Shown here one piece after another: positions 1-64,000 of a stretch of DNA of 64,000 nucleotides. The stretch spans positions 41,044,001 through 41,108,000 of the forward strand of contig OZ024752.1 in NCBI GenBank assembly GCA_964016885.1, read 5' to 3'. The position numbers and the translations under genes are program-made. The notes under the pieces were generated by a model, which worked only from the letters and a program-made list of their open reading frames with translations, was not told the origin of the DNA and ran no database searches. This DNA comes from Eledone cirrhosa (Eukaryota). Position 1 is the first letter of the stretch. Each line of letters opens with the position of its first letter.

Positions 1-252
1 ATCCGAACCGGTTGTATTCTCTGAATAGTGTAAATCTGTATTCGTTGTATTTCCTTCGTCGATACTGAAATAATCTGGAAGATTCATTGGTCGGAAATAA
101 CTGCGAAGATCAACATTCTTTTGCCATTCATCTTCAGGTAATAATTCTGGGGAATTGTTTGTAATTCTTACATTAATTGGTAACATTTGAGCTGCCTCAT
201 CGTTGTCAATTCGAGAAAGAAGATTACCATAATATCGTCTATGATGAGTCAT
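1..252 (-). CDS. Probable first coding exon of an unidentified protein, continuing beyond the left edge: MTHHRRYYGNLLSRIDNDEAAQMLPINVRITNNSPELLPEDEWQKNVDLRSYFRPMNLPDYFSIDEGNTTNTDLHYSENTTGSD...
   Basis: 84 stop-free codons in non-repetitive AT-rich DNA, translated by hand. ATG at 252 has A at -3 (CCAACAATG) and an upstream in-frame TAG at 276-274. Absent from the ORF track because no stop lies inside the window. Confidence 0.6.
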   Translation of the reverse strand, partial: MTHHRRYYGNLLSRIDNDEAAQMLPINVRITNNSPELLPEDEWQKNVDLRSYFRPMNLPDYFSIDEGNTTNTDLHYSENTTGSD

Positions 253-409
253 TGTTGGTTTTATTTTTGTAATCTAACCTAATTTCTTTACAGCAACCAT
301 AGATTGCTTTGTTCATTTGATTGACTTTTTCTTTTCTCTTAATAGATATTATTACTATTACTGTTATTCATCTTATTACTAATTAGTATAGTTACTATTA
401 TTATTTCTT

Positions 410-602
410 AGTACCAGTAATGTACTGATGGATTGCTGGCCTTATACCAAAAGTAGAAACAATTATTATTTTTTAGTACCAGTAATGTACCGGGTAATCG
501 CTGGCCTTGTGCCAAAATTAGAAACAATTCTTATTTTTTAGTACCAGTAATGTACTGAGATTTTGCTGGCCTTGTGCCAAAAGTAGAAACAATTATTATT
601 TT
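410..602 (+). repeat. Three tandem ~64 bp copies of the SINE-A 3' tail, followed by (TAG)n at 605-722
   Basis: AGTACCAGTAATGTAC...GCTGGCCTTGTGCCAAAAGTAGAAACAATT occurs three times and matches the 3' end of full SINE-A copies. Confidence 0.8.
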
Positions 603-605
603 TTG

Positions 606-722
<117 letters not shown>

Positions 723-1214
723 ACAAATATGTAAGTAAATAATTATTGCTTCTGGTATTTTCGGTTATCAGTGAATTTTTTTGTGCCTTTGCAAAAAATG
801 ATGGATTTGAACGGCAAAAATTTTTCGAATCGATATTTTGTAAATTTGAAAAAATTTTTGTTTTCCTGTTTTTCGTTTTATAAATATTAACCAACAACGC
901 GATTCCAACGTGAATATGAAGAAGCTGATGCCATTTCTAATAATCAGACCTAATTTGTTTCAAAGTATTGTATCTAAGGTAACACTAACAACAAGAAATC
1001 TCATCTGGAATGACACGTCAATTGAAACAAAAGAAAAAAATAAAATGAAATTATGACGTTTGTCGTATTTCTTCAAGCTGATGACACGGGGTCAAGAGGA
1101 AAATATAATATTTATATATATATATATATATAAAAGATTTGTGTTAGTAGAGTTATTTTTTCTAGTCAAACTGCTGACACGAAGTCAAGAGGAAAGCATA
1201 ACATTTATATAATC

Positions 1215-1340
1215 TTCGTCTGGGATGCCACTTGCAGCGACACTTTCTGCAGCCGCAACCTGGTGCAGTCTGCGACTAACCCAGGTACTGTTGCACGTCG
1301 GGCTGAGGAGGGCAAACTCTCCAAATACCGGTCGATCTCT
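1215..1340 (+). pseudogene. Fragment of a restriction-like endonuclease domain from a CRE-type non-LTR retrotransposon
   Basis: Translates FVWDATCSDTFCSRNLVQSATNPGTVARRAEEGKLSKYRSI, matching the recalled 'WDAT..DT...A..AE..K..KY' RLE motif; GC-richer island. Confidence 0.7.
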
Positions 1341-1434
1341 TGCCCTAGGCCCAAAACCTTCCCTCTTAACCTCTCTCCTCTCTTATGCGAAACCAGAGCT
1401 CTTGTCATCCCCCTCCTCTTCGCGTTCTTTTTCT

Positions 1435-1465
<31 letters not shown>

Positions 1466-1829
1466 CTCTTTTCTTTTTTATATTTCCCTATTCTTTCTTT
1501 CCTTTTCTTTCCCCGTTTTTAAATTTGTTCTTACTAAATTTTATTTTAAAAATCAACACCAATAAAAGACTTATCAATTCGGAAATAAATTGAAAAGAAA
1601 ATCTTTTAACGGTAAATAAAAAAATCTTTTAACAGTAAATAAAAAATCTCAATAAAAAGAAGATATCTATAAAGGAATATTCCGCAAAGAAATGATTTAT
1701 AAAAAGGATAATAAATATATTCATGTCTGCTACACCATTTCACTGGTGGGCCACCATTTGCTCAGATAGTGTGAGATGGGGAGAGCGGTAGAGACGGAGG
1801 CAGTGACAGTGAGAGTTTGATTCCATTAG

Positions 1830-2020
1830 ATGAATTGGCAGTATCGGTAGAGGATCGGACGCCATGCTTTGGCGCATAGAGTTACGGCCCTTGCCATTCT
1901 GAGTTCAAATCCCGTCGCGGTTAAATAACTTTGCCTGTTATCCTAATGGGGGTCGATAAAATAAAGTACCAGTAATACACTGATATAATTGCTGGCCTTG
2001 TGCCTATTGTAGAAACAATT
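1830..2020 (+). mobile_element. SINE-A copy (tRNA-derived)
   Basis: A box TGGCAGTATCGG, B box GAGTTCAAATCC, body GGGGTCGATAAAATAAAGTACCAGT, tail GTAGAAACAATT. Confidence 0.85.
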
Positions 2021-2388
2021 AGGGACTGACCTAGTGTATATATGACGGTGGGAGTTTTGTTCTTCAGTGTTCGGACATATTGTACCTGTCAAAAATGTAT
2101 GTTGATATACTCCGTCATCCATTTTTTCCCCTCAAGAAATCTTATATATACATATGCACATGCTGTATACATATTTATAAGAATTTTGGCTGGGGTATAT
2201 CTATATATTTATTTATTTACCACACCATATTAACTTTATATAAGGTATAACATATTTGAGGATAACAGCAATAAATAATTGTCTCTACTTTTGGCACAAG
2301 GCCAGCAATTATCCCAGTGTAATGAAATCTGGATGTGGACAGTGGACAACATGGAAAACTCTGTCATATATATATATGTATGTGTATG

Positions 2389-3135
<747 letters not shown>

Positions 3136-3639
3136 TTATGTATATATATATGTATATATACATATATATATATATAGGAATGAAAATGGCGTGCTGTGTT
3201 GTTGCATGTGATATATATATAAATAGTTTTCCTCTCTTTAGGTTGCCTCACCATTCGTGTTTGTTTACCTGTCTCTCTTTCTCCACTCAACTCTTTTTAT
3301 CCCAATAACTTAATTTAGTTATTGTATTGCCCTGGCCTGAGGTATATGGTCTGTAATGCGAAGAAATACCTATGATGGCTAGTAGACCACTGATGAGGGA
3401 TAGTCCTGGCTTCTATTTCTCATTCTTCATTTTATTTATATATATATATATATATACATATATACATGTATGTATGTATATATATATAGAGAGAGAGAGA
3501 GATATGTGTGTGTGTGAGTGTGTGAGTATGTGTGTGTATGTGTGTGTGTATGTATCTGCTACACCTCTAGGAAAAAAGGATGTGACATTCATGAGAAAGT
3601 CTGTTATATAAAGAGATTAGAGAGATGTAGTGAATAAGT

Positions 3640-3674
3640 GGGGCGAGGGAGAGAGAGAGAGATATATATATATA

Positions 3675-3749
<75 letters not shown>

Positions 3750-3756
3750 GGAGAAA

Positions 3757-3788
<32 letters not shown>

Positions 3789-3883
3789 TCAGAGACAGAG
3801 TGAGAGAGAGAGGGACAAAGAGAGAGAGGGAGAGAGAGAGACAGAGAGAGATATAGAAAGAGGGAGGCAGCTAGAGAGAGCAA

Positions 3884-3927
<44 letters not shown>

Positions 3928-4053
3928 GATATATATATAAAGAGAAAAGAGAGAGAGAGAGAGTCAGAGACAGAGTGAGAGAGAGAGGGACAAAGACAGA
4001 GAGGGAGAAGGAGAGAGAGAGACAGAGAGAGAGATAGAAAGAAGGAGGGAGCT

Positions 4054-4105
<52 letters not shown>

Positions 4106-4790
4106 AGGGAGAGAGAGAGAGAGAGAAGGAGAGAGAGAGAGAGTGAGAGAGAGAGAGAGAGCTAGGGAGGAAAGAGGGAGGGAGCTAGAGAGAGAGAGTG
4201 AGAGGGAGAGAGAGAGAGAGAGAGAGAGACTCTATATATGGAATAACAATAATACAGAAATAGCTCCACACAAACCGTCTAAAGCATTGAAACCAGACAA
4301 TTTAAATCTATTTCTCGAAAATACATTTCTTTTAATTATCTTACTTCTCCTCCTTTATTTTCTCGCCTACTTTCATCTCTGATACTCTCTCTCTCACACT
4401 TTTTCTCCCTTTCTCTCTCGCTATTTCTCTCTCTGTCACTCTCTCTCTCTTTCTCCTCTTTCTCTCTCTCGCCTCTCCCTCTCTCTCTTCTCTCTCACTC
4501 TTCCTCTCCCCTTCTTTCTCTCTCTGTCACTCTCTCTCTCCTCTCTCTCTCGCCTATCTCTCTCTCTCCTATCCCACTCTTCCTCTCCCATTCTCTCTCT
4601 CTCTGTGTCACTCTCTCTCTCTTCTCTCTTTATCTCTCTCTCTCTTCCTCTCACTTTCTCTCTCTCTCTGTCACTCTCTCTCTCTCTCTCTCGCCTGTCT
4701 CTCTCTCCTCTCTCACTCTTACTCACCCTTTCTCTCTCTCGCCTGTCTCTCTCTCCTCTCTCACTCTTACTCTCCCTTTCTCTCTCTCTA
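3640..4790. repeat. (GA)n-rich tract (3640-4230) followed by a (CT)n-rich tract (4380-4790)
   Basis: Direct reading of degenerate purine and pyrimidine microsatellites. Confidence 0.9.
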
Positions 4791-4884
4791 CAGAGAAGAT
4801 GTAGAAGAGGAAAAACAGAAAGATATTTACAAAAGGAGCGCTTGTGTATGTTTGATCAGCCATTTTGACGAAGTGATATATATA

Positions 4885-5100
4885 CGATTTTGTCTTGCAA
4901 TATTCTTGATGTGAAATCATGTGTTGAAATATATATTGTTACATTTGGGGCTGTTCAGTTCAACTTTATTATTATTATTCGTTCAACAAAGTTCTTTCGT
5001 CACACTTCCTGTGCCCTCTTCAATTTGTTCTTCACTGTTCCTTCTCGGCTTTCTGTTATTATTTTGTTTGGTCCAGGAAAGAAGAGGGTTAATCAATAAT
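4885..5100 (-). mobile_element. Degenerate family N-like hammerhead element
   Basis: Minus strand TTGAAGA-GGGCAC...GTGAC-GAAA-GAAC-TT near 4985-5025; TGAAATCATGTGTTGAAA is shared with 21675-21693. Confidence 0.55.
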
Positions 5101-5128
5101 ATAACTATATATATATATATATATATAT

Positions 5129-5197
<69 letters not shown>

Positions 5198-5284
5198 GAG
5201 ATTTGTTCAAATTGCGTTAGTAGAATCAATTAAACAGATTGTTCAACAAGAATCGAAGTCTGCCTACAGTAGTGTTTACATACG

Positions 5285-5318
<34 letters not shown>

Positions 5319-5414
5319 CATACATACATACACATATGCGCACACATGAAGCAGCGATTCTTTGCTTAAACTTTAATCTGTTATTTTAATAAATATATAT
5401 ATATATATATATAT

Positions 5415-5517
5415 AGGAACCAGTAGGACCCCGACGGCTGAGCTCAAGCCGTTTCGACTAAGTATTGAGTACTTTGGTGCGTTATGGTCCACCTGGTTCC
5501 TTACCACATTTCCTTCG

Positions 5518-5518
<1 letters not shown>
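5415..5518 (+). mobile_element. Family A element: inverted arm joined directly to the tail
   Basis: Same two fixed ends as 2432-2611; the forward arm is absent. Confidence 0.8.
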
Positions 5519-5570
<52 letters not shown>

Positions 5571-5597
5571 CACACACATGTGTGTATATATATATAT

Positions 5598-6205
5598 GGT
5601 GGCTGCCAACTCGTTTTCGAGTACGGCCACTACCTTATATCCATGTAGGAGAACCCCTACCGATGCGCTGAACGAGTGTGACTTTTTAGTCCAGCCAGCG
5701 ACTTGAAAACTCTGGCACAAACACTACACTTGTGACAATTACTGACACATAGTGCTGGGCCCATGGTACCATGTGAGGACAAGTGCAGAGAGATCTCCAG
5801 ATATAAAGCAATGCCTGTGCCGTGAAGCTTTTATAGTGAGCAAAGGCATTGCACAAAGCCAGTCCCACTCTCTTGACCAAGATGATATTTACCAAAAAGA
5901 AGAACAAGTCAACATCATTGGATACCATCAGAGCTGCAGGTGTTATATCAGAGTTTTCCTTCTCCTAGAATTCTGCCTTGACAAAGGCTAAGGGGTCATC
6001 ACTCCCGGTGATTTTGGATGGCCATTGACTCTTAAGAGCTCCTTTGCCCTTTGACAGGTTTTGTTTTTAGTCCTGCAGGATGTCCAAAGTCACCCTCCTC
6101 ACCAAGAAACCTTAGTGGGGTTGCCAGTTTAGTCGCCAACGACCCGACCATGAAACAGGTTGTACTGGGATACATGTTACCAGTAGCACCAACTGGTGAC
6201 CTGAC
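5598..6205 (-). mobile_element. About 610 bp bipartite RTE-derived non-autonomous element (5'UTR-like part plus ORF end and 3' hairpin)
   Basis: Minus strand contains CTAGGAGAAGGAAAACTCTGA (recalled RTE 5' motif) followed by the same zinc-finger and 3' hairpin segment as 2739-3058; flanked by (TA)n. Confidence 0.7.
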
Positions 6206-6304
6206 ATAATATATATACATATATATACATATATATATATACATATATATATATACATATATATACATATATATATATACATATATATATATACATATAT
6301 ATAC

Positions 6305-6336
<32 letters not shown>

Positions 6337-6638
6337 GTATGTATGTGTATATGAAAGAGACTGATAGAGTGGGGTAACTGTGTGTGAGAGATAAAGAAGA
6401 GAGAACACTAAAGATACGATTTCAATGGTATAGAAAAAAAACAGTGGAAAACAAAGAGAGAGAACCGGTGAATCGAACATATATATAAAAGGATAAGAGA
6501 TATTAAAAATAGAAAATAGAATTAAAGCTGATGAAATAGTTTGGCACGCTCACACACATATATTGTATTGATATATATATATATATTTGTATATATATAT
6601 ATGTATATATTTATATATATATATATATATATATACAG

Positions 6639-6669
<31 letters not shown>

Positions 6670-6672
6670 TTG

Positions 6673-6725
<53 letters not shown>

Positions 6726-6841
6726 GTGTGTGTGTGTATATGTATACATGGGTAATATATATATATGTAAATGTATGTATGCATGCATATATGTAAATAT
6801 ATATATATATATACATATATAAATATATATATATACATACA

Positions 6842-6899
<58 letters not shown>

Positions 6900-7249
6900 C
6901 ATATATGTATGTATATATATATATATATAATATATATATATATGTATATATATATACACACACACACATATATATATATATATGTACACACACATACATA
7001 TATATATATATGTATATATGTTGACGTACATAATTACATATATGTGTGTGTGTTTGTGTGTTTAAGAATAGAAAGTGTGTGTGTGTGTACGTGTGTATGT
7101 GCGTACGGTGAGGGAATCACCGTGTGTAACACAAGACTATGGATCTGCTTCTGGAATGTTCCTCCATGTAGGTAAACTGACAATAACGGTTTCCTCACCC
7201 CCACCGCCCTCTCGAGAAAACTTGGCAAAAATACAATGCCTCCAAATTG

Positions 7250-7281
<32 letters not shown>

Positions 7282-7425
7282 TGTATGTTTGTATGTATGT
7301 ATGTATGTATGTATGTATGTTTGTATGTATGTATGTATGTATGTATGTATGTATGTATGTATGTATGTATATGTATGTATGTATGTATATATGACTGTAT
7401 GTATATATATACTCTCATATATAAC

Positions 7426-7460
<35 letters not shown>

Positions 7461-7469
7461 TATAAATAC

Positions 7470-7513
<44 letters not shown>

Positions 7514-7521
7514 GTATATAT

Positions 7522-7599
<78 letters not shown>

Positions 7600-7600
7600 G

Positions 7601-7708
<108 letters not shown>

Positions 7709-7829
7709 TTTATATAAATACCATTTCGCAGTATCTTTCATGGAGAAGTGCCTACACGGATCTCTATGAAGCTACTGGAGTCTGTATGTATAAATATCCA
7801 TATTATATACACACACACGTATATGTATG

Positions 7830-8068
<239 letters not shown>

Positions 8069-8310
8069 TTACACGTGCATGTAAATATACTTACACGCAC
8101 TTATACATGCATACATATACAAAACAAATGTGCATATATATATATATATACATATATATTCATTTATATACGTTTATAGTGACATATATATATATACATC
8201 TATATATATATACATCTATATATATATATACATACATACGTATGTATATATATATATACATCTATGTATGTATATATAAATATCCATATACATATATATA
8301 TACATACACA

Positions 8311-8366
<56 letters not shown>

Positions 8367-8369
8367 ACT

Positions 8370-8416
<47 letters not shown>

Positions 8417-8627
8417 CATACATATATATATATATATATGTCTATTTATAAATTATATTTTTCTTATATAATCTTGTATTTTCCTTTTACTTCTTACCCA
8501 CTTTACAATGTGACTGACCATGGTAATGTACCGCCCTTAAAAACTTTACTCTGCCGCAGTATTTATTATGTAGTAGGTTTATTAGGATTAGTACTTAGTT
8601 TACCAATAGACTCCCTCCACACACACA

Positions 8628-8675
<48 letters not shown>

Positions 8676-8746
8676 TATATTCATTCTACCTCCTCCATAG
8701 CGTGATACAAACAAGACTTAAATTTTGTGTTTGTGTCGTCATTTCT

Positions 8747-8782
<36 letters not shown>

Positions 8783-8785
8783 TAT

Positions 8786-8881
8786 TAATATAGAAGAGCT
8801 TCTACAGGACTAGATCTGTTTCATTCGTGAGAAATCATCAGGAAACTTACTGTGATTATTTCCAATTCAACCCGGAATAAC
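8786..8881. mobile_element. Family B element: inverted hammerhead arm plus short tail
   Basis: Minus TTC-CTGATGA-TTTCTCACGAAT-GAAA-CAG-ATCTAGTC-CTG-TA-GAA; tail TTCAACCCGGAATA. Confidence 0.75.
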
Positions 8882-8926
8882 TTATATATATATATATATA
8901 TTTATGTGTGTGTTTGTGATATACGG

Positions 8927-8977
<51 letters not shown>

Positions 8978-9018
8978 GTGTGTGTGTGTATATGTGTGTG
9001 TGTATATGTGTGTGTGTA

Positions 9019-9188
9019 TCCCGGGTTCAATCGGGGGGTAACCACAGTAAGTAAGGTACTCAATACATAGCAGGGTATAAATATTTAATACAGAAATGGC
9101 TTCTACAGGACTAGAACTGTTTCAATCGGGCTTCCTGGTGATTTCTCCCGAATAAAACAGTTCTAGTCCTGTAGAAGCCATTTCTACA
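9019..9188 (-). mobile_element. Family B fold-back element (diverged)
   Basis: Inverted arms TTCTACAGGACTAGAACTGTTT / AAACAGTTCTAGTCCTGTAGAA; tail GTACTCAATAC on the plus strand. Confidence 0.75.
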
Positions 9189-9218
9189 TACATAGATGTA
9201 TATATATATATATATACA

Positions 9219-9323
<105 letters not shown>

Positions 9324-9491
9324 ACACACACATATATATATATATATATCATTACAAGTGTGAAGAGTAACCAGACAAAATTTACTTAATTTTTCTTGGT
9401 AGTCCAGAAGAATTTACAAAATCTGTTATTAATTAATCTTAGGTAAATCTAATATATATATATATATACACATATATATGTGTGTGTGTGT

Positions 9492-9540
<49 letters not shown>

Positions 9541-9671
9541 ATATATATATGTTTCTGTATATACATATATATATATATATATATATACATATGTTTCTCT
9601 GTGTATGTGTGTATTTATTATCTTTTCTGAATTTTTTGTCAGTTTGTATGTAATTTTGTTGTCATGTATTT

Positions 9672-9857
9672 AATTGTTTCTACTTTTGGCACAAGGCCAG
9701 CAATAACCCAGTGCATTACTGGTACTTTATTTTATCGACCCCCGTAACAATGAAAGGCAAAGTTAACCTCGGCTGGATTTGAACTCAGAATGGCAAGGGC
9801 CTTAACTCTATGCGTCAAAACATGGCGTCCGACCCACTACCGATACTGCCAATCCAT
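9672..9857 (-). mobile_element. SINE-A copy
   Basis: Reverse complement of the SINE-A pattern with both pol III boxes. Confidence 0.85.
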
Positions 9858-9998
9858 AATGGAAATATTTTAAGTCATCGATGAATCAAATAACTGTAGT
9901 CATACATGGAACTACAAATAAATTCTATCTATCTGCTGCTTCTACTCACAAAACATTTCCTGATTCACAGACAACTCCAGTATATATACATAAATATA

Positions 9999-10197
9999 TT
10001 GGTAAACGGAATAGAAAATGCTGACAAATTGTTCACAGTTGAAAAATGGTTTAATTAGGAATAAAAGAGTATTAGTGATTGTATGGGTTAGTATTCAGTT
10101 GTGGTTTTAAGTTTTTAAGTTTTTACCGGTTGCGCATTTCTAAATGCTTTTCAAAAATAATTTTGAGACAGAGTGTCCGTGCTGTTTGCTCTGATAC
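9999..10197 (-). mobile_element. Family L element with a hammerhead-like variant core
   Basis: Minus TTGAAAA-GCATTT-AG-AAATGC-GCAA-CCGG-TA; homologous to 62892-63158 and to the short end at 29213-29240. Confidence 0.65.
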
Positions 10198-10373
10198 ATA
10201 AATATATATACACATGTACATAAGTGTGTGTGCGCATGTATATGTACATATATATATATGTAAGTATTTATGTATGTATATATGTGTATGTATATATGTA
10301 TAATTTATACATATATATGTGCGTGTTGGCGTGTGTGTGTGTGTATATGTATATATATTTGTGTATGTATATA

Positions 10374-10407
<34 letters not shown>

Positions 10408-10651
10408 CTCTTTTACCCTTTTACCTGTTTCAGCCATCCGGCTGAGGCCATGTATATATATATATATTAATGTGTGTGTATATATATGTATATATGTATA
10501 TATGTATATATGTATATATACATATATATATTTACATATATATATTTACATATATATGTATATATATATATATATACATAACAGAATTTTGTAGCTTGTT
10601 TGAAGCAGTTTTCAAAATTTAAATATCTACATATACATATATGTATATACA

Positions 10652-10729
<78 letters not shown>

Positions 10730-11186
10730 CATATATATACATATACATATATATACATATACATATATATATATATATATACATACATATACATATATAT
10801 ATATATACATATACATACATATATATATATATATATATAATTATATATACATACATACAATGTAAGTAAATATATCCGATTGTTGGATACCAACCAGCAT
10901 GTATATATACGGGATATCTGCTGTCACAGGTTTTTATTTGCAACACTCCGTGTCTTGTAATCATTCTACTACTGTTCCTTCTGTAGTTCTTTCCTTATAT
11001 CCAATCTCTAACTTACGCGTTTGGTGCTAGGGTTGTTTGATTTACCGTACTGCGCGGTATCAATTTTGTTTAGCTTTTTATGTGTAACTCATCTCATAAA
11101 CGGAAACACATGCAAAAACATGCACAAATATGCAGCCACATTCGTGCACATGTGGATTTATGCTACTATTATTATTTTTGTTGTTG

Positions 11187-11218
<32 letters not shown>

Positions 11219-11355
11219 GGTGGTGTTGTTGTTGTTGTTGTTGTTGTTGTTGCTGTTGCTGTTGTTGTTTTATACTTTTTATTTCACTGCTCTTGAAGAA
11301 AGTGGCACTGCTAATGCCCTTGGCAAAACTGATGTCGTTATATGTATGTTTATAT

Positions 11356-11392
<37 letters not shown>

Positions 11393-11401
11393 TTGTGTGT
11401 G

Positions 11402-11503
<102 letters not shown>

Positions 11504-11642
11504 CATATATATGCATATATAGTATATATATATATATGTAGATATAATTATGCATATAATTATAATATATATATTTATATATACATATATATATGTATAT
11601 ATATTTATACATATATATGTATATATATTTATACATATATTT

Positions 11643-11773
<131 letters not shown>

Positions 11774-12210
11774 CACACACACATATATATATAGTAAAAG
11801 CAAATTCCAACAGAAACACAGATATCCAAACAAATACCTAAATTCTTATTAATATCACACTTAGGAAGAGATGGAGGCACCTTCAACTCTATGTGTGTAT
11901 TTCTACTTGAATATATTTACCTATATACATATACTCACTCACACATACTCACACACACTCACACACACTCACACACACTCACACACACTCACACACACTC
12001 ACACACATGTTGGGAAAGAAATCTAGAAATATGAATACCAGGATGAAAGCATATAAATAAAAAAAAACACAAGGTGATTCTTGTAACTATATAAAAAATA
12101 TATGGAAACTTAAAGAAGATTTAAAGGTGAGTGAGAGGGTGATATCGAGTTGGATTAACAGATAGGGAAAGAATGACAGAAGGCTTATAGGGAAATAAAA
12201 AATATAAACA

Positions 12211-12730
12211 TTGGGTCGTCGTCAAGTATCGAATTTGGAGAAATTTGTAGAAAAAAAATGCAAATTTCTATAAATTTCATACTTGAAGACTTAATACATA
12301 TTACTATAAAGAATTTGTTTTTTTCTAGTCAAGCTGATGACACGAAGTTAAGAGGAAAACATAACATTTATATATATTTTACTATATAAGATTTGTGTTA
12401 GTAGAGTTGTTTTTTTCTAGTCAAACTGGTGACACAAAGTTAAGAGGAAAACATAACATTTATATATATTTTACTATATAAGATTTGTGTTAGAGTTGTT
12501 TTTTTCTAGTCAAGCTGATGACACAAAGTTAAGAGGAAAACATAATATTTATATATATTTTACTATATAAGATTTGTGTTAGTAGAGTTGTTTTTTTCTA
12601 GTCAAACTGTTGACACAAAGTTAAGAGGAAAACATAACAGTTATATATATTCCTATAAAAGATTTGTGCTGTATTAGAGTTGCTTTTCCAGTCAAATGAA
12701 TTCCTACAAATTTCATATTTGACGACCCAA
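12211..12730. mobile_element. MITE-like element with ~30 bp imperfect TIRs enclosing about four ~90 bp tandem units
   Basis: Ends TTGGGTCGTC...GACGACCCAA, the right end followed by TA; internal unit AAGATTTGTGTTAGTAGAGTTG...GAGGAAAACATAAC also occurs at about 1065-1210. Confidence 0.6.
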
Positions 12731-13026
12731 TAATTGATTTTGGGAAAATTATAAATGCGAAAGTCTGTTCACACATACACATATCCACATACTCCAGCAG
12801 AGTTTATAGTGACACACACACATACATAGAAACTCTACTCTCTCTCTCTCTCTCTCTCCCTCTCCCCCTCTCCTCCTCTCACCCCTCTTTCTCTCTCAAA
12901 CACACACAGAAATTAAAAGGTTATAAAATTAAAGATGTTGATAAAAAGTTGGTTATATAGGAAAAATAATAAAGAATTCAGGTTGTAACTAAAGTATTAT
13001 TTCATATTTCCTTCTCTATGTATATG

Positions 13027-13124
<98 letters not shown>

Positions 13125-13189
13125 CTATATATATATATAAATATATACATATATGTATAATATATATACATATATGTATATGATATATA

Positions 13190-13227
<38 letters not shown>

Positions 13228-13416
13228 CTATATATATATATAAATATATACATATATGTATAATATATATACATATATGTATATGATATATATCTATATA
13301 TATATATATGTATATATACACACACACCTATATATATACATATACATAATTGTATATATATATACATATATGCATATATATGTATATACATAGTTATATA
13401 TATATACATATATGTA

Positions 13417-13504
<88 letters not shown>

Positions 13505-13628
13505 CATAATTGTATAATTGTATATATATATATACATATATGTATATATATGTATATACATATATGTATATATATACATATATGTATATATATATATATA
13601 TATACATATATGTATGTATATATATATA

Positions 13629-13699
13629 TTAGCCGTCGAAACGGCTTGAGCTCAGCCGTCGGGGTCTTACTTGTTCCTATATATATATATATACATATA

Positions 13700-13745
<46 letters not shown>

Positions 13746-13933
13746 AACCAGTAAGACCCCGACAGCTGAGCTCAAGCCGTTTCGACGGCTAATTCTGGAC
13801 AGAATTAGCCGTCGAAACGGCTTGAGCTCAGCTGTCGGGGTCTTACTGGTTCCTATTACCCACTCTACTACCTCAAGTATTGAGTACTTTGGTGCGTTAT
13901 GGTCCACCTGGTTCCTTACCACATTTCCTTCGT
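13629..13933 (+). mobile_element. Two family A insertions: a tail-less arm (13629-13678) and a full fold-back (13743-13933)
   Basis: Same sequence and fixed ends as other family A copies; separated by (TA)n. Confidence 0.8.
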
Positions 13934-13984
13934 TATATATATATATATATATATATATATTAAGAGAGAGAAAGTGAGTGAGCT

Positions 13985-14019
<35 letters not shown>

Positions 14020-14089
14020 GGGAGAGAGATAGACAGCAAAAGGTCTTAAGAGATGAAACCCACGTCAAGCAAGTGTTAAGGGTCTTCTA

Positions 14090-17370
<3,281 letters not shown>

Positions 17371-17456
17371 TGGATATTTCTCCGAGGAAGATATAAATGT
17401 CACCTTCGAATTAATATCTTCGTACAGCATTTGGTGTCTCCTATTTTGTTTATATT

Positions 17457-18145
17457 ATTGGCCTTTCATCCTTACAAGGTCGATAAAATAAAGTACCAGT
17501 AACGCATTGGGGTCGATTTAATCGACTTTCCCCTCCCCCAAAATTACTAGCTTGTGCCTATACTAGAAATCATTATTTTCCTTTCATCCTTACGGGGTCG
17601 ATTAAATAAAGTACCAGTAACGCATTGGGGTCGATTTAATCGACTTTCCCCTCCCCCAAAATTACTAGCTTGTGCCTATACTAGAAATCATTATTTTCCT
17701 TTCATCCTTACGGGGTCGATTAAATAAAGTACCAGTAACGCATTGGGGTCGATTTAATCGACTTTCTCCTCCCCCAAAATTACTAGCTTGTGCCTATACT
17801 AGAAATCATTATTTTCCTTTCATCCTTACGGGGTCAATAAAATAAAGTACCAGTAATGTACTGACGTCGATTTAAACGACTTTCCCCTCCCTCCGAATTA
17901 CTAGCCTTATACCTAAAGTAGAAAACATTATGTGCCTTTCATCCTTACGGGCTCGATTAAATAAAATACCAGTAATGTACTGCGTCGATTTAAACGACTT
18001 TCCCCTCCCTCCGAATTACTAGCCTTGTACCTAAAGTAGAAAACATTATGTGCCTTTCATCCTTACGGAGTTGATAAAATAAAGTACCAGTGATACACTG
18101 GGATAACTGCTGGCCTTGTGCCAAAAGTAGAAACAATTATTTTAT
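17457..18145 (+). repeat. Tandem array of about six ~120 bp units derived from the SINE-A body and tail
   Basis: Repeated CCTTTCATCCTTACGGGGTCGAT...AAGTACCAGTAA...TAGAAA; no tRNA head. Confidence 0.85.
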
Positions 18146-18542
18146 TCCAGTAACAAAATTAATCCGTTTTTATTTTATAACGTATTTAAAAAAAAGAAAG
18201 CCTTTAATACAATAATATCTAAAAGTAAGATATGAGATGGTCATATTTGGATAACCCTGCACGCAAGGGCATTGTTTCAGGGGTGGGAGTACCAGGGGAC
18301 AAGCCCCCACCCCCACCCCACCCCGCTTTTTCAAACGTCTATATTATATTTTTTGTTTATTTAATATAATAAATTCTTTTTAAGCTTATTTTTTTTTATA
18401 TCTGAACTTCATTTGAATATATAAAATTTAATTAGCGTAAAATTTTACTTTTGTGATAGGGTCCGGGTAAGGGACCATAAGCAATACTAACATGCCCCTT
18501 TAAGAATCAACAAATGTTGGTTTGTCCCCCTCACATTTTTAA

Positions 18543-18939
18543 CACTTTAGCATTCACATTACTCTATAGTTACTATTGTAAAGGCTTTACTTCACATAAT
18601 TATCCCATAAAATATCAAATCTATGAGATTTTGATATTATCTATTTGGAGGGCGGTGGATTGGCAGTATCGGTAGAGGGTCGGACGCCATGCTTTGACGT
18701 ATAGAGTTACGGCCCTTGCCATTCTGAGTTCAAATCCCGCCGAGGTTAACTTTGCCTTTCATTCTTACGGGGTCGATAAAATAAAGTACCAGTAATGCAC
18801 TGGGTGATTGCTGGTAGAAACAATTATCTATTTGGAGAACAATACCTTAAAGTCGGTGTGAGTGGTCAGTTAAGGCTGGTTTGAGCAGAAAGAGGTGAGA
18901 GAATTCTGGCCTGATATGGCCGGTTTAAATGCTAAAGGG
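18543..18939. mobile_element. piggyBac-type MITE (TTAA flanks) interrupted by a SINE
   Basis: TTAA|CACTTTAGCATT ... AATGCTAAAGGG|TTAA; a related end occurs at 24029. Confidence 0.65.
18651..18822 (+). mobile_element. SINE-A copy with a 15 bp target-site duplication
   Basis: ATTATCTATTTGGAG at 18636-18650 and 18823-18837; A and B boxes present. Confidence 0.92.
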
Positions 18940-19331
18940 TTAAGGCAAACGAGGCCCCTGCCTGCTAGGCACGATCAGAGCTGACCTAGGGTTGAACATA
19001 ACAACACATGTTATATTCTTCCTTTCACTTGTAAAAGCTAATAATATCGAGTGTGGGAAACCTGACTATAGCAGGAGAACAAATTGTTTGCAAGTTGTAA
19101 GTTTTCTGATTTCGATGTTGGAACAACTAACTGTGTGATGAATGAATGAATGAATGAATGAATGAATGAATGAATGGATGAATGGATGAATGAATGAATG
19201 AATAGAACTGGCGAAATGTGTAAATGGTGACGTATTTACTACAGCATGCTTGCGTATGCAGAAACAGTTTTTTTGTTAACGTCGATGTCGTTTTGTCAAT
19301 GTGGCACAGAAACATATATATATATATATAT

Positions 19332-19627
19332 ACGATAGTAAACAAATGGAAACTATATTTATAAAACCATATATATTTCATTATACATATTTCAGGGATA
19401 CCATATTAAAAATATGGCATGCCTTCGTCAGATAAAATACAATATATAAACTGTTTTATATTTTTAATATGGTATCCCTGAAATATGTATAATGAAATAA
19501 ATATGGTTTTATAAATATAGTTTCCATTTGTTTACTATCGTATATCTACTCCAAAAACTTGTCGAGTGCTTTATATCGGTTATAAAATATTTACTTGTTG
19601 TAACCCAACAATTTTAAATAAAACTTT

Positions 19628-19631
<4 letters not shown>
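19332..19631 (+). mobile_element. Family D fold-back element in (TA)n
   Basis: Arms 19332-19420 and 19460-19543; tail with GTCGAGTGC; homologous to 59192-59489 and 63319-63447. Confidence 0.8.
19374..19439 (-). ncRNA. Minimal type I hammerhead ribozyme (family D)
   Basis: Stem I TATTTTAT/ATGAAATA; CTGACGA; stem II AGG..CCATATT/AATATGG..CCT; GAAA; stem III ATA-TG-TAT; AUA cleavage triplet. Confidence 0.75.
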
Positions 19632-19679
<48 letters not shown>

Positions 19680-19683
19680 TATA

Positions 19684-19719
<36 letters not shown>

Positions 19720-19769
19720 TGCATGTATATATACATTCGATCACAGCGCTGTTAGTTGCTATCGTGTGT

Positions 19770-19913
19770 GTGTGTGTAGATATGTTTATGTGTGTGCGTG
19801 TATGTGTATATATATATATATGTATATGTATATCATTATTGTTGTTGTCGTTATTATTATTGTTGTTGTTATTATTATTATTATTGTTATTAATGTATGT
19901 GTGTGTGTATATA

Positions 19914-19962
<49 letters not shown>

Positions 19963-20058
19963 CTTCTTTTTTTTATTTTTATTTTATTTTTTATTTATTT
20001 ATTAATTTTTTTTTCCTCGTGCAATGGCCATACTCGATAACGAGGGGGCAGCCATCAT
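19770..20058 (+). mobile_element. Microsatellite-bodied repeat ending in an RTE-like 3' hairpin
   Basis: Same order of simple repeats plus CCTCGTGCAATGGCCATACTCGATAACGAGGGGGCAGCCA as the reverse complement of 29590-29872. Confidence 0.6.
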
Positions 20059-20107
20059 GTATATATATATATATACACACATACATACATATATATATAT
20101 ATATGAT

Positions 20108-20140
<33 letters not shown>

Positions 20141-20561
20141 ATGTAAAAGGTAAACAGAAATAACAACACAATCGGTACAGTATATGGAAGGAATATATTA
20201 GGTCAATGCTTGAAATATCAGGAAGAGTGCCTTAACTGTGCTTTACACAGATAAATACCTATCAATACAAGCGTGTATGTGTGTGTGTGAATGTGTGTGT
20301 GTGTGTATCTGTGAATGTGTATATTGATACATATAATATATTGATAATATATATGTAGTAAGCACACTAAATTCCAATACTTTTTTTATTTTTTCCCCAG
20401 TTATTTTCAAGAGAAATTGTTTTTCATACCAGAGTTACCTCCACTTTATATCGTTCAGCCAACCCAACTGTATAAACATAATTAACAACTATAGCTTGCA
20501 GTTCTGCAATGTTTATTAGCTCATGAAACCATTAGCTCCAGATGTAATATCGGGAGCATGA

Positions 20562-20598
<37 letters not shown>

Positions 20599-20600
<2 letters not shown>

Positions 20601-20869
20601 GAGCATCGCAAAAGTCAGCTCAAAAGTGACACAGAGGAGATTGAGGTTAGCTGGACATGCTCACCGACATCCAGAGTTGACATTGCACTCAGTGCTCCTT
20701 TGGGAGCCCCTACATGGACACACTAGAAGAGGAAGACCAGGGTTAACGTATGTTGATGCCCTAAGGACAGACACTGGTCTGTTGGAGACGCAGGACATGG
20801 CAGCGATAATGAGGGACAGAGACCGCTGGAGAGAACTCGTCCATGGATCTCGGGAATTTTACCCGCCTT

Positions 20870-20871
<2 letters not shown>
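20599..20871 (+). pseudogene. 3' end of an RTE-clade LINE ORF (5' truncated)
   Basis: RRLRLAGH...W.P.HG..RRGRP...DRDRWR motif series; the TAG stop runs straight into (TA)n; second copy at 40887-41058. Confidence 0.85.
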
Positions 20872-20900
<29 letters not shown>

Positions 20901-20903
<3 letters not shown>

Positions 20904-21090
20904 GAAGTAATTCCATCGGAAAAGTCCAGGAAAAAAGAGTGCTCTATGTAAGCAACAGAGCTTAATTATTATTATTATGTAATAAACAACATAAGGCAAT
21001 TATTCCATTTACCAGTGGTTTCTTAAAAGCAAAAGGTTTTGCTTTCAATCCTCAGAATGAAAAATCCTGGTTTGTTTATTGAATATGGAT
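20901..21090 (-). mobile_element. Family E element (hammerhead-like core without stem II)
   Basis: Minus CTGAGGA-TT-GAAA-GCAAAA-CC-TTTTGC-TT; homologous to 58817-59169. Confidence 0.65.
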
Positions 21091-21263
21091 TCTAAAAACA
21101 AAAATGCAATCTATATGAAAGTGAGGCTGGAAAAGGGAGAAGGAAAGGAAAAATAAAATAAAATAAAACTACACATGCAAACACACACAAAAAAACACAA
21201 AAGCATACTTACACACACACACATATATACACATATAATTTGCACGCATACACATATACACAT

Positions 21264-21342
<79 letters not shown>

Positions 21343-21343
21343 T

Positions 21344-21610
21344 AGAAGTGGTTACACAACAGTTAGTTCACCATACCGAGAACAATTGTTTCACCTTAGC
21401 GGATCCTCAGCTCGGGATGTGTTTGGTTATAGGAACAGGAAGGATATCCCTTCCTGTTCCTATAACCATACACATCCCGAGCTGAAGATCCGCGAAGGTG
21501 AAACAATTGTTCTCGGTATGGTGAACTAACTGTTGTGTAACCACTTCTACCTAACTCGTCCCTTGGACTGAGTGCTCTACCACTACGGATATTACCTTCC
21601 AGTGTTCCAC

Positions 21611-21613
<3 letters not shown>
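21344..21613 (+). mobile_element. Family F fold-back element with ~100 bp arms, in (TA)n
   Basis: Near-perfect palindrome centred on GGATATCC (about 21446) plus a ~65 bp tail containing CTGAGTGC. Confidence 0.85.
21477..21516 (+). ncRNA. Minimal type I hammerhead ribozyme; mirror copy on minus at 21376-21415
   Basis: CCGAG-CTGAAGA-TCC-GCGAA-GGT-GAAA-CAATTG-TT-CTCGG: 5 bp stem I and palindromic stem III. Confidence 0.8.
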
Positions 21614-21644
<31 letters not shown>

Positions 21645-21646
<2 letters not shown>

Positions 21647-21930
21647 CGTTTCTGCATTTGTTTAGCAAGATTCTTTATCTGAAATCGTGTGTTGAAACCG
21701 ATATTCTTGTACTTTGGGAGGGTCATGAAGTCACTGAAGAGGTCACAGAGTGTGTGACGAAAGAACTATGACTATATATATATAAACAACTATCTGGTTG
21801 TGGAACCAACCAACCAACCAGAAATTTATAAATTTATAAATTTGTAAATTTATAAATATATAATAAATTAAATTGAAGTGAAAGCAACTGGTGCGTGTGT
21901 TTCTTATTGGCAACATGACCCTCCCAAAGT

Positions 21931-21938
<8 letters not shown>
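21645..21938. mobile_element. Family N element with short inverted ends (GTACTTTGGGAGGGTCATG / CATGACCCTCCCAAAGTAC)
   Basis: Homologous to 57790-57988 and 49529-49885; flanked by (TA)n. Confidence 0.75.
21729..21773 (+). ncRNA. Type I hammerhead ribozyme (family N)
   Basis: AGTCA-CTGAAGA-G-GTCAC-AGAGTGT-GTGAC-GAAA-GAAC-TA-TGACT; all three stems pair. Confidence 0.8.
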
Positions 21939-21979
<41 letters not shown>

Positions 21980-22027
21980 TATATTAATTAAAAATATTAA
22001 CAAAATAGATATTCTTGTGATCAAGTA

Positions 22028-22094
22028 TATTTTATTATACATATTTCAGAGGTACTGAGTTAACTTCAACAGTACGTCCTCATCAGATAAAATA
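22028..22094 (-). ncRNA. Type I hammerhead ribozyme within a family D2 element (21983-22152; second copy 49219-49394)
   Basis: TATTTTAT-CTGATGA-GGACGTACTG...CAGTACCTCT-GAAA-TATGTAT-A-ATAAAATA; 8 bp perfect stem I. Confidence 0.8.
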
Positions 22095-22220
22095 AGATGA
22101 TGCATGACATACCCTGACATAGTAGATGGTTAAGATTCAGTCATGGTAGTGAATGTTGAGTGCTTCCAATCTATTGTAAAACTCATTCTTTGATTTATTC
22201 ATTGAACTTTGTTTAACTTT

Positions 22221-22302
<82 letters not shown>

Positions 22303-22306
<4 letters not shown>

Positions 22307-22692
22307 GTTATGCAAGAAATGCTTAGGATTATCCTGAATTCAGTAATGGTTAATTACTACACTAGATAGAGTTGACGTACGGTGAGGGGTTACTCAACGA
22401 GTTATGGAAGAATAGTTAAAGAAACTCGGTTTCCGATTCTTCTGTATTTCGGAGTATAGATAAAGAATGAATAATAAAACAGGTAGACATCCTTAAAAAG
22501 GTAATTTATTCCGAGTGCTTTTTTGCTCTGAAGACACGGTAGGATAAACAGCATTTGAAAATTGAATATCTGCAAATAAATAACTACCAATTTGTACATA
22601 ACATGACTAGGCTGTGTAACTACTGTAGAAACATTTGTAAGCACTCGGAATGGATTACCTTTTTATGATATCTACCTGTTTTATTATTCATT

Positions 22693-22698
<6 letters not shown>
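22303..22698. mobile_element. Family G element; hammerhead with a very long stem II at 22524-22643 (+)
   Basis: Inverted arms 22460-22520 and 22640-22698; TGCT-CTGAAGA-CACGGTAG...CTACTGTA-GAAA-CATTTG-TA-AGCA. Confidence 0.65.
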
Positions 22699-22759
<61 letters not shown>

Positions 22760-22957
22760 TATATGCATCTGTGTGTGTGTGTGTGTGTGTGTGTAGTATA
22801 TACATATATATATACATACATATACATATACACATACATGTGTATATGTTTCCGTACTAAACTTGATTGGATGGCAATATAGGTTTGTAAATAGATGAAC
22901 TGACCTATGACTCATTAGCTTTCTTCATTCGAACTCATTCACAGTCACGCACCACAC

Positions 22958-23367
<410 letters not shown>

Positions 23368-24050
23368 ATATACATTCATCTATTTATACATGCTTAAAAT
23401 AGAAGGTACATATACATCGGAACTCTTGGTTATATTACTAATTGCCTCAGTACAAATCTTGCGAAGCTGGACTTCTAGAGCATTGTTAGTTAGGAAGTTG
23501 TAAGTACAGACCATTAATGGATCTGTAAAAAAAAATAGTTCAGCATGTAATAACTACATGAACACATGTATAGATACATGTGTATATGTAGTTATTACAT
23601 GTAGCTATTATCTTGGACACTTTGGTTACGTAAATAACTATCTCACGACCAAACCTGATGAGCTGAGCTTCATAGACATGGTTAATTAGGAAATTACGAT
23701 TATAATGTCAGTATTAACATGTCAGTAACGTAGCTGTAAAAATATGTATAACTAGCCAGACGGGGAGTATTTTGTTTGTACAGCAGATATGTTCATAAAC
23801 AAAGGAGGTCATATCATTCAATCAATAAAATGTAGTCGTCTGCAATGTTAGATTAATTTATCACCAGTCAGACGCTTTAAAATCTCAGTTTATTTTCTCT
23901 TTACAGGGATGGTAATAACAAAAATCTTGATTAGTTGTGATAAAATCGAAAAGTCAATGAAGACACCAATCATTATATAAAATCTTTCAGTATATTAATC
24001 TTACTGCGTTAAAATATGTTAACACTCCTTAACTCTTTAGCATTTAAACC

Positions 24051-24130
24051 GGCCATATCCGGCCATATCCGGCCATATCCGGCCATATCCGGCCATGTCC
24101 GGCCATATCCGGCCATATCCGGCTATATCA
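24051..24130 (+). repeat. 10 bp minisatellite (GGCCATATCC) x8 grown from a piggyBac-like MITE end
   Basis: Follows TTAACTCTTTAGCATTTAAACC; the unit is single-copy in the related end at 18907-18943. Confidence 0.85.
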
Positions 24131-25350
24131 GGTCAGAATTGTCTCACCTCTTTGTGAGTGAAATTTAGTTGACCGATTAACTAAGTAAAGCCATTCCATT
24201 CAGATGAATTTGTTGCTATTTAGTCCCCATGTTATTCCTGATTGAATGAACCTATAATGAAAGGCATCCCAGACTGACCATACAATTTTCTATATACCAG
24301 AACCTACATTGTTCAATGTGCCGTTTCCTTTTTCTAGGTTCAAAGTATCTTTTCCTTTTTAAGGGTTGGCTGCAATTTTTAACACCTCGAGTGTTCAATT
24401 ATTAACTTGAAAAATAGAGGCATTGCTATTGTTTGATCTCATATCAGCTCTGAACTAGCGGATCTATTATTAAAGTGGTACAAACCATGGCTATCGCATC
24501 ATATTTTCAAACAGTGAGTCCTTTTCTTAACACGGTATTGTATGATTTTATGAAGATTCCACTGTAATTTCTAGCATATTTATTGACCATGTGGAGAGTC
24601 TCTATTTTGTTCGAAGTAAGTTAAATGTCGGATGCAGCAACGAGTAAAGTTACGATAGAATGCAATGTTCTGAATGTAGAAAAGAATGGCAAAAGCCTTC
24701 AACGCAAATTTATCGTATTTATGATAATATCGAATTGTCCGCTGTCGCTGATGTCTTCAGGCTAAGCTAGATATTGGTGGAGAGGCAGTGGAGTTGGGTT
24801 CTAGTTGAATAAATCGAAGGAAAATGTGGATCACTTCATAAGGTTCATCAGTTAACGAGCCTGCGTGTATTACAAGACTTATCATTAGTTGAACTAACGT
24901 TATATCGATCTTCATTCGATCAAATAATATGACAGAAAGGACAGAGCAGGCTTCACCATGCAATCAACTTACGATCGAAGCCATATTTAACAGCTAACGA
25001 ATATCGAAAAATGGCGTCGTACTGTGAAATCTAAAAACCATAAAATAGTTTTCCTATATCAACTTGTAACGGTGAATTATTGAAGAGTGAGACACCTTCC
25101 ACTACATCACGCAGAAATACCTCACATCTGCTTACATATGTATATATAAGTGTGTGAGTGCAGGAGTTTATATATATATATATGTGTATATATATGTGTG
25201 TGTGTGTGTGAGTGCAGGGGTTTATATATATATGTATATATGTGTGTGTGTGCGACTTTATATGTTTGCACGCACGCGTGCATCAATGTCTATCTAGATA
25301 TATGCACCACACAGAGATCCACGCCATATATATATGTGTGTGTATATATC

Positions 25351-25385
<35 letters not shown>

Positions 25386-25402
25386 ATGTATGTATATGTA
25401 TG

Positions 25403-25440
<38 letters not shown>

Positions 25441-25509
25441 TATATACATACATATACATACATACACACACACACACGCACGCGCATATATATATATATA
25501 TATATATTT

Positions 25510-25540
<31 letters not shown>

Positions 25541-25609
25541 TATATATGTATGTATGTGTGCATATATATACATATGTGTATACATTAATACATGTACGTA
25601 TATATATAC

Positions 25610-25652
<43 letters not shown>

Positions 25653-25916
25653 TGGGAGAGATTGAGAGAGAGAGAGAAAGAGAGAGGTGCGGAGAAGACG
25701 TCTCATATATGAAGACATGTTGCACATTTTGAAACAAATGGCGTATATTGGTGAAATTACATCTGAAGCTGCCGAAAAAGAATTGCACTGGATGTCATAA
25801 ATGTTTTAGTGATTAGATGTACGTATATATCAGCTCTTTAACCTTTTCTACATCAATGAGTAGAAAAATGTGGACAAAATAACATCTACCATAACGACAT
25901 CATTGATGTGAGCGAA

Positions 25917-26650
25917 GGGCGGTGGGTTGGCAGTATCGGTAGAGGGTCGGGCGCCATGTTTTGCAAGCACGGATTTACGGCGCTTTACGGTCAAATCTCG
26001 CCGAGGTTAACTTTGCCTTTCATCTTTACGGGGGTAGATAAAATAAAGTACCAGTAATGCACTGGGTATTTGATGGCCTTGTGCCTATATAAGAAACCAT
26101 TGGCAGTATCGGTAGAGGGTCGGGCGCCATGTTTTGCAAGCACAGATTTACGGCGCTTTACGGTCAAATCTCGCCGAGGTTAACTTTGCCTTTCATCTTT
26201 ACGGGGGTATATAAAATAAAGTACCAGTAATGCACTGGTTAATTGATGGCCTTGTGCCTATATAAGAAACCATTGGCAGTATCGGTAGAGGGTCGGACGC
26301 CATGCTTTCCAGCATAGTTACGTCCCTTTGCGATCTGAGTTCAAATCTCGCCGAGGTTGACTTTGCCTTTCATCTTTACGGGGTAGATAAAATAAAGTAC
26401 CAGTAATGCACTGGGTAATTTATGGCCTTGTGCCTATAAAAGAAACTATTATTAGTATTAGTAGTGGATTGGCAGAATCGGTGGAGGATCGGACGCCATG
26501 CTTTGCAGCATAGAGTTACGTCCCTTTACGGTCACAGTTCAAATCCATCCGAGGTTAACTTTGCCTTTCATCCTTACGGGGTCGATAAAATAAAGTACCA
26601 GTAATACACTGACGTAATTGCTGGCCTTGTGCCAAAAGTAGATGCCATTA
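25917..26650 (+). mobile_element. Four head-to-tail SINE-A copies
   Basis: A box TGGCAG(T/A)ATCGG at about 25929, 26101, 26274 and 26470, each followed by body and tail. Confidence 0.85.
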
Positions 26651-26745
26651 TTATCAGCAAGGTTGTTGATTCGTCCAAATGGTAATGTTTTGAAAAAAAA
26701 AAAAAAATAGTAGATATGCCTGTGTGTGTGTGTGTTATGTGTGTG

Positions 26746-26785
<40 letters not shown>

Positions 26786-27124
26786 GTGTGTGTAGGTGTG
26801 TTGTATGTGTGTGAATATGTATGGATATCAATTGCGCATTGTTGAAGGTCGAACTGAGAAATCTTACAGTGATCAATACCCCAATAATGGAGATGAGTTG
26901 ATTGACTTGCTGAACACAACAGTTATGAGAAGAAAAGCGCATATAAGGGTGGTGCCCCAGAATGGCCTCAGCTGGCTGGCTGAAACAGGTAGGAAAAACG
27001 TAAAAGGGTGTAGATGCCACAGAAAGACTCCAATGACAACACAGTATATTGCTTTGATAGATTTCGGCCAGTATTGGCCCCGGACCATGTCTAAATTAAT
27101 AGCACTACTTGGCAAAATTACAAT

Positions 27125-27197
27125 TACCTCTGACGGGACTCGAACCCGCAATCCCCGGCTTAGGAGGCCGGTGCCTTATCCATTGGGCCACAGAGGC
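27125..27197 (-). tRNA. tRNA-Arg-CCT: tRNA-Arg (anticodon CCT), copy 1
   Basis: GCCTCTG-TG-GCCCAATGGATAAGGC-A-CCGGC-CTCCTAA-GCCGG-GGATT-GCGGG-TTCGAGT-CCCGT-CAGAGGT-A; 73 nt cloverleaf with a TTTT terminator just downstream. Confidence 0.95.
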
Positions 27198-27347
27198 TTA
27201 CGGAAACACACTTAAGAATTTATCTATATATACATACGTATTGATGTATATATATTACATATTATATATATTATATATATATATACATAAAGCGATAAAA
27301 TACCAATGATGGTTGGAAGATAACTGATGAAGGACTAACTTTATTCA

Positions 27348-27376
<29 letters not shown>

Positions 27377-27378
<2 letters not shown>

Positions 27379-27717
27379 GAAGGTGCATGGCTTAGTAGTT
27401 AGAGCATTGGGCTTGGAATTGAGAGGTTGTAAGTTCGATTCTCGGACCGGGTGATGTGTTGTGTCGTCCTTGAGCAAGACACTTTATTTCACGTTGCTCC
27501 AGTTTACTCAGCTGTAGAAATGAGTTGCGACGTCACTGGTGTCAAGCTGTATCGGCCATTGCCTTTCCCTTGGACAACATCGGTGGCGTGGAGAGGGGAG
27601 ACTGGTATGCATGGGCGACTGCTGGTCTTCCACAAAACAAACCTTGCCCAGGCTTGTGCCTCAGAGGGAAACTTTCTAGGTGCAAAACCCATGGTCATTC
27701 GTGACCGAGTGGGGCCC
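27377..27717 (+). mobile_element. SINE-B (tRNA head plus CORE-like domain), tail type 1
   Basis: A box TGGCTTAGTAG, B box GTTCGATTC, then GTCCTTGAGCAAGACACTT resembling the CORE-SINE motif. Confidence 0.8.
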
Positions 27718-27725
27718 TAGTATAT

Positions 27726-27756
<31 letters not shown>

Positions 27757-28208
27757 GTTAAAGAATGAAGAATAACATGGTCGGCTGTACAAAAAGGGTT
27801 TATTTACAGTATTAACAATTGTTTCAATAATCAGGTGAGCCTAAAAGCCGCTGGTCGCTAGAAAAAAAAAGACGATACGCATGACACTCGTGTGTATGTG
27901 TCTGTGTATGTGTAGATGTGTGTGGCATGTGTGGGAATATGTATGGATATCAATTGCGTATTGTTGAAGGTCGAACTGAGTAACCAGCAATGGAGATAAT
28001 TTGATTGACTTGCTAAACACAGTAGTCCTGAGAAAAAGAACAAATAAGGGTGGTGCCCCAGAATGGCCTCAGCCGGCTGGCTGAAACAGGTAGGAAAAAA
28101 GTAAAAGAGTGTATATGCTATAGAAAGACTCCAATGGCAACACAGTGTATTGCTTTGATAGATTTCAGCCAGTATTGACCTCGGGTCATACAGTTGGCAA
28201 AATTAAAA

Positions 28209-28281
28209 TACCTCTGACGGGACTCGAACCCGCAATCACCGGCTTAGGAGGCCGGTGCCTTATCCATTGGGCCACAGAGGC
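28209..28281 (-). tRNA. tRNA-Arg-CCT: tRNA-Arg (anticodon CCT), copy 2
   Basis: Identical to copy 1 except G>T at the first variable-loop base; TTTT immediately follows the discriminator. Confidence 0.93.
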
Positions 28282-28448
28282 TTACGGAAACAGAAGTAAG
28301 AATTTAAATATATATACAAACGTTTACAAATTATATATATATATACATATATATATTTATCAATTTATCTATATATATATATATATATGTTTGTTGAGTG
28401 AGATGGTTACCAGTCGGAGTTTAGCGTAAAGCTTTCTCTGTTACTGTA

Positions 28449-28544
<96 letters not shown>

Positions 28545-28560
28545 TGATATATATATATGT

Positions 28561-28790
28561 ATGTAAAAGGTAAACAGATATAACAACACAATCGCTACAG
28601 TATATGGGAGGTATATATTGGGTTAACGCTTGATAAAGCAGGAAAAGGGTCTTAACATTTCGGATACTAGGCCCTCATCGGAAGAAAGAATGAGAAATAA
28701 GATAGATTGAGGGGACGGGCGGGTTGGAATTGGAAAACATGTCTTTAGATAAAAATAACAGGTCCATTCATGTTGACATCTCTTGCAAAA
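28561..28790 (-). mobile_element. Family J Penelope-like 3' end with a minimal hammerhead variant at 28650-28685
   Basis: Minus TCTT-CCGATGA-GGGCCTAGTATCC-GAAA-TG-TT-AAGA; the same terminus occurs at 20141-20225 and 54270-54343. Confidence 0.65.
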
Positions 28791-28898
28791 CTGTTTGTGC
28801 TGGCGTTTTGTGTATGATGTATTTTTTAGAAACGGGGTTGATGGAGCATATATATACACATATATATACAGTACACAGAGAGAGAGACAAAGAGAGAA

Positions 28899-28931
<33 letters not shown>

Positions 28932-28964
28932 GAAAGAGGGAGAGGGAGAGAGAGAGAGTGTGGG

Positions 28965-29063
28965 AGGGGTCCGCCAAAAGGTGTATAGACTCTTTGATTA
29001 TCTGTAGAGGCAATATTTATTAGGATCTTGTTGAAGTGTCTCTATATTTTTGGAGACACCCTG
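28965..29063. mobile_element. Small Tc1-like MITE (CAGGGTGTC end); related piece at 54611-54670
   Basis: Right end TTTTTGGAGACACCCTG, degenerate left end, shared internal TTTGATTA.CTGTAGAGGCAATATTTA. Confidence 0.5.
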
Positions 29064-29070
29064 CATATAT

Positions 29071-29180
29071 TGAGCTCAGCCGTCGGGCTCCTACTCGTTC
29101 TTATTACCCACTCTACTACCCTAAGTATTGAGTACTTTGGTGCGTTATGGTCCATCTGGTTCCTTACCATATTTTCTTCG

Positions 29181-29181
<1 letters not shown>
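29071..29181 (+). mobile_element. Family A element, 5' truncated forward copy
   Basis: GAGCTCAGCCGTC...TATTGAGTAC...TTCTTCGT|(TA)n. Confidence 0.8.
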
Positions 29182-29215
<34 letters not shown>

Positions 29216-29240
29216 TAAACGGAATAGAAAATGCTGACAA

Positions 29241-29322
<82 letters not shown>

Positions 29323-29589
29323 ATATATATATATATATATATATAATAGTAGTAGAAATAAAAGTTTCTTAAATATAAAGAAACTATTACATACATAATA
29401 CAGGCAGACATACATACATACGTTCATACATATATAATACATATATATACATGCGTACGCATGTATATACAAACATAAATAAATACATAAATCCATCCAT
29501 CCATACATACATACATACAAACATACATACATACATACATACATACATACATACATACATACATACATACATACATGCATACATACATA

Positions 29590-29872
29590 CATGATGCTGG
29601 CTGCCCCCTCGTTATCGAGTATGGCCATTGCACGAGGAGAAAAAAATAAAAAAAATAGAATAAATAAAATAAAATAAATAAAAAATAAAATAAAAATAAA
29701 AAAAAGAAATATATATATATACACATATACACATACACACACACAAATACATTAATAACAATCATAATAATAATAATAATAATAATAACAACAATAATAA
29801 TAACGACAACAACAATAATAATATACATGTACATATATATACACACAAACACGCACACACACAAACAAATCC
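29590..29872 (-). mobile_element. Second copy of the microsatellite-bodied RTE-tailed repeat
   Basis: Reverse complement matches 19770-20058. Confidence 0.6.
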
Positions 29873-30226
29873 ATACATACATACATACATACATACATAC
29901 ATACATACATACATACATACATACATAGGTACACCACACACGATTGTCAGATAGACACTATATAGAAAGAAGGTGGGGGGGGGGGAATATATAAAAATAT
30001 ATTGTGAGGTAGAGGCAAGTATAGCCGAAACCGATCAATCAACAGAGAGTCTAAATATGAAACATTGATTCATCGATATATAGATATAATGTAAAATTAT
30101 ATTAACAAATATATAGGCATAGGTAAGCAATATATTATAATTTTTAGTATTTTAGATATTTGAGATTTCTATATTTGGAAAACTCATGAATATTCATAAC
30201 CTCTGCTTACTCGTAAATATGTTTAT

Positions 30227-30456
<230 letters not shown>

Positions 30457-30575
30457 TCGCTTTTTATATACAATCATACACAAACATATACACATACAAA
30501 TATACATACATTGATACATTCATATACATGTGTTCACACATATATATATATATATGTGTGTATATGTATATACAT

Positions 30576-30619
<44 letters not shown>

Positions 30620-30691
30620 TTACATGTATATAAATATAACATAACATATATATTTACATTTTTTATATATATATAAACATTTGCATATATA

Positions 30692-30728
<37 letters not shown>

Positions 30729-30781
30729 TTATATATATCCATATATATATATGCTTGAGCTCTGCCGTCGGGATTAAACAT

Positions 30782-30832
<51 letters not shown>

Positions 30833-30881
30833 TACATATATATATAACATGTCTATATATATATATAACATAAATATATGT

Positions 30882-30972
<91 letters not shown>

Positions 30973-31268
30973 CATGCTCTAACTTAAGTGAGATTTGACT
31001 GTTATTTCTAGCAAGTCTCTAATATAAAGTGACCCGAGTCAATCCTGTGTTTTTAAGTAGATTCTCTCTGAGGTCATTTCCCTGAGGTCATTTCATGATA
31101 ACATAGCTGCTATTTCATGTAGACTATGAATGCCATACAGGGTCCATCGTTTCTGTACAGGAACATGTGTATATGTATATGGATATATATATATATATAT
31201 AGATATATATATATATATACACATATACATATACTCATATACATATACATATACACATACACATACAC

Positions 31269-31379
<111 letters not shown>

Positions 31380-31418
31380 TATACTCATATACATATACAT
31401 ATACATATACACATACAC

Positions 31419-31521
<103 letters not shown>

Positions 31522-31958
31522 TATACTCATATACATATACATATACACATACACATACACACATACATATATATATAAAATATATATATATATGTATGTG
31601 TGTATGTGTATGTGTATATGTATATGTATATGTGTATGAGTATATATATATGTGTATTTATATATGTATAGATAGATGTATGTATATATACGTGTATGTA
31701 TATGTATGTGTATATGTATATGTATATGTATATGTGTATGTGTTTATGTATATGTATATGAGTATATGTATATGTGTATTTATATATGTATATGTATAGA
31801 TGGATGTATATATATATACGTGTATGTATATGTATGTGTATATGTATATGTATATGTGTATGTGTATATGTATATGTATATGAGTATATGTATATGTGTA
31901 TTTATATATGTATATGTATAGATAGATGTATGTATATATACGTGTATGTATATGTATG

Positions 31959-31991
<33 letters not shown>

Positions 31992-32294
31992 GTATGTGTA
32001 TATGTATATGTGTATTTATATATGTATATGTATAGATGGATGTATATATATATACGTGTATGTATGTGTATATGTATATGTATATGTATATGTGTAGATG
32101 TATATGTGTAGATGTATATGTGTATGTATATGTATATATGTATATGTGTATATATATATATGTGTATATGACTGAAGATGTTCTTATTGATTCTCATTTG
32201 TCATGTATATTGTATAGCTTCCAAGGACAAATTGACGTAGAACGGTTTTCATAAGGCTGTGTATATATATGTGTGTGTGAATATACACATACAT

Positions 32295-32339
<45 letters not shown>

Positions 32340-32412
32340 TATAGATATATATATATTGATTATATATATTTATATAAACACACACATATATATATATACA
32401 GATATTTATACC

Positions 32413-32448
<36 letters not shown>

Positions 32449-32470
32449 TATGTATACCTATATATATTTA

Positions 32471-32529
<59 letters not shown>

Positions 32530-32557
32530 ACCTATATATATTTATATATATATTTAT

Positions 32558-32599
<42 letters not shown>

Positions 32600-32611
32600 A
32601 AATATATATAA

Positions 32612-32767
<156 letters not shown>

Positions 32768-32835
32768 GTGTGTGTGTGTATATCTATATATATATACATA
32801 TATTTATTTATTTGAATATTTGTATATAGATATAC

Positions 32836-32973
<138 letters not shown>

Positions 32974-32980
32974 ATATATT

Positions 32981-33015
<35 letters not shown>

Positions 33016-33281
33016 TTATATAAATACATACATATATATTTAATCAGACACACAAACAAACACATACATACACACGCACTCACACACACACGCGCGCGCA
33101 CTCTCACACACACATGTTATGTGTATTTCCTTGTATAAATGTGTCTTGCTGAAAATTGGTTTTCCTCCATATTTGTGCTTGATTATATTGAAAAAAAAGT
33201 AAAAGAAAGTACCAGTAATAATCTGGTGTAGACTTCCACAGTATTTCCTCGTCATTTGATTTTACACGCGTAATATAACAT

Positions 33282-33945
33282 ACACCGTAGTTTTGTCCAT
33301 ATCGCCGCCACAGCTACCTCACTACCTTCTCTCTAGACCATCAAGATTAATACCAGTGATAAACTAGGGGACCCAAATCCCTCAGGAAATAAGTAGCGAT
33401 GATAAATAAGTGTTTTTGTAGGGTTTTTATAAAGAAACAAACACCGTAGTTCTGTCCACATCGCCGCCACAGCTACCTCACTATCTTCTCTCTAGACCAT
33501 CAAGTTTAATACCAGTAATAAGCCAAGGGACCCAAATCCCTCAGGAAATAAGTAGCGATGATAAATAAGTGTTTTTGTAGGGTTTTTATAAAGAAACAAA
33601 CACCGTAGTTTTGTCCACATCGCCGCCACAGATACCTCACTACCTTCTCTCTAGACCATCAAGTTTAATACCAGTAATAAACCAAGGGACCCAAATCCCT
33701 CAGGAAATAAGTAGTGATGATAAATAAGTGTTTTTGTAGGGTTTTTATAAAGAATTTGTCAACAACGTAATATAACAAACACCGTAGTTTTGTCCACATC
33801 ACCGCCACATATACCTCACTGCCTTCTCTAGACCATCAAGTTTAATACCAGTAATAAACCAAGGGAACCCAAATCCCTCAGGAAATAAGTAGCGATGATA
33901 AATAAGTTTTTTTGTGGGGATTTTATAAAGATTTTGTCAACATTT
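33282..33945 (+). repeat. Tandem repeat, ~159 bp unit x4
   Basis: ACACCGTAGTT(T/C)TGTCCA starts at about 33282, 33441, 33600 and 33779. Confidence 0.9.
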
Positions 33946-34024
33946 CTAGCAGGACTGCCCCAAGCTATTTCAACATTGTCTACCATTACATTTATAGCCA
34001 CACTGTTGTATTTTGGAAAGATAG

Positions 34025-34027
<3 letters not shown>

Positions 34028-34098
<71 letters not shown>

Positions 34099-34665
34099 TT
34101 GTGCGTGTGTTTGTGCGTGTGTTTCTACGTGCATGTGTATGTGTCTGTTTGTGCGTGTGTGTGTTCTTTACGTGCATGCGTGTGCGTGTGTGTTTGGGCG
34201 TGTGTGTATGTGTGTGTTTGTATTTGTGCGTGTGCTTTTGTGCGTGTGTGCGTTTGTACGTGCATGTGTGTGTGAGTGTGTGTGTGTTTTTGTGCGTGTG
34301 TGTATTTGTACGTGCATGTTTGTGCGTGTGTCTGTTTCTACGTGCATATGAGTGTGTGTGTGTGTTTGTTTGAACATGCGTGTGTGTGCTTGTACATGCA
34401 TGTGTGTGTGAGTGTATGTGTGTTTGTTTGTACATGTGTGTGTTTGTGCGTGTGTGCGTCTGTTTGTACATGTGTGTGTTTGTGTGTGTGTATGTGTGTG
34501 TTTGTGCGTGTGTGCGTCTGTTTGCACATGTGTGTGTTTGTGCGTGTGTGTGTGTATATGCGTGTCCTGTACATGCGTGTGTACGTGTGTTTGTGTGTGT
34601 GTGAACAAGTGTGTCTATATGTGTGTGTGTGTGTGTGTGTGTGTACATGTGTGTCAATATTTGAT

Positions 34666-34708
<43 letters not shown>

Positions 34709-36240
34709 AAGTATGTCTATACGTGTGTGTGTGTATATGTGTGTAAGCGTGTGTGTGTAAGCGTGTGTGTGTGCATGTGTGTAAGTCTGTGTGTGTGTGC
34801 ATGTGTATAGGTGTGTGTGTGTATGTGTATAGGTGTGTGTGTGTGTGCATCTATGTAAGTGTGTATGTGTGTGTATAGATGTGTGTGTGTCTGTGTATGT
34901 GTGTAAGCGTGTGTGTGTGCATGTGTGTAAGTGTGTGTGTGTATGTGTATAGGTGTGTGTGCGCATCTGTGTAAGCGTTTGTGTGTGTATGTGTATAGGT
35001 GTGTGCGTGCATGTGTAGAGGTGGGTGTGCATGCGTGTGTGCATGCATGTGTATATGCGTGCGAGTCTATGTACGTCTGTGTACGCGTGCATATAGGTTT
35101 GTATTACGTAAGAGTGTGTGTGTGTGTGAGTAAGTATGTGTGTGTTTGTGTGTGTGTGTCTGTGGGTGTGTATGTGTTTGTTTGTGTGAGTGTATGTGAG
35201 TGTGTGTGAGTGTATCTGTATTTGTGTGAGCGTGCATGTACGTACGTTTGTTCGCGTGTCTGTTTATGTGTGTGAGTGTATGTATGTGTGTGTTTGTGAG
35301 TACATGCATGTGTGTGTTTGTGCGTGAGTGTATTTCTACGTGCATGTGTGTGTGTGTGCGTGTGTGTCTGTGTTTCTGCATGCGTATATGTGTCTGTGTT
35401 TGTGCATGCGTGAGTGTGTTTGTGCGTGTGTGTATTTCTACGTGCATGTGTGTGCGTGTGCGTGTGTGTCTGTGTGTGTGCATGCGTGAGTGTGTTTGTG
35501 CGTGTGTGTATTTCTACGTGCATGCGTGTGCGTGTGCGTGTGTGTATGTGTTTGTGCATGCGTCTATGTGTTTGTGCGTGTGTATTTCTACGTGCATGTG
35601 TGTGCGTGTGCATGTGTGTATGTGTTTGTGCATGCGTGGGTGTCTTTGTGCGTGTGTGTATTTCTACGTGCATGCGTGTGCGTGTGCGTGTGTGTATGTG
35701 TTTGTGCATGCGTGTATGTGTTTGTGCGTGTGTGTATTTCTACGTGCATGTGTGTGCGTGTGCATGTGTGTATGTGTTTGTGCATGCGTGAGTATCTTTG
35801 TGCGTGTGTGTATTTCTACGTGCAAGTGTGTGCGTGTGTGTACGTATTTGTGCATGCGTGTATGTATTTGTGCGTGTGTGCGTTTGTATATATCAGTGTG
35901 TGTGTGTGTGTTTGCATGCGCTTGCATGTGCGTGTGTTTGTTTTAGTACGTTTCAGTGTGTGAGTGTGTGAGTGTGTGTGTGAGTGTGCATGTGCGTGTG
36001 TTTGTTTTAGTACGTTTCAGTGTGTGAGCGTATGAGTGTGTGTGTGTGTTCGTGTGCATGTGCGTGTGTTTGTTTTACGTACGTTTCAGTGAGTGAGTGT
36101 GTGAGTGTGTGTGTGTGTTTGTGTGCATGTGCGCGTGTTTGCTTTACGTACGTTTGAGTGTGTGAGTGTGTATGTGTGTGTGTTCGCGTGCATGTGCGTG
36201 TGTTTGTTTTGCTCTATTGTAAGTATGTGTGAGTACGTGT
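34028..36240. repeat. Degenerate (GT)n minisatellite punctuated by TTTCTACGTGCATG
   Basis: Direct reading. Confidence 0.85.
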
Positions 36241-36410
36241 AGATGTTTTGTTCTTCATGTGTGTGTGTATATATATAATTTCGCGTGTTGTTGCGCTCAT
36301 CTATATAATGTATAAGTGTAAGTGTGTGTATATATATATATATAGGGGAATGTATACATGAATAATATGCACACACACACATATATAATTGATGTATATA
36401 TATATATATA

Positions 36411-36486
<76 letters not shown>

Positions 36487-36504
36487 TACATATGAATTTA
36501 TTTA

Positions 36505-36564
<60 letters not shown>

Positions 36565-36840
36565 TATATGTGTGTGTGAGTGTGTATATATATATATATT
36601 ATATATATGTATACGTATATACATATATGTATGTATATACATATATACATATATACATATATATATATACATTCATGCATATATATATGTGTGTGTGTGT
36701 CTGTGTGTATATGTATGTATATATACGTTCGTAGACCCATATATACGTAGTGTTCACGTGACCAAATCAACATGTATGTGATATAATAGTTCACCTGTAT
36801 GCATTCATATATATATATATATATATATATACAGATATAA

Positions 36841-36895
<55 letters not shown>

Positions 36896-36946
36896 AGCAT
36901 ATATATGTATATATATATATATATATATACATATATACACCTATAA

Positions 36947-37026
<80 letters not shown>

Positions 37027-37050
37027 CATATATAAGCATATATATATATT

Positions 37051-37081
<31 letters not shown>

Positions 37082-37190
37082 GTACGTATGTATGTATGTA
37101 TGTATGTATGTATGTATGTATGTATGTATGTTTGTATGTATGTATGACAGTATTTTGTTTTGTTTTAAATATTATAGAACACATGTGTGG

Positions 37191-37249
<59 letters not shown>

Positions 37250-37390
37250 TGTGTAGGCGTACGTAGGTGTACATAAGCATATATATAAGCATGTATATAT
37301 TATCTACTTATATATACATACATACATACATACATACATACATACATACATACATACATACATACATACATACATACATACATACATACA

Positions 37391-37421
<31 letters not shown>

Positions 37422-37960
37422 CAACTAATAAACGATTTGTTGTTTTTTACGTGGATCTTTTCTTTCTTTTACTAATTTTTTTCCCCGCGTATTCTTTCTC
37501 TAAAATAAAATTTCGTCAGCTGGACAAAAGTACTTTCCTTCAGTCTTAAAAAATGCCATTAGTTCTAAAGTGAGGCTGTTCTCTTTAACACTGAACGCTG
37601 GTGAGTCTGCTTTATATTTTGCTAGTTCATTGAATGACTGTGTGTGTGCTATTATTAAGTTTACATATTACACATTTTTCCTATGTGTATGTGTCTGTTA
37701 CGTATGCGTAAGTGTATGCGTATGTGTGTGTAACTATTTTTATATATATGTTTCTATATATGTTTATGTATTTGTATTAGACTTATTATTGCTTTGAAAA
37801 AGTACTTTATCTAAGCCTTGTAAAAACATATTTGGTTCTACCGGCGTTTGTTTATTTTTATTTTCTCTCTTTTAAACAAAAAAAACAACAAAAATATAAG
37901 GAAACAAGGCGAAACTATACGCTAAATACACACATAAATACATACATATATACACACATA

Positions 37961-37996
<36 letters not shown>

Positions 37997-38072
37997 AATA
38001 TATATATATATAAATATTATATGGACTAACGCGAGTTTCTGACTCCGTTACTTCATTTGATATATACACACT

Positions 38073-38129
<57 letters not shown>

Positions 38130-38482
38130 TCACAAGGGAGAGATCATTTCGGCTTACTGGAAGAATCGAACAAAATTGATTGTGTGTTTATTTACAAGTA
38201 CCTCTTCTCTGCTGGGTTTTATTTAAATATTTTTTATTCAATTCTTGCCTTCCCCTTCGATTTTGGAACTTGTCTTACCGGACTTAAACTGTGATTAACT
38301 TAACCGAAAACGACGCTTGTGTATTACTTTATTCACCCCTCGCTTCCTTCTTCTTCTTCTTCTTCTTCTTCTTCTTCTTCTTCTTCTTCTTCTTCTTCTT
38401 CTTTTTCTTCTTCTTCTTCTTCTTCTTCTTCTTCTTCTTCTCTCTCTCTCTCTATCTGTCGCTCTCTTCTATCTCGCTCTCT

Positions 38483-38549
<67 letters not shown>

Positions 38550-39074
38550 TTTATATTTAATATATAATATATATATTGATATATTACACATAAATACACA
38601 AACACACCACACCGACACACACACACACACACACAGACAGACACACACACACAGACAAACACACACACAGACACAAAAAGAGAACAGGCACACACTTACG
38701 CACGCGCAACAACACGCAGGCGTACACGAACGCATGCAGAAAAGCACGCACGCGCACACATACTTTCGTACTAACTAACACATGCTACTCACATCGTGTA
38801 GGCTCGGGTACCCAAGGACGGCAGCCGACTTAACCAAGCCACCCCATACACCTACTACCCACCCTTCTAACAGTCACAGAGGTACGTACCAAACGCTTTG
38901 ATCAATTATAGTTCGCTTCTTGTTTCTTTCTTTCGTTCATTCATTCATGTTTTTTTCTTTCGTGTTTTTCTTTTGTCTTTTTTCTTTTCTTTTCTTTTCT
39001 TTTCTTTTCTATATTATCCTTTTTTTTTTCTTCTGGTTTTTGACAAACTTACTTATTTCTTCATCTCTGTCTGG

Positions 39075-39374
39075 TCTCCTTCTTCTTCTTTTTCTTCTTC
39101 TTCTTCTTCTTCTTCTTCTTCTTCTTCTTCTTCTTCTTCTTCTTCTTCTTCTTCTTCTTCTTCTTCTTCTTCTTCTTCTTCTTCTTCTTCTTTATCACCT
39201 GCTTCTTCTTCTTCTTCTTCTTTATCACCTGCTTCTTCTTCTTCTTCTTCTTCTTCTTCTTCTTCTTCTTCTTCTTCTTCTTCTTCTTCTTCTTCTTCTT
39301 CTTCTTCATCACCAGCTTCTTCTTCTTCTTCTTCTTCTTCTTCTTCTTCTTCTTCTTCTTCTTCTTCTTCTTCT

Positions 39375-39375
<1 letters not shown>
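39075..39375. repeat. (CTT)n tract; another lies at 38343-38440
   Basis: Direct reading; interrupted by TTTATCACCTG units. Confidence 0.9.
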
Positions 39376-39407
<32 letters not shown>

Positions 39408-39421
39408 GATTTATACACACG

Positions 39422-39480
<59 letters not shown>

Positions 39481-39606
39481 TCTTTTTTGTGGGGAGGGGA
39501 TTCAATCCCCGAAATATATTTTTTTATATTTTTTACTTAAACACTTTTTTCTTCTTCGTTTTAATCGGAAAAGAGCTGTTGACGGGTCTCTGTCTGTATA
39601 CGATCG

Positions 39607-39697
<91 letters not shown>

Positions 39698-39745
39698 GTG
39701 CTCATGTTGTTTTAATCTAATTAGATATATATATAAATGTATAAA

Positions 39746-39783
<38 letters not shown>

Positions 39784-39819
39784 GATACTATTTATATTTT
39801 CTGTTCATATAATCATATA

Positions 39820-39877
<58 letters not shown>

Positions 39878-39878
<1 letters not shown>

Positions 39879-40063
39879 GTTATTCCGGGGTGAATCGGAG
39901 GTAACCACAGTAAGTAAGGTACTCAATACATAGCAGAGTATAAAAGTTTTAATATAGATAAGATTCTACAGGACTAGAACTGTTTCATTCTTTAGAAATC
40001 ATCACTGATGATTTCTAAAGAATGAAACAGTTCTAGTCCTGTAGAATCTCATCTATATTAAAA

Positions 40064-40066
<3 letters not shown>
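39878..40066 (-). mobile_element. Family B fold-back element
   Basis: Palindrome centred on ATCATCACTGATGAT; tail GTACTCAATAC on the plus strand; flanked by (TA)n. Confidence 0.85.
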
Positions 40067-40126
<60 letters not shown>

Positions 40127-40220
40127 AGATTCCTGAGTTGTGTCGCGGGGGATGGGGTTTACTACAGTTTGAAAAGATACTAAATATATTAGTAGAGTAT
40201 AGTCGTCTTTATTTTATATA

Positions 40221-40297
<77 letters not shown>

Positions 40298-40301
<4 letters not shown>

Positions 40302-40482
40302 ACGAGTAGGACCGCGACGGATGAGCTCAAACCGTTTCGACGGCTAATTCTGTACTAAATTTAGTCCAGAATTAACCGTCGAAACGGCTTGAGCTCAGCC
40401 GTCGGGGTCCTACTCGTTCCTATTACCCACTCTACTACCCTAAGTATTGAGTACACCTGGTTCCTTACCACATTTCCTTCGT
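40298..40482 (+). mobile_element. Family A fold-back element
   Basis: Same ends as other copies; centre CTGTACTAAATTTAGTCCAG; short deletion in the tail. Confidence 0.8.
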
Positions 40483-40496
40483 TATATATATATATA

Positions 40497-40559
<63 letters not shown>

Positions 40560-40743
40560 CTATATATAACATGTCTAGAACTATTTCACTGATTCATTCC
40601 TATGAAATCATCAGAACATTTCTAATGATTTCATACAGATGAAACAGTTCTAGTTCTGTACCAGACATTTATATATATATACATATATTCAATCCAGCGC
40701 CTTTTCACCCCTCCCTAATTGACCTCCACTATATATACATTCT

Positions 40744-41058
<315 letters not shown>

Positions 41059-41061
41059 TAC

Positions 41062-41091
<30 letters not shown>

Positions 41092-41093
<2 letters not shown>

Positions 41094-41281
41094 CAGATTT
41101 GAGGTGGTTAAAACCAGTTAGGACCAATACTTACCAGAGTACTTGATACTTGGAGTCGCAGATTGCGTAATATAAAAACATTTAGGACCTCGGACCCCGA
41201 CGGCTGAGCTCCGGCCGTTTCAACAGACAAATCTAGCTATTGAAAGGGCCGGAGCTCAGCCGTCGGGGTCCTGAATTTTTT

Positions 41282-41283
<2 letters not shown>
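41092..41283 (-). mobile_element. Family C fold-back element (relative of family A)
   Basis: GACCCCGACGGCTGAGCTCCGGCC / GGCCGGAGCTCAGCCGTCGGGGTC arms; minus tail AAGTATCAAGTACTCTGG. Confidence 0.7.
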
Positions 41284-41326
<43 letters not shown>

Positions 41327-41338
41327 TCACACACACAC

Positions 41339-41386
<48 letters not shown>

Positions 41387-41391
41387 GTTTG

Positions 41392-41428
<37 letters not shown>

Positions 41429-41599
41429 GTGTGTGTGTGTGTGTGTTTGTAAGGGAGGGCAAGTGTCACAACTCCGAACTCAGGTGGATCGGAGATGTGA
41501 AACACAAAATAAACAGGAGGAAACTCAACCTCTTTTTATTAGGGGCTTCCTTTCCTCCCTCCTTGTTTACACACTTATTTCTGCCCTAACCCTTATAAA

Positions 41600-41635
41600 C
41601 ACGCACACACACACACACACACAGGCAGACATAGA

Positions 41636-41681
<46 letters not shown>

Positions 41682-42145
41682 CAGATATAGACATTCACAC
41701 ACATACATACACACACACATACACACACACACACACACACACAGGCAGACATAGACATTCACACACATACATACACACACACATACACACACACACACAC
41801 ACACAGGCAGACATAGACATTCACACACATACATACACACACACACACACACACAGGCAGACATAGACATTCACACACATACATACACACACACATACAC
41901 ACACACACACACACACACAGGCAGACATAGACATTCACACACATACATACACACACACATACACACACACACACACACACAGGCAGACATAGACATTCAC
42001 ACACATACATACACACACACATACACACACACACACACACAGGCAGACATAGACATTCACACACATACATACACACACACATACACACACACACACACAG
42101 GCAGACATAGACATTCACACACATACATACACACTCACATACACA
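41600..42145. repeat. CA-rich minisatellite with spacer AGGCAGACATAGACATTC, about 9 units
   Basis: Direct reading. Confidence 0.85.
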
Positions 42146-42306
42146 CACACATACACGTATATTTGTGCTTGGATGTATGTATGAGTATGCGTATGTTTCT
42201 AAGCGCGTGTATGTTTGTATATGACTGTCTGTGCGTATATGTATGCGAGCCTGTGTGTCTGTGTGTGTGTGTGTGTGTGAGTATGTGTGTCTGTGTGTGA
42301 GTATGT

Positions 42307-42359
<53 letters not shown>

Positions 42360-42805
42360 TGTATATAATGTAAGTGTGGTCGTTTTGGTCAAGTTTCCAG
42401 TGTATATACGTTAACTGCCAATACAACGTGATTTGCTATATTTGGCAAACACACACACACACACACACGCACACACACATTTATACATACACACACTCAC
42501 GCACACGTGTGCATACACACACTTATATATCCATTCATACTCCACATACTCGCTCTTTCTATCTTTCTATCTTTCTAACTATTTATCTATTTATCTGGCG
42601 TTGTGTCTGTCTGTCTGTCTGTCTATCAATACATATACACATACACACGGGGTCGATACAATAAAGTACCAGTAATGAACTGGGTAATTGCTGGCCTTGT
42701 GCCTAAAGTAGAAACAAATACATATACACACACACACACACACACACGCACACATATACACATACACTCACATACGCACACACATACATACACACACACA
42801 TGTAA

Positions 42806-42859
<54 letters not shown>

Positions 42860-42954
42860 ATGTGAGTGTGTGTGTGTGTGTTAAGTATTTCCGAAGAAAA
42901 ATCAAAGGAAAAAAGAGTGCTCTCTGTGTAATACAGAGCTAACATATATATATA

Positions 42955-43051
<97 letters not shown>

Positions 43052-43052
43052 G

Positions 43053-43233
43053 AGATGAGATTCTACAGGACTAGAACTGTTTCATTCTTTAGAAATCATC
43101 AGGAATTGTGTGTGTGTAAAGAATGAAACAGTTCTAATCCTGTAGAATCTCATCTATATTAAAACTTTTATACTCTGCAATGTATTGAGTACCTTACTTA
43201 CTGTGGTTACCTCCGATTCAACCCGGAATATCG
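43053..43233 (+). mobile_element. Family B fold-back element; intact hammerhead on the minus arm
   Basis: Arms separated by TTGTGTGTGTG; tail identical in pattern to 55250-55314. Confidence 0.85.
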
Positions 43234-43589
43234 TATATATATATATATATATATATATGCATATATGTGTGTGCATGTGTGTGTGAGAGAGAGAGGAAGT
43301 GTGTGTGTGTGTCTCACAGAGAGAGAGAGAGTGTGTGTGTGTATGTGTGTGTGTTTGTGTGTGTGTACATATATACATATATCTATGTGTCGTAGGATGT
43401 CTTTACATAAACCTACAATCCAGTAACATTTTCTTAATGCTGTAACTTTACGTAACAAACTATTCTTTAACCCCTATTAATAAAGTTTTTAGGGGTTTTT
43501 TAGGGGGTGGTGTCGGGGTCGGAGGAGGCGGCGATTTAAACTCCTAATATATTACCATATCTTATTTTACTTTTCTATATCTGAATAAA

Positions 43590-43643
<54 letters not shown>

Positions 43644-44642
43644 CGTGTGTGTATTTATATATGTGTTTATGTGTGTGTATGTGTGTGTGTGTGTGTTTAT
43701 GTTTGTGTGAGTGTGTGTGTGTTTGTGTGTGCGAGTGTGTTTGTATGTGTGTGTTTTTGCGTGTGTGTGTTTGTGTATGTTTGTATGTGTGTGAGTGTGT
43801 GTGTGTGTGTGTGTGTTTGTGTGTTTGTGTTTATGCGTGCGTGTATGTTTGTGTGTATGTATATGGTTGCGTGTGTTTGTGTGTGTATGTTTGTGTGCGT
43901 GGGTGTGTGTTTGTGCGTGTGTTTGTGCGTGTGTGTGCGTATATGTGTGCGTGTATGTGCATTGGGGTTGATGTAACCGACTTTCCCCTCCCCCAAACTG
44001 TTGGCCGTGTGTCTAAATCAGAAACCATTATTTTCTGTGGTGTAACTCTGTACCAAAAGGCAGGGCCGGATTTAGGGCAAATGAGGCCCTGTGTTAGTTA
44101 AGTTATGAGGGCCCTTTGAACGTTTGACATTAAAAAAAAACATTTGAAAAACTCATCGTAAAAACTATTTTTGGCAGGAAGATGGGCCCTTCCCCCTTGT
44201 CAACTGGTCCCTGTGCTTAAGCACACCTAAGCACAATGGTAACTCCGGCACTGCAAAAGCATAGAGTAACGGCCTTTTACGGTCTGAGTTCAAATCCCGC
44301 TGAGGTTAACTTTGCCCCTCATCCTTACGGGGTCGATAAAATGTAGTACCAGTAATGCACTGAGTATTTGCTGGCCTTGTGCCAAAAGTAGAAACAGTTA
44401 TTTGTTCTTGTGTTTTAATTTCTGAATTCAAATTATCGCTGAGGTCAATTTAACCGTTCATCCAAGTACAGAGGTTAATTTAATTAACTCATCTACATCT
44501 AATTAAAATGGTTGGTCTTGTTAGTAAAGTAAAAAATAGTTATTTCTAATTGGAATCTAAATTTAGTAACTCGGTGATAAGACAACAAAATAATAAAAAT
44601 AGAAAAAGAGTACCAGTAATAAACTGGGATAATTGCTGGCCT

Positions 44643-44889
44643 TGTGTGTGTGACAGCTCACACCTATGCAGAGTTAGCTGGCCTCCCCCAAGGTATATCT
44701 CGTTGGAGGTGTCTTGGGTGATTTTAATGATAGGGACCCCAGTCTAATCATCTCATTTCTAGAGCTGAGTAAACTGGAGCAACGTAAAATAAAGTGTCTT
44801 GCTCAAGGAATCAACACATCACCCGTTCTGAGAATTGAACTCACAACCTTTCGATTGCAAGCCCAATGCTCTAACCACTAAGCCTTCAC
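44643..44889 (-). mobile_element. SINE-B, tail type 2
   Basis: Head and core match 27377-27525; a different 3' part ends in (CA)n. Confidence 0.8.
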
Positions 44890-45102
44890 TAATCCCACAA
44901 TGGGGCAACTTTGACCAGTTTCTTCTACAGTACCCCCGTCGTCAACATCAGTGACTTAGTCACATGATGAATAGAGATCGATAAAATAAGTACCTGACAA
45001 ATAATTATCGGGACTGATATAACTGACTAAACATTCCTTGAAAGTGGTGCCCCAGCATCTCGAAAGTTCAATCAGTGAACCCAGTAAAAAATATGTTTGT
45101 GC

Positions 45103-45162
<60 letters not shown>

Positions 45163-45227
45163 CCCCCTTTTTAATGTATTTCCACCATTCCCCTCACACC
45201 CTCGCAGAACTCTTTTCCTTCCCACCT

Positions 45228-45258
45228 TTCTCCTGATGAAGGGCCTATGCCCGAAACG
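45228..45258 (+). ncRNA. Degenerate minimal hammerhead motif
   Basis: CTGATGA-A-GGGC-CTAT-GCCC-GAAA-CG; the cleavage-site U is missing. Confidence 0.5.
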
Positions 45259-45777
45259 CCCCCACCCCCACTGTTCGTACTGCACTCTTTGTTATTGTTT
45301 TTGTTTTTTGTTTCTTATATATATATATGTATGTATATATATGTGTGTGTGTGAGTGTGATGTGTGTGGGGGGGGTGTATGTGTGTGTATGTGTCCATGT
45401 GTGTGCGTGTGTTTGTGTGAAATACAAATACACAGGAGGAACCTCAACCTCTTGTACTAGGGACTTTCTTTCCTTCTTATTTACACAACTATTTGTGCCC
45501 TACCCTTATAAACGCACACACACACGCACACACACTCACACATTCACACACACACACATATACACTCACACACTCACACACTCACATACACGTATAGTTG
45601 TGCATGTATGCATGTATGTATGAGTATGCACATATTTCTACGTGCGTGTGAGTTTCTATATGTGTGTGTGTATGATCGTGTGTGTGTGTGTGTGTGTGAT
45701 ATCTGTGTGATGTGCGTGTGTGTGTGTGTGTGTGTGTGTCTGTGTGTATGTGTCTGTGTGTGTATGTGTAGGTGTGC

Positions 45778-45854
<77 letters not shown>

Positions 45855-45858
45855 CATA

Positions 45859-45941
<83 letters not shown>

Positions 45942-46004
45942 CTATATATACATATATATATGTATATATACATGTATATGTATATATATATATATATATA
46001 TACG

Positions 46005-46179
<175 letters not shown>

Positions 46180-46181
46180 TA

Positions 46182-46321
<140 letters not shown>

Positions 46322-46323
46322 TA

Positions 46324-46420
<97 letters not shown>

Positions 46421-46519
46421 GGTATATATATGATGTTGGTTTTTGTGTTATAACATGTTTATCAGTAAGCTCCTCTCTCCCCCACACTTAATGTATCCTT
46501 ACCACTCCTTTGACCATCA

Positions 46520-47155
46520 ACGCCACCACCATCACTACTACTACTACTACCAACACCACCACCACTACTACCACTATCACCACCACCACCACCACCACTA
46601 TCACCGCCATTACTACTACCACTATCACCACCACCACCACCAATACTATCACAAGGACACTGCTTCCACCACTACTACTACCACCACCACCACTACCATC
46701 ACCACTAGTACCATTATCACCACCACCACCACCACCACTACTACTACCACCACCACCACTATCATCACCACCACCACCACTACGGCTATCAACACCACTA
46801 CCACCACCACTAGTACCACTACCACCACCACCACCACCACCACTACTACCACCACCATAACCACCACTATCTCCACCACCACCACTACCACCACCACTAG
46901 TCCCACTACCACCACCACCACCACTACTACTACTACTACCACCACCACCACTATCACCACCACCACCACTACCACTATCACCACCACTACCACCCCCACG
47001 AGTACCACTACCCCCCCACCACCACCACTACCACCACCACCACTATCACCACCACCACCGCCATTACTACTACCACCACTAATGCCACTAATACTACCAC
47101 CAACACCACCATTACTACTACCACTACCCCCACTATCACAAGGACACTGCTTCTA
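46520..47155. repeat. Degenerate (ACC/ACT)n tract
   Basis: Direct reading; ACTATCACAAGGACACTGCTTC appears at about 46645 and 47132. Confidence 0.9.
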
Positions 47156-47314
47156 CAACCATCCTTTTTAGGACACCCTCTCACTTTCCTAGGGACTCTA
47201 TCATTTGTTTGCCAACTGTTTGTTAAATGTAGCTATTACCCAAAGTTAGGAATTACCTTGACCTTCGGCAAGATGTGAGACAGAAACAGAGCTCAAAAAA
47301 AGCTTCATTTAGTA

Positions 47315-47875
47315 ATAATTCTTTCTACTTTTGGCACAAGGCCAGCAATTATCCCAGTGTATTACTGGTACTTTATTCTATCGACCCCGTAAGGATGAAA
47401 GGCAAAGTTAACCTCGGCGGGATTTGAACTCAAAATAGAGATAACTGGTTCTACTTTTGGCACAAGGCCAGCAATTACCCAGTGCATTACTGGTACTTTA
47501 CTTTATCGACTCCGCAAGGATGAAAGGCAAAGTTAACCTCAGCGGGATTTGAACTCAAAATAGAGATAACTGTTTCTACTTTTGGCACAAGGCCAGCAAT
47601 TACCCCAGTGCATTACTGGTACTTTATTTTATCGACCCCGCAAGGATGAAAGGCAAAGTTAACCTCAGCGGGATTTGAACTAAAAATAGAGATAACTGTT
47701 TCTACTTTTGGCACAAGGCCAGCAAATACCCCAGTGCATTACTGGTACTTTATTTTATCGACCCCGTAAGGATGAAAGGCAAAGTTAACCTCGGCGGGAT
47801 TTGAACTCTGAACGTAAATGACCGTAACTCTATGCTGCAAAGCATGGCGTCTGACACTCTACCGATTCTGCCAAA
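47315..47875 (-). mobile_element. SINE-A with three extra tandem ~125 bp body/tail units
   Basis: One head at about 47875 followed by repeated B-box-to-tail units. Confidence 0.85.
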
Positions 47876-47896
47876 TAGTGATAATAAAAAGCAAAT

Positions 47897-48098
47897 AGAG
47901 GGGAACCTCGGTTCACGAACACCTCTCAACACGAACAAATTAGTTTACGAACAATTTTTTTTTCCGAACATAAGATGTCTCGGTTGACGAATTGTGTCTT
48001 GAGTATCGAACATGCAAGCCAGCAATAACGGTTGACGACAAGCATCACTTGCTGTGTGGGTAGTTACTATGGTGATATCTATCTGTCTTTCACAGACG

Positions 48099-48146
<48 letters not shown>

Positions 48147-48235
48147 ATTTCGTATGAGAACAATAGTGTTTTGGTTTACTAATATTTCGGATGACGACGG
48201 CCTTCAGGAACGATGCAGATTGGTAGACGAGAAAC
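47897..48235. mobile_element. Degenerate pogo/Tigger-like MITE
   Basis: Left end GGAACCTCGGTTCACGAAC with repeated ACGAAC subterminal motifs; right end decayed. Confidence 0.45.
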
Positions 48236-48481
48236 ACATAAAATTGTGAGAAGCACAATTAAGGTGACCCCTGAATCCTAGGTGGAATTGTAAAGGTTTG
48301 GTATAAGGTGGTAATACAATGGTGTAGCTGTAGCGAGAGAAACTTTTACTCTCACTTTTAAGGGCAGATGGTTAAACCCCTTAACTACTATAGAGATTTC
48401 TGGGAAGGATATTAAAATTAGAACTCAAAGAAAAAAAGACAATAGGCGAGAGAGAGAGAGAGACGAGTGCGAGGGGGGTGA

Positions 48482-48518
<37 letters not shown>

Positions 48519-48602
48519 TGAGAGGAGTGAGAGAGAGATATATAGAGAGAGAAAAAGAGAGGAGTGAGAGAGAGTCAGAGGGAGAGAGTGAGTGAGAGAT
48601 AG

Positions 48603-48671
<69 letters not shown>

Positions 48672-48906
48672 TATAGATAGATAGAGATATAGAGAGAGGG
48701 AGAGAGAGAGAGGGGGGGGGGGGTGATGCTTGAAGATGAAAAGTAACAGGAATGGAAAGGATCAGAGGAATGGCTAAAGGAAGCGATTATCAAAAGGAAT
48801 TGTCGGCGCCAGACCAGTTCCGACCAACAACCCTACACCCCTCTCAGTAATAAGATGTTATAAAATCCCATCTTCTGGGCTTTTCATCCTATACACACAC
48901 GCACAT

Positions 48907-48948
<42 letters not shown>

Positions 48949-48951
<3 letters not shown>

Positions 48952-49149
48952 AACGAGTAGGACCCCAACGGCTGAGCTCAAGCCGTTTCGACGGCTAATT
49001 CTGGACTACTTTAGTCCAGAATTAGCCGTCGAAACGGCTTCAGCTCAGCCGTCGGGGTCCTACTCGTTCCTATTACCCACTCTACTACCCTAAGTATTGA
49101 GTACTTTGGTGCGTTATGGTCCACCTGGTTCCTTACCACATTTCCTTCG

Positions 49150-49150
<1 letters not shown>
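48949..49150 (+). mobile_element. Family A fold-back element, most complete copy
   Basis: About 60 bp arms around CTGGACTA-CTT-TAGTCCAG plus an ~80 bp tail. Confidence 0.85.
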
Positions 49151-49219
<69 letters not shown>

Positions 49220-49700
49220 TAATTCAAAATATTAACAAAATATATATTCTTGTGATCAAGTATATTTTATTATACATATTTCATATTTCAGAGGTACTGA
49301 GTTAACTTCAACAGTACGTCCTCATCAGATAAAATAAGATGATGCATGACATACCCTGACATAGTAGATGGTTAAGATTCAGTCATGGTAGTGAGTAAGA
49401 TATGACAAAACTCAATATTTATATACCTTAATATTCAGAACATGAGAAAAATATATAATACATAATATAGAGAGGGTACGTGTGAGACAGCTTAAAAAAT
49501 ACTTAGCATCAATATATATATATATATATTGTTATACTTGGGGAGGGTCATATTGTTGTAATAATATTGCCAGAAATAATAACAGAAAACACTCACTGTT
49601 TGGTTGGTTTTCGCCTCGGTATCTTTTATATCGCCATAGTTAATTTATTTGGCAATCAATTGAACGGTTAAAAATACAGATATAAATATATATATATAGT

Positions 49701-49746
49701 CTATCAAAGTTCTTTCGTTGCACATCTGAAACCTCATCAGTGGTAG
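49701..49746 (-). ncRNA. Hammerhead ribozyme within a family N-like element (49529-49885)
   Basis: CTACCA-CTGATGA-G-GTT...AAC-GAAA-GAAC-TT-TGATAG. Confidence 0.65.
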
Positions 49747-49877
49747 TAGTAGTATCTTCCCTCCTATTGTATTGTAATGTCTACACCATTTCTATTTTAT
49801 TTCTGACAATATTACAACAATATGACCCTCCCCAAGTATAACAATATTTGTTTTGACACACGATTTCACATTTGCAA

Positions 49878-49920
<43 letters not shown>

Positions 49921-49996
49921 ATGTATATATAAATACACACACATATATATATATATATATATATTTACTTACGTAATATATATATATACACAAGTA

Positions 49997-50032
<36 letters not shown>

Positions 50033-50090
50033 AATACACTCACACACATATATGTGTGTGTGTGCGCGCCTTACAACTATGTACGCATAA

Positions 50091-50128
<38 letters not shown>

Positions 50129-50567
50129 GTGTGTGTATGTATATAGTGATGCCGATCGTATTTAAATCACATTAGAGGAACATGCATGCATAACTACTGT
50201 CCAGTAAACAAGCAAGCAGACGACCATTTCTATCAGTGCAGCACACACGCATATGCACAATCCCTGGTAAGCTGCATCACACGACTGCATGCAGAAATGC
50301 AGCCCGACAAGAGAGACTGCATACACACAATCGATATGCTAGAAATAGCAGCTAAATTTTCTAGGAATCATTCACACTCTACCACCATCTTAACAAAGGA
50401 TTACGTTTGACACAATGTAGTCCATGATATACCATGACTGTATAAAAGTTGGGATGTTCATGGCTGGAACGTCTTTAAGTCTTTAAACATAGGACTACTA
50501 TATGATGGCTGTGAATGGCGGCTAAGCGACAATAGCAACAACAACAACAGGAAGAATTCCACATAAT

Positions 50568-50762
50568 ATAATTGTTTCTACTTTTGGCACAAGGCCAGCA
50601 ATTATCCCAGTGCATTACTGGTACTTTATTTTATCGACCCCTTAAGGATGAAAGGCAAATAATGTTAACCTTGGCGGGATTTGAACTCGGAACGTAAAGG
50701 GCCGTAACTCTATGCTTCGTAGCAAGGTATCCGACTCTCTAACGATACTACTAATCCACCAC

Positions 50763-50807
<45 letters not shown>

Positions 50808-50998
50808 GGAAAAATTTGAACAGGAACAAAACAGAGAGGCAGTACAACGAATGTTTATTAATTTCACGCTCTGGAGAGTGGGGTGTTGGTGGGGAACGAC
50901 GTTTCGGGCATAAACCCTTCCTCAGGTGAGAAGTGTGTGGGAACAGAGTTCAAAGGGTGTGTAGGGGAGTGGTGGAGAGACATATAGCGAAAGGAAAC

Positions 50999-51080
<82 letters not shown>

Positions 51081-51288
51081 CACACACACACAATATAATT
51101 GTTTCTACTTTTGGCACAAGGCCAGCAATTATCCCAGTACATTACTGGTACTTTATTTCATCGACCCCGTAGGGAAGACAGGCAAAGTTAACCTCTGCGG
51201 GATTTGAACTAAGTACGTACAGAGCTGTAACTCTATGCTGCGAAGCAAGGTGTCCGACGCTCTACCGATTCTGCCAATCCACCACCCG
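50568..51288 (-). mobile_element. Two SINE-A copies (50568-50765 and 51095-51288) flanking a Penelope-like end (50806-50997)
   Basis: SINE boxes on minus; the middle element has AC-CTGAGGA-AGGGTTTATGCCC-GAAA-CG-TC-GT at 50896-50927 and a downstream AATAAA. Confidence 0.8.
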
Positions 51289-51605
51289 TACTCCACATAT
51301 ATATTGTAATCTTCTGTGGTCGATAATATGAATACTAGGAAATTTGTTTGCTTGTCTTAAAACTGTAGAACGGTGATATGGGGTGAGATCCTCACTAGAT
51401 GAGTCTGTGATCCAGTTTAGTTTTTAGGATGACGCAAGTAAACCTTACTTTTGCGGTTAATACCCTAGGGAAAACATAACTATCACAGCACCATGTAATT
51501 TATCTTGCAATGAACAGACAATGGTTGTTATACGACCTAGAGGTTAGGGCGTTCGATTTACGACCATAATGTAATTACTTCGATTCCTCGTCTGGGTTTT
51601 TGTGT

Positions 51606-51655
<50 letters not shown>

Positions 51656-52214
51656 GTGTGTGTGTGTGTGTGTTTTAGTTAAACACTTCATTTCATGTTG
51701 CTCCAGTAGATTCAGTTGAAAATGAGTACCAGTAATAGCTGGGGGTTTCTTCATCTTATAGTGTCCACACTTATAACTGTTGCTTGTGGTAGTTATAGGA
51801 TTAGCAGTATCTTATCAATACTCTCAGGGCCACGGCGAAGACGATCCTATCGTGACCCCAGCTGAAGGTTAACTCTTGAGATGGATTGGTGTCCTCTCTA
51901 GTGAGGAGTCTTGTATTCACAGTCGCTTAACCCTGGTGAAACTGGGATAAGCTCAGGTTTGATGAGCCCCCAGGCTTGTAACAGACTTAAACTTTTAACT
52001 TTACAGTTGTTATTAGCCATAGATCAACACTTATTAATTAGATCTATATTCAAACTCATACCACCCACCGACATCCCACGCGGCTTTCTTTGAGACAAAT
52101 GTAAATCCTAAGCATTCTCGTGTTTATTTTGACATACATTATCAATCCTAAGAAATTATGAGAGCAATCATACAATTACCACGATCATATCATGAAACTA
52201 AATGATTGTTCTCA

Positions 52215-52461
52215 TGTGTGTGACAGCTCACACCTATGTAGGTTTAGCTGGCCTCCTCCAAGGTATATCTCGTTGGAGGTGTCTTGGGTGATTTAATGAT
52301 AGTGACCCCAGTCCTATCACCTCATTTCTACAACTGAGTAAACTGGAGCAACGTGAAATAAAGTGTCTTGTTCAAGGAAACAACACATCACCCGGTCCGA
52401 GAATTGAACTCACAATCTTTCGATTGCAAGCCCAATGCTCTAACCACTGAGCCATGCGCCT
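52215..52461 (-). mobile_element. SINE-B, tail type 2
   Basis: Homologous to 44643-44889. Confidence 0.8.
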
Positions 52462-52721
52462 GCCTTCTCATAACTTCTTAGAATTGATTACGTTTTGTAC
52501 ATAAAACTATGTATCTAGAAATTGTTTATATGCCTGCCCAACACTTCTACATCTATGTTCTGATCTTCTTCGTAAACCATCCAATTAGATGAGCATTGTT
52601 GAGAAAGAGACAAACCTTCGACGGGCTGAAGTCTCAACCCAGATCAATTCCAGCTTCAAATTCATTTTATTTCATCCACAACATAAACTTATTTAAGTTT
52701 ATGCTGTGGGTGAAATATAAT

Positions 52722-52908
52722 TGTTTCTACTTTTGGCACAAGGCCAGCAATTATCCCATTGCATTACTGATACTTTATTTTATCAACCCCGTAAGGATGA
52801 AAGGCAAAGTTAACCTCGGCGGGATTTGAACTCAAACTGTAAAGGGCCGCGAAACTCATGCTGCAAAGCATGGCGTTCGACCCTCAACCGATTCTGCCAA
52901 TCCACCGA
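52722..52908 (-). mobile_element. SINE-A with a 17 bp target-site duplication
   Basis: TGTGGGTGAA(A/C)TATAAT at 52705-52721 and 52909-52925. Confidence 0.9.
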
Positions 52909-53611
52909 TGTGGGTGAACTATAATGCTGAACTTACATACTTGTAACCATAACAAACTTGAGAACAACATAAGAGTCACCACATCTTACTTATTCCATCT
53001 ATAATATCATAATTATTTTATTTAAGTTAGAAATCAATGAATATTAGCAGTATTCACTTTCCTTCATCGTTTTGTAATCATACAATTTGTAATTATTCTA
53101 AGTGATATATGACCTTCCTCTACATCTGGCTGAATGTCTTTTGAATCAAACTCTGCGTCTATCAGATTCTTGATTTTCTTATAGATGTAGAAACACGTCT
53201 GTTTGATATATCTGGAAGCACAACTGTCTTTTTTCCCTAGCTAATGTTGTCATTCCTATTGCTGATGTGACTAAAACGCATGGGATGTGATGTTTTGCGC
53301 TGGTAGTATAAGCCTGTGCATTGCATTCTATCGTGTTTACTTGCACGGCTTGGCTGCAAAAGTAGCTTAAATATCGGAGAAGTAGCGGAGGCGAGGGGAG
53401 TGTACTTAAGTTGGAAAATGACAAGTGTACAACATAAGAAGAAATACGCGTGTCATTTCATATTAGTTCAACGCCATAGAGAGACTGTGAGTAGTAATGG
53501 TGATGCGGGTGATAGAAAGAAGAGAAGAGCATAGATTGAATCAGATGTATCACATAAAGAAATTAACTGATTTGTTGTAGAAACAGAAGGATTTAAGCAC
53601 AATGAAAAATA

Positions 53612-53985
53612 AGAATTTCTAGTATAGGCACAAGGCCAGTAATTTGGTGGGAGGAGAAAGTGGATTAAATCGACCCCAGTACGTTACTGGTGCTTTATTT
53701 TATTGAGCCCTTAAGGATGAAAGGCAAAGTTAACCCCGGTGGGATTTGGACTCAGACCTTAAAGGGCCATAACTCTGTGCTGAAAAGCATGGCGTCTGAC
53801 CCTCTACCGATACTGCCTGTCAATAATTGTTTCTACTTTTGGCACAAGGCCAGCAATTTCCCCAGTGCATTACTGGTACTTTATTTTATCGACCGCGTAA
53901 GGATGAGAGGCAAAGTTAACCGCGGCGGGTTTTGAACTCAGACCGCAAACGGCCGTAACTCTATGCTGCAAAGCATGGTGTCCGA
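53612..53985 (-). mobile_element. Two adjacent SINE-A copies
   Basis: Two body/tail sets on the minus strand. Confidence 0.8.
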
Positions 53986-54341
53986 ATAAATGAATGTTTT
54001 ACAGTTAATGTGTGAGCTTAATCTGCATGGCAGATTGATACATTTTCTATCAGCGCTGGGGCAAGGGGTTTCTCAAAAGGACACGTTCTGTTGACCAACT
54101 AGCATACAGATTTAGAAGGTCTCTAGACAAATTAAAATTGAATTGATTATTAAATAATAATAATAATAATAAAATTATTGTGTACAGTGCTCAGGTGCAC
54201 TACAACTCATCAAAGGTGCATGTAGAGTACATAGAATAATGTTCAAATGTCAGGAAAATGAACAATGCTATATCAAGCGTTAACCTAATATATACCTTCC
54301 ATATACTGTACCGATTGTGTTGTTATTTCTGTTTACCTTTT

Positions 54342-54404
<63 letters not shown>

Positions 54405-54521
54405 ATATATAATAAGTATAATACAAGGTATTAAATTTAAAAAAAAACACCTCAAAGGCCTCAAAAATAAAATGGATAACTTGAAAAAACAAATAAGATC
54501 CTCGTAAAATCTGACAAAACT

Positions 54522-54594
<73 letters not shown>

Positions 54595-54684
54595 TAGGGC
54601 ATTCACCATTCTAATAAATATTGCCTCTACAGGTAATCAAAGTGTGTACACAGGTTTTGGGGACACCCTGTGTATATATGTATA

Positions 54685-55077
54685 CGAGGGTAATCCCAAA
54701 AGTAAGGTCCTCAAAGCGATGGGGGCGCAGAGAAACTGTTCGTGCGGCTGTTGGCAACACTGTTGTGATTGGTGCTTCCTTCACTCCCAAACAAGCATGC
54801 GCGCGCTTCACTAGGATGCTCAATCCTGGCTTGGCAGCCGTTGAGAAAGGAGCTCCCGTTGAACACTACCACCAAGTGCGAATTTCGCGCAGTTATTATA
54901 TAGAGGGCAACCCCAAATGTAAGGTCTCCTTCCGAGGAAAACATGCGTAAAAATCGGCGGATCACTTTGGATGCTCTCTGCATTTTGGTTCCTGAGGTTT
55001 CCCCAAGCACCATCCACAGGATTTTAACGGAAAAGTTGGAATATCGAAAGGAGACCTTACTTTTGAGATTGCCCTCG
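54685..55077. mobile_element. Mariner-type MITE with TA target duplication
   Basis: TA|CGAGGGTAATCCCAAAAGTAAGGTC ... GACCTTACTTTTGAGATTGCCCTCG|TA; an extra internal TIR-like copy at about 54902. Confidence 0.85.
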
Positions 55078-55096
55078 TATATATATATATATATAT

Positions 55097-55415
<319 letters not shown>

Positions 55416-56012
55416 CTACATTCTCTTTCCCGTGATACTTTTCAACATTTATTAAGGAGTCTTCCTCTTTCGTTGAGAAAGAAAGAAAGAAAGAAAGAAG
55501 GTGATAAAGAAAAGGTAACAGAGAGAGTGAGAGAGAGAGTGGGAGAGAGAGAGAGAGGGAGAGGTACAGAGAGAGAGGGGGGGGGGAGTAAGGTATCACC
55601 ATCCCTTGCTACTGTGACACTATAACGAACATTTTAATATAATTACCGCCTTATTTCATTTTCACCTGATTCTCCTCCTCCTTCTTCCCTCCCCCCCTTC
55701 TTCCTCCTACTCCCGTAATATTCACCCCCCTCCCTACTTCTACAGCCCATCCTACCTGTTTAGAATATAAGGCAACACCTATCACGAATAAATTATTCAT
55801 TAAACGAATAATCAAATGAATTACCAGAATAGATAATTCAATGACGTCCTTGAAACTTCAGATTCGGTGAGCCACGACCTTGGCAAAATTGTTTTTTTTT
55901 ATTTCTCAAGGTCACCAAAGGCGACAAAGGAGATTGTATTGTTTAGTGTTCTTTATTTATGTATTTATTCTATTTCTTTTGACAGTTGAAATATATAGTT
56001 TTGTTCTTCATG

Positions 56013-56043
<31 letters not shown>

Positions 56044-56074
56044 GTATGTATATATATATATATATATATACATA

Positions 56075-57006
56075 CATACATCTTAACGACCATTCGTGGA
56101 CGCATCCACACACACACACAAACACACACACACACAAACACACACAAACACACACACATAGACACATGTACATACATACATCTTAACGACCATTCGTGGA
56201 CGCATACACACACAAACACACACACAAACACACACACACACACACACACTCACACACATACACGCATGGACATACATATATGTTAACGAACGTCAATGGA
56301 CGCATACACACACAAACACACACACACATGTACATACACACACATAGACACATGTACATACATATATATTAACTAACATCAATGGACGCATACACACACA
56401 AACACACACACATAGACACATGTACATACACACACATTAACGAACATTCGTAGACGCATCCACACACACACACACATCCACACACACACACGTACACACT
56501 CACACACATACACACATGCACACTCACACACATACACACATGGACATATATATATATTAACTAACATCAATGGACGCATACACACACAAACACACACACA
56601 CATGTACATACACAAACATAGACACATGTACATACATATATTAACTAACATCAATGGACGCATACACACACACATGTACATACACACACGTAGACACATG
56701 TACATACATATATATTAACGAACATTCGTAGACGCATCCACACACACACACACACACACAAACACACACATCCACACACATACACACACACACACATACA
56801 CACTCACACACATACACACATGGACATACATATATTAACTAACATCAATGGACGCATCCACACACACACACACACACAAACACACACATCCACACACATA
56901 CACACACACACACATACACACTCACACACATACACACATGGACATACATATATTAACTAACATCAATGGACGCATACACACACACACACACACACACATA
57001 CACACT

Positions 57007-57045
<39 letters not shown>

Positions 57046-57285
57046 ACATACACACATGGACATACATATATATTAACTAACATCAATGGACGCATACACA
57101 CACAAACACACACACACACATGTACATACGCACACATTAACGAACATTCGTAGACGCACCCACACACAGACACACACACATCCACACACACACGTACACA
57201 CACACACTTACACACACACACACATCCACACACACACGTACACACACACACTTGCATACACATACACACATGTACATACATATAT
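56075..57285. repeat. CA-rich minisatellite with spacer TTAAC(T/G)AACAT...GACGCAT
   Basis: Direct reading; about 12 units. Confidence 0.85.
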
Positions 57286-57288
57286 ATT

Positions 57289-57472
57289 AACTGTTTCTAC
57301 GTTAGGCACAAGGCCAGCAATTACCCAGTGTATTACTGGTACTTTATTTTATCGACCCCGTAAGGATGAAAGGCAAAGTTAACCTAGGCGGGATTTGAAC
57401 TCAGAATGGCAAGGGCCGTAACTCTATGCGTCAAAGCATGGCGTCCAACCCTCTACCAATACTGCCAATCCA
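57289..57472 (-). mobile_element. SINE-A copy
   Basis: Full head, body and tail on the minus strand. Confidence 0.85.
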
Positions 57473-57735
57473 CACACAAACACTCACACACACTCTCACA
57501 TACACACATACACACATACACACACTCACACACTCACGCACGCACACATTCACATACACATATATTCATCCATATACGCCCTATTCATGTATTCTTTTAC
57601 TAGTATCGGTCAATAGACTGCGGCCATGATGGAGCCCCGGCTTTTATTTAGTTGATCAATTCAACCCCACTACGGATTTTTACGTCTCGATAACTTTTTT
57701 TGTCGAAGCCCCTACTGATATGGATACAAATATAT

Positions 57736-57767
<32 letters not shown>

Positions 57768-57789
57768 TTATATATATATATATATTATT

Positions 57790-57988
57790 ATTGTTATACT
57801 TTGGGAGGGTCATGTTGCCAATAAGAAACACACGCACCAGTTGCTTTCACTTCAATTTATTATAATAAATTTATAATAAATTTATAAATTTATAAATTTC
57901 TGGTTGACCCTCCCAAAGTATAACAATATCGGTTTCAACACACGATTTCAGATAAAGAATCTTGCTAAACAAATTCAGAAACGAAATA
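57790..57988. mobile_element. Family N element (short)
   Basis: Reverse-orientation homolog of 21645-21938, lacking the hammerhead. Confidence 0.75.
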
Positions 57989-58146
57989 TATTATTATTAC
58001 TATATATATATATATATAGTGATCCTGGCTCTATTTTGTACTCCTGAAGAAGGGCTTGAACCTGACACCTCGAACTTTCTTTCCTCTTTCCAATATAAAG
58101 CGTGGAATTAATAAGACTTTTTGTACCTATGTTTGTTGTCTCCTTG

Positions 58147-58185
<39 letters not shown>

Positions 58186-58190
<5 letters not shown>

Positions 58191-58486
58191 TAAAATAACA
58201 GATTAAAGTTTAAGCAAAGAATCGCTGCTTTCACCCTTAACGGGATCTTCTGAAACTAACAAAGTCAATCTGTAAACGCAGAACTGGATATTTCAAAAAA
58301 CGTTGCAACCGGAGGAAGACAGGAAGACGATACTTTGGTTCGTGGTAACGTTCGCTGGCAAAGAACGGGAAAAAACGAATAATACGTCATTAATAGGAGC
58401 GGTGAAAATCTACGGTTCTTATATATTTGATATATATTTTCCTTATCGAGCCCTCTTTGGATTTTAGTCTTCAATTTTATTATTAT

Positions 58487-58490
<4 letters not shown>
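58186..58490. mobile_element. Family K element; shorter two-ended versions at 59542-59651 and 61411-61483, and an end fragment at 5347-5393
   Basis: Shared ends AATCTGTTATTTTAATAAA and AGTAATAATAATAAA..GAAGACTAAAATCC; decayed core CAGAAGA-TCCC-GTTAA-GGGT-GAAA on minus. Confidence 0.65.
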
Positions 58491-58568
<78 letters not shown>

Positions 58569-58765
58569 AATTAAGATTGTACTGCTTTTCCCCCAACTTA
58601 CACAAAGTCTGAGGATAAAGTTTCTCTTCTTGATTTGTTTTGAATTAAGACTGTATTACTTTTCCCTCATCTTACGTTAAACATGTTTACATCTTGATGG
58701 TATAGTCAGTTATATGTGTGAATTATTGTCGGCATTTTGCTTACATTAATTTCTCTATTTTCATA

Positions 58766-58816
<51 letters not shown>

Positions 58817-58821
<5 letters not shown>

Positions 58822-59169
58822 TGTAATAAACAACAAAAAGGCAATTATTTCATTTACCAGTGGTTTCTTAAAAGCAAAACAATTTTGCTTTCAATCATCA
58901 GAATGAAAAAATCCTGGTGTATTTATTGGCGTTGGAGTTTAAAAACAAATTTAAAAAAAAAAATGTTTAAACAATTTTAAAATCCAACGCCAATAAATAC
59001 ACCAGGATTTTTTTCATTCTGATGATTGAAAGCAAAATTTTTTTGCTTTTAAGAAACCACTGGTAAATGAAATAATTGCCTTATGTTGTTTATTACATAA
59101 CTATTAAGCTCTGTTACCTACATAGAGCACTCTTTTTTCCTGGACTTTTCCGACGGAATTACTTCATTC
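58817..59169 (+). mobile_element. Family E fold-back element
   Basis: About 125 bp arms; CTGATGA-TT-GAAA at 59019-59031; the tail also occurs at 20901-20962 and 42882-42943. Confidence 0.8.
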
Positions 59170-59191
59170 ACACACACATATATATATATAT

Positions 59192-59487
59192 GTAAAAGTT
59201 CTATTTAAATTGTTGGGATACAACAAGCAAATATTTTTATAACTGATATAAAGCACTCAACAAATAATTGGAGTAAAAATACGATATTAACAAATGGAAA
59301 CTATATTTATAAAACAATATTTATTTCATTATACATTTTTCAAGGACACCAAGTTAAATTATGGTGTGCTTTCATCAGATAAAATATAATATAGAGCAGT
59401 TTTATAAATAATTTAACTTGGTGTCCTTGAAATATGTATAATGAAATAAATATGCTTTTATAAATATAGTTTCGATTTGTTAATATC

Positions 59488-59489
<2 letters not shown>
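59192..59489 (-). mobile_element. Family D fold-back element; hammerhead at 59322-59386 (-)
   Basis: TATTTTAT-CTGATGA-AAGCACACCA...TGGTGTCCTT-GAAA...ATGAAATA. Confidence 0.8.
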
Positions 59490-59545
<56 letters not shown>

Positions 59546-59646
59546 ATAATAATAAATTTGAAGACTAAAATCCAAAGAGGGCTCGATAAGGATAAATATA
59601 TATCAAATATATAAGAACCGTAGAGCAAATATAATCTGTTATTTTA

Positions 59647-59698
<52 letters not shown>

Positions 59699-59701
<3 letters not shown>

Positions 59702-59806
59702 AACGAGTAGGACCCCGACGGCTGAGCTCAAGCCGTTTCGACGGCTAATTCTGGACTCAATTCTGGTGCGTTATGGTCCACCTGGTTCCTTACCACATCT
59801 CCTTCG

Positions 59807-59807
<1 letters not shown>
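59699..59807 (+). mobile_element. Family A element: inverted arm plus short tail
   Basis: Same fixed ends as other copies. Confidence 0.8.
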
Positions 59808-59865
<58 letters not shown>

Positions 59866-60169
59866 AAGAATGAAGAGTAACATGGTTGGCTGTACAATAA
59901 GGAGCATTACAATATACACAGAAATTAAACGAAGACTGCGTTACACTGACTTGTAATCAGTAACGTAATCCATGATACATTAAAAGAAAGACGATATTAT
60001 ATATAAACTGCTTTAGGAGAAAATTAATATGTTTATTTAAGCGATCGCCACCGGAAGTGTTGACATTTGAAAGTTTTAAAGAAGGGAATCTTTAAATAAA
60101 TAATAAAATATATTTAATGAACAGCGACGAAATTTAGTAGATAAATTATGTAATATTCATTCATTATTT

Positions 60170-60575
60170 AACGTCCCTTTACAGTCTGAGTTCAAATCCC
60201 GCCGAGGTTAACTTTGCCTTTCATCCTTACGGGGTCGATAAAATAAAGTACCAGTAATGTACTGGGTAATTGCTGGCCTTGTGCCAAAAGTAGAAACAAT
60301 TATTATTGCCGAGGTTGATTTTGCCTTTCATCCTTACGGGGTCGATAAAATAAAGTACCAGTAATGCACTGGGTAATTGCTGGCCTTGTGCCTAAAGTAG
60401 AAACAATTATTTATTCAAAGTGCTTTGCAGCACAGTTACGTCCCTTTACGAACTGAGTTCAAATCCCGCCGAGGTTAACTTTGCCTTTCATCCTTACGGG
60501 GTCGATAAAATAAAGTACCAGTAATGTACTGGGTAATTGCTGGCCTTGTGCCAAAAAGTAGAAACAATTATTTAT
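60170..60575 (+). mobile_element. Three tandem 5' truncated SINE-A copies
   Basis: Repeated GCCTTTCATCCTTACGGGGTCGATAAAATAAAGTACCAGT...GTAGAAACAATTAT. Confidence 0.85.
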
Positions 60576-60977
60576 TCAAAGTAATCCAACTTATTTTACT
60601 AAGGGGATAAAAAAAATTATAAACCGTACGCAGTCCCGCACTTCTTACTTTATTATAGTTTAGATTTCATTACTGCACTAGGGCTTGATGTACACAACCA
60701 CAAGGATATGGTCCGGATGTTGAAGAGCCGAACTCCCACAGTCATCGCCTCCATCTCTCTCGCTGTTGTTGATTCGTCTGTTTGAGTTCCCAAGCTTAAA
60801 GGCATTTCAGTTTTTTTTTCAATTGTAAATAGTAATTTGGCTTGTTTAAGATTATTGAAAAGCTCAGATTAATTCTACAAGTAAACAAGCCAGCGTTTCA
60901 ACAAATTTTAATTGTTTTAAAATCATTAATTTAAAACATTCCAGCACCGTTATAAAAATAAGGCGCTGACAGGGATG

Positions 60978-61031
<54 letters not shown>

Positions 61032-61108
61032 AGAGAAAGAGAGAGGGAGGAGAGACAGAGAGGGAAAGTGAGAGAGAGAGAGAGATATACACAGAGAGAG
61101 AGAGAGAC

Positions 61109-61169
<61 letters not shown>

Positions 61170-61184
61170 GAGAGATAGTAAATA

Positions 61185-61231
<47 letters not shown>

Positions 61232-61277
61232 AAATGTAAATCTGAGCTTTTCGAATATTAATAATAATATTCGATTC

Positions 61278-61345
<68 letters not shown>

Positions 61346-61504
61346 CATATATATGTATATGTACATATATATATCTATATATACACACACATATATATAT
61401 ATATATATATAGTAATAATAATAAATGTGAAGACTAAAATCCCAAGATTCTTTGCTTAAACTTTAATCTGTTAGTTTAATAAATATATATATATATATAT
61501 GTGT

Positions 61505-61604
<100 letters not shown>

Positions 61605-61861
61605 ATATTAATGTAAAGGTATGAGTATCTGCTCTTAAGCATAGGCGTTGAATAAGAAGTTCGCTTGGCCGTTATGCGGTCTAAAATTTGAGCCTACTGC
61701 GCCGAATCTTGGACCCTTTTTACCATAGCTTCATGTCAACTTAGGCAATGAGAAAAACCCTGAAGAGTTGTGATATTTATACTTTAGAAATTCTTTGTCA
61801 CGAGTATGAATTGCTCAAGGCTCAACTTTACTGAACCTTTTTTGCTGCACTGAAATATATA

Positions 61862-62339
61862 CGACTGTCGGCTAAAATGTTCATGGACTGAAAAGTTCAT
61901 AAGCTGACCAAGATACTCTCATGGAATGACTAAATGAGGTTTATTTTTTAACATAGTCCCTAGGAGAGGAAACAATGCACTTATTAATTAATAAGAAAAG
62001 TTGAAATTAATGCTTGAAAGATTTAACAGCCTTAGCATCATTCCTTCATAGACTGACCAAGATACTCTGATGGAATGACCAAATGAGATTTATTTCTCAA
62101 CATAGTCCCTAGAAAGAAACAATGCAGTTTTTTTTATTTGAGGGTTGACTAAAAAGTTCATAAGCTGACCAAGATACTCTAATAGAATGAACAAATGAGA
62201 TTTATTTCTCAATATAGTCACTAGAAAGAAACAATGCAGTTATTAATAAAAAGAGTTGAAATTAATGCATGCAAGATTTCACAGCTCTAGCATCACTCGG
62301 TCTTCTGAGTCAGTCTATGAACGTTTCAACTGACCCTCG
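61862..62339. mobile_element. Mariner-type MITE with three internal repeats
   Basis: Right TIR TCAGTCTATGAACGTTTCAACTGACCCTCG|TA, degenerate left TIR after TA; CTGACCAAGATACTCT occurs three times. Confidence 0.65.
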
Positions 62340-62422
62340 TATAATCGACTAAAATAAATAAATTAATAAATATATATATATATATATATTTATTAATTTA
62401 TTTTTTTAAATAAGACTCCAGT

Positions 62423-62456
<34 letters not shown>

Positions 62457-62616
62457 ACTGGAGTCTTATTTAAAAAAATATATATATATTTATTTGGTTC
62501 CTTTACCGGTTTCGCAGTTCTTCTGCTTTTCAAAAGTAGAGTTGAGATGGAGGGTCTGTGGTTTTTCTCACATCTCTCTCTCTATATATATATATATATA
62601 TTTATTAATTTATTTA

Positions 62617-62652
62617 CTTTTGAAAAGCAGAAAAACTGCGAAACCGGTAAAG
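62617..62652 (+). ncRNA. Hammerhead variant with U3-A8 core (family M); mirror copy on minus at about 62501-62536
   Basis: CTT-TTGAAAA-GCAG-AAAAA-CTGC-GAAA-CCGG-TA-AAG. Confidence 0.6.
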
Positions 62653-62891
62653 GAACCAAATATATATATATATTGTTTTATAAATAAGACTTTTCGATTT
62701 CATCTTTTTTTCTTTATACTTTCACTCGTGTAGGACACCTCGGTTATTTTTCATTCTGTAAAAAAAAACCTCACTTTCTAATATATATATATATATATAT
62801 ATTATGGACACTACCGTATATTTTGGTAGATTTATCTACATATATATATATATATATTTATTAATTTATATATATAATTTATATATATATA

Positions 62892-63158
62892 TTAGTAAAA
62901 AGGAAAAGAAAATGCTGACAAATTTTTTCCAGTGAAGTATAGTTTAATTAGAAATAAGTATAAATTAGTAATAAGTATTGGTTAATATTCAGTTTTAGTT
63001 TTAAGTTTTTACCGGTTGCGCATTTCTAATGCTTTTCAAAAAAATTAAAACTAAAACTGAATACTAACCAATACTTATTACTAATTTATACTTATTCCTA
63101 ATTAAACTATTTTTCACTGGGAAAAATTTGTCAGCATTTTCTTTTCCTTTTTACTAAT
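62892..63158. mobile_element. Family L fold-back element
   Basis: About 110 bp arms; minus TTGAAAA-GCATT-AGA-AATGC-GCAA-CCGG-TA near 63007-63042. Confidence 0.75.
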
Positions 63159-63192
63159 ATATCACAACTCGTGTGTCACACCTCTATTTTTT

Positions 63193-63322
<130 letters not shown>

Positions 63323-63443
63323 AAAGTTCTATTTAAAATTGTTGGGATACAACAAGTAAATATTTTATAACTGATATAAAGCACTCGACAAGTTTTTGGA
63401 GTAGATATACGATATTAAATAAATGGAAACTATATTTATAAAA

Positions 63444-63514
<71 letters not shown>

Positions 63515-63764
63515 TTTGAAATCGATGTCTAGGTATGACTGAAAAAAAATATATTAATACGTTGAAGTAACAAAAAAATATTTAGAAATTTTGCAAACGC
63601 TGCAGATGTGAAGAGAAATCATTTAAAATGTTGTAGCAGTTTCTATTTGTTGGGTAACGCCATAATTGTTAATAGTAGTTGGTGTAACACGACTGCAGCT
63701 GTTAACAGCAGCTGTTCAAAGACAGATGCAGCTGTTGTAAAATGACTTGCAGCTGTTAAGAAGG

Positions 63765-63998
63765 CCTCTACATGATCACTCGACTTGCTAGAAATGGCAC
63801 CTAAATCTATAAGATCAATATAAAAATATAGTATTCATTGAAGAATGTAAATCCTACATAGTTAGATATATTGCGTCTGAGAAAAAGAAGATCTGGAATG
63901 GTTATTCGTTAGAACGTCCTTGAGTAATATGTCTGCTGAGACAGGACTGATCTGTGATTAAACAACAACAGCAACAGCAACAGCAACAGCAACAACAA
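63765..63998 (+). repeat. Old interspersed repeat ending in (CAA/CAG)n; related pieces at about 50330-50550 (+) and 30985-31150 (-)
   Basis: Shared TGCTAGAAAT(A/G)GCA.CTAAAT motif and simple-repeat tail. Confidence 0.45.
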
Positions 63999-64000
63999 CT

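What the first reader, a model, noticed from the sequence alone, without database searches (positions are those of the whole stretch)
48949..49150. Two fixed ends with a variable junction: a shared integration signature
In family A the inverted arm always starts at the same base ((TA)n|GGAACGAG) and the forward copy always ends ~80 bp further on (TTCCTTCGT|(TA)n). Only the internal junction varies: long fold-backs at 2432, 13743, 40298 and 48949, and no overlap at 5415 and 59699. Families B (8786 versus 55097), D, E, F, K and N follow the same pattern. Inference: both strands of a cut (TA)n prime reverse transcription at two defined RNA positions. Unlike L1 twin priming, the two cDNAs overlap, implying two templates or template re-use. 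Inverted pLTRs with an optional tail are known for Penelope, but this regularity across many families is notable.
Basis: partly seen in the sequence, partly recalled or inferred. Interest (0 to 1): 0.75.

Follow-up and report, generated by a model that had tools for sequence, protein, structure and literature searches.

The report
Two-site primed Penelope fold-back insertions
These short hairpin-shaped inserts in TA repeats are stubs of Penelope-type jumping genes, made when both cut DNA ends start copying the element's RNA at two fixed spots, a known habit that here comes with a conserved RNA hairpin that may set those spots.

Summary
Observation confirmed. In family A, 6 of 6 inverted arms start at End-1 (49070), 7 of 7 direct copies end at End-2 (49150), and all six junctions differ. 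About 22,000 reads per run show the same two ends running into (TA)n and 13 arm-to-direct joints, all different. Ten other families show the layout, less strictly. They are 5'-truncated Penelope-like (PLE) insertions: five families carry type-I hammerheads, and hammerhead plus (TA)n target fits the Hydra clade. Two fixed internal start sites and extension of both strands were shown in vitro in 2024, so the core inference is known. Not found in my searches: tails of mostly 57-90 nt, a covarying bulged hairpin 6-8 nt after End-1, and stops of the End-2 cDNA at that hairpin or at End-1. The hairpin also occurs in three published Hydra consensus sequences and retrieved two unrelated hammerhead-bearing inversions. 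Arms overlap in 18 of 25 two-part copies. One RNA copied twice is likelier than two RNAs but is unproven. No ORF was found, so clade membership is indirect. The scan noted one similar PLE fold-back in another genome.

The parts
48919..48949 (.). left (TA)n target tract; its 3' end is the inferred primer for the arm cDNA
48950..49008 (-). inverted arm: copy of 49012-49070, starting at End-1
49009..49009 (.). junction base between arm and direct copy
49010..49150 (+). direct (sense) copy, family A, ending at End-2 (49150)
49031..49060 (+). 3' half of a type-I hammerhead (GAAAC, short stem III, GTC triplet 49051-49053); 5' half not present in any window copy
   Evidence: read by eye; not a hit in the full-motif scan
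49070..49073 (+). End-1 (49070) followed by TAT, which matches the (TA)n flank
49071..49150 (+). tail between the two start sites (80 nt)
49079..49102 (+). bulged hairpin RCTC-stem-loop-stem-bulge-GAGY shared with families B-E
49151..49206 (.). right (TA)n tract; inferred primer for the End-2 cDNA
2432..2611 (+). family A fold-back copy
5416..5518 (+). family A, no overlap between arm and direct copy
13630..13677 (+). family A End-1-only piece
13744..13933 (+). family A fold-back; both arms share three subfamily letters
29070..29181 (+). family A direct copy without arm
40299..40482 (+). family A fold-back, no loop, most diverged copy
59700..59807 (+). family A, no overlap
55098..55314 (+). 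family B fold-back with a full hammerhead on each arm, tail 68 nt (other copies at 8786, 9017, 39878, 43049)
19332..19630 (+). family C; arm 42 nt longer than the overlap, tail 89 nt (other copies 59192-59488, 63320-63445)
58818..59168 (+). family D fold-back with hammerheads, tail 67 nt (other copies 20901-21097, 42880-42943)
21345..21613 (+). family E fold-back with hammerheads, tail 66 nt
62893..63195 (+). family F fold-back, tail 39 nt
57789..57985 (+). family G; arm about 90 nt longer than the overlap (others 21645-21936, 49530-49882)
21985..22223 (+). family H arm with hammerhead plus non-overlapping direct piece (second arm at 49220)
22304..22695 (-). family I; arm 118 nt longer than the overlap, tail 159 nt
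58187..58489 (+). family J, no overlap (others 59543-59650, 61412-61482, arm only 5349-5392)

Best explanation
These are 5'-truncated insertions of endonuclease-bearing Penelope-like retroelements, most likely Hydra clade for families A-E. The element's protein binds its RNA at or near a conserved bulged hairpin and cuts a (TA)n tract on both strands. One DNA end pairs through 1-6 nt with UA/UAU 6-8 nt upstream of the hairpin and primes there (End-1). The other end primes 40-60 nt downstream of the hairpin (End-2). The two cDNAs face each other and are end-joined. If the End-2 cDNA stalls in the hairpin or at End-1 there is no overlap. If it reads through, displacing the first cDNA from the same RNA, a fold-back results, and both cDNAs tend to stop near the same upstream limit. 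Shown here: fixed ends, variable joints, hammerheads, hairpin covariation, clustering of stops. Shown elsewhere in vitro for a Poseidon PLE: two internal start sites, both strands cut and extended. Inferred: protein binding to the hairpin, a dimer on one RNA, strand displacement. My odds: about 0.9 for PLE origin with two fixed priming sites, about 0.5 for one re-used RNA.
For: Fixed ends and distinct joints. 12 type-I hammerhead hits in families B, C, D, E, H against a mean of 0.04 in 50 shuffles. End-1 matches the (TA)n flank for 1-6 nt in 16 of 17 arms. Hairpin in 13 of 22 tail segments, five families, with different complementary inner stems; 0.05-0.65% in shuffled tails of those families, 1.0% at random sites. 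By eye it is also in Hydra-2_Amil, Hydra-2_Ajap and the 5' start of Hydra-1_Ajap. Of 43 pattern matches in 41 outside loci, the only two with an inner stem of 4 bp (L019, L032) both carry an inverted arm and a hammerhead or its 3' half; none of the other 41 has a full hammerhead within 350 nt upstream. For one RNA: 0 of 19 two-part copies in multi-copy families have two tails (about 0.006 under free choice, computed for 18). In 12 of 13 read joints the direct copy starts at End-1 (4), in the hairpin (6) or up to 10 nt past it (2). J58187, J59543 and D42880 also start 4-6 nt before the hairpin position. Both arms of 13744 share three subfamily letters. Inner ends coincide within 1 nt in 3 of 8 overlapping A/B copies (permutation p 0.04, post hoc). 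Frangieh 2024.
Against: No RT or GIY-YIG frame in the window (0 relevant Pfam hits in 72 frames), and no family motif was found in the published consensus files. Family A shows only half a hammerhead. Tails are longer than the published 30-40 nt. The hairpin is absent by my rule from 9 of 22 segments (F, G, H, I, J and two B copies), was defined after looking at the tails, is not the minimum-energy fold in A, and MAFFT did not align it. Shared subfamily letters fit two RNAs from one locus equally well, and the 2432 arm has a subfamily letter that its direct copy lacks. A protein-bound hairpin would also stop a polymerase on a second RNA. Strand displacement by a PLE RT was not tested. RAD reads are clonal per locus, and 485 loose-end rows and 3 joint rows were not shown.
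Confidence: 0.6

Rival explanations
1. Same PLE origin and two start sites, but each cDNA is made on its own RNA molecule (a dimer holding two RNAs, or two tandem units of one long or circular RNA).
For: Overlaps of 21-128 nt need no strand displacement. A PLE homodimer is predicted and tandem transcripts are described (PMC11167929). Circular or multimeric templates were proposed (PMC4209133). The 2432 arm differs from its direct copy at a common polymorphic site.
Against: Does not by itself explain why one end uses End-1 and the other End-2 in 19 of 19 two-part copies of multi-copy families, nor the stops at End-1.
Confidence: 0.2
2. One cDNA from End-2 folds back and copies itself; the endonuclease trims the product at End-1; unstable palindromes later lose part of their centre, which makes the variable junction.
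For: 7 of 25 copies are palindromes with inner ends within 6 nt. Self-priming was proposed for head-to-head PLE palindromes (PMC3846280), and the tail was ascribed to EN-mediated resolution (PMC8557442). End-1 of A is followed by ATT, the preferred cut of the anole enzyme.
Against: In 15 of 25 copies the arm holds sequence that the direct copy lacks (8 longer arms, 7 without overlap), which needs a second deletion each time. The two no-overlap A copies are among the least diverged (1/103, 2/105 differences), while the most diverged copy (6/184) is a loop-less palindrome (n = 6). End-1-only pieces exist. RT starts at both tail ends in vitro.
Confidence: 0.14
3. A MITE or foldback DNA transposon copied from one master.
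For: Short, inverted-repeat-bearing, TA-flanked.
Against: All six A junctions and all 15 shown read joints differ; inverted repeats are one-sided; hammerheads are present.
Confidence: 0.03
4. Fold-backs arise from replication or assembly errors at self-complementary (TA)n tracts.
For: (TA)n covers 16% of the window. 13630 and 13744 face each other across a TA run, and 62390-62477 is a palindrome centred on one.
Against: Such an event copies the sequence next to the tract, so it would invert the End-2 tail, not start 80 nt inside. Raw reads of independent runs show the same ends. L032 has the layout without a (TA)n tract.
Confidence: 0.03

Closest known systems
Hydra-clade Penelope-like elements (Craig et al. 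2021, PMC8557442; includes Hydra-1_Obim of Octopus bimaculoides)
   Same: (TA)n targets; canonical type-I hammerhead near the 3' end with a short stem III; the same bulged hairpin, by eye, in three of six new consensus sequences.
   Different: No ORF here, and five family motifs were not found in the consensus files. In the sections read, the paper does not describe the hairpin, 57-90-nt tails or the End-1/End-2 pairing.
Poseidon PLE of Anolis (PAc) in vitro (Frangieh et al. 2024, PMC11167929)
   Same: Two internal RT start sites bounding the tail; both strands cut and extended; AT-rich target; hammerhead-uncleaved RNA as template (arms here run through the cleavage site).
   Different: Tail 30-40 nt inside the ORF start; priming described as not homologous to the target, whereas End-1 here shows 1-6 nt of pairing; joined inverted products were not analysed.
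Inverted pLTR plus one-sided tail of canonical PLEs and Naiads (PMC3846280; PMC8557442)
   Same: Head-to-head inverted 5'-truncated copy, tail on one side only, palindromic junction.
   Different: Described mostly for long copies; explained by self-priming or EN resolution. Naiads lack canonical hammerheads.
L1 twin priming (as described in PMC2912911)
   Same: Both target ends prime cDNA, one internally, and the cDNAs are joined with little microhomology.
   Different: L1 starts at the 3' terminus and at an internal site found by annealing (variable; recalled). Here both sites are fixed, and most window copies overlap by tens of bases.
Non-LTR retrozymes (bioRxiv 10.64898/2026.07.22.740005)
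   Same: Short non-coding hammerhead-bearing PLE derivatives.
   Different: Retrozymes are head-to-tail tandem units; these are head-to-head, each with its own junction.

Membership tests
EN+ Penelope-like elements | ORF with telomerase-like RT and GIY-YIG endonuclease | not testable with these tools
   Only truncated ends in the window; 72 stop-free frames gave no RT/EN hit; no genome held.
EN+ Penelope-like elements | inverted 5'-truncated copy joined head-to-head, tail on one side | tested here: met
   25 two-part copies
EN+ Penelope-like elements | tail of 30-40 nt | tested here: not met
   A 80, B 68, C 89-90, D 67, E 66, G 57-62, J about 81, I 159; only F and the 49530 copy are 37-39
EN+ Penelope-like elements | type-I hammerhead in the terminal repeat | tested here: met
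   12 hits in B, C, D, E, H vs 0.04 expected; Rfam at gathering threshold found none
EN+ Penelope-like elements (family A itself) | complete hammerhead | tested here: inconclusive
   Only the 3' half is present; all copies stop at or after 49010
Hydra clade | insertion into (TA)n with canonical hammerhead | tested here: met
Hydra clade | RT with RWK and DKT motifs, EN lacking CCHH, CxCX5C linker | not testable with these tools
   no coding sequence available
Hydra clade | sequence likeness to published consensus ends | tested here: inconclusive
   Hairpin and adjoining letters of family D match Hydra-2_Ajap by eye; five exact 14-15-letter motifs gave no hit; no alignment was run
Naiad clade | (TA)n target but no canonical hammerhead | tested here: not met
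   Canonical motifs in five families; cannot be excluded for families without one (F, J)
MITE / foldback DNA transposon | terminal inverted repeats at both ends and copies identical in structure | tested here: not met
   one-sided arm, all junctions differ
Non-LTR retrozyme | head-to-tail tandem units each with a hammerhead | tested here: not met
   none of these families shows in the tandem arrays listed (150 of 243 rows shown) or in the self-comparison

The most novel reading that the evidence does not exclude
Hydra-clade PLEs use a bulged RNA hairpin conserved across animal phyla as a positioning element: a protein dimer bound to it starts one cDNA a fixed 6-8 nt upstream and a second downstream on the same RNA, and read-through with strand displacement copies one template twice. 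This would explain the inverted pLTR and the one-sided tail of PLEs in one step.
Probability: 0.35. Interest if true: 0.72.

Novelty: new variant of a known kind. Interest (0 to 1): 0.5.

Why it matters
How PLEs make inverted terminal repeats with a one-sided tail is named as an open question (PMC8557442). A genome with dozens of such stubs per 64 kb (41 listed pieces, 7.9 kb, 12% of the window) records very many integration events. A defined hairpin and two defined start sites give direct mutational tests. These stubs are also easily mis-annotated as MITEs.

Tried and rejected
No genome held for the window. Rfam gathering scan found only tRNA-like hits, no hammerhead. Exact scan of metagenome contigs for a family A tail motif: 0 matches. 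No RNA holder listed among runs. Run X4 (organism B) laid only 3 contigs and says nothing about ends. Empty (TA)n alleles and target-site duplications were not testable: the target is itself a TA run and the laid stretch had no flanks. MAFFT did not align the tail hairpin, so no covariance model was built; covariation rests on a pattern parse. 41 of 43 outside pattern matches are treated as chance; the one opened (L005) lies in a bacterial gene. Hammerhead-cleaved RNA as main template was rejected: arms run through the cleavage site, and no read joint starts at 49054. A retained intron ending at AG 49023-49024, splitting the family A hammerhead, was considered and could not be tested. Supplement text of PMC11167929 gave no hit for four terms; its figures S1-S2, which I could not see, may show the stem-loop and bear on the novelty of the hairpin. 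[quoted passage not shown]

Full report
Setting. The window is animal DNA with 458 (TA)n runs covering 16% of it and no recognisable protein gene (72 stop-free complex frames; only two sub-threshold low-complexity Pfam hits). No genome is held, and the run list codes the host as organism A. I took it for an octopus from recalled likeness of its SINE repeats; that is recall and was not tested.

The observation. The focal copy 48950-49150 is a 59-nt inverted arm, one junction base and a 141-nt direct copy between TA runs. Family A has six two-part copies. All six arms start at the base matching 49070 (End-1), and all seven direct copies end at 49150 (End-2). The inner ends, as arm/direct in 49xxx coordinates, are 025/019, 028/091, 014/018, 010/010, 012/010 and 010/107, so all junctions differ. 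One copy has no arm (29070) and one piece has only End-1 (13630).

Reads. I laid two RAD runs and two contig sets on 49010-49150. 22,372 and 22,862 reads were laid. The best-supported loose ends run into (TA)n at 49073 (3,309 and 2,789 reads; End-1 plus TAT) and, after subfamily letters, in register with End-2 (rows 49140, 49147) or End-1 (row 49061). X1 contigs show the same places; X4 gave 3 contigs only. Of 18 opposite-strand joints 15 were shown, 13 of them arm-to-direct, all different. The arm inner end lies at 49010-49017 in 10 of 13 (p about 1e-5 against 41 detectable places). The direct copy starts at 49067-49070 in 4, at 49079-49102 in 6, up to 10 nt further in 2 and at 49050 in 1. 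Most joints show no shared letters. Caveats: RAD reads are clonal per locus; about 7,000 molecules per run end at the AATT at 49020, probably the enzyme site; long fold-backs are under-detected; 485 loose-end rows were not shown, so this is not a full histogram.

Other families. Self-comparison gave ten more families with this layout (my letters A' and B-J). Of 25 two-part copies, 7 are palindromes with inner ends within 6 nt. In 8 the arm reaches 15-200 nt further upstream than the direct copy, in 1 the direct copy is 45 nt longer, 2 have loops I could not assign, and 7 have no overlap. Tails are 57-90 nt in most families, 37-39 in two and 159 in one. End-1 is less strict in B (exact in 2 of 5). 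Two small palindromes (40569, 62490) appear tail-less.

What they are. A scan for type-I hammerheads gave 12 hits, all in families B, C, D, E and H, on the strand of the direct copy, against a mean of 0.04 in 50 shuffles. Rfam at its gathering scores found none. Family A shows only the 3' half. Hammerheads mark PLE terminal repeats (PMC4209133, parts 1-2 of 4 read). An inverted 5'-truncated copy with a one-sided 30-40-nt tail is the typical PLE layout (PMC3846280, passages; PMC8557442, passages, outline and sections 11 and 15). Hammerhead plus (TA)n target is the Hydra clade, which has an octopus member (supplement tables). Membership stays indirect, because no ORF is present and five exact motifs were not found in the consensus files.

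Known mechanism. Frangieh et al. 2024 (PMC11167929, parts 1-2 of 4 read, which hold the main text) showed for an anole Poseidon element that both target strands are cut and extended. RT starts at two internal sites that bound the tail, uncleaved RNA is the template, and a dimer is predicted.

What the window adds. First, RNA letters past End-1 match the (TA)n flank for 1-6 nt in 16 of 17 arms. Second, 6-8 nt after End-1 families A-E carry a hairpin RCTC-stem-loop-stem-bulge-GAGY whose inner stem differs by family yet pairs (TAC/GTA, TGC/GTA, CAA/TTG, TGT/ACA, GTCC/GGAC). It was found in 13 of 22 tail segments, in 0.05-0.65% of shuffles of A-E tails and in 1.0% of random sites; the rule was written after seeing the tails. 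By eye the hairpin stands at the 3' end of Hydra-2_Amil and Hydra-2_Ajap and at the very 5' start of Hydra-1_Ajap, which suggests the tail is the start of the next unit. As an outside test, a family D pattern gave 43 matches in 41 metagenome and viral loci. Only two had a 4-bp inner stem, and both are the same kind of insertion. L032, on an animal contig with GPCR-like frames, has 54-nt arms, a hammerhead 3' half and the hairpin 4 nt after the last shared letter. L019 has a full antisense hammerhead arm and a direct piece without overlap. None of the other 41 matches had a full hammerhead within 350 nt upstream.

One RNA or two. For one RNA: none of 19 two-part copies in multi-copy families has two tails. 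The End-2 cDNA tends to stop in the hairpin or at End-1 (reads; also J58187, J59543, D42880). Both arms of 13744 share three letters that are common subfamily variants in the reads, and C arms are 83/84 alike against 83-88% between C copies. Inner ends coincide within 1 nt in 3 of 8 overlapping A/B copies (p 0.04, post hoc). Against: two RNAs from one locus give the same sharing, a bound hairpin blocks any polymerase, and the 2432 arm has a variant its direct copy lacks. Overlap on one RNA needs strand displacement, which is inferred. Snap-back of a single cDNA cannot directly give the 15 of 25 copies whose arm holds sequence missing from the direct copy. Later central deletion could, but the no-overlap A copies are among the least diverged (n = 6). 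A MITE master is ruled out by the distinct junctions. L1 twin priming (PMC2912911, passages; bioRxiv 2022.05.18.492429, one passage) matches the no-overlap class except that both start sites here are fixed.

Novelty. Eight searches found no paper on the hairpin, on tails of this length or on End-1/End-2 pairing within one insertion; 'Penelope' with 'twin priming' and 'GIY-YIG' gave 0 papers. The octopus repeat annotation (PMC13282606, part 1 of 3 and passages) does not mention hammerheads. The retrozyme preprint (part 1 of 5) concerns tandem units. The library lacks most subscription journals and I could not see supplementary figures. One earlier scan note describes a similar PLE fold-back in another genome; look-ups by place and by sequence returned nothing.

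Verdict. A real feature and a new variant of a known kind. The two-site priming is known; the conserved hairpin and the clustered stops make the open question of inverted-pLTR formation testable. Interest 0.5.

Noticed in passing
window 27125-27197 and 28209-28281: Two tRNA-Arg(CCT) genes inside a diverged 400-bp duplication, 26814-27222 and 27936-28306, 80% alike.
   Followed up: partly
window 13630-13792: An End-1-only piece faces the arm of the 13744 copy across a 66-bp TA run; it shares one of that copy's three variants. A third cDNA, a separate insertion or a tract-centred fold-back.
   Followed up: partly
window 62390-62477: Perfect palindrome centred on a (TA)14 run, next to a tail-less hammerhead-like pair at 62490-62659.
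   Followed up: no
window 49010-49024: Family A arms stop near 49010-49017, a possible third landmark (RNA 5' end or RT block). A subfamily in the reads runs on upstream of 49023. An AG at 49023-49024 could be an intron end splitting the hammerhead.
   Followed up: partly
window 22304-22695: Family I: hammerhead-like core with a roughly 100-nt stem II insert; the direct copy starts about at the cleavage site, and the tail is 159 nt.
   Followed up: partly
window 45157-45315 and 50806-50998: Minimal-hammerhead pieces ending in T-rich sequence and (TA)n, without the tail hairpin; probably another PLE clade.
   Followed up: no
window 62893-63195, 9989-10201, 62490-62659: Family F has a hammerhead-like fold with a degenerate first core box.
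   Followed up: no
window 2711-3058 / 5598-5939 and 20599-20871 / 40887-41061: Two other repeat families whose 3' ends run into (TA)n without an inverted arm; LINE-like by recall.
   Followed up: no
window 17454-18091, 25927-26450, 47313-47874, 60171-60577: A very common ~190-bp SINE-like repeat, often in partial tandem arrays.
   Followed up: no
L032:1242-1397 and 510-702: Further inverted repeats (57-nt and 33-nt arms) near the fold-back at 1773-1887.
   Followed up: no
read joints on 49010-49150: Rare opposite-strand joints 49073-49150 and 49075-49126, i.e. End-1 abutting the tail end without a TA run.
   Followed up: no
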